Positions 1 to 46,012 of a DNA stretch of 46,012 bases are shown one piece after another. Each line of letters starts with the position of its first letter. Within the stretch, counting starts at the first letter, position 1. The translations under genes were made by a program, and so were the position numbers. The notes below the pieces were generated by a model. It was not told the origin of the DNA. It saw only the letters and a program-made list of their open reading frames with translations, and made no database searches. The stretch is taken from positions 1-46,012 of the forward strand of contig JAOZRT010000006.1 in the NCBI GenBank assembly GCA_029940035.1, read 5' to 3'. The stretch is from Desulfobacterales bacterium. Its GTDB lineage: Bacteria; Desulfobacterota; Desulfobacteria; Desulfobacterales; B30-G6.

Positions 1-2655
1 ACCGTCATATTCCAGGGCGAACACCTGCCAGTAGTAGGTGGTGCCGTCAGCCAGGCCAGTGGGCATGTAGGTGTTGTTGTAGGTGAGAGCAGTGATAACC
101 GGTATGCTCATATCGGCATTGACCGACACCTGCACCAGGTAGCCGGCAGTGTCATGCTGACGTTGCCATTCAAGGGTATCCTGGCCGTTGGCGATTATGG
201 CGCCGTCGGCCGGAGCTGTGAGCATTGGCATGCCCGCCGGGACGGTGATGGTGGTGTAGAAGTTATAGGAAACCTCATCGATAACGCCATCGTTGTTCAG
301 GTCCCTGGCAGTGGAGGTCCGGTAGCCGTTGGCATCGTAGGTGTAGGTGTAAACTTCATCGACAGTGCCGTCACCATCGCTGTCTAAGCTGCTGGAGGTA
401 AGGTAACCGTTTTCATCATATGTCCAGGTTTGGATCTGATCCCAGCTGCCGTCGCCGTCACTGTCGTAGCTGTAGGAGGTTTGATAATTGTTGGTATCGT
501 AGGTCCAGGTGCTGATCCAATCCCAGCTCCCGTCGCCATCGCCGTCATAGGATTGTTGGGTGCGGTTGCCGTTGGTATCGTAGGTGTTGCTCTCCCGGGT
601 GTAATCGGCAGTGCCGTTCATGTCCGTGTCCACCGTGATGGTCAACACCTGGTTGTTCAGGTTGTAAGTGTAGGTATGCATTTCATCCGGTACGGTATCA
701 CCGTCATTGTCATAGGCGATGGTGGTAATATTCCAGTTTTCGTCATATGTTTCCGTTCTGATGGTGTCGAAGGTGCCGTCATCGTCCGTATCCCTGGAAA
801 CAATGTAGGTCGATTGGGCGCCACTGGCATAGTAGGTGTAGCCGTAAGCGTCATCGATGTTGCCGTTGCCGTCCCAGTCATAGGTTTCTGCGATCCTGCG
901 GCCGTTGGCGTCGTAGGTTGCGGTGTAGACATAGTCCGCACTGCCGTCGCCGTCGTAATCATAGGACGCGAATGTCTGCCGGCCGTCGGCATCGTAGGTC
1001 CAGACGTTGATCTCATTTGGGGTGCCGTCACCGTCCCAGTCATATTCCGCGCGGGTGCGATAGCCGTTGGCGTCGTAGGTGTTGCTCTGTTCGGTATAAT
1101 CGACACTACCGTCGTTGTCCGTGTCCACTTCGATGGTCAACAGGTGCCCCTGGTCATCATACGTCCAGGTATACACTTTGTCCATCGTGCCGTCGCCATC
1201 GTCGTCATGGCTCCGGGAGGTGATCCAGCCGTTTTCATCATAAACACTGGTTTGGGTACTTTCATAGACGCCGTCATCTCCGGAGTCGTAGCCGTAGAAG
1301 ATTTGCCTACCGTTTTCATCGTATTGATAATAATAGGCATACTCGACAACACCGTCACCGTCATTGTCACGGGCATAGCGGATTTGATTACCATTGGCGT
1401 CGTACTCATAATACCGGGCCCAGTCAGGGGAGCCATCGCCGTCGCCGTCATAGCCGTAGAAAATTTGGCGGCCGTTTGCGTCGTATTCGTAGTAATAGGC
1501 CCATTCGGGCGTGCCATCGGCATTAGAATCGTTGATCTCGGCGGTTCTCCGGCCATCGTCATTGAAAAGGATGGTGGTGATAGAATTTAAATCGCCGTCC
1601 CCGTCGCTGTCAATTCCGTAGGCTACCTGCACGGTGATGTCGCGCACGGAGAACCCGATCAAAGCCGATCCGCTGCCGTTGTTGCCGCTGGCATCGCGGG
1701 CATACACTTTCCAGTAGTAATCAGTAGCCAAAGACAGGTCGGAAGAGGAATAGTATGTATCACCGGTAGTGGTGTCCACCACCGGGCTGCTGAGGTCTTG
1801 GTTTACGGACACCACGATGCGGTAGTCCGTGGCCTGGTCCACCGTAGACCAGTTAAAATTAAAGCCTTTGGATACGGAATATCCTTCATCCGGGTAGGAG
1901 GGGCTGGGGGCTGCAATGGTGGTGAATTCTCGGATGGATGATTCAGCCAGGACTTCGCCGTCCGAGTTCAGGGCACTTATCTGCCAGTAGTAGGTGGTGC
2001 CGTCGATCAGCCCGCTGGGCTGATTCGTCAGATCCGTGATGATAGTATCAATAGTCGGCGAGCTGAGGTCGCTGTTTTCGGAGATCACGATACGATAACT
2101 GGTTGCCATGCTGAACGCGTTCCAGGCAGTACTGAAGTCCCGGGTATCCGGTGTAATGCCGTCGGCCGGGGCGGTTACCCAGGGGTCGGCCTCAACCGCG
2201 ACGGAAGAGTTAGCACCCTTCACAACATTGATGCTGCGTGATCCGGCATAAATTACACCTTCAGTACTGTCGTGGCCGGTGATCAGCAGGGTGTAGCCGG
2301 AGCCCACCCGGATATTGGCGATTTCGCCTTGTCTGGCAGTGCAATCCCAGGGTCCGCCGGTTTTGAGTTGGGCACCTTGTGAGTTGAATACAATGGCTTG
2401 GACGGTCGAGATCTGGCCGTCTCCTTCCCCGCAGATGTCGCCGATCACTGCTCGGGAGCCGTCATTAATCTGCTGACCGTCGGCACCGTTCCAGACCACG
2501 CTGAAGGGCACCGAACCGGTATCACTGGATATGGCAGATGTATTATTTGCAGTATCCGTATTGCTGTTGCAGCCCGTCAGGAAGACAAGCAGCAGAAACA
2601 TCAGAAAAATAAATCTACTTTTCAGGGGAATGTCTTTGAATATTGACAGTGCCAT
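1..2655 (-). CDS. Giant repeat lipoprotein; the 5' end is complete and the 3' end runs off the window (885 codons visible). It has a lipobox signal peptide, FN3-like 'TTYYW' modules and about 17 tandem DxDGDG + YxYDxNG repeats.
   Basis: Not in the supplied ORF track because there is no stop in the window. I read every plus-strand triplet from position 1 to 2700 and found no tta/cta/tca (minus-strand stops) until tca at 2701-2703. The first in-frame ATG is at 2655, preceded by GAAGGA. The N-terminus is MALSIFKDIPLKSRFIFLMFLLLVFLTGCNSN (lipobox LTGC). Modules end in DGTTYYWQISALNSDGE, ATDYYWKVYARDASGN and DGTTYYWQVFALEYDG. Repeats include DGDGDGSPDWARYYEYDANGNQ, DNDGDGVVEYAYYYQYDENGRQ and DSDGDGSWDQIQTWTYDENGY. 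Confidence 0.85.
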   Translation of the reverse strand, partial: MALSIFKDIPLKSRFIFLMFLLLVFLTGCNSNTDTANNTSAISSDTGSVPFSVVWNGADGQQINDGSRAVIGDICGEGDGQISTVQAIVFNSQGAQLKTGGPWDCTARQGEIANIRVGSGYTLLITGHDSTEGVIYAGSRSINVVKGANSSVAVEADPWVTAPADGITPDTRDFSTAWNAFSMATSYRIVISENSDLSSPTIDTIITDLTNQPSGLIDGTTYYWQISALNSDGEVLAESSIREFTTIAAPSPSYPDEGYSVSKGFNFNWSTVDQATDYRIVVSVNQDLSSPVVDTTTGDTYYSSSDLSLATDYYWKVYARDASGNNGSGSALIGFSVRDITVQVAYGIDSDGDGDLNSITTILFNDDGRRTAEINDSNADGTPEWAYYYEYDANGRQIFYGYDGDGDGSPDWARYYEYDANGNQIRYARDNDGDGVVEYAYYYQYDENGRQIFYGYDSGDDGVYESTQTSVYDENGWITSRSHDDDGDGTMDKVYTWTYDDQGHLLTIEVDTDNDGSVDYTEQSNTYDANGYRTRAEYDWDGDGTPNEINVWTYDADGRQTFASYDYDGDGSADYVYTATYDANGRRIAETYDWDGNGNIDDAYGYTYYASGAQSTYIVSRDTDDDGTFDTIRTETYDENWNITTIAYDNDGDTVPDEMHTYTYNLNNQVLTITVDTDMNGTADYTRESNTYDTNGNRTQQSYDGDGDGSWDWISTWTYDTNNYQTSYSYDSDGDGSWDQIQTWTYDENGYLTSSSLDSDGDGTVDEVYTYTYDANGYRTSTARDLNNDGVIDEVSYNFYTTITVPAGMPMLTAPADGAIIANGQDTLEWQRQHDTAGYLVQVSVNADMSIPVITALTYNNTYMPTGLADGTTYYWQVFALEYDG

Positions 2656-2741
2656 GGTTTTGTCCTTCAATATCTTTATGCTGTCGTTGTTATGAAATAC
2701 TCACTGAGAATAAACATTGCCATTGGCAAGTGGCTAACCGG

Positions 2742-3089
2742 CTACCAGGAAATGGGAACCGTACCAGTGGCGGGTTCTACCGGAGGATCATCACCACCAC
2801 CGCCGCCGCCATCGCTTCCTCCCCCGCCTGCGGCCGCCGCCAGCAACCCCACGAGCACTACTACGGCGCCGATATAGAGCCATTTTTTACTGCCCTTTTT
2901 GGCTGCCTTGTCGTCTTCTACTATGGGGATATCCTCCTCAGGCGATGTCAAAGCCTCGGGCATTTTAGCCGTGATGCCGGTGCCGGTTTTGGCCTTGGCA
3001 TAATAGCCGGCTATGGCACTGCCGGGCAGCTGCATGAACAGGAAGGATAAACAGAGAAAAAGAATCAGCAGTTTTTTTAACCCAATCAT
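2742..3089 (-). CDS. Small exported/membrane protein with a signal peptide, a central hydrophobic helix and a Gly/Asp-rich tail
   Basis: 115-aa ORF. N-terminus MIGLKKLLILFLCLSFLFMQLPGSAIA, TM-like segment WLYIGAVVVLVGLLAAAA, then GGGGSDGGGGGGDD. It sits between two co-oriented genes with short gaps (43 and 86 nt), consistent with one operon. No family recognised. Confidence 0.6.
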   Translation of the reverse strand: MIGLKKLLILFLCLSFLFMQLPGSAIAGYYAKAKTGTGITAKMPEALTSPEEDIPIVEDDKAAKKGSKKWLYIGAVVVLVGLLAAAAGGGGSDGGGGGGDDPPVEPATGTVPISW

Positions 3090-3132
3090 ATTTCAGCCTC
3101 CAGGTGTTATGGAACAAAGGTTACAGGGCGGT

Positions 3133-4050
3133 CTATCCAGCTCCTCCGGCAGCAGCCTTGGAAATCTGGTATTGAATCAAATGCTCGGCACGATCCTCCA
3201 GGGGGATGCCCACGATCTGGCGGATCAGAGCTTCTATAAATGCGGTTTGGCCATTGTAAATACCGAACACGCCCTCCTGGATGTCAGCATTCTCGAAGTC
3301 AAAGGGCTGCTGGAGGGCCAGCACGTAAACAGCCTCCTTGGCAATGGTTTTGTCCGGCGGAGTGTAGACCTTGAGGACAATGCCTTTTTGACGATCTCCG
3401 GCATCAGGTATGGTGTAAGCTTTATTGGATTCCAGGAAGTTGTTGGTTCGGTACTGGTTGGGGATCAGTTTGAGGACCTTCTGGTCTTCAAGCAGAATGA
3501 AAATGCAGTAAAAGCAATCCTTAGTAGTCTTTAGGCTGATCTCCATCTCCTGGCCATTGTTGAAATTCGTCCTGTTCAAGGCGGCTTCAATTTGAAAGGA
3601 GGGGTCGTGACTCTCAAACTTTTCCACCACCCCCACTTTCATTTTGATTCTGTACATGGGTGATGAATCGTTTTGCCCCCCGGACTGGCCACCATCGTTT
3701 TCCTCGATGATTTCGCTTTCAACAATTTTTGCGTAGGGGATGGCCCCGATCATGGACCCCGACAATTTAAGGTTGACCAGCAAAGTTTCCATGGAGATAT
3801 TCACCACCACAGCTTCTTCAATGGCTTTCCACTCGGCAATTTCGATGGCCGCTTCCCTGGCTTGCTCCACATTGTCATCAACAATGGGCGCTGCAGCCTC
3901 CACCGTGACCCAGGTGATGTCCTGTGTGGCGGCTGTATGGCCCGGCAGCATGAGGAAAACGATCATTACCGCCAGAAAATGTGGCATGCATGCATGGCGT
4001 ACGATCAACAACCGGTTCGCTGTCAGGTTTGTGTGTCTGAAATCAGGCAT
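3133..4050 (-). CDS. Exported protein with an LPP20/FlgT_N-like N-terminal domain and a C-terminal DUF4384-like domain
   Basis: 305-aa ORF, 20 nt downstream of the caspase gene. The signal-like segment is FLAVMIVFLMLPGHTAA (an alternative ATG is at 3987). The C-terminal stretch GQEMEISLKTTKDCFYCIFILLEDQKVLKLIPNQ...AYTIPD...EAVYVLALQQP fits the DUF4384 pattern as I remember it; that domain is often associated with caspase-domain proteins. Confidence 0.8.
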   Translation of the reverse strand: MPDFRHTNLTANRLLIVRHACMPHFLAVMIVFLMLPGHTAATQDITWVTVEAAAPIVDDNVEQAREAAIEIAEWKAIEEAVVVNISMETLLVNLKLSGSMIGAIPYAKIVESEIIEENDGGQSGGQNDSSPMYRIKMKVGVVEKFESHDPSFQIEAALNRTNFNNGQEMEISLKTTKDCFYCIFILLEDQKVLKLIPNQYRTNNFLESNKAYTIPDAGDRQKGIVLKVYTPPDKTIAKEAVYVLALQQPFDFENADIQEGVFGIYNGQTAFIEALIRQIVGIPLEDRAEHLIQYQISKAAAGGAG

Positions 4051-4070
4051 CGCTTCAATTTCCGGATAGC

Positions 4071-5342
4071 CTATTGGCTGATAACACGGCCGATAGCCAT
4101 GTCCCGCAAATTATCTATCGGCGGGTTGATGCTTGGCACCTGTTCGGCTCCCATCCGGCGCGCCACCCTGGGAACATGCATGGCGATATAGTCAAACATC
4201 TCCTTGACACTGACCCATTGATCTTCGTCCTTGTCCGCCTCCCCTTTGAGTCCCTTGAGCATATAATAGGTGAACAAGCCGTGTTCGGCATCGGGGTAGG
4301 CATTGCTCGTTTGCCCCTGGGAGGCAGCACTGAAGGCGATGACATTGTCGTTCTTGAGTTTTATGTCCTGCACATGCATCAAAGCGGGTCGTATTCCCTC
4401 AGCTAACATATCTGCTGCACGGGATGCCACCCCGCTGAAACACGAATCCAGGAAGACATAGGTCTGCCGCAGGTTCATCTTTTCGAGATCCTGGTATAGT
4501 TTTTGGAGCTTGTAGCCGGTCTGCTCGATAAAGCGAATATCGCCGTCATAGGGAACCAGGTAGGGGTCGCCCTTTTTCATACCCGGCGCACCATGGCCGG
4601 CGAAGTACACATACAGAGTCGTTCCTTTGCTGGTGTTGGCTGGGATATAACTTTCGAGATAACCCTCGATTTGGCCTTTGGTGGCCTCGCTATCGATGAG
4701 GGTAACAACATTCTCTTCTGGCACGCCCAGCACCTTGATGAAGTATTCCCGGATGATCAGGGCGTCCTTCCGGGCATAATCGACACTCGGCAGGTGTGCA
4801 TAATCTTGTACGCCGATCACCAGCCCCCAGTCCTGGAGGAGCGGTTTGGTGGCAATTTCAGGGCCTAACTCCAGGGTGTCGGTGAGGGAGGCCAGCATAA
4901 AGGTTTCAGAGTCCGCCATCTCGTCGTTGACAAAGACCTTGACGCTCCATTGGCCAGGCATATTGGCGGCATTGTCCCCTTTGACCATGATGCTGTGCCA
5001 TGCGGTGGCCTTCTTCATGTATTTGCCCTTAGAGATTTTCAAAGGGAATTCATCGGTGGTATGATAGAGATTTCCCTGGGGGTCATACCACTCCCACCTG
5101 AGATTGTGAACGCCGGATAGATTTTCAAATTTCAGATGGGCCACGATCTCTTCATCCGTGGTGGAGAATTCATTGGTGGGTTGCCTGGGTATGGCCTCAT
5201 TTGCCTGCCGCTCGACGCTTTTAGCCATGGTCAAGCCATGGTACTTCAAGGGCGGCTTTTTTTGTACTTGTTTTGATGAACTGCATGAAAAAATGAATAG
5301 AACGACTAAAACAAAGACTAATGCTTTTGGGGAAAAATTCAT
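4071..5342 (-). CDS. Exported peptidase C14 (caspase/orthocaspase-like) protein with an N-terminal beta-rich domain
   Basis: The catalytic dyad motifs are intact: YVYFAGHG (His) and VFLDSCFSG (Cys). The ORF track starts it at 5405, but the ATG at 5342 is preceded by GAGGTG (6 nt spacer) and gives a signal peptide, MNFSPKALVFVLVVLFIFSCSSSK (possible lipoprotein Cys). Confidence 0.9.
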   Translation of the reverse strand: MNFSPKALVFVLVVLFIFSCSSSKQVQKKPPLKYHGLTMAKSVERQANEAIPRQPTNEFSTTDEEIVAHLKFENLSGVHNLRWEWYDPQGNLYHTTDEFPLKISKGKYMKKATAWHSIMVKGDNAANMPGQWSVKVFVNDEMADSETFMLASLTDTLELGPEIATKPLLQDWGLVIGVQDYAHLPSVDYARKDALIIREYFIKVLGVPEENVVTLIDSEATKGQIEGYLESYIPANTSKGTTLYVYFAGHGAPGMKKGDPYLVPYDGDIRFIEQTGYKLQKLYQDLEKMNLRQTYVFLDSCFSGVASRAADMLAEGIRPALMHVQDIKLKNDNVIAFSAASQGQTSNAYPDAEHGLFTYYMLKGLKGEADKDEDQWVSVKEMFDYIAMHVPRVARRMGAEQVPSINPPIDNLRDMAIGRVISQ

Positions 5343-6224
5343 GATACACCTCGCAAGGATTGAGGATAGAGAACATTTTTGAAGTGGTTTAAAATTCCGG
5401 TTCACCCCCCGATCACGGTGCTACGGGTTCTAAAAAATACTCACATGCACTGTTGCATCCTTTCCTTTTTATTGGTGTACACCCAATACTTGGGTGTGAC
5501 CTGAAGTTTTAATCTGCTTCTTGTGATGGTACTGTATATGTATGAATAAAGTTGTATTTAGGATCAACGTTTTCGGCTGTTGGCTGATACAAACAGGATA
5601 TTCGCCTGGATGCTGATGATATTGCTTCGCCAAATCCTTAATATTTATCCATATTAAATCACAGGAGCAGTCGGGAGTCAAGTAAAAACCCAATCGGCAA
5701 ACCCATGACCTGATGCCGGATGCCCTATTTGGCCTAAGACAGGGCAAATTATCATCTAATCTCCTAAAATCGCTCAATTTTAATAGTGTTTGAGGCAAAA
5801 TGTCTTTACAGTGATCAATCTTAAAAGATAGCGCACGGCAAATCATGTTTCGGAACGTGATTTTGCCAAACGCTATAAGCTGAACACCGTAGGCTGAGTC
5901 AGGGTATTGAAATCCTGGGAGGTCAGGGCTTAAAAGAGAGAAAAGAGATATAGTTGGAGAGAAATGTCATTCAACCCAGGTTTAAGGTTGACCCAAAAAA
6001 TTCAGCGCGTTATATGAAATGAATCCACCTACAGAATGAATCTATAAAGCAAAAAATGAATTTTAATCATCGATCGAATTAGATAATCCATAGCTGCCTT
6101 TTGGGGTTTGCATTTTCAGGGTTTCAAGATGAAAGAACATCTTTCTTTACTTCCCTTCTATACAGACTGTCGATTGTTCAGCTACATTTTAACATTTTGA
6201 TTAGTATATGAAAAGGAATAGGAA

Positions 6225-7010
6225 ATGAAAAAAATATGGATAACCTCGATGGACTCTGCAAAGGACAAGATTTCCCAGTTAGCTGCTGTTGTGCAAAAAT
6301 TCGGGCTGGCCATGGAAGGGCATATCTGGGAGGATGACAACAAAAAGATGCCTTGGATTCAGGTTAGGGATGCGGTTACGCATTCCGACATCGGTCTCTG
6401 GGCAATTGTTGCTTCAGGTGAAGATCTGGCCAGTGCATCCATCACCTATGGCTTGTCCATGCTGGCTGTGATTGTGCAGGCGGAACGGGGAAAGGGTTTA
6501 CCCATAGTCATCCTCCAGGCCGGGGGGGAGCCAATTACCCCTGCGGCGCTGCCAACGCCCTTCCAAGATGTAGATTTGTTTTCCCTGGAAGATTCAGGTC
6601 TGGGGGCAAAGTTGGTGGCCAGAATGCATGGCACCCATAAGGCCATGGTTTCGGAATATCTTCTGAACATTCACGGCAATGACCAGGTGGGGCAATGGTT
6701 CGAGCTGAGACCACAGCATAAATCCTGGTCAGGGGTAATTTTTGGTGTTACAGGGGCTGAAATAGCCTTTCAGGCGGTGGGCCCCCAGGGAAAGCTGCCG
6801 GAAAAATCAACTTTAGAATACCCTGTCCAGGGCATTCAACTCGGCCTGGGGGGGAAAGAGGTGGTGGCGTGGTCTGTGCGGAATGTTCTTGATGCACAAA
6901 CCTCATACTATGTGAAAGTTGAGGGAAGCCCGGATACCATTATATTCGGCCCTTATGCCGAAGGGCAGGAGACGGATCTCTTTGTAGTCAAATTATTGGC
7001 GACAGCATAG
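6225..7010 (+). CDS. Hypothetical protein (261 aa): an alpha/beta N-terminal half followed by a beta-rich C-terminal half
   Basis: Clean ORF with GGAATAGGAA upstream of the ATG. The N-terminus KIWITSMDSAKDKISQLAAVVQKFGLAMEGHIWEDD...DIGLWAIVAS has the strand-helix-strand spacing seen in TIR-like/flavodoxin-like folds, but I see no catalytic Glu. This is a pattern-level impression only. Confidence 0.7.
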   Translation: MKKIWITSMDSAKDKISQLAAVVQKFGLAMEGHIWEDDNKKMPWIQVRDAVTHSDIGLWAIVASGEDLASASITYGLSMLAVIVQAERGKGLPIVILQAGGEPITPAALPTPFQDVDLFSLEDSGLGAKLVARMHGTHKAMVSEYLLNIHGNDQVGQWFELRPQHKSWSGVIFGVTGAEIAFQAVGPQGKLPEKSTLEYPVQGIQLGLGGKEVVAWSVRNVLDAQTSYYVKVEGSPDTIIFGPYAEGQETDLFVVKLLATA

Positions 7011-7216
7011 AAAAGAAATAGACACAAAAACATGAAATTTTAAAATCAAGCGCCATAGAATTGGCAAATCGCACTTTTGTGATTTTGTACCATGTGCCCC
7101 TCTCCGTTCATCCCGGTTGACTTTCGGTGCACAATACGGTATTTAACATCAACAGTTTATTGAGTATTTGAACAAATACTATCAATCCTCAAACCATCGA
7201 AAACGGGGCACAAACC

Positions 7217-7987
7217 ATGGCAGACCTAGAAATCGCTCGCAAGGATTTGGATAACCAACAGTTCATGAATTTGAGGCAGAGCACGGAAAAAATCGTAAGT
7301 ATCCTGGGTAAACGCCTCAAATCGCACCTGGATGTGTTAAAGCCGATCTTCATGCCCCGCAAACTTCTGGGGACCTTTGTCAAAAGTGCGCTGAAGGATG
7401 AAATAATCGGTTCGAACAAGGCCTTTGCGGAACTGCAGAAATGCTATGCCGCGGTATGCGAAAAGCCTTTTGGCTTGCCCAAAAAGCTGCAGGCGCCCCT
7501 GGCACCCATATCCGGCCAGCTGGATGCAGTGCCGTTCAAATATTCAATTTTACTGGGAGAATCCAAAGACAAGCCCATCACTGTTACGGCAGCATCGCGA
7601 TGGATCGTGTCCTACCGTAGCGAATGCCCCTTCAGCCGTTTAAAAGCCATGATCGCTGGAGATGAAACCCGTCAGACAGAGGATATGAAACAGTCGCTCA
7701 TCGATCACCTGGCCCTGGTGGTATTCCTGAAAAAGTTTCCGGCCCTGGGGCAGCTGTTGAATGACCTGAGGTATGATGTGGAGGTCGTTAAATTGGATGA
7801 TCTTGGTGGGTTGCCAGTAGTGACCCTGAAGGCATCCATCAGCACCTTTTTACCACCCAACGACTTTATCCTACAGGTTACTCAGCTTTCCGGCATTCCC
7901 GCTTTTCAGGAGATCATCGACATGGAAGCGCTGGAAATTATTCCCGACCCCCTCAAAAACGAATTGCTGGTGGCAATAGAGAAATAG
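7217..7987 (+). CDS. Hypothetical protein (256 aa); no recognisable family
   Basis: Clean ORF 206 nt downstream of the previous gene and convergent with the sheath-like gene. No signal peptide or TM segment is evident. Confidence 0.7.
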   Translation: MADLEIARKDLDNQQFMNLRQSTEKIVSILGKRLKSHLDVLKPIFMPRKLLGTFVKSALKDEIIGSNKAFAELQKCYAAVCEKPFGLPKKLQAPLAPISGQLDAVPFKYSILLGESKDKPITVTAASRWIVSYRSECPFSRLKAMIAGDETRQTEDMKQSLIDHLALVVFLKKFPALGQLLNDLRYDVEVVKLDDLGGLPVVTLKASISTFLPPNDFILQVTQLSGIPAFQEIIDMEALEIIPDPLKNELLVAIEK

Positions 7988-8115
7988 CCTGCCAAGTGTT
8001 CAGCCACGCTTGCTTTATCGGTTCTCGGAATTTTATCCGCCTTCGCAGAAGACCATGGGTATGCCCGTGGATCCATGCGATGAAGATAAAAGGGCTGGTA
8101 ACGAAGTCGGTGGCC

Positions 8116-9693
8116 CTAGATAACGAGGTCCCAGGCAAGGGTAAGTTCCATTGCCTTACTGGTGGTCAGAACGGCCTGGGAGGGATTGATTTTCAATGTT
8201 ATTGGTACGCGGTGGTTTGCATCGAGCCGGCCCAGGGAAATACTCACCGCATCAGCAACTGGTTCGAGGCTGTTTCCTAAAAAGCGGGTTAGGGCATCCT
8301 GGATCCAGGCTTCCGGCTGCCGGACCTTAAGATCGATTCCCCTTTTTTCCTGCAAATACAGCAAAAACCGGATGACTCCCGACAGGTATAGCTGGTGGCC
8401 AAGGGATATGCCCCCGAGGGTGGTTTCACCGGAAGCAAAGGCAAAATCCTTGCCCTTCATTCCCATCAGCGGGGTGATTCCCGACCTAAAAAGCTGATCG
8501 GCCCGGTCCCTGCTGAAAACCGTTTCCGTGGCGCATTGCCCGTGGGCATCCGCATGCAAGGCCAGGTCTTCTACCTGGAATCGATCTTTATGGGTAAAGC
8601 GGGTGGGCCAGCCATTTTTTAGAAGCCCCTGCACGATCAAATCGGCCAGCCCCCACACAGGGGCCGCCCAAGGAAGGCGACCCTCTTCATAGGAAAAGAC
8701 ACGCGGCGTGTTCTGGGGGCCATAGGGATAACGCAGAAGAAAACGATTGCAGGTGACAGCCAGCCAATCGGAATTGCCGTTCTGTTTCAGTGATTGCCAT
8801 TTTGCATAAGGTGCTTCTTTAAGAAAGTGAGGCAGGAATGGGCGCTTGGACATTTCTTCCCAGGTGTCGAGATTGAAAAAGGCCGGTGACAACCACACCA
8901 GGGCTGGCGTCATGAGGGTTGCCGCAAATTCGGCAATGGCTTTCAGCAAGATTTGACTTCGGGTTGTGTTGTCCAGGGGCAGGTCCACCAGGATAAGTGC
9001 GGGCAGGTCCGTTGCCATATCCGGCAGGAGGTCTTGCAGGGTCTGCTGTAAAGTTTCGTGGGACACATGCGCAATGTTCACTCGTATCTTTGAGTCACTG
9101 CGCACGGATTTCAGCAGTCGATGCAATCCGCGCCAGGACGCTTCCGAAGTTGTAAAGGGTTGGTGGTGGAAAATGGCATCCAGTGTTTTCTGGAGGATGC
9201 CCTCTATCAGATCTTTGCCGCGAATTTCCTGGATTGAAGAGTCTGCAGGCCCGTCTGGAAGAGCTACCATGTCCAGTATGTTTTCTATTTTCCTCGATAT
9301 ACGAAAAGGCCTTTTGGGGCCCTGGTCCACCGCTATCTGCGGCAGGTCGGGCCATTGGTCCAGACCCTTGCGGATTTCAGCCGCTGATATTCCGGATGAC
9401 TGGGATTGATCCAGATACCTTTTAGCTTCCAAGAGATGCTTAAGAAAGGGCAGGTTCTTGACCATTGCGTCCGGGTGAAAGTCTTTGATCCTGGAGCAAG
9501 AAACATTCATTCCTCCCTGGGGGCAGAGCTCTTGGGGCAGGGGCACGTAGGTGTTTAGACCGAAGGCAGCCATTACCTGGTTCAGTTCTGCCGGATCCAC
9601 ATGAACCGGCATTGCGCCGGGAAAGGATTTGTCGGAAAAACCAAAGGGCGCCAGGGCTAGTATTTTATACAATAGTGAACCTTTGGGTATCAT
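8116..9693 (-). CDS. Fused TssB-TssC (VipA-VipB-like) contractile-sheath family protein in one 525-aa polypeptide
   Basis: Residues ~8-93 are TssB-like: YKILALAPFG, VHVDPAELNQVMAAF, SRIKDFHPDAMVKNLPFLKHLLEAKRYL. Residues ~165-525 are TssC-like: IFHHQPFTTSEASWRGL, PALILVDLPL...AATLMTPAL, NRFLLRYPYG, FSYEEG, FSRDRADQLFRSGITPL, LSGVIRFLLYLQ. The comparisons are to VipA/VipB motifs recalled from memory. The start ATG overlaps the stop of the upstream FHA gene (ATGA at 9690-9693). Confidence 0.85.
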   Translation of the reverse strand: MIPKGSLLYKILALAPFGFSDKSFPGAMPVHVDPAELNQVMAAFGLNTYVPLPQELCPQGGMNVSCSRIKDFHPDAMVKNLPFLKHLLEAKRYLDQSQSSGISAAEIRKGLDQWPDLPQIAVDQGPKRPFRISRKIENILDMVALPDGPADSSIQEIRGKDLIEGILQKTLDAIFHHQPFTTSEASWRGLHRLLKSVRSDSKIRVNIAHVSHETLQQTLQDLLPDMATDLPALILVDLPLDNTTRSQILLKAIAEFAATLMTPALVWLSPAFFNLDTWEEMSKRPFLPHFLKEAPYAKWQSLKQNGNSDWLAVTCNRFLLRYPYGPQNTPRVFSYEEGRLPWAAPVWGLADLIVQGLLKNGWPTRFTHKDRFQVEDLALHADAHGQCATETVFSRDRADQLFRSGITPLMGMKGKDFAFASGETTLGGISLGHQLYLSGVIRFLLYLQEKRGIDLKVRQPEAWIQDALTRFLGNSLEPVADAVSISLGRLDANHRVPITLKINPSQAVLTTSKAMELTLAWDLVI

Positions 9694-10619
9694 TTTGAAA
9701 AGAACTTACTGAACATGGAACCGGATTTTTTTTCTTTTTTCCTGTCGGTTTCCCGGGAGGTTGTATTTTTTTCCTGCATGGCGTCGATTTCTGCCGCAGG
9801 TACAGTACTGGGTTGCTCGATTTCGGCCAGGCGACCCCCGCCGAGAAAGCGAAAAGCAGGGCCATTGTTTCCCAGTGCCAGAACATCTTCTGGTCTCAGG
9901 ACCGCCTCGGTATTGATGGGCGCACCGTGAATCGATATGGACTGTCTGCCGGTCAGGTCCTTTATACAGTATTGATCGTTGTCAAAATAGATTTGCGCGT
10001 GCTTGGTTGCAACCGAAGCGTGGTTGAGCACGAAATCACAGTCAGCGTCCGTGCCGATAACGATGGGCAGTGTATTGAATGACTGTAGGGTTGGCCCGTA
10101 CTGGATCACCAATGGCACCTTGACTTTTTGCGGTGTGGGGCCACTGCCGGGCGGTTGTAGACCGCCTGTCCGAGGGATGGGCTTTACACCTGAAGATGGC
10201 GGTTGCTGCGATGCGCGCGGCTCCGGAGACAAGGGCTTTGGGGAGGGCGGTGGCGGTGGTGATGACGCCATAACCGGCGGTGAAGCAGCTATATTGTCAT
10301 CCACCCGCGTGAGAAAGCTTACCTTGGGACCACCTTCGGCAAACATGATCACGTCACCGTCCTTTAGGTAGGCTTCGCCGATGCTTTTTCCGTTCAGGAA
10401 AGTTCCATTGGCACTTTTATCCTCCACCCGGAAACGGTTTCCCTCTCGAATGATGGTGGCATGTTGGCGGGAAATGATGGTCAGGTCTTCAGGGAATCGA
10501 ACCTGGCAGGTGGAAAGCCTACCCACTGCGATTTCAGGTTCGGTGAATTCCTGGATGTCACCCTTGAGCGGACCGGCAATATGTACCAGTTGGACAATAA
10601 TGGTAGGTAGGGACGGCAT
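9690..10619 (-). CDS. Double FHA-domain protein with a Pro-rich linker and a basic C-terminal tail
   Basis: FHA 1: IAVGRLSTCQVRFPEDLTIISRQHATIIREGNRFRVEDKSANGTFLNG. Linker: SPPPPPSPKPLSPEP. FHA 2: IVIGTDADCDFVLNHASVATKHAQIYFDNDQYCIKDLTGRQSISIHG. Translationally coupled to the sheath-like gene. Confidence 0.9.
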   Translation of the reverse strand: MPSLPTIIVQLVHIAGPLKGDIQEFTEPEIAVGRLSTCQVRFPEDLTIISRQHATIIREGNRFRVEDKSANGTFLNGKSIGEAYLKDGDVIMFAEGGPKVSFLTRVDDNIAASPPVMASSPPPPPSPKPLSPEPRASQQPPSSGVKPIPRTGGLQPPGSGPTPQKVKVPLVIQYGPTLQSFNTLPIVIGTDADCDFVLNHASVATKHAQIYFDNDQYCIKDLTGRQSISIHGAPINTEAVLRPEDVLALGNNGPAFRFLGGGRLAEIEQPSTVPAAEIDAMQEKNTTSRETDRKKEKKSGSMFSKFFSK

Positions 10620-10743
10620 GTCTTTTTGTTACGGCAAGAGGTGGCGGAGTGTCAAGGGTTTAATTGCAGCATGCTCGGCTTGTATACTGGCTGACACAGC
10701 TGTGAAAATGACAAGCTGCAAACAGCTGCCCAGGAGAACTTCC

Positions 10744-10772
10744 TTGACAACAGACTGGTATCATAATAAATT
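10744..10772 (+). promoter_or_regulatory. Candidate sigma70-type promoter for the PP2C-kinase operon
   Basis: TTGACA at 10744-10749, a 17-nt spacer, then TAAATT at 10767-10772, about 60 nt upstream of the ATG at 10834. It lies in the 214-bp divergent intergenic region. Motif match only. Confidence 0.3.
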
Positions 10773-10833
10773 TAACATTCACCCTCGGTGTCTGGATTTA
10801 GGTTTATATAAACCCTTTGGGAAACCGGAACCA

Positions 10834-11565
10834 ATGAACATGATACATTATTATGGGAAGACAGATGTTGGTCTGGTGCGTCAAAACAATGAAGATACCT
10901 ATGCCCTAGATTCGGCGCGCGGCTTTTGTCTGGTGGCTGACGGCATGGGGGGTATGGCTGGAGGTGAGTTGGCCAGCCAAATGTTTGCAGAGGCTGCCAA
11001 GGGTATCTTTGCTTCCGGCAGTCTGGCTACGGAGAAAGACCGGATAGAGACGGTGCAGCAGATATTTTGGTATGCCAATAACAGCATTCTGAAGCATGTG
11101 GAGAACAATTCCCATCTCAAGGGAATGGGGTGTACCGCGGAACTGATCGTGTTCAGCGAGAATAGGTTCGTCATCGGGCATATGGGTGACAGCCGCACCT
11201 ATCAGTTGAGAAATGGTCAACTCAAGCAGCTCACCAAGGATCATTCCTTGGTCCAAGAACAACTTGACCAGGGACTCATCTCCGATCCCCAGGCTGTTGT
11301 GCATTCCATGCGCAATGTTATCTTGCGGGCGGTGGGGGTGGAAGAGGACCTGCAGCTAGATATTATCAGAGGGAATATTCAAGCTGGAGATCACTACCTG
11401 CTCTGTTCGGACGGTTTGACTGATATGGTTCAGAATGGTGAAATCGAAAACATTTTATCATCAGGCATGAGCCTTGCCGAGAAAGTGGATCAGCTAATTG
11501 CCGAGGCCCTCTCCGCCGGCGGGAAAGACAATGTAACCGTTGTTGCTGTGATGGTGGATTCATGA
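10834..11565 (+). CDS. PP2C-family Ser/Thr protein phosphatase
   Basis: MNMIHYYGKTDVGLVRQNNEDTYAL..., VADGMGG, MGCTA, GDSRTY, LLCSDGL, GGKDNVTVV. The ORF-track start at 10381 overlaps the FHA gene on the opposite strand, so I use the internal ATG at 10834. The stop overlaps the kinase start (ATGA). Confidence 0.9.
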   Translation: MNMIHYYGKTDVGLVRQNNEDTYALDSARGFCLVADGMGGMAGGELASQMFAEAAKGIFASGSLATEKDRIETVQQIFWYANNSILKHVENNSHLKGMGCTAELIVFSENRFVIGHMGDSRTYQLRNGQLKQLTKDHSLVQEQLDQGLISDPQAVVHSMRNVILRAVGVEEDLQLDIIRGNIQAGDHYLLCSDGLTDMVQNGEIENILSSGMSLAEKVDQLIAEALSAGGKDNVTVVAVMVDS

Positions 11566-13043
11566 TGCAGTATGGAAGATACCGAATAGAAAAAGAGCTG
11601 GGTAAGGGGAACATGGGGGTAGTCTATCAGGCCGTTGATCCCCAGATAGAGAGATTGGTAGCCTTGAAGGTCCTGCGTGAGGACCGGATGGTCAGTGAAG
11701 ACTTTGTCATGCGCTTCGTAAAGGAGGCCAAGGCCATAGGACGGCTCTCTCATCCCAACATTGTGACAGTGTATGATGTCGGTCAGGACAACGACACCAT
11801 CTATATTGCCATGGAATATCTGGAAGGGCGGCCCTTTGACGAAGTGATCCGCGGCAGCAGGCTGGAGCTCGAAAAGATTTTGGATATCGGTATACAGGTA
11901 GCAGAAACCCTGGATTATGCGCATAAAAAGAAAATTGTTCATCGGGATATCAAACCCTCCAACATGATCCTGAGCGAAGAGGGCCGGGTCAAACTGACCG
12001 ATTTCGGCATTGCTCGTATCGAAGATCCCTTGGTCATGCAACAGACGCAGGCCGGTGAAATACTGGGTACGCCCGTTTATATGCCGCCGGAACAGGCTAT
12101 GGGTACACCCATCGACGGTAGAGCTGACCTCTACTCGCTGGGCGTTATTCTATATGAACTGATCGTCGGCAGGCGCCCTTTTGATGGCAGTAACATCACA
12201 GCCATATTAAGATCCATCATTCAGGACACCCCCGAATCGCCTTCCCAGGTTGATCCGTTTATCCCCCAGGGCATTTCAGATTTGATCATGAAGTGTCTTT
12301 CCAGGAATCCGGAAGATCGGTTCCAGACAGGTGCTGAGCTGGCCACGGCGCTCAAGAATGCGACCAGGAAGGAACAGCAGGAGGCCATCGTCCCGGAAAA
12401 TAAGCCGGGCATATCGACCAAATTTCTGGGTGTCTGGCTGGCCCTGGGCATCATTGCACTGGTAGGCACAGGAGTTGGATGGTATCTTCTCAAGGGCGGA
12501 GCGGAGTCTCCGGTCAGTGGTGTGGTCAAGGATGTCAAAACCTTGGATGAGGCGCACACATCCAAGACACCATCTGCTATACCGTCGACAGCGAAGGAAG
12601 ATCCGTCCGGGATCATTGATCAAGGGCCAGTGACGGATCTTGAGACGGCCACAGGGGCGGAGGGGACAACAGTCCTGGAGCAACCTAATGCTGAATCTCC
12701 GATTGCAATTGGGGAGGAAGCCACCGGTGCTGAAGCGGGAGCGTCAGGAGAGGAACAAATTGTTAGTGAAACAACGGATACGCGCGACCAGACAGCCGAT
12801 AAATCAGCCCAGCCTGACATGTCTGCGTTAAGCACGAGCCTGATAATTGAGAGCAAGCCGGCCGGCGCCCAGGTATTTATTGAAAATAGCATGAAAGGGC
12901 TGACGCCCTTGAATCTGGAGCTGCCCTTTGGCGATTACAATATACGCTTGAGTCTGGCGGATCACTACGAGTGGAAGGCGGACCTGGAGTTGAGTGAAGA
13001 AGGTGAGATCCCCCTGTTTGTCCAAATGGTACCCAGCAATTAG
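11562..13043 (+). CDS. Hanks-type Ser/Thr protein kinase with one TM helix and a C-terminal extracytoplasmic PEGA-like domain
   Basis: GKGNMGVVY, ALKVL, HRDIKPSNMIL, DFGIAR and GTPVYMPPEQ. TM helix FLGVWLALGIIALVGTGVGWYLL. C-terminus SLIIESKPAGAQVFIENSMKGLTPLNLELPFGDYNIRL (PEGA-like). Confidence 0.92.
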   Translation: MMQYGRYRIEKELGKGNMGVVYQAVDPQIERLVALKVLREDRMVSEDFVMRFVKEAKAIGRLSHPNIVTVYDVGQDNDTIYIAMEYLEGRPFDEVIRGSRLELEKILDIGIQVAETLDYAHKKKIVHRDIKPSNMILSEEGRVKLTDFGIARIEDPLVMQQTQAGEILGTPVYMPPEQAMGTPIDGRADLYSLGVILYELIVGRRPFDGSNITAILRSIIQDTPESPSQVDPFIPQGISDLIMKCLSRNPEDRFQTGAELATALKNATRKEQQEAIVPENKPGISTKFLGVWLALGIIALVGTGVGWYLLKGGAESPVSGVVKDVKTLDEAHTSKTPSAIPSTAKEDPSGIIDQGPVTDLETATGAEGTTVLEQPNAESPIAIGEEATGAEAGASGEEQIVSETTDTRDQTADKSAQPDMSALSTSLIIESKPAGAQVFIENSMKGLTPLNLELPFGDYNIRLSLADHYEWKADLELSEEGEIPLFVQMVPSN

Positions 13044-13694
13044 AATAGTGGGCTATTCATTAATTTTCCGTTTGTGCTGTAAAAACCACCAGACCGCTCA
13101 GAACAAGGTCTAAGTTGGGAAATGCCTCGACCCTTGGGTTAGATGAATAAAACAAACACAACTTCCATGCCCAGGTGCAGGAAAAGAGAGGGTAAGGAAC
13201 TGCGGAGTTTGAGGTTGACGTAAATTAGAAACGGCGAACCAAGCCAAATAGTTACGGTTTCCACTTGTCTTCGGTGTTCATCTTTTAACCCTTTGAATCT
13301 TTTTAGCCTGTCACTCCGACCCTTGAACCCTAACTATATATTCGTCAACAAAGGGAACCATCGATTTTGTTTTACATCAACTGGTCGGGAGACGATCCTT
13401 AATTTTTTGTGATGCCTGACAGAATGGCCTGATCAACTGCGTTCGTTGCTCCAATCGGATGTTTTTTATGCTCAACCTGACATGGGGGTGCCAAGCCTTG
13501 GTTTTCATAAGTAAATCTGCCAACTGTTCCAACATGAATTCATGAAAACCCATGAATAAAATGTCGCTTTTTTGATGCAAAAGCTGTTTTCAACAAAACA
13601 TCTCCGATGTATATTCACACCACGAAGTGAAGGATACTGAAAAAATAGATCACAAGAATATTCGCCTTTAAGGGCGCCAAAAGGGAGAGGTCAT

Positions 13695-16382
<2,688 letters not shown>

Positions 16383-16418
16383 AATCGTTCAGCTGCTTTT
16401 GATGGCCCTGTTCTATGA

Positions 16419-16697
16419 TCAGCGGTTGATCCGGTCTCTCAGTTTGCCGGAGCATTTGAAGGTAACGACCTTTCTTTCCCTGAGGATGAGGTCTGATCCG
16501 GTCGCAGGATTCCTGCCACGTCGCTGCTTTTTATTCTTGACACAGAATTTACCAAAACCCGATACGAGGACATCATCCCCCTGAGTAAGTGTGCTTTTGA
16601 TAATTTCCAACAGAGACTCGACGGTGTCCACCGCTTTCTTTTTTGTAAACCCCAGTTCGTGAACTTTTGCTACAATGTCGCTTTTGGTTAACGCCAT
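16419..16697 (-). CDS. ihfA: HU/IHF-family DNA-binding protein, IHF-alpha-like
   Basis: 92 aa: MALTKSDIVAKV...VSGFGKFCVKNKKQRRGRNPATGSDLILRERKVVTFKCSGKLRDRIN. The arm motif RGRNPxTG and the RxVVTF segment resemble IHF-alpha. Confidence 0.88.
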   Translation of the reverse strand: MALTKSDIVAKVHELGFTKKKAVDTVESLLEIIKSTLTQGDDVLVSGFGKFCVKNKKQRRGRNPATGSDLILRERKVVTFKCSGKLRDRINR

Positions 16698-16792
16698 GGT
16701 GCCTCCTAAGGTCGATGGTTTCCCGCATCATAGGCCGAGGCGGCTTGCCTGCCGTCTACGTAACCCTCCGGCTTTTGCAACGATAGGGTTAA

Positions 16793-16984
16793 CTATACGG
16801 CCAAGTCTTCGTTTTGCTGCATTTCTTCAGACTTGCCAGGGTCCTGGTGGTTGATTTTGTCAATGATCGAATCTATATTTTTTATGATTTCTTCCATGTC
16901 GGTGCTGATTTTTTTTTCTTCCTGGTCCTGCATCATTCCATCCTGTGGCATTAAAGCATGAAAATTTATGATAAGCAATATCAC
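16793..16984 (-). CDS. Possible small acidic protein (uncertain)
   Basis: 63-aa ORF between the sensor kinase and ihf on the same strand. The sequence is low-complexity and acidic (MQDQEEKKISTDMEEIIKNIDSIIDKI). No family recognised; it may be non-coding. Confidence 0.25.
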   Translation of the reverse strand: MILLIINFHALMPQDGMMQDQEEKKISTDMEEIIKNIDSIIDKINHQDPGKSEEMQQNEDLAV

Positions 16985-17057
16985 CGTTTAACGTAACTAT
17001 CTAATTTATACGGATTTTAAGCTAATGTCAAGATATTCCTAAGCTGAAGCGATCAGT

Positions 17058-18974
17058 TTAGGATGTTAAAATTTCCCTTATTTCGAAGGCGAGCTGATTC
17101 ATTTTAAACGGTTTCTGAATAAACCCGCTGCATCCGTCCTCAATCATTTTTCTTGCCTGCCAGTCGATGCTGTAGCCACTGGATACAAGAACCTTGACGT
17201 CCGGTTTCAAGTTTTTCATCCGGGCATACACCTCTTCACCCCCCATGTCAGGCATGATGATGTCCAGCAGCACCAGGTCTATGTGCTGGTGGCGGGCAGT
17301 GAAAATTTTCATTGCGGTGACTCCGCTTTTAGCAATCAGCACTTTGTAGCCCAGTTGTTTGAGTAACTTTCTGTCAACACTGATGATAATGTCCTCATCG
17401 TCCACCAGCAGGATGGTTTCCGTGCCCTTGTGCAATTTACTCTGGGAACCGGAGGGGTCGGAAGTTTCCTGCCGGGACGCTGGCAGAAAAACATTAAAGG
17501 TGCTTCCCTTTCCTCTGGTGCTGCGGCACTCGATGATTCCATTGTGGTTTTTTACAATCCCGAAGGCCGATGCAAGGCCCATTCCGGTGCCCTCTCCCAC
17601 GGCCTTGGTGGTGAAAAACGGTTCGAAAATCCGTTGCTGTACTTCGGGATCCATGCCGTATCCTGTGTCACCCACTGATATCTTGACATAATTACCTGGT
17701 TCCACATCAAAATTTTTAACAAAATTCTGATCCAGAACAACATTTTCCGATGTTACCCGCAGTTCACCTTTTTTCAGCATGGCCTGGCATGCGTTCAGAA
17801 ACAGGTTCATGATAACCTGCTCGATCTGGCCCTGGTCTACTTCCACGGACCATAAGTCATCCTGGTGTTTTTCATGGAAAAAGATGTGTTTGTTGGTCCT
17901 TTCAAACATCCCTTTAAGCTTGCGGATCATATCGTTGAGGCTCGTGGCTTTGACCATATACTTGCCGCCACGGGCAAACCCCAGCAGCTGTTTGGTCAAT
18001 TTGGCAGCACTGTCCACACACCGCTCGATGCTGGCCACTTCATCAAAATGGGGGTCGCCTGGTGTGAGGTCTAATATCATCAGGGAAATATTGCCCTGGA
18101 TGCCCATGAGCAGGTTGTTGAAGTCATGGGCGACTCCTCCGGCGAGGGTTCCCACAGCCTCCATTTTTTTGGCCTGCTGGAGTTTTTCTTCCAGCCTTTT
18201 CTGCTCGGTGACGTCGGAAAGGGTAATGATGGTGGTGGAGGACTCACCCTCGACAGGAAAACTTCTAATGGTCACCTTGCGGCTGTGGAGGTCAAAGGGT
18301 GTATTTTTGTTGCGAACAGGTTTCTTTTGGGGAGTGATCAGTTTTTCAATGTGCTTTTTAGCCTTGTCTTCGAAGAGGTCGGGCGGGTAGGCATACAGCA
18401 GGTTCTCGAGACTGACCTCGAACATTTTGACGGCGGCTTCATTAGCATACACGACCCGTTCGGAAAACACTTCCAGGAATCCTTCGGTCATGCTTTCAAG
18501 AATCGTTTCCAGGTGTTGATTGCGCGATATCAGCTCTTTGGTCAACTGCCGGGAATAAACGGCATCCAGGCCGATGATCGGTCCGGGTTCGTCATTTTGG
18601 GCAGGCGTGTCCGAATCGTTGACCGCCGCAATGACATTCTTGGCCATATTGCTGAATGAGCCCTTGGCAATGCAGGCATTGGCGCCTATTTTAGTATAGT
18701 CTTTTCCGGTTTCCGCAATGCCGGCAGAAAGGATCACCAGGTAGCAGTCCTTGAGATCATCCCTGGACCGCACGATTTGGCAGAGCCGGTCGCCATCGAT
18801 TTTGGGCATGAACAGGTCAACGAACATGACGTCGGGTGCAAATTCAGAGAGCACATTCAGGGCCGCAAACCCGTCCTCTGCCGTGCGTACCTCGTGCCCG
18901 GCACGTTCCAGGTGAGTGGAAAGAAATTTGCGGAGCAGGCGGTTGTCATCGACAATGAGAATTTTCTTTTTCAA
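17058..18974 (-). CDS. Hybrid sensor histidine kinase (REC - PAS-like - HisKA - HATPase_c - REC)
   Basis: N-terminal receiver KILIVDDNRLLR...DVMFVDLFMPKIDG, H-box GGVAHDFNNLL, N/G boxes NLFLNACQA and DTGYGMD...GTGMGL, C-terminal receiver ILLVDDEDII...LVLLDIIMPDMGG. Confidence 0.92.
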   Translation of the reverse strand: MKKKILIVDDNRLLRKFLSTHLERAGHEVRTAEDGFAALNVLSEFAPDVMFVDLFMPKIDGDRLCQIVRSRDDLKDCYLVILSAGIAETGKDYTKIGANACIAKGSFSNMAKNVIAAVNDSDTPAQNDEPGPIIGLDAVYSRQLTKELISRNQHLETILESMTEGFLEVFSERVVYANEAAVKMFEVSLENLLYAYPPDLFEDKAKKHIEKLITPQKKPVRNKNTPFDLHSRKVTIRSFPVEGESSTTIITLSDVTEQKRLEEKLQQAKKMEAVGTLAGGVAHDFNNLLMGIQGNISLMILDLTPGDPHFDEVASIERCVDSAAKLTKQLLGFARGGKYMVKATSLNDMIRKLKGMFERTNKHIFFHEKHQDDLWSVEVDQGQIEQVIMNLFLNACQAMLKKGELRVTSENVVLDQNFVKNFDVEPGNYVKISVGDTGYGMDPEVQQRIFEPFFTTKAVGEGTGMGLASAFGIVKNHNGIIECRSTRGKGSTFNVFLPASRQETSDPSGSQSKLHKGTETILLVDDEDIIISVDRKLLKQLGYKVLIAKSGVTAMKIFTARHQHIDLVLLDIIMPDMGGEEVYARMKNLKPDVKVLVSSGYSIDWQARKMIEDGCSGFIQKPFKMNQLAFEIREILTS

Positions 18975-19194
18975 TGGCTGATCTCCTTCTTCATGCAGAC
19001 AGCGGTATCAGGGCAAAGGGTTTTGAATTCACGGGTGGCCTGCATGGCGGCGTGATGTCCTCGACGGGCAGTCCGCATTGTTCTAACATACCCATGACCG
19101 CCGAGGCCTCACCAGGACGGATACCGCTGAAGGCAAGCATTTCAAATGAATCCATTTTTCCCTGTTCAACTAGTTCAAAAAGACGACATTATTT

Positions 19195-19230
19195 TTATCA
19201 CGAAAGCACGAAAAGGTGAAAACACGAAAT
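19195..19230. repeat. Octamer word tract CACGAAAN x4, with an 18-nt exact inverted copy elsewhere in the window
   Basis: cacgaaag|cacgaaaa|ggtgaaaa|cacgaaat. The 18-mer ttatcacgaaagcacgaa (19195-19212) recurs as its reverse complement at 26683-26700. Confidence 0.8.
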
Positions 19231-19261
19231 AGATAATTGTTTAGCGGCGAAGCCGCGTCAT

Positions 19262-19310
19262 ATAATTTCTATGATCCCGGGCGCTCAGCGACCGGAATCA
19301 TAGAAATTAT
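19262..19310. repeat. Long inverted repeat (hairpin) overlapping the Nudix stop codon
   Basis: ataatttctatgat (19262-19275) pairs perfectly with atcatagaaattat (19297-19310). The stem extends through cccgg/ccgga to about 19 bp with one mismatch; the loop is gcgctcagcga. No U-tract follows on the minus strand. Confidence 0.75.
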
Positions 19311-19993
19311 TTCCAGGCAAAAACAGGTTGCTCAAAATGGGCTACGCGTGTTGCTTTGCCACAGACAGCGACCTCCCTGAACTGGTAAATCAAAGCGGCT
19401 GTAGGGGCCGCAATCCAGTTGTCTCCCACCGGCATGCGCAGTATGGGATGATTCCCCTGGGGCGTATCCTCGAGCATCGGTGCGTCTTTGCGCAGGAATT
19501 CGGCAATGGGAATCCGGTGGATGGACTGGACCTCTGCAGGGTCCGGCGACAACTTCACGCCGTTACCACCCCAGACCACAACCGGTGTAATAACAAACCC
19601 CGACCGTGTGGTAAAATCATCAAGGCGGCCCAGGACGCTTGTATGGGGCAACTCCAGGCCAACCTCTTCGTGGAGTTCCCTCAGGGCCGTTTCTTCGGGT
19701 TTTTCGCCTCGCTCCATGTGCCCGCCCGGTAAAGCCCACTGCCCGGCATGGTTTGTCATCCGCGATGACCTGCGTGTCAGAATCAGGGCCGCATCCTCCT
19801 GAGGGGTTTCAAAAGCGGGCAGATTGTAAATACCGGCTCCATGCCCGGCATTCACAATGGTTATGGCCACGGCAGCCTGTTTTGCAATGGTTCTGTCATG
19901 GGGTTGCACCGCGAAATGTTTCAGGTTGGAACGGATGTTTTGCCGCAGCCTCTGATCGCATAAAAGGTGGTAGCTGGTGCTTTTTTCAAGCAT
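19307..19993 (-). CDS. Nudix hydrolase (CoA-pyrophosphatase-like)
   Basis: Nudix box GGHMERGEKPEETALRELHEEVGL (GX5EX7REUXEEXGU). Confidence 0.9.
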   Translation of the reverse strand: MLEKSTSYHLLCDQRLRQNIRSNLKHFAVQPHDRTIAKQAAVAITIVNAGHGAGIYNLPAFETPQEDAALILTRRSSRMTNHAGQWALPGGHMERGEKPEETALRELHEEVGLELPHTSVLGRLDDFTTRSGFVITPVVVWGGNGVKLSPDPAEVQSIHRIPIAEFLRKDAPMLEDTPQGNHPILRMPVGDNWIAAPTAALIYQFREVAVCGKATRVAHFEQPVFAWK

Positions 19994-20036
19994 AATAATC
20001 GTTATTTTATAAAAAGATAGAATCCCTCAACTTTAG

Positions 20037-20096
20037 TTCACTTTAGCACACTTTCGACACTTATACGTCATGGCGTAGATACTCCCTATGGTCAAG
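20037..20096. repeat. Copy A of a ~55-bp dispersed direct repeat, lying upstream of the Nudix start
   Basis: ttcactttagcacactttcgacacttatacgtcatggcgtagatactccctatggtcaag aligns with 20903-20955 at roughly 75-80% identity by eye. Confidence 0.75.
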
Positions 20097-20189
20097 TCCT
20101 GACTTAAAGTTGTCACTTTTTATAACTTTCCCCCGTGAATTAATACTGTCTCTTATCCTGCCATCCGATCTCAGACCTCTTAACCGCCC

Positions 20190-20306
20190 GCTGCGCTAAA
20201 GACGCCAAGTGCGCAAAGATTTTATCTAAAAAAGGACCTTCTTAGCGTGCTTTGCGCCTTTGCGGTTCAAGGTTTTTTGACTTCTGTCCTCTGTTTTCTG
20301 ACCTCT
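20190..20306. repeat. Imperfect inverted octamer arms (GCGCAAAG-type) followed by four heptads GNYNTCT
   Basis: gcgctaaagacgccaagtgcgcaaaga ... tcttagcgtgctttgcgcctttgcg form imperfect inverted arms. They are followed by gacttct|gtcctct|gttttct|gacctct at 20279-20306. Confidence 0.7.
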
Positions 20307-20335
20307 GGGGAGCCCGGTTCTCTATATTCGAGTAT

Positions 20336-20887
20336 CTATAGGGGCCGGCGCATGACAAAGTCCTCTTGAACATCCCCCCCTATGGTGAAGGTTTTCTCGC
20401 CGACCACATCAAATCCCCATTTCTTGTAGAAAATGTTGCCCCTGCGGTTTTTTTTCCAACTGCTCAGCCACACCGCAGCAAATCCCTGTCCACTCGCCAG
20501 GTCCAGGACTTGTTCCATCATCGCCTTGCCGATGCCTTTTCCCCACTTATTTTTAAGGGCATAAAGCCGGGCTAGTTCAACGGCTGGCAGGGAGGTTATA
20601 CATTCCGGGGCCGGTCCGGTATACAGCTTGAAGTATCCTACGGGCTCATCCCCTTGAAAGGCAATAAAAAATTCAGAATGAATGTCCCGGAGTTCACCTG
20701 AAATGGTGTCCAATGAAAAAGCATGGGACAGATAGGCGTCGAAATCTTTTTGATTGTTCAATTCACGGAAGGCTTGATCGAATGTTTGGTATCCCAGTGT
20801 ACTGAGACGAACGGCATTCTTTTCAGGGGCGATGCGTATGGTCATCCTATTTTTATTACACCTTCTGGTTGAATTTCGATGCATCAA
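20336..20887 (-). CDS. GNAT-family N-acetyltransferase
   Basis: Acetyl-CoA binding region RLYALKNKWGKGIGKAMMEQVLDLA, then AVWLSSWKKNRRGNIFYKKWGF. An alternative, more plausible ATG is at 20845 (MTIRIAPE...). Confidence 0.88.
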   Translation of the reverse strand: MMHRNSTRRCNKNRMTIRIAPEKNAVRLSTLGYQTFDQAFRELNNQKDFDAYLSHAFSLDTISGELRDIHSEFFIAFQGDEPVGYFKLYTGPAPECITSLPAVELARLYALKNKWGKGIGKAMMEQVLDLASGQGFAAVWLSSWKKNRRGNIFYKKWGFDVVGEKTFTIGGDVQEDFVMRRPL

Positions 20888-20902
20888 TTTTAGGCATTCG
20901 AA

Positions 20903-20955
20903 TTCACTTTAGCACATTTTCGTCATTTTGTGCATGGCGTTTCTCCCTTGCCAAG
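20903..20955. repeat. Copy B of the ~55-bp dispersed direct repeat, lying upstream of the GNAT start
   Basis: ttcactttagcacattttcgtcattttgtgcatggcgtttctcccttgccaag; the first 14 nt and the catggcgt core are identical to copy A. Confidence 0.75.
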
Positions 20956-21088
20956 CTTTGGTTCCGTGGTGGAATCGCTTGCACCAAAAACACTCATTTT
21001 AGGTTGAAAATTCCTGAAGAATATATACGATGGGCAAACTAAAAAGGGAAATCAGGCATAAAGGCTTGATTTCCCTATGTGTGTTTAT

Positions 21089-21164
21089 TGGAGCCGATGA
21101 GCGGATTTGAACCGCTGACCTGCTGATTACGAATCAGCTGCTCTACCAGCTGAGCTACATCGGC
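21089..21164 (-). tRNA. tRNA-Thr (anticodon CGU)
   Basis: The minus-strand read folds as a cloverleaf: GCCGATG TA GCTC AGCTGGTA GAGC A GCTGA TTCGTAA TCAGC AGGTC AGCGG TTCAAAT CCGCT CATCGGC T CCA. The anticodon loop TTCGTAA gives CGT, the discriminator is U, and CCA is encoded. Confidence 0.93.
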
Positions 21165-21211
21165 CAACTACGTTAACCTCCTGGTTGAGGTTAGATTGCA
21201 CTACTTTGTTT

Positions 21212-24200
21212 ATGAACCAAAATCAAGAAAAAATTACACTGAACGCTTTGCTGGAGGCGATCCCCGGCAGGAAAACCGCTCTGGACTGTGTCGGTTTTTC
21301 AGGGCCTGATAAAGCATATGCGATTTCCCGGATACATGCAAAGCAGGGGACGCCTGTGGTTGTGGTGGCATCCTCCACGAAAAAGGCCCTTAGGTTCTGC
21401 GACGATTTGAATTTTTTTTTGAGAAACGACCCTGATGGGGTCGTGGCCTATTTCCCGCCCTACAACCTTTTGCCATATAAGTTTCTGGCCTCCCACAATG
21501 AAACAGCTGCAACCAGGATCCGCACACTGTACCACCTCACTCAACAGGACAGGCCGCCGGTGGTGGTGACCACGGTAGCCGCCCTGATGAAAAAGATCAT
21601 CCCCAAGCGAGCGTTGGTGGATTATGCAGAATTGGTGCTTGAGGGGGAAGAGGTGGACCGGGATGGGCTTGTGCAAAAGCTTATTTCCGGTGGATATGTG
21701 TCCACCGCCATTGTGGAGGAACCCGGGGACTTTTGTGCACGGGGGGGCATTCTGGACATATTTTCACCCATGTACCCGGACCCCTTCCGGATAGAGCTTT
21801 TCGGGGATTTTGTGGAGAGCATCCGATTTTTTTCCGCAGCATCGCAGCGTACCCGGGAAAATATAAAAGAGGCGGTCGTCATCCCGGCCAAAGAGGTGAT
21901 TCTGGGTGAAGAGCAGAAAAAGGCAGTGGTTGCCCGCATCAGAGAGCAGGGGGCCCGGCAGGGGCTGCCCGTAACCGAAGTCCGGAGGATGGTCGAGCGG
22001 GTAAGGGAGGAAGGCGCCTTTAACGGCATTGAAAGCCTTATCGGTCTGGTTTATCCGGTTCTGGACACGTTGTTTGAATATGTCGCCGGGAATACGTTGT
22101 GGGTTTCTGCCGATTCTGAGGCTTTTGAACAAGGCGTCCGGGAGGCCGATGACCAGGTGATGGAGAACTATGCGTCCGCCATGGATGACGGCGCCTTTGC
22201 GGTGGAACCCGGGAAAATGTATCTGGACGGGCCGGGGGTACAGGAGAAACTCGCCCAAACCCGTCCGCTGGCATTCAAAATGCTGTCAATCGTTATTGAC
22301 GGGCAACAGACCCCAGAACAGGCGGGTCTTTTTACCTTTCGCATCCAGGACAACGCCCTCCTGACCGGTTCCCTCAGAAACCCCACCCACCGTGATCAGG
22401 CCGTTGCCCCCCTCATCGATTGGCTGGAGGAGAAACAAAAACAAGGCTACGTGACAGCGGTGGCATGCGCCACCGGAACCCAAGCCGCGCGATTGAGATC
22501 GCTGATCGCTCCTTACGGTATTCAGGTGCACATGTCGGAAACGTTCCCCTTCTGGCAACGGGGCCCTCAAGGGCGGGACGGGAGAGTGTACCTGTGCCGG
22601 GGCAGTGTTTCCAAGGGTTTTGTGTGGCCCAATGAAGAACTGGCCGTTCTCACCGAGCAGGAAATATTCGGTTCGCGGAAACGACGCAAAAAAAATCGGA
22701 AGGGTGCCGCCAACCGCCAGTTGCTGGCGTTTGAAGACCTCAAAACAGATGATCTCGTGGTGCACGAGGATCACGGCATCGGTCAATACAAATGCCTCGA
22801 AAAAATGAATATATCAGGTGTAGACAATGATTTTCTCCTGATCGTTTACCGGGATGGGGATAGGCTCTACCTACCGGTGGAGCGGATGAACCTGATCAAG
22901 AAATACATGGGGGTGGAGGGTGGCATCCCCGTGCTGGACAAAATGGGGGGCGTTGCCTGGGACAAGGTCAAACAGAAAGCCAAAAAATCGGCCGAGAAAA
23001 TTGCCGGAGAATTACTGAAGCTGTATGCCGTACGCAGGGTCAGCCAAGGGTTCGGGCATATGCCCATGGATAACGAACTGCGTGAGTTTGAGGCCAGTTT
23101 TCTGTTTGAAGAGACGGATGACCAGATGAAGGCCATAGAGGACGTCCTGAATGACATGCAGAAACCCTTGCCCATGGACAGGTTGGTGTGCGGTGATGTT
23201 GGTTACGGTAAAACCGAAGTTGCCATGCGGGCAGCCTTTGTGGCGGTGTTCAACAACAAGCAGGTGGCCGTGCTGGTGCCGACGACAGTACTGGCCGAGC
23301 AGCACTATGCCAGCTTCTCGGAAAGGTTTGCCCACTATCCAGTGCAGGTGGCCTGCTTGAGCCGGTTTCGCAAAAAGGGAGAGCAGAAAAAAATTGTCGA
23401 GGGTCTCAGGTCCGGGGCTGTGGACATCGTCATCGGAACACACAGGTTGCTTCAGAAGGATGTCGGCTTCAAGGATCTCGGCCTTTTTGTCCTGGATGAA
23501 GAACAGCGCTTCGGCGTTCGGCACAAGGAGATGCTGAAACGGATCAGGAATACCGTCGATGTGCTGGCCCTTACGGCAACCCCCATTCCCCGGACGCTGC
23601 ACATGTCACTTGTGGGGGTACGCGATGTGTCGCTCATTACAACGCCGCCTGAATACCGCCGGTCCATCATTACCTATATCTGCGAATTCGATGACGGCAT
23701 TGCCCGGGAAGCGATCCGCAAGGAACTCAAGCGCGCGGGGCAGGTTTATTTTGTGCACAACAACATCAATACGATTGAAAAAACAGCAGGTTATTTGAAA
23801 ACTCTGGTTCCTGAGGTGCGGCTGGATGTAGCCCATGGGCGCATGGATGAACAGGACCTTGAAAAGGTGATGCAGCGGTTCGTGGAAAGGGAGATCGATC
23901 TTCTGGTTTGCACAACCATCATTGAATCGGGGCTCGATATCCCCTCTGCCAATACGATTATCATCAACCGGGCCGACCGTTTCGGCCTGGCCCAGATGTA
24001 TCAGCTCCGGGGACGTGTGGGCCGGTCGGAAGAGCAGGCCTATGCATATCTGTTCATCCCGGATGAGAGCTATCTGGGGCGCGACGCGCAAAAACGGCTG
24101 AAGGTTCTCATGGAGCACAGTGATCTGGGCGCGGGATTTCAGATTGCCATGAGTGATCTCCAGATTCGCGGTGGGGGCACCATCCTGGGGGCATCCCAAT

Positions 24201-24772
24201 CCGGTCATATCGCGGCGGTCGGCTACGACATGTTCTTGAAGCTGATGGAGGAATCGATCAGTGAATTGAAAGGCGAGCACCATGTCCCGCAATTGGAGCC
24301 GGAAATCAGCATGGCCCTTTCAGCCTATGTTCCGGAGACCTATATCAGCGATATCGATCAGCGACTGTCTGTTTACCGGCGGCTGGCCAAGATGGAGGAT
24401 ACCACCGAACTTTCGGGATTTAAAAAAGAAATGATCGATCGTTTCGGCAGTATGCCGGATACAGCCGGCAACCTGCTCCTCAAAATCATGCTGAAGATTT
24501 TGGCCCGCAAGGCCGGTGTGGCCCGTTTGGATATTTTTGAAAACTATCTGTCGCTGCATTTTTCAGAAATGCATCAGGAAAATCCTGCGGGCATTGTAAC
24601 CGTCGTCTCGACGGACGAGGATCGATACAGGCTGACCTCATCACACACACTGACCGCCAAACTGTCGCACCGCGGGACATACGGCCGTCTCACCCAGGTG
24701 AAAAACATCTTGAAAGATATCGCCCGCCATGTTAACCCCAAAGCTGCATTTGGATTGACCGTGAGCACCTAA
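21212..24772 (+). CDS. mfd: Transcription-repair coupling factor
   Basis: About 1186 aa. CarD/RNAP-interacting region DDLVVHEDHGIGQY, helicase motifs GDVGYGKTEVA, VLDEEQRFG, LTATPIPRTL, and TTIIESGLDIPSANT...QLRGRVGR. I use the ATG at 21212 (MNQNQEK) rather than the TTG at 21185. Confidence 0.95.
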   Translation: MNQNQEKITLNALLEAIPGRKTALDCVGFSGPDKAYAISRIHAKQGTPVVVVASSTKKALRFCDDLNFFLRNDPDGVVAYFPPYNLLPYKFLASHNETAATRIRTLYHLTQQDRPPVVVTTVAALMKKIIPKRALVDYAELVLEGEEVDRDGLVQKLISGGYVSTAIVEEPGDFCARGGILDIFSPMYPDPFRIELFGDFVESIRFFSAASQRTRENIKEAVVIPAKEVILGEEQKKAVVARIREQGARQGLPVTEVRRMVERVREEGAFNGIESLIGLVYPVLDTLFEYVAGNTLWVSADSEAFEQGVREADDQVMENYASAMDDGAFAVEPGKMYLDGPGVQEKLAQTRPLAFKMLSIVIDGQQTPEQAGLFTFRIQDNALLTGSLRNPTHRDQAVAPLIDWLEEKQKQGYVTAVACATGTQAARLRSLIAPYGIQVHMSETFPFWQRGPQGRDGRVYLCRGSVSKGFVWPNEELAVLTEQEIFGSRKRRKKNRKGAANRQLLAFEDLKTDDLVVHEDHGIGQYKCLEKMNISGVDNDFLLIVYRDGDRLYLPVERMNLIKKYMGVEGGIPVLDKMGGVAWDKVKQKAKKSAEKIAGELLKLYAVRRVSQGFGHMPMDNELREFEASFLFEETDDQMKAIEDVLNDMQKPLPMDRLVCGDVGYGKTEVAMRAAFVAVFNNKQVAVLVPTTVLAEQHYASFSERFAHYPVQVACLSRFRKKGEQKKIVEGLRSGAVDIVIGTHRLLQKDVGFKDLGLFVLDEEQRFGVRHKEMLKRIRNTVDVLALTATPIPRTLHMSLVGVRDVSLITTPPEYRRSIITYICEFDDGIAREAIRKELKRAGQVYFVHNNINTIEKTAGYLKTLVPEVRLDVAHGRMDEQDLEKVMQRFVEREIDLLVCTTIIESGLDIPSANTIIINRADRFGLAQMYQLRGRVGRSEEQAYAYLFIPDESYLGRDAQKRLKVLMEHSDLGAGFQIAMSDLQIRGGGTILGASQSGHIAAVGYDMFLKLMEESISELKGEHHVPQLEPEISMALSAYVPETYISDIDQRLSVYRRLAKMEDTTELSGFKKEMIDRFGSMPDTAGNLLLKIMLKILARKAGVARLDIFENYLSLHFSEMHQENPAGIVTVVSTDEDRYRLTSSHTLTAKLSHRGTYGRLTQVKNILKDIARHVNPKAAFGLTVST

Positions 24773-24883
24773 CTGTATAGTTTCATTCCTGAATCTTCCC
24801 CATAGTTGCATAAACAACATGGCAATTAATAGATGATGGTCTGGTGTGGAATATGGTGGCTTTTTGATGGATACAGATCTCTT

Positions 24884-25591
24884 ATGAAACCTGAACTGGA
24901 AAAATCCCTTACCGGCTATGGATGGCTTTTGGGGGTTCTTTGCATCTTTTGGCTGACGGCAGCCGGGTGTGAAGATCGCAGGGTGCAGTTGGCAGCTGCC
25001 TCGCTGGTGAGGGTCAATGACCGATCGATTATGGTGGGTGAGTTCAACCGCAGATTCGATGCCGTGTCAGCTGAATTCCCGGTGTCGGAAGAGACCGATT
25101 CGGGGATTGAGAAGGAGATGAAACTGCGCCTGCTGCACCAGCTTACCGAGGAGCTGATTCTTTTTGAAAGGGCTGAAGAGCTGAGCCTGGCCATATCTGA
25201 CCGGGAGCTGGCAACGGCCATCAAGGCCATCCGGGTGGATTATCCGGAAGGCGAGTTTGAAAAAATCCTGGTGGAACAGGCGATAGTGTATGGCGAGTGG
25301 AAAGAGCAGTTGCGCATGCGCCTGCTTAAGGAAAAGGTGGTGCGGGAAGATCTCGAGATGTCACTATCCCTGACGCCCGAAGAGGTGTCTGCCTCATATG
25401 AGGCTAATTTTCCGGACCGGGACGCGGACAAAGGCCGGAAATTGAGCGACACGGATACTGATAAAAAAGTGATCAAGCTGGTGCGCCGGCAAAAAGCACA
25501 AGATGCTTATCAGACGTGGCTCCTGGACCTCAAGGCAAGGTATGACGTGGAAATAAATGCAACAGCCTGGGAAGAACTTATCGGTTCATGA
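24884..25591 (+). CDS. SurA N-terminal-domain chaperone-like lipoprotein
   Basis: MKPELEKSLTGYGWLLGVLCIFWLTAAGC (lipobox-like) is followed by a helical SurA_N-like region. It lies in the mfd-surA neighbourhood. The ORF-track start at 24833 is probably too far upstream. Confidence 0.78.
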   Translation: MKPELEKSLTGYGWLLGVLCIFWLTAAGCEDRRVQLAAASLVRVNDRSIMVGEFNRRFDAVSAEFPVSEETDSGIEKEMKLRLLHQLTEELILFERAEELSLAISDRELATAIKAIRVDYPEGEFEKILVEQAIVYGEWKEQLRMRLLKEKVVREDLEMSLSLTPEEVSASYEANFPDRDADKGRKLSDTDTDKKVIKLVRRQKAQDAYQTWLLDLKARYDVEINATAWEELIGS

Positions 25592-26601
25592 CGCATATGA
25601 CAACTAACTGGTGTCGGAAATATATATCTCTATTTTGCCTGCAGGCGTGGTGGCTGGCATGGACACTTGTTTTCGGGCCCTGGACCATGGGTGCCGTGCG
25701 GGCCGAGGAGATTGTCGACCGCATCGTTGCCGTGGTCAACAACGAGGTCATCACCTACCTGGAACTGCAGCGAGAACTGAAGCCGTATGAAGAAAAGATC
25801 AAGTCCATGGGGTATGATATGGAAGAAGAACTCCAGACGCTCTATAAGGTAAGAGAAGACATAATTTATCGCCTCATCGATGAAAAGCTGGCTGACCAGG
25901 AAATTGAAAAAAACAAGATCACCGTCAGTGAGTCGGAAGTCGATGCCTCCATCGAGCGTATCAAGGCTTCGAGGATGTGGTCCGATGAAGACCTGCGCAA
26001 GACCTTGGAAACGGAAGGTATGACCATGCAGGAACTGCGGCAAACCATGCGAGACCAGGCCTTGAGAAACCAATTGATCGGGCGGGAGGTGAGCTCAAAG
26101 ATCGTCATTACCATGGAAGAGGCCCGGGCGTATTATGACCGTCATGCAGAAGAGTACCAGGGTGAGCTGCTGTATCATCTCCGCATCATCAATATTCCGC
26201 CCGAAGAGGAGGGCGGCCGGCAGGCGGCAAGCAGCAGAATGGAAATGGTCATGCAAAAGTTGAAGGATGGCGAATCCTTTGACGCCCTCGCGCGTGAATA
26301 TTCGGAGTCTTCCTTGTCGGGGAAGGGGGGGGATTTGGGTAAGATCCCGTATGATGATTTTTCCCCGCAGATAAAATCGGCCCTTAAAGGTTTGGTGCCG
26401 GGTGACCATACACCCATTCTGGATACAGACCGGGGGTTTCAGATATTTTTTGTGGAAGAGGTCGTTACGGAAGGGGGCAAGACCTTTGAGGAGGTATCCC
26501 CTGATATTGAAGAAAAGCTTTACAATGCCGCCGTGGATAAAAAGTACACGGAGTGGCTGGAAGAATTGAAGAGCCAGGCCCATATCAAAATCATACGGTA
26601 G
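25588..26601 (+). CDS. SurA-like periplasmic chaperone / parvulin-type peptidyl-prolyl isomerase
   Basis: Signal segment, then IVDRIVAVVNNEVITYLEL (SurA_N start), and a parvulin domain with GGDLGKIPYDDFSPQIKSAL...RGFQIFFVEE. There is a 4-nt overlap with the upstream gene. Confidence 0.88.
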   Translation: MTHMTTNWCRKYISLFCLQAWWLAWTLVFGPWTMGAVRAEEIVDRIVAVVNNEVITYLELQRELKPYEEKIKSMGYDMEEELQTLYKVREDIIYRLIDEKLADQEIEKNKITVSESEVDASIERIKASRMWSDEDLRKTLETEGMTMQELRQTMRDQALRNQLIGREVSSKIVITMEEARAYYDRHAEEYQGELLYHLRIINIPPEEEGGRQAASSRMEMVMQKLKDGESFDALAREYSESSLSGKGGDLGKIPYDDFSPQIKSALKGLVPGDHTPILDTDRGFQIFFVEEVVTEGGKTFEEVSPDIEEKLYNAAVDKKYTEWLEELKSQAHIKIIR

Positions 26602-26725
26602 CATCGGTTTTGAAACCGTTTCTGATACCCGCACCAATCCGGCTGGGCACCCTGTTGCCTGCAAGGATTCTGCTTGCTAAGCTTCGTGCTTTCGTGATAA
26701 TTCTTCCATCTTAAACCATCACGCC

Positions 26726-26785
26726 GGAATAGGTCTAATAGAACCTATTCCTATCGGACCTATAAGACCCATAGACCTATAAACT
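26726..26785. repeat. GACCYATAA-type word tract with an internal hairpin, upstream of mgtE
   Basis: aataggtctaatagaacctatt is a hairpin (aataggt/acctatt). It is followed by gacctataa|gacccata|gacctataa. Confidence 0.8.
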
Positions 26786-26796
26786 CGGGGGTTCAC

Positions 26797-28149
26797 ATGC
26801 AGGGCGACCGCAACAAAATACTTGTGGACAGCGTCAAACGGCTGTTGCGGCGCAATGCAATGCACAATCTCAGAAAGATTGTGGAAAAGACCCATGCCGC
26901 CGACCTGTCGCGGGTGTTTGACTTTCTGACAATGCCTGACCAGCACAGGCTTTTCCAGATGATCCCGGATACGGAGCAGAAGGGCGTCCTTTTCAGCGAG
27001 ATGGAAGAGGACACCTTCCTGGAGTTCGCCGAAGAGCTGGCATTGGAAGAGATTGTTGCCATTCTCGAGAGCATGCCCAATGACGATGTCGCCGATATAA
27101 TCGGCCGGCTGCCGGATGAGAAATCCGATGAAATCCTCCAGTTGATGCAAAAAGAGGATTCCGAAGAGGTCGAAGGGCTGCTGCGGTATGAGGATGACAC
27201 GGCCGGCGGTATCATGGTGCCGGATTTCATCGCCCTGGGGGAGGAGATTACCGCCAGAGAGGCCATTGAGTCCTTGCAGAAAGAACACCAGGACGTGGAA
27301 ATGCCTTTCTACCTCTACGTGGTGAATGAATATGACAACCTGGTGGGTGTTATCTCCTTGAGGCAGTTGGTTGTCGTACCCCCCCAGACGCCGCTGAAGG
27401 CGTTTATGACCACGGATGTTTTTTCGGTGAAGACCGACATGGACCAGGAAGAGGTGGCCAGAATAGTGGCTCGCTATGACATCCTGGCCGTTCCGGTGGT
27501 GGACGAAACCAATAAACTGGTGGGGATCGTAACCGTCGATGACGTCATCGATATTTTCCGGCGGGAAGCCACCGAGGATATCTTGAAAATGGCGGGTGTG
27601 GGAGAGGAGTTTGTCGAGACCAAATCCGTGCTTAAAAGCACCCGCATTCGTTTCCCGTGGCTGTTTGCCAGCTGCATCGGCGGTATAGTAGCGTTTTTTG
27701 TTATCGGAAGTTTTGAGGAAAGCCTCAAGCAGTTTGCCTACCTGGCGGCCTTCATTCCCGTCATCATGGGCATGGGCGGAAATATAGGCACCCAATCCTC
27801 GACCATCGTGGTGCGCGGTCTGGCCACCGGCCGTATCAATGTCAGGGAACTCTGGTCAGTGGTGTTCAAGGAACTCACCATCGGTATTATCCTGGGCGTG
27901 ACCTATGGTGTGCTCATCGGCGCTGTTGCCCAGCTGGCCTTCGGCAAAATAGCGCTGGCAATTGCCGTGTGTGGTGCAGTGTTGTCATCCATGTCCCTGG
28001 CCGCTCTGGTGGGGTCCCTGGTGCCCATGGCCTTCGCCAAGATCAATATCGACCCGGCCGTCGCCACCGGTCCTTTTGTGACAACGTCCATCGATGTCAT
28101 CAGTGTTTTCTTTTATTTTATGATTGCAACGACGTTGCTCGGCTTGTAA
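26797..28149 (+). CDS. mgtE: Magnesium transporter MgtE
   Basis: 450 aa: an N-domain, tandem CBS domains (VVNEYDNLVGVISLRQL; VVDETNKLVGIVTVDDV) and a C-terminal TM domain with PVIMGMGGNIGTQSS and DPAVATGPFVTTSIDV. Confidence 0.95.
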   Translation: MQGDRNKILVDSVKRLLRRNAMHNLRKIVEKTHAADLSRVFDFLTMPDQHRLFQMIPDTEQKGVLFSEMEEDTFLEFAEELALEEIVAILESMPNDDVADIIGRLPDEKSDEILQLMQKEDSEEVEGLLRYEDDTAGGIMVPDFIALGEEITAREAIESLQKEHQDVEMPFYLYVVNEYDNLVGVISLRQLVVVPPQTPLKAFMTTDVFSVKTDMDQEEVARIVARYDILAVPVVDETNKLVGIVTVDDVIDIFRREATEDILKMAGVGEEFVETKSVLKSTRIRFPWLFASCIGGIVAFFVIGSFEESLKQFAYLAAFIPVIMGMGGNIGTQSSTIVVRGLATGRINVRELWSVVFKELTIGIILGVTYGVLIGAVAQLAFGKIALAIAVCGAVLSSMSLAALVGSLVPMAFAKINIDPAVATGPFVTTSIDVISVFFYFMIATTLLGL

Positions 28150-28166
28150 CGATGACCGGGTAGCGG

Positions 28167-28220
28167 CTATTTATAGGTCCTATAGGTCTTATTGGACCTA
28201 TAAACCCATAAGACCTATCC
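28167..28220. repeat. GACCYATAA-type word tract with a hairpin, downstream of mgtE
   Basis: ataggtcttattggacctat is a hairpin (taggtc/gaccta). It is followed by gacctataa|acccataa|gacctatcc, in the same orientation as the tract at 26761-26785. Confidence 0.8.
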
Positions 28221-28244
28221 TCAAGGTTGCAACATTGAGGCTCA

Positions 28245-29108
28245 ATGACCTATACCACCCCCGCCATATTAATCCGTCGTGTGGACTACGGAGATTACGA
28301 CCTCATTCTCAGTTTCCTTACCCGGGACAGGGGCAAGATTTCGGTCATTGCCAAGTCAGCCAAGCGCAGCCAGAAGCGATTCGGGGGGATCCTGGAACTA
28401 TTCAACTCCCTGGACATCGTTGTCAGCCAGAAGCGGGGAAAGGGCCTTGACCTGATAAAGGAGGCCTCCCTCATACAACCGCTCTTCCACATTGCCGCCG
28501 ACATCCGGAAAACCGCCTATGCCAGCTATTGGGCTGAACTGACCAACCTGTGGCTGGAAGAGGGACGTGCCCAGACGGAGATATACGACCTTATGGCGTA
28601 TGTTTTGTCGGAACTCGACGCCGGGGCCGTATCTGCGGAGGTTTTGAGCATATTGTTTCAGATGCGTTTTTTAAGCCTTTCCGGTCTTTGCCCCAACCTG
28701 AGCCATTGCAGTACCTGCAGGATCGAAACCGATGCTGCGCCATGCCATTGGATGAATTTTGACCTGTCAAAGGGCGGTGTCGTCTGTGAAAGCTGCGCAC
28801 CCTACGGAACGGATGCGCATTGCCTCTCCAGGGGCACCATCAAACAGCTTCAGTGGATTGACAACAACGACATCCGCAAGGCGGCCAGGATACGGTTTTC
28901 GGTACAGGCCCTGAAAGAGGGTCTTCAGTTTCTGGAGTCATTTGTTCCCTACCACCTGGGCAGGGAGCCCCGTAGCCTGAAATTTCTGCAGCAGATCAGG
29001 GGGCGGAGACCAGAGCCACAAAGGACAGAGCCCCAGAAGACAGAACCACAGAACTCCAGAGGACAGAGCCCCAGAAGACAGAAGCCAGAGGACAGGCCGG
29101 AAGACTGA
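28245..29108 (+). CDS. recO: DNA repair protein RecO with a ~37-aa low-complexity C-terminal extension read out of a repeat tract
   Basis: The N-terminal OB region is AILIRRVDYGDYDLILSFLTRDRGKISVIAKSAKRS. The Zn-finger-like region is CSTC...CESC. The tail PEPQRTEPQKTEPQNSRGQSPRRQKPEDRPED is encoded by the almost T-free repeat at 28997-29105. Confidence 0.9.
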   Translation: MTYTTPAILIRRVDYGDYDLILSFLTRDRGKISVIAKSAKRSQKRFGGILELFNSLDIVVSQKRGKGLDLIKEASLIQPLFHIAADIRKTAYASYWAELTNLWLEEGRAQTEIYDLMAYVLSELDAGAVSAEVLSILFQMRFLSLSGLCPNLSHCSTCRIETDAAPCHWMNFDLSKGGVVCESCAPYGTDAHCLSRGTIKQLQWIDNNDIRKAARIRFSVQALKEGLQFLESFVPYHLGREPRSLKFLQQIRGRRPEPQRTEPQKTEPQNSRGQSPRRQKPEDRPED

Positions 29109-29320
29109 GCAATCAGTAGGGAGTAAGCAGTGTAGGGGCTGGCCTTGTGTCTGCCCGGTAGAGCGACAAAATAACAGAGCCACAGAACAACAGAACCCCA
29201 GAGGACGGAGGACAAAGGGCCGGTAGTCGGTAGTCAGTGGTCAGCACAATGGAGGACCGACTACGGAAGACCGGCGGCAACCCGACACCCGACACCTGAA
29301 ACCTGACACCCGAAACCAGG
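28990..29320. repeat. Mosaic of tandem short-word repeats (CAGA-rich 38/29-nt units, then AGTNNNN, CGGTAGT and CCGACAC heptads)
   Basis: ggacagagccccagaagacagaa occurs twice (29023-29045 and 29061-29083). There is only one T between 28997 and 29105. The heptad runs are cagtagg|gagtaag|cagtgta, cggtagt|cggtagt|cagtggt (29221-29241), and ccgacac|ccgacac|ctgaaac|ctgacac|ccgaaac (29282-29316). Confidence 0.85.
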
Positions 29321-29352
29321 TGATTGTGGCAACTTTTTATTAGGATTTGACC

Positions 29353-30411
29353 ATGGAAACCAAGATCAGAGAAATGTTAAAATCAGGACCGATAACGGCC
29401 TCGGCGCCCTGCAGGGTCGACATGGGCGGCACCCTGGATTTGAGTACTTTCTACATACCGCTGCGTTCTTTGAAGCCCTGTACCTTTAACATGGCCTTGT
29501 CCCTGAGAACCACCGCAAGCATTGAAGCCTGGGAACGGGGCCGTGTCAGGGTCGCGTCAAAGGGGTTTAAAAGTGCCGAGTTCCCTTCGGGCCAGGCGCC
29601 GTTCAATCACCCGCTTGGTTTCATGTTTGCGGTGGCCAACTATTTCAACGCCGATGGCATTTCCATTACCATTGAATCGTCTTCTCCGCCGCGCAGCGCC
29701 CTAGGTGGTTCTTCAGCCGCTGCGGTTGCTCTGGTGGCCGCCCTGCAGGAAGCTGTCTCACGTTCAGGGGGCAAGCCGATGACCCGGCGAAAGGCTGTTT
29801 TGCTGGCGCATGCCCTCGAGTCGAGTGTAGCCGGCGTCCCCTGCGGCCTTCAGGATCACCTGGCTGCGGCATATGGGGGTGTGAATGCCTGGTACTGGCC
29901 AGTAAGTACGGGGTCACCGATTTTCAGGCGGGTTCCGGTAATAAAATCCGCCCGGTTCAATGACCTGGCAAGGCATATCCTGGTGGCATACTGCGGCGAG
30001 CCCCACACCTCTGCCGATATCAACGGCGAGTGGGTCCGTCAGTTCATCGCCGGAGAAAAACGTGAACGATGGGCCCGGGTGGCCGAATTCACCCACACGT
30101 TCATTGGCGCCCTGGCAACCATGGACATTGGAACGGCAGCGGCCAGTATGAACCGGGAGATGGAATTGCGGCTTGCCATGACCCCGGGAGTGTTGGACAA
30201 GATTGGCGGCCCCCTGGTTAAGGCAGCCATGAAGACTGGCTGTGGCGCTCGTTTTACAGGCGCCGGTGGAGGCGGTTGTGTCTGGGCCTTGGGCCGTGCT
30301 GAAGATATTGACAGTTTGAGGCAGATGTGGGAAACAATCCTTTTGGCCAGAGCGGACGCCCGCCTGCTGAATGCAACCATAGACCGCAAGGGGCTTAAAA
30401 TCCATCCCTAA
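29353..30411 (+). CDS. GHMP-family (sugar) kinase
   Basis: N-terminal APCRVDMGGTLDL and GHMP motif II SSPPRSALGGSSAAAVALVAAL; C-terminal GARFTGAGGGGCVWAL. The substrate is not assignable. The ATG at 29353 is preferred over the TTG at 29347. Confidence 0.85.
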   Translation: METKIREMLKSGPITASAPCRVDMGGTLDLSTFYIPLRSLKPCTFNMALSLRTTASIEAWERGRVRVASKGFKSAEFPSGQAPFNHPLGFMFAVANYFNADGISITIESSSPPRSALGGSSAAAVALVAALQEAVSRSGGKPMTRRKAVLLAHALESSVAGVPCGLQDHLAAAYGGVNAWYWPVSTGSPIFRRVPVIKSARFNDLARHILVAYCGEPHTSADINGEWVRQFIAGEKRERWARVAEFTHTFIGALATMDIGTAAASMNREMELRLAMTPGVLDKIGGPLVKAAMKTGCGARFTGAGGGGCVWALGRAEDIDSLRQMWETILLARADARLLNATIDRKGLKIHP

Positions 30412-30467
30412 CACCGTCGGGATAACCCCCTGGCAGTATAAACAACATGGACTAGCGAGGAAGTTTT

Positions 30468-31343
30468 ATGAATTTTCAGGATGTTATTATGAACCTGAGT
30501 CAATTCTGGGCAAAAAAAGGCTGCATCATTACGCAGCCCTATGACCTGGAAGTTGGCGCCGGCACCTTCCACCACAACACAACCCTGAAGGCATTGGGGC
30601 CGGAGCCATGGAACGTGGCCTACGTGCAGCCTTCGAGGCGCCCCACCGACGGTCGCTACGGGGAAAACCCCAACCGGCTTCAGCACTACTACCAATACCA
30701 GGTGATCCTGAAACCATCGCCCTATGATGTGCAGAAGCAGTACCTTCAGAGTATGAAGGTGCTGGGCATCGATCCCCTGGAGCATGATATCCGGTTTGTG
30801 GAGGATGACTGGGAATCACCCACCCTGGGTGCCTCCGGACTCGGGTGGGAGGTCTGGCTCGATGGTATGGAGATAACCCAGTTCACCTATTTTCAGCAAG
30901 CCGGCAGTGTCGAACTGGCACCCATTCCCGTGGAGTTGACCTACGGCCTGGAACGGATCGCTATGTACCTGCAGGGAGTCGACAATGTGTACGACCTCAA
31001 ATGGAACGACGCTATAACTTACGGCGATGTCCATCATCAGCAGGAGGTTGAGCAGTCCACCTACAATTTTGAAAAGGCTGATGTGGCCATGCTTTTCGAA
31101 CTGTTCAACATGTATGAAAACGAGGCCAAGCGGATGGCCGGAGAAGCGCTTGTTATCCCGCTGTATGAGTATTGCCTCAAGTGCTCCCACACTTTCAATC
31201 TGCTTGATGCCCGGGGCGCCATCAGTGTTACCGAAAGGACGGGTTACATCGGGCGTATTAGGAATCTGGCCAGGTCGGCGGCGGAAGGATATTTAAAGCA
31301 GAGAGAGGCCATGGGGTATCCGTTGTTGAAAAAAGGAGCCTAA
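30468..31343 (+). CDS. glyQ: Glycine--tRNA ligase alpha subunit
   Basis: [36 protein letters not shown]...[34 protein letters not shown] is highly characteristic of GlyQ. Confidence 0.97.
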
Positions 31344-31446
31344 GTTTAGCTCTCACTTAAATCCTGTTCTTTAAAACTGTAATCGGAACAAGCTTAGAAA
31401 TGGTCCTATTCCAGGGATTATATTAATAGAAGTTTTAGAGGTGATC

Positions 31447-33522
31447 ATGGACAATTTGCTGCTTGAAATCGGCGCGGAAGAAATACCCGCCGGATATATC
31501 GCCCCCGCCTTAGAGGCTATCTCATTGAACCTGTTGAAAAAATTGAGTGCGGCCCGTATCGAGTACGGGGAGGTGAAAACATTCGGCACGCCCCGGCGCC
31601 TGGCTGTGGTGGTTGAAAATGTGGCTGCCAAACAGCCTACGGTTTCAAAAGACGTGATGGGGCCGCCCACCAAGGTAGCTTTTGATGCAGACGGCCGGCC
31701 AACCATGGCCGCCGTAAAATTTGCTGAAAAAGTAGGTGTGTCGGTCAAGGCGCTCAAACAGCGGGATACGGAAAAAGGAAGCTACCTATACGCCAGGGTG
31801 ACGGAAAGAGGGGTGGCCACGAAAACGCTTTTGAAAAAGTTTCTGCCGGATGTCATCCTCGGCACACCCTTTCCCAAAACCATGAAGTGGGCGGAGTTGA
31901 ACGTTCAATTCGCCCGGCCCATGTATTCCATTCTGGCGCTTTTAGGCAGCAGTCCCGTGTCATTCAGTCTGGGCAACCTAAAAAGCGGCAGGTACACGTA
32001 CGGGCACAGCTTCATGCATCCCGGCAAGGTTAAGATCGACCACCCGGGGACCTACCTTGACAGCTTGAAAAACGTCCAGGTCATAGCGGATATAGAAGAA
32101 CGGAAAAAGATGGTCGTCCAGGAGGTCGAGCGTGCTGCCTCAGCGGTGGGCGGTAAGGTCCTGCCGGATGACGAACTGGTGGACATCGTCACCAACCTGG
32201 TGGAATACCCCATTGCCACGGCCGGAAAATTTGACGATGAATTCCTGGAAATCCCCCGGGAAATCCTGATCACGGCCATGCGCGAACATCAGAAGTATTT
32301 TGCCGTTATCGATGACAACGGCGCATTGAAGCCCTATTTTATAGCGGTCAACAATACACGCACCAAGGATCTCGATCTGGTGGCCACCGGGCACCAGCGC
32401 GTGCTGCGGGCAAGGCTTTCTGACGCTCAGTTTTTCTATCACAGCGATGTCAAGGTTTCCTTTGACCCATGGAACGAAAAACTGGAAGGGGTGCTGTTTC
32501 AGGCCAAATTGGGGAGCATGCGGGAAAAGGTGGGCAGGGTCAAAAGGCTTGCCGCTTATCTGGCCGATACAGAGGGCCTGGATGACGGTTTCAAGGCCAG
32601 GGTTACCCGGGCCGCGGAACTGTGCAAAGCCGACCTGGTGAGTCAGGTGGTGGTGGAATTCCCCAAACTGCAGGGCGTAATGGGCAGGGTTTATGCCGGT
32701 GTGGCCGGCGAACCCGAAGACGTGGCCTGTGCCATTGAGGAACACTACCGGCCGACGTACTCGGGCGGGAAACTGCCGAAAACCAAAACCGGCGCCCTCC
32801 TGGCTATCGCAGACAAAATTGATTCCATCTGCGGTTGTTTTTCCGTGGGTCTGATTCCCACGGGCGCTTCGGACCCTTACGCCCTCAGACGGCAGGGCAT
32901 CGGCATCGTCAACATCATGCAGGACAAGGGGTTTGGCTTTTCCCTCCGGGATCTTATTGTCAAAAGCCTCGACCTTTTCAGCTCAAAAGGGGATTTCGAT
33001 CTGGCGGAAACCACCGCCAAAGTGCACACGTTCATCCAGAATCGCCTGGCGCACATTCTTGTTGAAAAGGGCTTTTCCAAGGACGTTGTTGCTGCGGTGA
33101 CCAGTGCCGGCACAGAAAATATGCCGCATGTGTGGCTGCGGGTAAAGGCTCTCGAAGAACTGAAAGGTGCTCCGGATTTCGAGCCGCTGGCAGTCGCTTT
33201 CAAGCGTGTGGTCAACATCATCAAGAAAACCGAAGGCAATGTTCAGACCCGGGTCAGTGAAGACTTGTTTACGCACGCATCTGAAAAGGACCTGTTGGCG
33301 GCCTTCAGGAACGTGGAGAGCCAGGTGTCCGCGCTGTTCGCAGCCGGTGACTTTGAAAAGGCGCTTTTGGAAATTGCCTCCCTCAAGGATGGGGTGGACG
33401 CCTTTTTCGATGGCGTACTGGTCATGGCCGAGGATTTACAGGTCCGCAACAACCGCCTGGCCCTCTTGGGGGGCATTGCCGCCCTCTTCGATCGGTTTGC
33501 GGATTTTTCCAAGCTAGCGTAG
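31447..33522 (+). CDS. glyS: Glycine--tRNA ligase beta subunit
   Basis: MDNLLLEIGAEEIPAGY...FGTPRRLAV, about 691 aa, immediately downstream of glyQ. The ATG at 31447 has AGAGG 5-6 nt upstream; the ORF track uses the GTG at 31441. Confidence 0.95.
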   Translation: MDNLLLEIGAEEIPAGYIAPALEAISLNLLKKLSAARIEYGEVKTFGTPRRLAVVVENVAAKQPTVSKDVMGPPTKVAFDADGRPTMAAVKFAEKVGVSVKALKQRDTEKGSYLYARVTERGVATKTLLKKFLPDVILGTPFPKTMKWAELNVQFARPMYSILALLGSSPVSFSLGNLKSGRYTYGHSFMHPGKVKIDHPGTYLDSLKNVQVIADIEERKKMVVQEVERAASAVGGKVLPDDELVDIVTNLVEYPIATAGKFDDEFLEIPREILITAMREHQKYFAVIDDNGALKPYFIAVNNTRTKDLDLVATGHQRVLRARLSDAQFFYHSDVKVSFDPWNEKLEGVLFQAKLGSMREKVGRVKRLAAYLADTEGLDDGFKARVTRAAELCKADLVSQVVVEFPKLQGVMGRVYAGVAGEPEDVACAIEEHYRPTYSGGKLPKTKTGALLAIADKIDSICGCFSVGLIPTGASDPYALRRQGIGIVNIMQDKGFGFSLRDLIVKSLDLFSSKGDFDLAETTAKVHTFIQNRLAHILVEKGFSKDVVAAVTSAGTENMPHVWLRVKALEELKGAPDFEPLAVAFKRVVNIIKKTEGNVQTRVSEDLFTHASEKDLLAAFRNVESQVSALFAAGDFEKALLEIASLKDGVDAFFDGVLVMAEDLQVRNNRLALLGGIAALFDRFADFSKLA

Positions 33523-33623
33523 TGGGTTGCGAGTTGCATGTTACAGGTTGCGGTAATGGCAAGATAGTGAATGCCGGCTGAAAAAATGAATAATAAGCTA
33601 ATTATGTTACATTAGGAGGACAA

Positions 33624-33878
33624 ATGCCGTTCGATCCGGATAAAGATAAAGTGCTCAAACGCTGGAAGAGTGATGAAACCGGTCTGGTGGTGACGATCAA
33701 CCAGTACAATGAGGGGCAGCCCAAGGTACAGATCGGCCCCAGAATATTACTGAAGAAAGACGGAACGGAAAGGGTGCCCATGAAGGCCGGTCGCCTGAGC
33801 ATGGAAGACGTTCTGTGGCTGTACGACACCATCGACGACATCAAGGATACGTTGGCCGCGTACGCGCCGCCCGAATAA
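33624..33878 (+). CDS. Small conserved-looking protein, possibly a PC4/YdbC-like ssDNA-binding fold
   Basis: 84 aa with AGGAGG 6 nt upstream of the ATG. The pattern GLVVTINQYNEGQPKVQIGPR...KAGRLSMEDVLWL resembles bacterial PC4-like (YdbC) proteins as I recall them. The functional call is weak. Confidence 0.6.
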   Translation: MPFDPDKDKVLKRWKSDETGLVVTINQYNEGQPKVQIGPRILLKKDGTERVPMKAGRLSMEDVLWLYDTIDDIKDTLAAYAPPE

Positions 33879-33979
33879 ATAAATTTTTATGCATTAGAAA
33901 CCATTAGCGATATATATTTTTTATGTTATCTCAATTTGTTGAGAATTGATATCGATCAAAAAGTGACTATCTGTTTCTA

Positions 33980-34720
33980 ATGAATGACACCCCTATCGTA
34001 AAACCCGTCAAGGGAAAACGCACACCATCCCTGGGGCCGGTCGCTGTCATGGCGGCCCCCAAACCCGATATCAAGTTGTTGATTCCAGCGTTGGGCTTGA
34101 CTCAGGTTGAACCCCGCTCCCTGTTTACAGGCAACCTGTACGCCGGGGGCGACGGTCAGGGCGGTGTTTCCCTGACCGGTCCTTTTCTGGGCGCCCCGCA
34201 TGCTGCCATGCTGATGGAGACGCTCGCCAGCCGGGGAGTCAGGCAATTCGTATTCGCAGGGTGGTGTGGTTCCGTGGCAGAAGGCGTGACTATCGGCGAT
34301 ATCGTCATTCCCATTGGCGGGATTGTTGATGAAGGCACGTCTCCGCACTACGGGGTGGCTGCAGGGGGGGTCTCACGTCCGTCCGTGACTGTATTGGACG
34401 GCCTGCGCCGTGTCTTGGGGGAGGAATCCGCCGGGTTCCATGAGGGCCTGGTTTGGACGACGGACGGCGCCTTCCGGGAAACCCCTGAGAAGGTTGTGCA
34501 TTTCAGAAACAGGCAGGCGCTGGCAGTGGAGATGGAGATGTCCTGCCTATTCAGCGTTGCCGCCTATCTGGGGGTTGACGTCGCAGGGGTTCTGGTGGTG
34601 TCGGACGAGCTGTTTTCTATGACGTGGAACCCGGGTTTCAGAAGCAAAGCCTTTAAGGAAGGCCGTGTGCGGGTGGCTTGTATTGTGGAAAAACTTTGCA
34701 GGGTGCTGACGGATGGATGA
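33980..34720 (+). CDS. Nucleoside phosphorylase family-1 (PNP/UDP-like) protein
   Basis: GPFLGAPHAAMLMETLASRGVRQFVFAGWCGS...IGDIVIPIGGIVDEGTS...WTTDGAFRET...ALAVEMEMSCLF is a typical PNP_UDP_1 layout. There is an 8-nt overlap with the ligase gene. Confidence 0.85.
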   Translation: MNDTPIVKPVKGKRTPSLGPVAVMAAPKPDIKLLIPALGLTQVEPRSLFTGNLYAGGDGQGGVSLTGPFLGAPHAAMLMETLASRGVRQFVFAGWCGSVAEGVTIGDIVIPIGGIVDEGTSPHYGVAAGGVSRPSVTVLDGLRRVLGEESAGFHEGLVWTTDGAFRETPEKVVHFRNRQALAVEMEMSCLFSVAAYLGVDVAGVLVVSDELFSMTWNPGFRSKAFKEGRVRVACIVEKLCRVLTDG

Positions 34721-36551
34721 TGTCGCCAAACTGATCGAGAGGCTCGAGGCCTGTAATGCCGCGTACCGCAGCGGCAATCCGCTGGTCAGCGACCACGAGT
34801 ATGACGGTATGGTGGAGCGCCTGCGTCAACTTGCCCCGGGCCATCCCTTTTTAAGGCGAGTAGAGCCGGAAACGTTTGACGGCAAAAAGGAGATCCGCCA
34901 CCCTGTTCCCATGTTGTCAACGGATAAGGCCTATACCACCGAAGACATCGAACGGTTTCTGAGCCGGGTGGCAAAAGCTGCTGAAAAGATCGGCGCCGCC
35001 CCTGTCTTGTTCAGGGTCACGCCCAAGCTGGATGGCCTGGCCGGCAGGGATGACGGCAAGGTTTTTGTTTCCCGGGGCAATGGAGAGACAGGCTATGAAA
35101 TCAGCAGCGCTTTTGCCAAAGGCGTGATTCCCGTGGGCGGGCGGGGGCATGGCCTGGGTGAGATCGTGGTGCGGCAGTCGTATTTTCAGGAAAGACTGTC
35201 CGGTGATTTCGTGCATCCGCGCAACATGGTCGTGGGAATCATATCGTCCGATACGGTCAACGAGGTTGCCCGTCGGGCATTGCAGGAAAAGGTTGTGCAC
35301 TTTGTCCCCTACAAAGAGCTTTCCTTCTGGGAAGGCAGTGCCGCCGATCTGCTGGAAAATATCGATACCATTGTTGCGGACCTGATCACATCCACCGACT
35401 ACCCCATGGACGGTGTTGTGGCCGAGGTTGTCGACGAAAGGCTCAAGCAGGCCATGGGGGCCACAACCCACCACTATCGCTGGCAGATCGCCATCAAGTC
35501 CAAAGGCGCTACAGCCGTGACAGAGGTGGAAGATGTTACCTGGCAGGTGGGCCGTACCGGCAATGTCACGCCGGTCCTCGAAGTAAAGCCGGTACTACTT
35601 TCGGGCGCCACCATCAAGCGCGTGACTGCCCATCACGCCGGCATGGTGGCCCGGGAAGGCCTGGGCAGAGGCGCGCATATCGAAATCATCCGCAGCGGCG
35701 AGGTGATCCCCAAACTGGAGAGGGTCGTCCAATCTTCCGGGACAGTGGCCCTGCCTGAAAACTGTCCGGTGTGCGGGATGGAACTGATCTGGCAGAATGA
35801 TTTTTTACGTTGCGGCAACCGTTTCTGCAGGGCTCAGATCGAACAGTCCATCAGCCACTGGTTCAAAACCCTCGGCAATGCCGACTGGTTCGGCATCAAA
35901 AGCATTCAGAAAATGGTGACCGGTGGGTTCGACACCCTGGAAAAAATATATGCCCTGCGGGAAGCCGATTTTGAGGCACTCGGTTTTGGGCCGGTGCAGT
36001 CCCGCAACCTGGCTGACGCGCTGATCATCAGCCGTACCAAGCCGGTGCCGGACTGGCGTTTCCTGGCTGCCTTCGGCATCGCTAATCTGGGAAAAGGGGA
36101 CAGCCGTAAACTGCTGTCGCACATGTCGCTCGAGGACCTGCTCAAGGCCGAACGCGAGGACATCGAAGCCATCAGCGGCTTTGGCGGTATCACCAGTCTG
36201 TCCATTCACCGGGGCATCTCGGCATTGCAGGACTCTATCCACCACATGCTAGGGCTGGGTTTCAATCTTGAAAGGACTGCTTTCGCATTGGAGATGGAAG
36301 CAACTGACAGCCCGGTTGCCGGACGGGGCATTGTGTTCAGCGGCAAGATGCAGAACGGCAGCCGGGAAGTCATGCAGGCTGAAGCCCGCAAGTTGGGCGC
36401 CCGGGTGCAGACGGCGGTGAGCGGAAAAACCGATCTTCTGGTTTGTGGTGAGAAGGTGGGTGCATCCAAAATTAAAAAGGCCGAATCCCTGGGGGTGAGG
36501 ATCGTGAGTGAGGAGGCGTACCTCGAGATGATAGAACTGGGACAGGTGTAA
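34713..36551 (+). CDS. ligA: NAD-dependent DNA ligase family protein, a divergent short form (612 aa)
   Basis: Ia-like N-terminus NPLVSDHEYDGMVERL, adenylation Lys in TPKLDGLAG, SRGNGETGYEIS (LigB-like RGNG rather than RGDG), OB fold WQVGRTGNVTPV, 4-Cys finger CPVCG...CGNRFC, HhH region, and BRCT GRGIVFSGKM...KTDLLVCGEKVGASKIKKAESLGVRIV. Confidence 0.9.
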   Translation: MDDVAKLIERLEACNAAYRSGNPLVSDHEYDGMVERLRQLAPGHPFLRRVEPETFDGKKEIRHPVPMLSTDKAYTTEDIERFLSRVAKAAEKIGAAPVLFRVTPKLDGLAGRDDGKVFVSRGNGETGYEISSAFAKGVIPVGGRGHGLGEIVVRQSYFQERLSGDFVHPRNMVVGIISSDTVNEVARRALQEKVVHFVPYKELSFWEGSAADLLENIDTIVADLITSTDYPMDGVVAEVVDERLKQAMGATTHHYRWQIAIKSKGATAVTEVEDVTWQVGRTGNVTPVLEVKPVLLSGATIKRVTAHHAGMVAREGLGRGAHIEIIRSGEVIPKLERVVQSSGTVALPENCPVCGMELIWQNDFLRCGNRFCRAQIEQSISHWFKTLGNADWFGIKSIQKMVTGGFDTLEKIYALREADFEALGFGPVQSRNLADALIISRTKPVPDWRFLAAFGIANLGKGDSRKLLSHMSLEDLLKAEREDIEAISGFGGITSLSIHRGISALQDSIHHMLGLGFNLERTAFALEMEATDSPVAGRGIVFSGKMQNGSREVMQAEARKLGARVQTAVSGKTDLLVCGEKVGASKIKKAESLGVRIVSEEAYLEMIELGQV

Positions 36552-36669
36552 GGTAAAAGGTATAAGGTTAAAGGTCGGAGGTTAGCCCAGCTTTTGCGCA
36601 TAAGGTCACGGGGCCGCTATAAAACCGTCCACAGAAACCTTATACCGTAAACCCTAAACCGTTGACCGG
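36548..36669. repeat. Inverted arms of heptad word repeats (NAAGGTN x5 and NACCNTN x5)
   Basis: The left arm is taaggta|aaaggta|taaggtt|aaaggtc|ggaggtt (36549-36583) and overlaps the ligase stop. The right arm is aacctta|taccgta|aacccta|aaccgtt|gaccgga (36636-36670). There is an 11-bp perfect complement, ggtataaggtt/aaccttatacc. Confidence 0.8.
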
Positions 36670-36681
36670 AACGGAGGATAC

Positions 36682-36963
36682 ATGGATAATCCGATACGAG
36701 CCCACGCCATCATCACCGGTCGGGTTCAGGGAGTCTGTTTTCGCATGGAAACCTGCCGGGCTGTAGAAAATCTCAAGGTGTCGGGTTGGGTCAGAAACAA
36801 GCGTGACGGTTCTGTGGAGGCTGTTTTCGAAGGTGAAGAGGCCGACGTCAAAGCGGCCCTGGAATGGTGCCAACAGGGACCGCCCCTATCCCGGGTCGAC
36901 GGTGTGCAGGTCTCCTGGCAGGATTATGCCGATGAATTCAGGGCGTTCAGTGTCACTTATTAG
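36682..36963 (+). CDS. acyP: Acylphosphatase
   Basis: 93 aa: ITGRVQGVCFRMETCRAVENLKVSGWVRNKRDGSVEAVFEG is the canonical acylphosphatase signature. Confidence 0.9.
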   Translation: MDNPIRAHAIITGRVQGVCFRMETCRAVENLKVSGWVRNKRDGSVEAVFEGEEADVKAALEWCQQGPPLSRVDGVQVSWQDYADEFRAFSVTY

Positions 36964-37063
36964 TATCGTGTTCCGACCGGAATGATGAATAAATTTTATA
37001 TCTCCGTATAGATATGCTAAAAAATTAGTCTTTTCAGAAGGTAAAAATATGGAGAATTAGACC

Positions 37064-37318
37064 ATGTTAGAATCCATTTACGCAAATAAAACAGTCAGTA
37101 TCACTGAATTCAAGAAAAATCCTCAATCCCTCATTGATGCCGCCCATGGTGAAGCCATTGCCTTGCTGAACCGCAACAAAACAGCAGCGTACATCGTGCC
37201 GCCGGAAGTCTATGAACGGCTGTTGGAAATAGCCGAAGACATTGAACTGGGCAGAATCTATGAAGAACGCAAACATGAGAAAGCCAACGCCATTGAGGTT
37301 GCCATAGATGATCTATAA
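37064..37318 (+). CDS. Phd/YefM-family type II antitoxin
   Basis: 84 aa: VSITEFKKNPQSLIDAAHGEAIALLNRNKTAAYIVPPEVYERLLE. It lies in an AT-rich patch, and its 3' end overlaps the ATG of a RelE-like reading frame. Confidence 0.85.
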   Translation: MLESIYANKTVSITEFKKNPQSLIDAAHGEAIALLNRNKTAAYIVPPEVYERLLEIAEDIELGRIYEERKHEKANAIEVAIDDL

Positions 37319-37593
37319 GCTTAAGTTTATTTAAAAGTGCTTATAAAGAGTGGAAAAAACTCGACCCATACGTCCGGAAACACTTTAAAACGCGCTTAAA
37401 AAAACGAGTTCAAAATCCCCGCGTCGAATCGGCAAGGCTCAAATGTCACCCCAAACTCTACAAAATCAAACTCAGGTACGTAGGGTACAGACTGGCCTAC
37501 CTTGTGGAAGACGATAAAATCAGTGTATACGTAATTTGCGTCGGTCGTCGAGATAAAATTTACGAAATTTTACCCCGAAGATTGAATGAATAA
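37308..37593 (+). pseudogene. RelE/StbE-family toxin gene interrupted by a 1-nt frameshift
   Basis: The ATG at 37308 gives MIYKLKFI and then TAA at 37332. The +1 frame, open from 37312 to 37593 with no start codon, reads ...FKSAYKEWKKLDPYVRKHFKTRLKKRVQNPRVESARLKCHPKLYKIKLRYVGYRLAYLVEDDKISVYVICVGRRDKIYE. Deleting one T in the run at 37330-37332 restores MIYKLKFIKSAYKEWKKLD. Confidence 0.78.
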
Positions 37594-37679
37594 ACAGTCC
37601 CGCAAACACATAGCATTTTCACCTTTTGTGAATACGGCGCCTCTTTCTTTGCAGAAAGTGAAAAATGTAGCTATTAAAA

Positions 37680-38822
37680 TCAGAAGAGGGCGTTAACAAA
37701 CGCACCCGCATCAAATTCCTGCAAGTCATCAATACTCTCGCCCACCCCGATGTACTTGAGCGGAATATTGAGCGTGCTGCAGATGCCCACCACGATGCCG
37801 CCTTTGGCGGTTCCGTCCAGCTTGGTCAGTGCCAGCCCGGTGATGTCCAGGGCTTTGTTGAACAGGTGTGCCTGAGACAAGGCATTCTGCCCGGTGGTGG
37901 CATCCAGGACCAGGATGATTTCATGGGGGGCGCCGGGTATTTTTTTGGCGACCGTGCGCTTGATCTTTTTGATCTCCTCCATCAGGTTCACCTTGGTGTG
38001 GAGCCTCCCGGCCGTGTCGATATAAACAATATCGACATCTCTGGCCTGGGCCGCTTCGAGGCTGTCATATGCCACGGCCGCGGGGTCGGCATTGTCAGTG
38101 TGTTTTACGATGTCTGCTCCGGCCCGATCCGCCCAGATGGAGAGCTGTTCAACAGCGGCCGCCCTGAACGTGTCTGCGGCGGCAATTAACACTTTTTTTC
38201 CCTCGGATACCTGTCTTGCGGCTAGCTTTCCGATGGTGGTGGTTTTACCCACACCGTTGACGCCTACAACCATGACCACATGGGGTTTGTCGGTCAGGGC
38301 CTTGGTCGGGGACGGTACCTTGTCCATGGTCTTTAAAATTTCTTTTTTAAGGAAATCCTTGAGCTGGGCCGCGTCCTGGATAGTGGAAGATTTTTTTGAA
38401 ATGGTTTCGATGAGGTCCATGGCCGTGGAAACGCCGATATCCGAAGTAATTAAAAGCTCCTCGAGTTCTTCCAGAAGATCGTCATCCAGTTTACTTTTTC
38501 CCGCAAAAAGCTCGTCGATGTCGGTGGTCAGAATCTGCCGGGTTTTGGACAACCCGGTTTTGAGACGTCTGAAAAAGCCTTTTTTGTCCCCGGGTTTTCC
38601 TGCTAGTTTTTCGGGCTCCGCTTCATCGGTTGCCGGCGGTTCTCCTGCTTTTTCAGGCGCGCTGCTTTCGGGTTCTTCCGCTTTCGACGATTGTGCAGCT
38701 TCGATCGCTTCATCTTCCGTCTGCATGGCGGTTTCTTCCGGTGGTTCCTCTATTTCGGTCGTATCTTTTGGCAACCGGTCTCTATCTTCGGGTTTATTTT
38801 TCTTGAACCAGTTCAGGGCCAT
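37680..38822 (-). CDS. ftsY: Signal recognition particle receptor FtsY
   Basis: An acidic N-terminal region is followed by the NG domain: VVGVNGVGKTTTIGKLA, DTAGRL, TKLDGTAKGG. Confidence 0.95.
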   Translation of the reverse strand: MALNWFKKNKPEDRDRLPKDTTEIEEPPEETAMQTEDEAIEAAQSSKAEEPESSAPEKAGEPPATDEAEPEKLAGKPGDKKGFFRRLKTGLSKTRQILTTDIDELFAGKSKLDDDLLEELEELLITSDIGVSTAMDLIETISKKSSTIQDAAQLKDFLKKEILKTMDKVPSPTKALTDKPHVVMVVGVNGVGKTTTIGKLAARQVSEGKKVLIAAADTFRAAAVEQLSIWADRAGADIVKHTDNADPAAVAYDSLEAAQARDVDIVYIDTAGRLHTKVNLMEEIKKIKRTVAKKIPGAPHEIILVLDATTGQNALSQAHLFNKALDITGLALTKLDGTAKGGIVVGICSTLNIPLKYIGVGESIDDLQEFDAGAFVNALF

Positions 38823-38886
38823 TTTTACTCCAAAATCTTAATAATGTAATTCAGTTTATAAATAACATGCAGGTATCGGCGGGAAT

Positions 38887-39177
38887 TTATTGAAGCCGGT
38901 TGCGCGTCCAAGTAGGATTTTGACGGCAATCTAAAACAGCATAAACCAAAACAGTCTTTTCTTTGACCCGGTAGTATATTGCAAAGGGGAAATTTTTTGA
39001 CAATAGACGATGGTATCCAAAATGCAGGCTATGGATGCCGGCATATAAATGCAAAGATTCGATGTCTGAATAGATCGAATCAAGAAAGTAATTACCAAGT
39101 CCTTTTGTCTGATGGTTGTAGAAATGAAAACCGTTAACTAAATCGGTTTCGGCAGATTCAAGAACTTTAATTTTCAT
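38887..39177 (-). CDS. ParE/RelE-superfamily type II toxin
   Basis: 96 aa: a ParE-like plasmid-stabilisation fold pattern (AETDL...Y..., HRLLSKNFPFAIYYRVKEKTVLVYAVLDCRQNP). There is a 4-nt ATGA overlap with the upstream antitoxin. Confidence 0.82.
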   Translation of the reverse strand: MKIKVLESAETDLVNGFHFYNHQTKGLGNYFLDSIYSDIESLHLYAGIHSLHFGYHRLLSKNFPFAIYYRVKEKTVLVYAVLDCRQNPTWTRNRLQ

Positions 39178-39398
39178 GAAGTTCGATCTTTAATTCTGCT
39201 TTTTACAGATTCCAAAGAATGAAACTGTTCTTTTCCTTCCGATATGTGTTGTTCTCTTGTTTCTAAAACTTTTCGGTGCCATTCTGGAGAAGGTATTGAT
39301 TCCGGATTGGTACAAAGGTCGCTCCAGAGCTTCTCCATTATTGATAGCTTTTCAGCGATTGTCATTTTTTCAAGATTTAATTCGTTGTTCAAATCCAT
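39174..39398 (-). CDS. Putative addiction-module antitoxin (Unstab_antitox-like)
   Basis: 74 aa: MTIAEKLSIMEKLWSDLCTNPESIPSPEWHRKVLETREQHISEG matches the L-x-EKL-x-LW-x-L...P-x-W pattern of this antitoxin family as I recall it. Confidence 0.78.
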   Translation of the reverse strand: MDLNNELNLEKMTIAEKLSIMEKLWSDLCTNPESIPSPEWHRKVLETREQHISEGKEQFHSLESVKSRIKDRTS

Positions 39399-39614
39399 GA
39401 TGACTCGTTCCTATTCATTAGATTTGCAGCTATCATATCACAAGTTCATTAATAAGTCTCTATAGCATGAAATGTCATCGCAGACTTTAAGGCGTACAGT
39501 CAAGCATGAAAAAAGGAAAATTTAACTAAATCAACGGAAGGTGTGGCAATGTTCTACTGATGATAGATTTTCCGCTTCTTCAGGCGTTGCCGGCAATGTC
39601 ATATCACCGTTGAT

Positions 39615-42600
39615 TTAGGCGGCTTGCTGTTTGGCCAGGTTTACGGAGACGACTTTTGAAACCCCTTTTTCACCCATGGTGATCCCGAACAATGTGTCGG
39701 CAAATTCCATGGAGCGTTTGTTGTGGGTGATCATGATGATCTGGGATTTCTCGCCAATGACCTTCAAAAGGTCGTTGAAGCGGTACACATTGGCTTCGTC
39801 GAGGGGTGCGTCGATCTCGTCCATCAGGCAGAAGGAGGTCGGTTTTATTAAAAATATGGAGAAAATGAAGGCAATGGCCGACATGGCTTTCTCCCCGCCG
39901 GACAACAAGCTCATGCGGGTCAGCTTTTTACCGGGGGGTTGAATCATGTATTCCACACCGGTTTCCAACGGATTGTTCGGTTCCGTAAGGGTCAGTCTGG
40001 CGGCACCGCCTTCGAACAGGCGGGGGAACACTTCCTTGAGCTTTTCATTGACAGCATCGAAGGTCTTGGTAAACCGTTCCTGCGTAACCCGGTTGATTCT
40101 TTTAATGACCTGGTGCAGGTCGTCGATGGCCTTCATCAGGTCGTCACGTTGTTCCACCAGGAAGTCAAAACGGGTTTTGAGCTCGTCGAATTCATCGATG
40201 GCCCCCAGGTTGACATCTCCGATCCGGGCGATTTTATTGCGGAGTTTTTCCAGATTCGCTTCCATGGCCGCTGTGTCGAGCGGTGCCTCTTCCGGCGCAG
40301 CGGCAAACTGCAACCGCAATTGCCCGATTCCATAATGGTAGCGCTCCTTCAGCCGGCTGGTGATATTCTCCTGCTTCATTTCCTGCTGTGAGTGTTCGAG
40401 TTCGAGCAGACGGATCTTCTGGAGGGTTTCTTCCCGTTCAGTCTGGATGCCGGTAATCATGTCATCGTTCTTTTTCAGTTCTTCATCGATGACCCGGTAA
40501 TCGGATTCATTGCGTTCGAGTGTCCGCGTCAGTTCCTCGAGCTGCCGGTACAGGTCGGCAAGCTTCTGTTCCTGCTGGGCAATTTTATTCTTTGCTTCAG
40601 ACCTTTTATTGTTTTTTAGCGTGATGTCGCGGGATATTTGCTCCAGCCTGTCCAATCCGTCCTGCCAGAATACCTTCAGTCGCTTGAGTGTGTGGTTGCT
40701 GTTTTCAAGACGGGCGTCCAGTCCGGTCAGTTTGAGCTTGAGGTCCACCGTGGACTGGTTGAACACATCTGCCTCACGGGAAACCTGATCGATCCGGGCC
40801 GATGTTTCCGTAACCGCCGTCTGGGCCTCTGCGACGCGGTTCTCAATATCGGTGATAGCCTGGTTGTATTTGGACATCTCGGCTTCGATATCGCTCTCTT
40901 CCCCTCTCAGCTGCTCCTGTTCGAGTTTGAGAACTTCAAGGTGGCGCCGGGTGTGTTTGAGGTTTTCGGTGGCTTTGTACAGGTTCTTTTCCTGATCTAC
41001 TTCCCCCTGGGACAGGGTGTATTTATTTTCAAGCAGTTTCTGGAGCGCATCTTCGGATTTGCGAACATTGTCTTCCAGGGATCGCTGTTTCTCCCGTGCG
41101 GCAATCAGCTTTTTGGCCAGTTCCTTTTCTTGTTGACGGAGCTTTTTGATTTCCTGTTTTTTAGAGAGGATGCCGGACAGTTTTTCGCGGCTGCCGCCCA
41201 CGATAACACCCTGGTGAGAAATGACGTCACCGCCTTTGGTGACGATGGTCTGCATGCGGCCGTTGCGGTTGAACAGTTCAAGGGCTTCCGCCATGTCCGT
41301 GGTGACCACAACATGCCCGAGCAGGGCACGTGCAACCTTTTCAAAACCATCTTTGATCGTTACGTGTTTCAGGAGCAGTTTGGCGGGATCCGGGCCTTTT
41401 TGACTCCCGGCTTCCAGCTGCTTTATATCTGGAAGCGGGATGAATCCACTGCGTCCTTTGCCGGTGGTTTGCAGATAGTCGATGGCGTCCATGCCGGTGG
41501 TCTGCTGTTTGACGATGATGTATTGCAGCTGTTCACCCAGAACCGCTTCAACGGCAGCCTCGTAGCTGGGTTCGGGATCCAGAATGTCCGCCATCAGGCC
41601 GATGACATTGCCGGACAGCTTGTTCATCTGGCTGCCGATACCCGGCGTTTCACTGCTGGAAGGTTTTTCCGCCGAACCTGCTTTAGATGCCTGCATCACG
41701 GCCTTGACGCCGTCCCGGTACCAGGCATAGCTTTCTTCCATTTTTTTGAGAGCTGTGTACTGGGAGCTTATTTTACTCTGCTCCAGTTCGATTCCCTGGG
41801 CCAGTTTGACTTGCTCGGAAAAGGCACGGCTCTTTTCCGAAAGCCGGTTTTCAACGGACTGAATCTCCTTTTTGATGGCTGCAACCGATTCTTTAAGCTG
41901 GTTGAGACCGTTTTCGGTCATGGTGACTTCGGCCTGCTCTGCAGTCGCCTTCTTCTCTGTTGCGGCTGTTTCCTGGTCGGTTCGTTTTTGTCTCCGCAGC
42001 AGGCTTTCTTTGGTGCTGGTGGCATTTTGATAAATGTTTTTAAAGCGTGCTTCCTGGGCAATCAGGTCCATGAGGGCCGTTTTATGACTCTCGAGCTGTC
42101 GCTGCAGTTCCTCCAACCGATCCTTGAATTCCCAGGAGGCTTTCTTTTTTTCATCGATCCGGACCGTAACCGCCTTTTTTTCAAGATTCACGGTTGCGGT
42201 TTCATCTTTGACCTCGTCGATCTCAGACAGGATGCCCTTGTTTTTCTCTTCCAGGCCTGTTTTGGCCGATTCCAGCTCAATGATTTCCAGCGTCAGTCGC
42301 TCTATCTCCTGCTTCAGGTGCTGCAGATCGGTTTCCGTGCGGTCCAGGTTGCGCTGGGTTTCGAATTGTTTGGATTTTTGACCTGAAATCTCCTGATTTT
42401 TCTGCCAGCGGCGCATTTTAATTTCTTCCACAGCTGCATCGATTTTATTCAGCTGGGAGGTGTGCTGTATATCTTTATCCCGCTGGGCGGATAGCAGGGC
42501 AGTGGATTTTCGGAGTTTTTCGGCATAGTCGTCAAAATAGTGCAATCCGAGTCTGATGTCGAACCCCCGGGCCTGCGCTTTGTATTTTTTAAACCGTTCA

Positions 42601-43244
42601 GCTTTGCGTGCCTGGCGCTTGAGACCGGCCATCTGACGTTCGATCTCGAGAATAATATCGTTGACCCGCAAGAGGTTTTGATTGGTGGCGGCAACCTTGC
42701 GCAGGGCCTCCTTTTTGCGGTTTTTATACCGCGTCACACCGGCGGCTTCCTCAATGAAAAGGCGCCTTTCTTCAGGGCCGGCATCGGTGATGGCACCGAT
42801 GTTTCCCTGCTGGATGACGGCGTAGGTCTTGGCGCCCATGCCGCTTCCCATGAACACATTGTGAATGTCTTTCAACCGGCACGGCTGGCGGTTGATATAA
42901 TAGGCGCTCTCACCGGAGCGGTACAATCTGCGGGTTACATTGATTTCCGTGAAATCCTTGAGTTCTTCCGGTGCGGAGCCGTTGTCGTTCAAGAGGGTGA
43001 GCGACACCTCGGCCATGTTCAACGGCGCTTTGCCCCGGGTGCCCGAAAATATGACGTCTTCCATGGACTTTCCCCGGAGCTGCTTGACACTCTGCTCCCC
43101 CATCACCCAGCGCAGGGCATCCACGATGTTGCTTTTTCCGCATCCGTTGGGGCCCACAACCGCCGATATCCCGTTGGGAAATTCGATGGCGGCCTTTTCC
43201 GGAAAAGATTTGAACCCCGATATTTCCAGCTTTTTAAGCTTCAT
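39615..43244 (-). CDS. smc: Chromosome partition protein Smc
   Basis: 1209 aa: Walker A GPNGCGKSNIVDA, long coiled coils, hinge (GRSGFIPL...), signature LSGGEKAMSAIAF and Walker B FCLMDEIDAPLDE. Confidence 0.96.
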   Translation of the reverse strand: MKLKKLEISGFKSFPEKAAIEFPNGISAVVGPNGCGKSNIVDALRWVMGEQSVKQLRGKSMEDVIFSGTRGKAPLNMAEVSLTLLNDNGSAPEELKDFTEINVTRRLYRSGESAYYINRQPCRLKDIHNVFMGSGMGAKTYAVIQQGNIGAITDAGPEERRLFIEEAAGVTRYKNRKKEALRKVAATNQNLLRVNDIILEIERQMAGLKRQARKAERFKKYKAQARGFDIRLGLHYFDDYAEKLRKSTALLSAQRDKDIQHTSQLNKIDAAVEEIKMRRWQKNQEISGQKSKQFETQRNLDRTETDLQHLKQEIERLTLEIIELESAKTGLEEKNKGILSEIDEVKDETATVNLEKKAVTVRIDEKKKASWEFKDRLEELQRQLESHKTALMDLIAQEARFKNIYQNATSTKESLLRRQKRTDQETAATEKKATAEQAEVTMTENGLNQLKESVAAIKKEIQSVENRLSEKSRAFSEQVKLAQGIELEQSKISSQYTALKKMEESYAWYRDGVKAVMQASKAGSAEKPSSSETPGIGSQMNKLSGNVIGLMADILDPEPSYEAAVEAVLGEQLQYIIVKQQTTGMDAIDYLQTTGKGRSGFIPLPDIKQLEAGSQKGPDPAKLLLKHVTIKDGFEKVARALLGHVVVTTDMAEALELFNRNGRMQTIVTKGGDVISHQGVIVGGSREKLSGILSKKQEIKKLRQQEKELAKKLIAAREKQRSLEDNVRKSEDALQKLLENKYTLSQGEVDQEKNLYKATENLKHTRRHLEVLKLEQEQLRGEESDIEAEMSKYNQAITDIENRVAEAQTAVTETSARIDQVSREADVFNQSTVDLKLKLTGLDARLENSNHTLKRLKVFWQDGLDRLEQISRDITLKNNKRSEAKNKIAQQEQKLADLYRQLEELTRTLERNESDYRVIDEELKKNDDMITGIQTEREETLQKIRLLELEHSQQEMKQENITSRLKERYHYGIGQLRLQFAAAPEEAPLDTAAMEANLEKLRNKIARIGDVNLGAIDEFDELKTRFDFLVEQRDDLMKAIDDLHQVIKRINRVTQERFTKTFDAVNEKLKEVFPRLFEGGAARLTLTEPNNPLETGVEYMIQPPGKKLTRMSLLSGGEKAMSAIAFIFSIFLIKPTSFCLMDEIDAPLDEANVYRFNDLLKVIGEKSQIIMITHNKRSMEFADTLFGITMGEKGVSKVVSVNLAKQQAA

Positions 43245-43609
43245 GGAACCTGAGATCTCCTGTATTCATTCTGTTTTGCCAATACCTGGCTGGTAGCCCT
43301 GACAAGGGCGGTGAAAAAGGCTGAATGTGTAACCTTAATCACTTTAGGTTTAACCTTAAAAAATATAACAGGAATAATAGGCTTTGTAAAGAAAAAACAC
43401 AATGGAGAGTAGGGTTACAGCCTGCGGGCTACAAGATGTTGGAGGACTTCCAGCGGATGCCACTCGATCTTCGGTGGTAATTACGCCTGCGGCCGTTATT
43501 TGCGCTACGCGCGAAATTTTTTGTTGCAATGGGCGATAAGCTTCAAGCAACAATTAATTACAGCGAAGCGAATAACACGAAGTAAATTACCATTAATGAC
43601 AGCGAATCG

Positions 43610-44341
43610 TTACAATATCTGGCTGAGAAAAAGCTTGGTCCTTTCATGCTCCGGATTGGTGAAAAAGTGTTCAGGCGTGCCTACCTCGACCACGGCGCCC
43701 TCATCCATGAAGATGATCCGGTCCGCCACTTCCCGGGCAAATCCCATTTCATGGGTGACCACCACCATGGTCATGCCTTCTTTTGCCAGGGTTTTCATGA
43801 CGTCCAGCACCTCCCCGATCATTTCCGGGTCCAGTGCCGACGTGGGTTCATCAAACAGCATCACCTTGGGGTCTATGGCCAGGGCCCGGGCAATGGCCAC
43901 CCGCTGCTGCTGGCCGCCCGACAGGTTGTCTGGATAGGCCGCGGATTTATCGGCGATCCCGACCTTGTTGAGCAGGAAATTGGCCTTTTCCTTGGCATCT
44001 CCCTTGGATCTTTTACGGACCACTGTTTGAGCCAGGCTGACATTTTCAAAGACCGTCTTGTGGGGAAAAAGGTTGAAGGACTGGAAGACCATGCCCACTT
44101 CGGCCCGGACCTTGTTGATGTTGGTCTTGGGGTCGAGCACATCCACGCCATCGATGATGATGTGTCCGGAATCGGCCCTTTCCAGCCGGTTGAGGCATCT
44201 CAAGAAAGTGCTCTTTCCCGACCCGGAGGGGCCGCAGACCACCACCACTTCGCCGGCGGCCACCTTTTCGGTTATATCTACAAGGGCTTTGACCTCATGG
44301 GGGACGTGAAATGTTTTGAATATATGCTGGACATCAATCAC
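43610..44341 (-). CDS. Polar amino-acid ABC transporter ATP-binding protein
   Basis: [43 protein letters not shown]. There is a 4-nt overlap with the permease gene. Confidence 0.95.
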
Positions 44342-45348
44342 TTTGTCGCCGACCTCCTCTCAAGGTGCTGAACAAACATGGAAAGAGTAAATGTCAATAC
44401 AAGGTAGAGCACTGCCACGACCAGGTAGATTTCAAACGGTTGCAGGCTGGCGGAGACCGCTTCCCGGGCCGCTTTTGTCAATTCACGAATGGCAATGATA
44501 CCGAGAAGAGATGAATCCTTGATCAGGCTGATGAACTGGCCCGCCAGAGGGGGCAGAATCCTGCGCAGAGCCTGAGGCAGGATAATGTGTAACATGCTCT
44601 GGCCGTAAGACATGCCCAGGGAACGCGCCGCTTCTGTCTGGCCGCGGTGGATGGATTGGATGCCGGCCCGGACAATCTCGGAGACATAGGCTCCGGCAAA
44701 ACAGGCCAGGGAGGCCACACCGTACCAGAAGGCGGATAACTGGCCCAATCCATAGGTGACCAAAAGGTCGTTGATCACCGTTCCCAGGACAAAATACCAT
44801 ATCAAAATCTGAACCATCAGGGGGGAGCCCCTGATAATTTCAACATAGACGATGCTGGTCCATTTCAGGGCCGGATTGGACGATATTCTTGCCAAGCCGC
44901 TGGCCACACCGATGATGACGCCAAAGATCGTGGCCATGACACTCAGTTGCAAGGTTAACCAGAGGCCGATCAGCAGGAGCCCGGCTTTCCACTGAGTGTG
45001 GAAGCCCAGTATATCCCCGATGGAAATGATCTCACCGTCCACCACATACAAGCCTTCCGTGGGGACCCGGTAGGACGCTGGTTGATCATTTCCCCCGACA
45101 ATGACGATGGTTTCGTCACCGTCCGGTTTCAAGGAAACCACCTCTCCTTCTATTTCCGACGGGATTTCGGTGGTGTCCTCATAGACAAAATAGAGGGGCA
45201 TGCGATTCCAGCGCCAGACATATTCTATTTTTTGGGTTGCGTAATAGAAAAGGCCGGAAACCACAATGACGAAAAGGACAAAAACGGCGACCCACATGTT
45301 GTAGCCCGGTGGTCTGAGGGCCTTTAGGTTTTGGGAGTTTTGATTCAT
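44338..45348 (-). CDS. Amino-acid ABC transporter permease (His/Glu/Gln/Arg/opine family) with an N-terminal extension
   Basis: The EAA-like loop [30 protein letters not shown] is present, with multiple TM segments. There is an extra ~115-aa N-terminal region consisting of one TM segment plus a soluble segment. Confidence 0.92.
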
Positions 45349-45439
45349 GGTCTGATGTGTCCGTTTATACCGGTTGTCATCAATCTATGCCAATACATTA
45401 TAGATAGTTTATGGAAGGGATGGTTATGGTAAACAATAG

Positions 45440-45483
45440 AAAAGGCCGGCCGATCATATAGGTGGATCAGCCGGCCTTTTTTT
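45440..45483. terminator. Bidirectional intrinsic-terminator-like hairpin between the substrate-binding and permease genes
   Basis: aaaa-ggccggccgatc-atataggtg-gatcagccggcc-ttttttt. The stem is 12 bp with one mismatch, flanked by an A-run and a T-run. Confidence 0.7.
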
Positions 45484-45574
45484 AAATTCTCATGAATTGT
45501 GTCTATATTCAAGGATGTAAATCTAAACAGCTATTCATGATGCATGTTTTTTACAAGTACAATCGCATGAAAAT

Positions 45575-46012
45575 TTATTTGAGTTCTTTTTTCCAGTCCG
45601 AACCGATGATCCATTTATTGTAGACTTTTTCATAGAACCCATCGCCCTTGGACTGCCGCAGGAAGTTGTTCAGAAAGTTGAGGAAGTCGGGGTCGCCCTT
45701 GTTGATGGCCCAGGCCAGCGGTTCAAAGGTGAAAGGCTGGTTCAGGAAAACCGTCTTGCCCTTGCCCTGACTGCCGTACAGAAAACCGCAGAAGGGCAGG
45801 TCGTATACCAGTGCATCGGCCTTGCCGTTGATCACTTCCAATCCGGCCTCGGCTTCGCTTTCAAACCCTTTGTAAGTGGCTTTGGGGATGTACTTTTTGA
45901 TGGCCTGTTCGCCGGTGGTGCCCATTCTGGAGGTCAGGATGAACTTGGGATCGTTCAAGTCCTTGTAGGAAAGTACTTTGCCTTCGTGTTTCTTGTTGAG
46001 CAAGATGGATTG
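45575..46012 (-). CDS. Amino-acid ABC transporter substrate-binding protein; N-terminus off-window
   Basis: The C-terminal PBP type-2 region reads GKADALVYDLP...PLAWAINKGDPDFLNFLNNFL. The frame stays open to the window edge, and the ORF-track 'start' at 46003 is only an in-frame TTG. Confidence 0.88.
   Translation of the reverse strand, partial: QSILLNKKHEGKVLSYKDLNDPKFILTSRMGTTGEQAIKKYIPKATYKGFESEAEAGLEVINGKADALVYDLPFCGFLYGSQGKGKTVFLNQPFTFEPLAWAINKGDPDFLNFLNNFLRQSKGDGFYEKVYNKWIIGSDWKKELK

What the first reader, a model, noticed from the sequence alone, without database searches (positions are those of the whole stretch)
8116..9693. Single-polypeptide TssB-TssC (VipA-VipB-like) sheath fusion standing alone
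One uninterrupted 525-aa ORF carries, in order, the hallmark motifs of both subunits of the type VI contractile sheath.

Small-subunit (TssB-like) motifs, residues ~8-93:
- YKILALAPFG, compare LKLLVMGDFTG
- VHVDPAELNQVMAAF, compare ISVDKLNFDEVLAK
- SRIKDFHPDAMVKNLPFLKHLLEAKRYL, compare SLKDFEPEAVAQQVPELNKLLELRTAL

Large-subunit (TssC-like) motifs, residues ~165-525:
- IFHHQPFTTSEASWRGL, compare ILHHPxFQxLEAxWRGL
- NRFLLRYPYG, compare PRFLxRLPYG
- FSRDRADQLFRSGITPL, compare SDRREAELAxxGFxPL
- LSGVIRFLLYLQ, compare CRFAHYLK

The comparison strings are V. cholerae VipA/VipB motifs as I remember them.

Canonical systems encode the two subunits separately (about 170 + 490 aa). Here the TssB C-terminal half and roughly the first 70-100 residues of TssC (the region that carries the ClpV-recognition helix in canonical sheaths) appear to be replaced by a ~70-aa linker. 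No Hcp, VgrG, TssE/F/G/K, TssJ/L/M, TssA or ClpV is recognisable anywhere in the 46 kb. A compact, fused, orphan sheath protein could be a minimal contractile or cytoskeletal polymer rather than part of a secretion machine.
Basis: partly seen in the sequence, partly recalled or inferred. Interest (0 to 1): 0.85.

Follow-up and report, generated by a model that had tools for sequence, protein, structure and literature searches.

The report
Fused sheath protein tied to T6SS
One gene really does fuse the two sheath proteins of the bacterial type VI secretion "spring". Relatives show it is an extra, stripped-down copy kept beside the system's phosphorylation switch and often beside complete secretion gene clusters, not a free-standing new machine.

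Summary
Window 8116..9693 (minus strand) is one intact 525-aa ORF. It passes Pfam thresholds for both T6SS_VipA and VipB. Its predicted fold superposes on solved TssC and TssB chains. More than 260 same-length homologues exist, and dN/dS against the closest is 0.30, so it is neither an artefact nor a pseudogene.

The "standing alone" reading holds only locally. The 46 kb window has no other T6SS structural gene. Family-wide, though, the gene sits in a conserved module: a double-FHA protein (4-nt overlap with the fusion's start), PP2C, a transmembrane Ser/Thr kinase with a PEGA domain, and two unknown proteins (u261, u256).

In many Desulfobacterota this module flanks clpV-vgrG-DUF2169-DUF3540-PAAR-like genes. 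In at least four genomes it lies on the same contig as a canonical tssC; in one, a complete cluster with separate tssB, tssC and hcp was annotated. Other genomes keep the whole module without the fusion.

The fusion lacks the TssB N-terminal inter-subunit arm and has a shrunken domain 3.

Best reading: an accessory, Fha-coupled sheath paralogue in phosphorylation-controlled T6SS assembly. The mechanism is inferred. I found no literature on natural fusions. It is a new variant of a known kind, of moderate-to-high interest.

The parts
8116..9693 (-). Fused TssB-TssC sheath paralogue ('BC'), 525 aa plus stop codon
   Evidence: ORF. Pfam VipA and VipB above threshold. AF2 model and Foldseek hits to TssC/TssB chains. 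268 homologues.
9361..9693 (-). TssB-like part, residues 1-111. It corresponds to TssB residues ~24-135. The first ~23 TssB residues (the N-terminal donor arm) are missing.
   Evidence: Profile vs PDB: residues 5-94 match TssB 28-124. hhalign: residue 1 aligns to TssB 24. All family N-termini start at the same point.
9220..9360 (-). Condensed domain-3 remnant or linker, residues 112-158. Predicted disordered, yet it carries the conserved motifs WPDLPxIxI and DxILxMVALP.
   Evidence: pLDDT below 50 for residues 125-157. Motif conservation across 32 sequences. Low-confidence collinear alignment to the TssC N-terminus. dN/dS 0.64 here against 0.22-0.29 in the flanks.
8119..9219 (-). TssC-like part, residues 159-525, including the C-terminal domain and the last beta-strand
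   Evidence: Pfam VipB on residues 163-423. Foldseek alignments cover 408-433 columns of TssC chains. hhalign reaches TssC residue 489.
9690..10619 (-). Double-FHA protein: FHA, Pro/Ser-rich disordered region, FHA, basic amphipathic C-terminal tail. Its stop codon overlaps the BC start (ATGA).
   Evidence: Pfam FHA x2. Weak match to TagH TIGR03354, 72.5 bits against a cut-off of 120. An FHA-FHA gene clusters upstream of BC on the same strand in 38 loci. Tail motif like SLFKKFF is conserved. ATGA junction.
10837..11565 (+). PP2C phosphatase. The mechanical ORF starts at 10381; the true start is inferred at 10837 from homologue lengths.
   Evidence: Pfam PP2C_2/PP2C. Homologues are 242-245 aa. 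Sequence MNMIHYYGKTD. Promoter-like site at 10744-10772.
11562..13043 (+). Ser/Thr protein kinase with one transmembrane segment and a C-terminal PEGA domain (PpkA-like receptor kinase)
   Evidence: Pfam Pkinase and PEGA. Hydrophobic stretch FLGVWLALGIIALVGTGVGWYLL. Conserved next to PP2C in relatives.
7217..7987 (+). u256: highly conserved protein of unknown fold, convergent with BC. In relatives it is the last gene of the T6SS spike operon.
   Evidence: No Pfam, NCBIfam or PDB hit. 60-68% identity across the family. AF2 pLDDT 81 with no fold match in PDB or BFVD. Context.
6225..7010 (+). u261: conserved protein of unknown function upstream of u256. In relatives it follows the PAAR-like or FHA-SLT genes of T6SS clusters.
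   Evidence: No family hits. 172 homologues, all 'hypothetical'. Context.
3133..5405 (-). Caspase-like peptidase C14 (4071-5405) and DUF4384 protein (3133-4050). A recurrent but optional neighbour pair of the module.
   Evidence: Pfam. PADLOC/NCBIfam caspase hits. The caspase recurs in 7 other BC loci; the DUF4384 partner was matched in 2 of them (L002, L027).

Best explanation
The gene encodes an accessory, single-chain paralogue of the T6SS sheath. It belongs to the threonine-phosphorylation (Fha / PpkA-like kinase / PppA-like phosphatase) control module of a Desulfobacterota T6SS lineage.

**Shown.**
- It keeps the TssB-TssC core fold.
- It is co-transcribed with, and probably translationally coupled to, a double-FHA scaffold protein.
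- It is under purifying selection.
- In relatives it sits at the end of clpV-vgrG-DUF2169-DUF3540-PAAR-like-u261-u256 operons. It shares a contig with a canonical tssC in at least four genomes, and with a fully annotated cluster (separate tssB, tssC, hcp) in one.

**Inferred mechanism.**
- The receptor kinase senses an envelope signal and creates phospho-threonine sites.
- The FHA-FHA protein is tethered to the membrane by its amphipathic tail. It binds those sites and carries the fused protomer with it.
- The fused protomer retains the C-terminal donor strand, and probably the acceptor sheet (inferred from the retained fold, not examined directly). It has lost the TssB N-terminal donor arm and most of domain 3, including a helical ClpV-recognition site.
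- It can therefore dock on canonical TssBC or on the TssE baseplate but cannot propagate a normal interlaced, recyclable sheath.
- It would thus act as a one-sided primer, cap or anchor that couples Fha activation to sheath assembly. Whether it activates or inhibits is unknown.

In this window the module lies away from any T6SS cluster, which may be elsewhere in the genome.
For: **Identity and fold:**

**A conserved family, not an artefact:**

**Coupling to FHA-FHA:** an FHA-FHA gene clusters with BC in 38 loci, nearly always directly upstream on the same strand. Gaps run from -4 to a few tens of nt in most loci (up to 466), and the window has an ATGA overlap.

**PP2C and the TM-PEGA kinase** are conserved alongside.

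**T6SS linkage.**
- VgrG, ClpV (TIGR03345, 1193 bits against a cut-off of 885), DUF2169, DUF3540 or Tox-PAAR-like lie within 10 kb in 16 of 56 BC-anchored loci.
- The same holds for about 15 of 28 BC-containing u256-anchored loci.
- A full canonical cluster, tssM-tagF-tssA-tssB-tssC-hcp-tssE-tssF-tssG-clpV-vgrG, runs into u261-u256 and the fused gene in MAG VK4_bin-1304.
- A canonical TssC and the fusion share a contig in bacterium B35, MFD00709.bin.1.229 and Desulfocapsa GMC10.metabat2.188. They are in the same MAG in BP8.bin43.

**Loss of the N-terminal arm:**. The importance of that arm for inter-subunit connection and contraction comes from PMC5797969.

**Fha parallels:** the FHA / disordered region / amphipathic helix architecture matches the Acidovorax Fha described in bioRxiv 10.1101/2023.12.21.572528. 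That preprint also reports that baseplate (TssG) foci need TssB.
Against: - No T6SS structural gene lies in the 46 kb window, and I could not search the rest of the source genome.
- Many relatives also show no T6SS gene within 10 kb.
- Desulfopila sp. IMCC35008 and several MAGs keep the entire module without the fusion, so it is dispensable for that T6SS type.
- No interaction, phosphorylation or polymerisation data exist.
- The alignment of the linker motifs to the TssC N-terminus has low posterior confidence.
- The handshake argument rests on alignment to canonical proteins and on one paper, not on a modelled assembly.
Confidence: 0.55

Rival explanations
1. Autonomous sheath-derived polymer. 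The fused protein self-assembles into a minimal contractile or cytoskeletal filament, gated by the kinase/phosphatase/FHA module and independent of any T6SS.
For: - The window and many related loci have no T6SS gene nearby.
- The module carries its own regulators.
- The sheath core fold and the C-terminal donor strand are kept.
- Domain 3 and the ClpV site are reduced, as expected for a polymer that is not recycled.
Against: - Recurrent physical linkage to clpV/vgrG and to complete T6SS clusters.
- The flanking u261/u256 genes are T6SS-operon genes even in genomes without the fusion.
- The N-terminal donor arm needed for the interlaced sheath mesh is missing.
- No tube-like partner was found. 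u256 has no tube fold.
Confidence: 0.15
2. Negative regulator or decoy. The one-armed protomer poisons or caps growing canonical sheaths, or titrates TssA/ClpV/baseplate sites. It holds the T6SS off until the phosphorylation state changes.
For: - Same context evidence as the best explanation.
- A protomer that can accept but not donate one linker is a classic chain terminator.
- TagF, a known Fha-linked repressor, is in the adjacent canonical cluster.
Against: Nothing distinguishes inhibition from priming with the data at hand. The fusion is optional in otherwise identical clusters, which fits a modulator of either sign.
Confidence: 0.2
3. It is simply the working sheath of a T6SS, replacing separate TssB and TssC.
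For: Both sheath domains are in one protein. It is adjacent to T6SS genes in relatives.
Against: - The one adjacent cluster annotated in full encodes its own full-length TssB (162 aa, 179.9 bits) and TssC (494 aa, 718.6 bits). Further carriers also encode a canonical TssC.
- The fusion scores far below the NCBIfam equivalog cut-offs.
- It is only 20-26% identical to the canonical TssC.
- It lacks the N-terminal arm.
Confidence: 0.04
4. Assembly or frameshift artefact, or a decaying duplicate.
For: A few relatives look truncated: L047 and L052 match only residues ~174-521 and ~205-521.
Against: - 268 homologues of about 520 aa were found; nearly all of the 120 listed carry both domains, and they come from many independent assemblies.
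- 39 invariant columns.
- dN/dS 0.30, with both halves constrained.
- The ORF in the closest independent contig has identical length.
Confidence: 0.01

Closest known systems
Canonical T6SS sheath TssB/TssC (VipA/VipB, HsiB/HsiC, IglA/IglB)
   Same: - Same core fold. Foldseek E down to 7e-19, and target-normalised TM 0.72 to M. xanthus TssC.
- Same hallmark motifs: KDFHPD, EAxWRGL, RFLxRYPYG, PTE.
- C-terminal strand retained.
- Encoded next to T6SS genes in relatives.
   Different: - One polypeptide instead of two.
- Lacks the ~23-residue TssB N-terminal inter-subunit arm.
- Domain 3 is shrunk to a ~45-residue disordered segment. At the position of the ClpV-binding helix the motif contains prolines.
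- Only ~20% identical to canonical TssC, and below the NCBIfam equivalog cut-offs.
- Co-exists with a normal TssB/TssC pair.
T6SS threonine phosphorylation pathway (Fha1/TagH, PpkA/TagE, PppA/TagG, as in P. aeruginosa H1-T6SS and Agrobacterium)
   Same: - FHA scaffold protein with a disordered region and an amphipathic C-terminal tail.
- Transmembrane Hanks-type kinase.
- PP2C phosphatase.
- Adjacent to T6SS clusters, with TagF, in relatives.
   Different: - The FHA protein has two FHA domains and scores below the TagH cut-off.
- The kinase has a PEGA domain, where PpkA has a von Willebrand-type periplasmic domain (the latter from my own knowledge).
- A sheath paralogue sits in the Fha operon, which I have not seen described for any TPP.
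Single-chain sheath proteins of contractile phages, R-type pyocins and eCIS/CIS
   Same: One polypeptide carrying the conserved inner sheath domains. Weak but significant structural matches: Streptomyces CIS, AFP, T4 gp18, PVC (E 1e-7 to 1e-4).
   Different: By sequence the fusion is clearly derived from TssB plus TssC, not from those lineages. Those sheaths keep both N- and C-terminal linker arms (PMC5797969).
Sheath-end and sheath-binding T6SS accessory factors (TssE/gp25 sheath initiator, TssA cap, TagA, TagB, TagJ)
   Same: The proposed role, acting at the ends or on the surface of the sheath polymer to control assembly, is of this kind.
   Different: No sequence or fold relationship was tested or found. 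The fusion is a sheath protomer itself. The role is inferred only.

Membership tests
T6SS contractile sheath (TssB/TssC) | TssB/VipA family domain | tested here: met
   Pfam PF05591: 35.3 bits against a cut-off of 24, residues 29-110. Profile hits to TssB chains. It misses the NCBIfam equivalog cut-off: 31.4 against 97.25.
T6SS contractile sheath (TssB/TssC) | TssC/VipB N-terminal domain | tested here: met
   Pfam PF05943: 123 bits against a cut-off of 27. It misses the TIGR03355 equivalog cut-off: 109.9 against 271.5.
T6SS contractile sheath (TssB/TssC) | TssC C-terminal domain | tested here: met
   Not detected by Pfam. Foldseek alignments span 408-433 columns of 414-473-residue TssC chains, with target-normalised TM 0.64-0.72. 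hhalign reaches TssC residue 489.
T6SS contractile sheath (TssB/TssC) | Two separate subunits forming a heterodimeric protomer | tested here: not met
   Single 525-aa ORF. The same holds across the listed homologues, all about 520 aa.
T6SS contractile sheath (TssB/TssC) | TssB N-terminal linker and donor strand connecting protomers | tested here: not met
   Residue 1 of the fusion aligns to TssB residue ~24-28. No family member has an N-terminal extension. The role of the arm comes from PMC5797969.
T6SS contractile sheath (TssB/TssC) | C-terminal donor strand of TssC | tested here: met
   A terminal beta-strand at residues 515-522 in the model. It aligns to the TssC C-terminus. By alignment only.
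T6SS contractile sheath (TssB/TssC) | Surface domain 3 with a ClpV-recognition helix | tested here: inconclusive
   The region is reduced to a disordered 112-158 segment. The conserved WPDLPxIxI motif aligns at low confidence to the TssC FSLLEEI helix position but contains prolines. ClpV binding is not testable here.
T6SS contractile sheath (TssB/TssC) | Encoded with tube, spike and baseplate genes as the system's sheath | tested here: not met
   None in the window. In relatives it is adjacent to T6SS clusters, and the cluster annotated in full has its own TssB/TssC.
T6SS contractile sheath (TssB/TssC) | Polymerises around Hcp and contracts | not testable with these tools
   Needs expression with EM, or live imaging.
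T6SS threonine phosphorylation pathway (Fha/PpkA/PppA) | FHA scaffold protein of the TagH/Fha1 type | tested here: inconclusive
   Two FHA domains. TIGR03354: 72.5 bits against a cut-off of 120. The disordered region plus amphipathic tail resemble Fha.
T6SS threonine phosphorylation pathway (Fha/PpkA/PppA) | Membrane Hanks-type kinase plus PP2C phosphatase encoded alongside | tested here: met
   Pkinase, a TM segment and PEGA; PP2C. Conserved in relatives.
T6SS threonine phosphorylation pathway (Fha/PpkA/PppA) | Genomic linkage to a T6SS cluster | tested here: inconclusive
   Not met in the window. Met in many relatives. The rest of the source genome could not be searched.
T6SS threonine phosphorylation pathway (Fha/PpkA/PppA) | Phosphorylation-dependent control of T6SS assembly | not testable with these tools
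   Needs genetics or biochemistry.

The most novel reading that the evidence does not exclude
In lineages such as this window's, the module is uncoupled from any T6SS cluster. There the fused, one-armed, ClpV-independent sheath protein may have been exapted as a phosphorylation-gated cytoplasmic polymer or scaffold, that is, a T6SS-derived cytoskeletal element. It would work with the double-FHA protein, u256/u261 and perhaps the caspase/DUF4384 pair, without any tube or baseplate.
Probability: 0.15. Interest if true: 0.85.

Novelty: new variant of a known kind. Interest (0 to 1): 0.6.

Why it matters
T6SS sheaths are described as obligate TssB/TssC heterodimers. In five full-text searches and one 2026 review of T6SS accessory factors I found no report of a natural fusion.

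This family is widespread, conserved and single-chain. It has lost one of the two inter-subunit arms and most of the recycling domain. It is kept in the Fha operon of the phosphorylation switch, alongside a normal sheath.

If it docks on the canonical sheath or baseplate, it would be a new kind of assembly checkpoint component. It would also be a natural experiment on how sheath connectivity controls polymerisation and contraction.

It further flags two highly conserved T6SS-linked proteins with no known family. One of them (u256) has a confident predicted structure that matches no known fold.

One carrier, Thermodesulfobacteriota bacterium B35, is not flagged as a MAG, so it may offer an experimental handle. 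Desulfopila sp. IMCC35008 is a natural fusion-less comparator.

Tried and rejected
- **Anti-phage defence system.** PADLOC gave nothing for the fusion, u261, u256 or the FHA protein.
- **u256 or u261 as hidden tube or baseplate proteins.** No Pfam, NCBIfam or PDB-profile hits. The confident u256 model has no significant fold match in PDB or BFVD.
- **Testing whether fusion-carrying genomes always hold canonical T6SS.** The tool chose N-terminal-specific patterns for TssC and returned only 8 loci. That was enough for five co-occurrence cases but not for a census. No genome scans remain, so complete chromosomes (CP070657.1 and others) and the window's own genome could not be searched.
- **Conserved phospho-threonine site in the linker.** Ser/Thr-rich in most members but not conserved, and the window's copy has no Thr there. 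Dropped.
- **ClpV-helix remnant.** My first guess, DxILxMVALP as the ClpV helix, was replaced after hhalign. That motif aligns to TssC ~44-56, and WPDLP aligns to the helix position. Both alignments are of low confidence.
- **Contaminated alignment.** My first canonical TssB/TssC alignment was contaminated by a second fused family (L060-L062). I repeated it with canonical TssC sequences only.
- **Literature.** Searches for natural TssB-TssC fusions found nothing relevant.
Full report
**Observation.** All quoted motifs are in the translation.
- Pfam gives VipB (E 1.7e-35, 123 bits, residues 163-423) and T6SS_VipA (E 1.2e-8, 35.3 bits, residues 29-110). Both are above their gathering scores.
- NCBIfam finds the TssC and TssB equivalog models, but far below their cut-offs: 109.9 against 271.5, and 31.4 against 97.25. 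It is a divergent relative, not an ordinary sheath gene.
- Sequence and profile searches of the PDB hit TssC and TssB chains of Pseudomonas, Vibrio, Myxococcus, Azotobacter and Francisella.
- An AlphaFold2 model built on 32 homologues is confident (pLDDT 82.7, pTM 0.84). Only residues 1-5 and 125-157 are disordered.
- Foldseek places the model on TssC chains. The best is 5urw_1B: target-normalised TM 0.72, rmsd 3.8 Å over 408 columns. It also matches TssB (5urw_1A, TM 0.52). The TssC C-terminal domain that Pfam missed is therefore present.

**Not an artefact.**
- 268 database proteins match at E ≤ 0.001. Those listed are about 520 aa and nearly all carry both domains.
- 61 loci were recovered from species-representative genomes, almost all Desulfobacterota MAGs.
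- The closest relative (85% identity, independent ENA assembly) has an ORF of identical length and the same neighbours.
- dN/dS between the two is 0.30 overall. It is 0.22 in the TssB-like part, 0.29 in the TssC-like part and 0.64 in the linker.

**Anatomy.** Profile and HH alignments give these correspondences:

| Fusion residues | Canonical counterpart |
|---|---|
| 1-~111 | TssB ~24-135 |
| ~159-521 | TssC ~70-489 |

- The fusion, like every family member, begins right at the KILALAPF strand. It therefore lacks the first ~23 residues of TssB.
- In VipA, that N-terminal segment is the linker and strand that interconnects sheath subunits. Changing its length by two residues abolishes contraction (PMC5797969).
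- The C-terminal strand of TssC is retained.
- The segment 112-158 is predicted disordered but contains nearly invariant motifs, WPDLPxIxI and DxILxMVALP.
- With low posterior confidence, these motifs align collinearly to the TssC N-terminal FSLLEEI (ClpV-binding helix position) and to GVEALLAQLIEPG.
- So the 'linker' is a condensed remnant of domain 3 rather than a neutral spacer. The helix position now carries prolines.

**Window context.** Pfam on all larger ORFs shows the following:
- Upstream on the same strand is a protein with two FHA domains. Its stop overlaps the fusion's start (ATGA).
- Divergently transcribed are a PP2C phosphatase and a Hanks-type kinase with one transmembrane segment and a PEGA domain.
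- Convergent with the fusion are two proteins without any family hit, u256 and u261.
- Further left lie a caspase-like peptidase and a DUF4384 protein.
- The rest of the window is housekeeping: aconitase, mfd, surA-like, mgtE, recO, glyQS, ligA, ftsY, smc.

tblastn with a full set of T6SS proteins found nothing else in the window.

**Family context.** I clustered ORFs from 61 loci.
- An FHA-FHA gene clusters with the fusion in 38 loci, nearly always directly upstream on the same strand.
- PP2C and the kinase are usually adjacent.
- u261 and/or u256 lie convergent downstream in most loci.
- Often added are a trypsin-like protease, CsgG-like lipoproteins and a predicted outer-membrane barrel. 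This set is reminiscent of the envelope sensors feeding PpkA.

Sixteen of 56 loci also contain one or more of the following within 10 kb:
- VgrG (TIGR03361, 481 bits)
- ClpV/TssH (TIGR03345, 1193 bits against a cut-off of 885)
- DUF2169
- DUF3540
- Tox-PAAR-like genes

**A complete T6SS next door.** In MAG VK4_bin-1304 the neighbouring genes are TssG and TssF. Extending the contig gave tssM, tagF, tssA, tssB (162 aa), tssC (494 aa), hcp and tssE. All but TssM and TagF scored above their NCBIfam cut-offs. The order then continues tssF-tssG-clpV-vgrG-HEAT-u261-u256, followed by the convergent fusion, FHA-FHA, PP2C and the kinase. That T6SS has its own normal sheath, and the fusion is an additional paralogue.

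**Second census.** A census anchored on u256 (55 loci) shows a recurring order: clpV-vgrG-DUF2169-DUF3540-PAAR-like-(FHA-SLT)-u261-u256 | fusion, FHA-FHA | PP2C-protease-kinase.
- It adds same-contig co-occurrence of canonical TssC and the fusion in Thermodesulfobacteriota bacterium B35, MFD00709.bin.1.229 and Desulfocapsa GMC10.metabat2.188.
- It adds same-MAG co-occurrence in BP8.bin43.
- About half of the informative u256 loci lack the fusion.
- The isolate Desulfopila sp. IMCC35008 has the entire arrangement, with FHA-FHA directly abutting u256. Several other loci likewise keep FHA-FHA without the fusion.
- Ca. Electrothrix has the spike operon with u261 and u256 but no FHA-FHA or fusion.
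- The fusion is therefore an optional insert in the Fha operon of this T6SS lineage. u261 and u256 are T6SS-operon genes in their own right.

**Interpretation.**
- What is shown: a conserved, selected, single-chain sheath paralogue. It is physically coupled to the Fha/kinase/phosphatase module and recurrently linked to canonical T6SS clusters that keep their own TssB/TssC.
- What is inferred: because it keeps the sheath core and the C-terminal donor strand but has lost the N-terminal arm and the recycling domain, it should be able to dock on canonical sheath or baseplate handshake sites without propagating a normal mesh.
- Further inference: being made together with a membrane-tethered FHA scaffold (FHA, Pro/Ser-rich disordered region, FHA, SLFKKFF-type amphipathic tail), it would link the phosphorylation signal to sheath nucleation, capping or anchoring.
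- The architecture of the FHA protein parallels the Acidovorax Fha. That Fha forms condensates, needs its amphipathic helix, and organises baseplate foci that also require TssB (bioRxiv 10.1101/2023.12.21.572528).
- The sign of the effect (primer or poison) cannot be decided. An autonomous polymer in genomes where the module is uncoupled from T6SS, as possibly here, is not excluded.

**Comparison with the known.**
- The protein fails the membership test for 'the' T6SS sheath on three tested features. It is not two subunits, it has no N-terminal arm, and it is not the sheath of a cluster.
- It clearly descends from that family.
- The flanking genes fit the threonine phosphorylation pathway in composition. 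However, the FHA protein is below the TagH cut-off.
- Five full-text searches and a 2026 review of T6SS accessory factors gave no description of a natural TssB-TssC fusion or of a sheath paralogue in an Fha operon.
- Database annotations are 'ImpC', 'hypothetical protein' or 'contractile sheath domain-containing protein'.

**Verdict.**
The fusion is real and domain 3 is reduced, but the gene is not orphan in the evolutionary sense.
- Novelty: a new variant of a known kind.
- Interest is about 0.6. It is less radical than a free-standing new cytoskeleton, but it is an undescribed, widespread T6SS accessory with a suggestive one-armed architecture, sitting beside two unknown conserved T6SS-linked proteins.

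Noticed in passing
L062:9275-10837 (Alteromonadaceae bacterium BrNp21-10); also L061:173-1729 and L060:6927-8279: A second, unrelated fused VipA+VipB family (~520 aa) in Gammaproteobacteria, only 20-24% identical to the window's protein. In the L062 protein, VipA covers residues 25-124 and VipB 227-510, so the TssC C-terminal domain seems to be missing. Its neighbours in L062 are a TonB receptor, a sulfotransferase-TPR protein, FKBP, an ECF sigma factor and DUF4331, with no T6SS genes within 10 kb. This one looks genuinely orphan.
   Followed up: partly
window 7217-7987 (+): u256 is more conserved than the fusion: 60-68% identity across the family. It has a confident AF2 model (pLDDT 81) with no significant fold match in PDB or BFVD. 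It is the last gene of T6SS spike operons in Desulfobacterota, so it may be a new T6SS accessory fold.
   Followed up: partly
window 6225-7010 (+): u261 is a conserved 258-aa protein with no family. By eye it has a Rossmann/TIR-like alternating N-terminal half and a beta-rich C-terminal half. It precedes u256 in T6SS operons, including those of the isolate Desulfopila sp. IMCC35008 and Ca. Electrothrix.
   Followed up: partly
L043:16153-17622; L067:8508-9977; L068:8478-9974: A protein combining an FHA domain with an SLT lytic transglycosylase sits just upstream of u261 in many of these T6SS clusters. This suggests phospho-threonine-controlled peptidoglycan remodelling during T6SS assembly.
   Followed up: no
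window 3133-5405 (-); also L002, L005, L007, L027, L043, L047: A caspase-like C14 peptidase recurs next to the module in 7 other loci at 26-60% identity. Its DUF4384 partner was matched only in L002 and L027. The meaning is unknown.
   Followed up: no
window 1-2670 (-): An ORF of at least 890 aa runs off the left end of the window. It has a lipoprotein-like N-terminus, repeated fibronectin-type segments and a long array of D-x-D-G-D-G (calcium-binding-like) ~20-residue repeats. It is not listed by the ORF tool because it is cut by the window edge.
   Followed up: no
L016, L025, L026, L037, L049 (left of the kinase); L067:13368-20068: CsgG-like/TPR lipoproteins, a predicted outer-membrane barrel and a trypsin-like protease are conserved next to the PEGA kinase. 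They may be an envelope sensor analogous to TagQRST. They are absent from the window.
   Followed up: no
L047:10001-11047 (CP070652.1); L052:10001-10954: Copies of the fusion that match only the C-terminal ~320-350 residues and lack an upstream FHA gene. They may be truncated or decaying copies.
   Followed up: no

Follow-up and report, generated by a model that had tools for sequence, protein, structure and literature searches.

A fused TssB-TssC sheath-like gene beside FHA, PP2C and Hanks kinase genes in a Desulfobacterales bacterium: a possible T6SS-associated phosphorylation module

In a 46,012-nucleotide stretch of DNA from a Desulfobacterales bacterium, analysed as a whole and referred to here as the window, a fused TssB-TssC sheath-like gene lies beside genes for an FHA-FHA protein, a PP2C phosphatase and a Hanks kinase. 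No other type VI secretion system (T6SS) gene was found in the window, with Hcp, TssE/F/G/K, ClpV and VgrG all lacking. The locus raises the question of whether the sheath-like protein works on its own under a kinase switch or belongs to a T6SS.

Gene layout and linkage in relatives

The four genes were examined by ORF calls and domain profiles, and their coordinates and features hold as initially annotated (Table 1). The PP2C ORF as listed begins at 10381; homology supports the ATG at 10834 (MNMIHYYGKTDVGL), which makes the divergent spacer exactly 214 bp. This spacer and both ATGA overlaps are seen in the sequence. On the minus strand, the sheath ATG and the FHA stop TGA both lie within TTTTCAAAATGATACCC, coupling the FHA gene translationally to the fusion, and on the plus strand the kinase ATG and the PP2C stop both lie within GATTCATGATGCAG. 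The spacer contains a sigma70-like promoter match, by consensus only (TTGACA-17-TAAATT, 10744-10772, plus strand). The initial annotation listed these four genes correctly and omitted two further conserved partners, unk261 and unk256.

Table 1. Coordinates of the features of the locus, counted from the first letter of the window
Feature	Position	Strand	Basis or size
DUF4384 gene	3133-4050	-	pairing with caspase gene also seen in L001 and L150
Caspase-like (Peptidase_C14) gene	4071-5405	-	domain profile match
unk261, conserved partner, 261 aa	6225-7010	+	conservation in relatives
unk256, conserved partner, 256 aa	7217-7987	+	conservation in relatives
Fused TssB-TssC sheath-like gene	8116-9693	-	ORF call, 525 aa
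Disordered inter-domain linker of fusion, aa 125-157	9223-9321	-	AF2 pLDDT < 50
FHA-FHA gene	9690-10619	-	ORF call, 309 aa
Divergent intergenic region, 214 bp	10620-10833	.	between FHA and PP2C genes
PP2C Ser/Thr phosphatase, Stp1/IreP type	10834-11565	+	243 aa, homology-supported ATG at 10834
Hanks Ser/Thr kinase	11562-13043	+	ORF call, 493 aa

The FHA-FHA protein gave two FHA matches (9.8e-32), the second of which scores best as Yop-YscD_cpl. FHA1 is canonical (GR...SRQH...NGT), with the GR, SxxH and NG residues intact, and is joined by a Pro-rich linker to a degenerate FHA2 (GT, no NG), which is followed by a basic amphipathic C-terminal tail. The PP2C exceeds the cut-off of NCBIfam NF033484 (238 versus 230 bits). 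The kinase comprises a kinase domain (aa 7-255, Pkinase 8.6e-57), a transmembrane segment (aa 288-310) followed by a low-complexity region, and an extracytoplasmic PEGA domain (aa 425-489, 1.4e-8). As read from the sequence, the catalytic motifs of both enzymes are intact (DGMGG in the PP2C, HRDIKPSN and DFG in the kinase).

Conserved co-occurrence in other genomes had been set beforehand as the test of this association, and the linkage was found to recur in about 50 species-level sulfate-reducer genomes, with 31-47% identity between their sheath proteins and the fusion in the window. A census covered 53 distinct Desulfobacterota loci, with denominators that vary per gene. In 39 of 46 loci, an FHA gene is the immediate upstream neighbour of the fusion, on the same strand; a PP2C gene occurs in the flanks of 27 of 45, and in 22 of 45 it diverges from the FHA gene within 2.5 kb. 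Any Ser/Thr kinase was found in 24 of 37 loci (a PEGA-type orthologue in 17 of 37), and unk256 or unk261 in 26 of 35. These counts bear out the proposal that the sheath homologue is linked non-randomly to FHA, PP2C and Hanks kinase genes.

unk256 has no Pfam, NCBIfam or PDB sequence match, and no other gene of the module is as well conserved; its identity is 55-67% in A2, across species whose fusions are ~40% identical. It is tied to the kinase by a protein in which an unk256-homologous domain is fused to a Hanks kinase (P0462). unk261 is modelled (AF2 pLDDT 92) as an N-terminal flavodoxin/TIR-like domain and a C-terminal beta-sandwich; Foldseek matched it to SPARTA TIR-APAZ (8e-5), PurE and SEFIR. 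Syntenic relatives (L150/L151) keep the kinase, PP2C and FHA genes, unk256 and unk261 without the sheath gene, and a Desulfopila locus (L064) has the module without any sheath gene, indicating that the switch is not dedicated to the sheath gene. The conserved core consists of unk261, unk256, the FHA(-FHA) protein, the PP2C and the membrane PEGA Hanks kinase, and the fused TssB-TssC is an optional extra gene that, when present, is nearly always just downstream of the FHA gene. A self-contained four-gene unit, as initially proposed, is not what these loci show.

Fold and missing elements of the fused protein

In the fusion, Pfam recognized a VipA/TssB domain (PF05591, aa 29-110, 1.2e-8) and a VipB N-domain (PF05943, aa 163-423, 1.7e-35), and its PDB profile matches were TssC and TssB chains, TssB at 2e-11. 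The AF2 model (pLDDT 78, pTM 0.82) found T6SS sheaths as its best Foldseek matches (5n8n_B, 2e-17; 3j9g, 8e-16). Its predicted fold is a genuine T6SS sheath fold, the same as that of canonical TssB/TssC (VipA/VipB; PDB 3J9G, 5N8N and 5URW; Foldseek 2e-17 to 7e-13, target-normalised TM 0.6-0.7). Both domains are recognizable in sequence; however, the fusion differs from the canonical pair in being one polypeptide with ~20% identity and in coexisting with that pair in the same cluster, and it falls far short of the NCBIfam equivalog cut-offs for TssC (TIGR03355, 109.9 versus 271.5 bits) and TssB (TIGR03358, 31.4 versus 97.25 bits). The family counts more than 100 homologs at 36-49% identity; their length hardly varies (509-547 aa), and 39 residues are invariant among them.

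Comparison with cognate TssB and TssC showed that the fusion starts ~28 residues into canonical TssB and lacks its N-terminal donor strand (arm), nothing in it corresponding to the segment 'ERVNIVYR' that the cognate TssB has (L068, L088); the TssC H1 helix is also missing. The TssB donor strand makes the inter-protofilament handshake within the sheath disc and is needed for the tube (PMC5807055), and its absence speaks against the sheath polymerisation initially attributed to the fusion. The C-terminal strands of TssC are plausibly kept: the model places strands at 483-487, 495-502 and 515-522, and the C-terminus, to which the Pfam C-terminal model gave no match, aligns plausibly by eye to canonical TssC, with P504 and W521 invariant.

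The two domains are separated by a linker containing the short motif IENILDMVALP (aa 136-146, DNA 9256-9288). The motif, [VIL]DxIL[DKN]MVALP, is present in 112 of 120 homologs, with S/T always within the 6 residues before it; N-terminal of it, the fusion has a basic stretch and a Ser/Thr patch. The linker is a candidate docking or phospho-regulated element. Comparison with cognate TssC showed similarity of the motif to the TssC N-terminal helix region, and ClpV docks on the TssC N-terminal helices (PMC5048182). MAFFT aligned the motif to helix H1, and an intermediate form in L124 instead suggests a ClpV-docking helix, leaving the assignment ambiguous.

Single-chain TssB-TssC proteins also occur elsewhere (L062, Alteromonadaceae; L060, Phycisphaeraceae; L061, Gammaproteobacteria; L124 and L077, in T6SS clusters). 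Unlike the fusion in the window, they form separate subfamilies closer to canonical TssC (1e-30 to 1e-46 versus ~1e-17) and do not neighbour FHA, PP2C or kinase genes; the L062 protein stops immediately behind its VipB N-domain.

T6SS context in relatives and rival explanations

In many relatives, the core follows a complete T6SS-i cluster, with the VgrG/PAAR region immediately before it. In L043, the order is TssF, TssG, ClpV, VgrG, a HEAT protein, unk261 and unk256, and then the fusion; in Desulfopila sp. IMCC35008 and Ca. Electrothrix, ClpV-VgrG-DUF2169-DUF3540-PAAR is followed by unk261 and unk256, and L147 is similar. L068 runs from canonical TssA/B/C/Hcp/E/F/G/ClpV/VgrG through PAAR to unk261 and unk256, and it overlaps with 100% identity over 3261 bp with L038, which carries the FHA gene and the fusion. 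Because of this overlap, L068 and L038 represent one contig bearing both canonical T6SS genes and the fused paralog. On that contig, canonical TssB (169 aa) and TssC (497 aa) have genes of their own in standard position, and the same holds for L087 and L088. In 12 of the 36 loci whose flanks reach at least 8 kb, T6SS core or spike genes (TssF/G, ClpV, VgrG, PAAR-like) lie within 10 kb. These results do not agree with the initial view that the target machinery is reduced to a single gene. Since the accompanied cluster encodes its own TssB and TssC, the fusion is a paralog and not the structural sheath, and since the module of relatives ends complete T6SS clusters with their own sheath genes, the most likely role of the fused protein is that of a hitherto undescribed accessory component of the T6SS rather than a stand-alone system. 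We consider it somewhat more probable than an even chance that the locus encodes a T6SS-associated threonine-phosphorylation module not described before, for which a sheath paralog without the arm is an optional output.

Several observations count against this T6SS-associated reading, namely the lack of any other T6SS gene in the window, the 24 of 36 loci without T6SS genes within 10 kb, and the occurrence of fused VipA-VipB proteins of other phyla outside T6SS contexts, as true orphans in Alteromonadaceae and Phycisphaeraceae (L062, L060). They would fit an autonomous, signal-gated system in which the fusion polymerises alone in the cytoplasm on a kinase/FHA switch, independently of a T6SS, as would the strong conservation of the fusion family in length and sequence. 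Such a system is nevertheless unlikely, since the strand that links protofilaments and the H1 helix are missing, no Hcp-like tube partner was found (the unk261 beta-domain has no Hcp match by Foldseek), T6SS genes adjoin 12 of the 36 loci, in one contig together with canonical TssB/C, and the rest of the module occurs without a sheath gene. That the associated T6SS uses the fusion, a single-chain TssBC, as its actual structural sheath is contradicted for L068/L038 by the separate TssB and TssC, which L087 and L088 also have, and the missing donor arm counts against it; despite its genuine sheath fold and its position in or beside clusters also encoding ClpV, we regard this role as extremely improbable.

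The locus could also be a conflict or cell-death module that a kinase triggers in multicellular or aggregating bacteria, its effectors or scaffolds being the sheath-like protein, the caspase and the TIR-like unk261, and its T6SS adjacency secondary. This reading is suggested by the caspase and DUF4384 genes beside the module (in the window, in L001 and in L150/L151), by a sub-threshold match of the caspase to the EACC1-associated type and by the TIR/SEFIR-like N-domain of unk261. We hold it to be quite unlikely: the caspase gene is a variable neighbour (5 of 53 census loci, plus the syntenic L150/L151), a catalytic Glu is not evident among the invariant residues of unk261, and in relatives unk261 and unk256 follow PAAR-like genes at the end of T6SS clusters. 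PADLOC matched only generic kinase, PP2C and caspase domains, and none of the fusion, FHA protein, unk256 and unk261. The P. aeruginosa H1 cluster has a divergent fha-sheath/phosphatase-kinase layout. The window mirrors it, and this, together with truncated or frameshifted fusion copies (L049, L050, L054) and the absence of the fusion gene in syntenic relatives, could point to a decaying relic of a second H1-like cluster (fha-tssBC // pppA-ppkA), in which the fused gene would have no current function. Against such decay, which seems very unlikely, stand the more than 100 homologs with their near-constant length and invariant residues, the retained linker motif and the translational coupling to the FHA gene.

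Relation to known pathways and proposed function

For the T6SS-associated reading, the nearest known system is the PpkA/PppA/Fha pathway (TagH family), which belongs to the H1-T6SS of P. aeruginosa and the T6SS of A. tumefaciens. It likewise comprises a PP2C, an FHA protein and a membrane Hanks kinase whose sensor is extracytoplasmic, in divergent operons linked to T6SS genes, the last being absent from the window. The FHA domain is closest to that of TagH, with a score below the cut-off (TIGR03354, 72.5 versus 120.25 bits), and the protein is not of the TagH build of FHA plus a long C-terminal region, having instead two FHA domains, the second degenerate. As initially pointed out, and as domain profiles confirm, the double FHA and the PEGA sensor in place of the vWA domain of PpkA set these parts apart from Fha1/PppA/PpkA. 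In addition, TagF and TagQRST are absent, with unk256 and unk261 present instead, joined in relatives by CsgG-like lipoproteins and a Trypsin_2 gene, and an extra sheath paralog is the operon partner of the FHA gene.

Accessory factors that interact with the sheath include the TagA cap/stopper, TagJ, the TssA cap and the TssE sheath initiator (compare the review PMC13584744). By analogy, the fusion may resemble them as a non-core protein that would govern assembly, length or recycling by engaging ClpV or the sheath; no sequence relationship to TagA, TagJ, TssA or TssE was found. To our knowledge, none of the four has a sheath fold.

We propose that the module runs on the threonine-phosphorylation principle of Fha/PppA/PpkA. 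The PEGA kinase would sense an envelope cue and phosphorylate threonine on itself or a partner, candidate sites being the Ser/Thr patch that precedes the ILDMVALP motif of the fusion and the Pro/Ser/Thr-rich linker of the FHA protein. The phospho-mark would be read by the canonical FHA1 and erased by the PP2C, whereby the FHA protein would hold or release the arm-less sheath-like protein. The module of the window stands apart from any T6SS cluster; such a cluster is presumably located elsewhere in the genome. The fusion would accept strands and donate its C-terminal strand, and it would form no tube of its own because it would have no inter-protofilament strand to donate. To judge from its missing and retained elements, its target may instead be ClpV or the real sheath, where it would serve as an adaptor or as a subunit that nucleates, caps or brakes.

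Gene organization and signaling proteins of the module

The four-gene anatomy put forward in the initial annotation was confirmed by ORF listing and by direct reading of the sequence (see the table of coordinates). On the minus strand, the overlap of the FHA-FHA gene with the gene for the fused TssB-TssC (VipA-VipB) sheath-like protein reads ...TTT TCA AAA TGA with ATG ATA CCC, and the PP2C gene overlaps the kinase start (...TCA TGA / ATG ATG CAG). The 214-bp divergent spacer contains one good sigma70-like match (TTGACA-17-TAAATT), which is a consensus match only. The remainder of the 46-kb window encodes housekeeping functions (aconitase, Mfd, SurA-like proteins, MgtE, RecO, GlyQS, LigA, FtsY, SMC and an ABC transporter). 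No other T6SS gene was found anywhere in the 46-kb window, and Rfam and tRNA scans of it returned nothing relevant.

A caspase-like (Peptidase_C14) gene paired with a DUF4384 gene is also present in the window, and its product gave a sub-threshold match to the NCBIfam family 'caspase, EACC1-associated type'. This pair also adjoins the module in L001 and L150/L151, three of the related loci retrieved for comparison, and just 5 of the 53 loci in the census had a caspase gene. The ~820 bp between the caspase gene and the gene for unk261, a conserved 261-aa protein, are without a convincing ORF; the sole ORF there encodes 125 aa on the minus strand, and the interval had no Rfam match.

Coordinates of the module and of features at related loci (positions without a locus name refer to the window)
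Feature	Position	Strand	Remark
Caspase-like and DUF4384 gene pair	3133-5405	-	
Interval between caspase gene and unk261	5406-6224		
Sole ORF in that interval	5469-5846	-	125 aa
unk261	6225-7010	+	
unk256	7217-7987	+	
Fused sheath ORF	8116-9693	-	525 aa; ATG overlaps stop of 309-aa FHA-FHA ORF
FHA-FHA ORF	9690-10619	-	309 aa; ORF listing
Basic tail of FHA-FHA protein	9690-9740	-	aa ~293-309
Divergent spacer	10620-10833		
Sigma70-like match	10744-10772		
PP2C gene	10834-11565	+	start at 10834 supported by homology
Kinase gene	11562-13043	+	
Syntenic stretch	L150 3553-9162; L151 5204-10813; window 3133-16382		
Trypsin_2/CsgG-like arrangement	L063 3318-7936; L064 13368-20068		similar in L016, L020, L024, L030, L031, L040, L050, L051
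Additional FHA-domain outputs	L064 8508-9977; L065 8478-9974; L002 19285-21605; L148 10915-11853		
Divergent fused paralogs in T6SS clusters	L124 189-2120; L077 11092-12246		
Single-chain VipA-VipB genes	L062 9275-10837; L060 9740-11554; L061 152-1726		

Domain searches showed that the kinase comprises a Hanks domain with intact catalytic motifs (HRDIKPSN, DFG), a transmembrane segment (aa 288-310) and a C-terminal PEGA domain (aa 425-489). The phosphatase is of the Stp1 type, exceeds the NCBIfam cut-off and retains its catalytic DGMGG motif. Two FHA domains were identified in the 309-aa protein: FHA1 has the canonical GR/SRQH/NGT residues, and FHA2 is degenerate throughout the family, with GT and no NG. 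The C-terminus of this protein is a basic amphipathic tail, KKEKKSGSMFSKFFSK, which is kept as K..KGxxxFKKFF in most homologs, not all, and recalls membrane-targeting helices. Clusters of the same type encode further FHA outputs, namely FHA-lytic transglycosylase (SLT) and FHA-guanylate/adenylate cyclase proteins, which points to a single kinase/phosphatase pair serving several FHA readers.

We investigated the two conserved proteins encoded next to the fusion. unk256, of 256 aa, is the product of the best conserved gene of the module (55-67% identity in the homolog alignment versus ~40% among the fusions), and a library of 1.84 billion proteins contained 420 representatives of its family at E<1e-3. 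Neither unk256 nor unk261 matched Pfam (E<=10), NCBIfam, PADLOC or PDB profiles, apart from a single PDB match to CheX (E=0.34) that was dismissed as chance, and all named database entries for both are hypothetical. In one of the 420 unk256 representatives, the 544-aa protein P0462, a Hanks kinase domain is joined to an unk256-like C-terminal domain, which ties unk256 to kinase signaling. The model of unk261 (pLDDT 92) consists of an N-terminal flavodoxin/TIR/SEFIR-like domain and a beta-sandwich. An Hcp-like tube fold for the C-terminal domain was rejected, as Foldseek returned Ig-like and adaptin beta-sandwiches, not Hcp. In relatives (L083, L084, L086, L088 and L094), the usual place of unk261 is behind the PAAR-like gene of a T6SS cluster or beside VgrG or ClpV.

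Fold and missing connectors of the fused sheath protein

The fused protein contains a VipA domain (aa 29-110) and a VipB N-domain (aa 163-423), as determined by domain searches. An AF2 model built from 27 homologs (pLDDT 78, pTM 0.82) placed a disordered linker at residues 125-157, and the first nine Foldseek matches were all TssC/VipB/IglB chains (2e-17 to 7e-13). The family profile matched TssB chains over residues ~5-108 and TssC chains over ~154-427. Compared with canonical TssB/TssC, the fusion shares the fold; it differs in scoring far under the NCBIfam equivalog cut-offs, in being one chain instead of two, in lacking the donor arm and in its role in the cluster. It is thus a real sheath-fold protein, not a normal sheath subunit.

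To define the missing elements, the canonical TssB and TssC of the related cluster (L068, L088) were used as reference. The N-terminus of the fusion corresponds to TssB residue ~29, and therefore the conserved N-terminal 'ERVNIVYR' strand is absent. Also absent are ~20-30 residues of the TssC N-terminal region that make up the H1 helix. The C-terminal strands appear to be retained (model strands 483-522, with P504 and W521 invariant). As described for the P. aeruginosa sheath, protofilaments of one disc are joined by a 'handshake' in which the N-terminal strand of TssB acts as donor, the TssC H1 helix packs against a neighboring heterodimer, and the connection inside each protofilament is made by the C-terminal strand of TssC (PMC5807055). 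Because the C-terminal strands are apparently kept and the other two connectors are lost, we infer that the fusion is unable to weave a tube alone but might nevertheless engage a protofilament of a sheath.

Within the linker lies a highly conserved motif, [VIL]DxIL[DKN]MVALP (aa 136-146 in the window's protein), found in 112 of the 120 homologs listed and preceded by a basic stretch and a Ser/Thr patch. Its ILDMVALP core is similar to the N-terminal helix of canonical TssC ('SILDEIVHATKLQP' in L068), a region that is the ClpV docking site in other systems (PMC5048182). Given this conservation and likeness, the idea that the ClpV-docking region is deleted in the fusion was abandoned. A tentative assignment of the motif to the ClpV-docking helix is supported by L124, a longer fused form that has both the motif and a later H1-like helix; MAFFT places the motif on helix H1 instead. 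No fixed pT-x-x-[IVL] FHA-binding site is consistently present ahead of the motif: position -3 is Thr in just 29% of homologs and either Ser or Thr in 52%.

Conserved linkage and T6SS cluster context in relatives

Among 8000 candidates scored, 268 fusion homologs were recovered at E <= 0.001, and the 120 listed were almost all 509-547 aa. A scan of one genome per species yielded 57 loci, nearly all from Desulfobacterota MAGs. Six-frame ORFs of these loci were searched with the window's proteins, and counts were made over 53 distinct loci wherever the flank was sufficient. Linkage of the fusion with FHA, PP2C and kinase genes is conserved: the FHA gene lies directly upstream on the same strand in 39 of 46 loci. 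PP2C is divergent and within 2.5 kb in 22/45 loci and anywhere in the flanks in 27/45, and a PEGA-type orthologous kinase was detected in 17/37 and any Hanks kinase in 24/37. Homologs of unk256 or unk261 were found in 26/35 loci; in 21 of the 39 with enough downstream flank, one of them was convergent to the fusion and at most 1.5 kb downstream. The four-gene unit is therefore not borne out as a self-contained minimal machine, since it is larger, includes unk256/unk261 and has relatives with T6SS clusters.

Variable extras near the module include Trypsin_2 between PP2C and kinase, TPR/CsgG-like lipoproteins, caspase plus DUF4384, FHA-SLT and FHA-guanylate cyclase. In many relatives, the Trypsin_2 protease gene, which lies between PP2C and the PEGA kinase, is followed by a TPR/AhpC-TSA/CsgG-like lipoprotein gene and then by more CsgG-like genes, all of which are absent from the window. 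The Trypsin_2/CsgG-like genes may form an arm that senses the envelope, comparable to TagQRST.

In relatives, the module belongs to T6SS clusters. When Desulfopila/Electrothrix proteins served as queries, T6SS genes (ClpV, VgrG, DUF2169, DUF3540, PAAR-like or TssF/G) were detected within 10 kb of the fusion in 12 of the 36 loci whose flank reached 8 kb or more; none was detected within 10 kb in the other 24. In L043, Pfam confirmed TssF, TssG, ClpV and VgrG, after which come a HEAT protein, unk261, unk256 and, convergent to them, the fusion, and L147 has DUF2169...FHA-SLT, unk261, unk256, the fusion and FHA-FHA. L068, recovered by a metagenome scan that used a VgrG alignment as seed, has the order TssA, TssB (169 aa), TssC (497 aa), Hcp, TssE, TssF, TssG, ClpV, VgrG, DUF2169..., PAAR-like, methyltransferase, unk261 and unk256. 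Its final 3261 bp are 100% identical to L038, which goes on with a kinase gene, the FHA gene and the fusion; both the canonical TssB/TssC pair and the fused paralog are therefore encoded on one contig, in a stretch of ~32 kb. This rejects the fusion as the cluster's only sheath. Canonical TssC also lies upstream of the same cluster type in L087 and L088. More divergent fused paralogs occur inside T6SS clusters: the 644-aa L124 form, with an ILD..V.LP motif, lies between ClpV and VgrG, and the L077 form comes directly after unk261, in the same orientation and without an intervening FHA gene.

The cluster of Desulfopila sp. IMCC35008 runs ClpV, VgrG, DUF2169-pentapeptide, a 611-aa protein, DUF3540, PAAR-like, FHA-SLT, unk261 and unk256, then FHA-FHA (opposite strand), PP2C, Trypsin_2, PEGA kinase and CsgG-like genes, with no fused sheath; Ca. 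Electrothrix has the same left half. L149 encodes a fusion 85% identical to the window's in the same gene order, including aconitase. L150/L151 are syntenic with the window (65-78% nucleotide identity) over DUF4384, caspase, unk261, unk256, FHA, PP2C, PEGA kinase and aconitase and lack a sheath gene: the interval from unk256 to the FHA gene is just 288 bp long, and a tblastn search was negative. The sheath gene is thus present or absent inside an otherwise intact module. Together with Desulfopila, these loci identify the kinase, phosphatase, FHA protein, unk256 and unk261 as the stable core, and show that the fusion is an add-on, placed in the FHA operon when present.

Proposed function and significance

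We lean slightly toward a T6SS accessory phospho-module with a sheath paralog as its output. Its logic is that of the Fha/PppA/PpkA pathway, whereas its FHA protein falls under the TagH cut-off and has a different architecture, and its kinase has a different sensor domain (PEGA). In such a module, the PEGA kinase would respond to an envelope cue, FHA1 would read phospho-Thr and PP2C would reset the mark; candidate phospho-sites lie in the kinase, in the Pro/Ser/Thr-rich linker of the FHA protein and in the Ser/Thr patch ahead of the linker motif. The FHA protein would thereby set whether the arm-less paralog engages the genuine sheath or ClpV, on which it may act as a cap, nucleator, brake or adaptor. 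Any single one of these actions is considerably less probable than the general model.

The initial annotation had instead proposed an autonomous, signal-gated sheath polymer. The window and 24 of the 36 long-flank loci show no T6SS genes nearby, which favors that proposal, as do orphan fused VipA-VipB proteins in other groups. Independent single-chain VipA-VipB proteins are encoded in an Alteromonadaceae isolate (L062), a Phycisphaeraceae MAG (L060) and a gammaproteobacterial MAG (L061). L062, whose protein stops right after the VipB N-domain, and L060 are true orphans; no T6SS or FHA/kinase genes were found nearby, the neighbors being TonB receptor, sulfotransferase, FKBP and YcxB genes in L062 and a peptidase S9 gene in L060. 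The locus is best read as part of a sizeable accessory family and not as the self-contained minimal machine first proposed; we consider an autonomous polymer unlikely. Where the module sits among housekeeping genes, the fusion might act outside secretion altogether, in a phospho-gated intracellular assembly controlled by the envelope-sensing kinase, a reading that we regard as quite unlikely. Such an assembly may consist of single protofilaments, or of a scaffold with unk256/unk261 and the neighboring caspase. If so, the contractile-sheath fold would be re-used as a regulated cytoplasmic polymer or a death/differentiation switch, and the orphan fused sheath proteins of unrelated phyla would be parallel cases. 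Three further explanations fit less well than the accessory module: a caspase/TIR-like conflict module is improbable, a functionless relic very improbable, and a fusion that serves as a real sheath hardly credible.

To our knowledge, few Proteobacteria are known in which post-translational control of T6SS firing has been worked out. The Desulfobacterota include relatives of cable bacteria, and the locus would represent a widespread, uncharacterized version of this control in the phylum, adding two conserved proteins without known relatives. The literature searched, including a 2026 review of T6SS accessory factors, describes no fused TssB-TssC, unk256 or unk261 and no T6SS phosphorylation pathway in Desulfobacterota, and this sizeable accessory family with a 'crippled building block' component is apparently undescribed. 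Its most unusual part is a second sheath-fold protein without the tube-weaving strand, co-translated with a double-FHA reader. Should the fusion operate independently of a T6SS, the sheath fold would have gained a new use; should it cap, nucleate or brake the genuine sheath, or divert ClpV, a contractile machine would be regulated in a new manner, by a crippled copy of one of its own building blocks.
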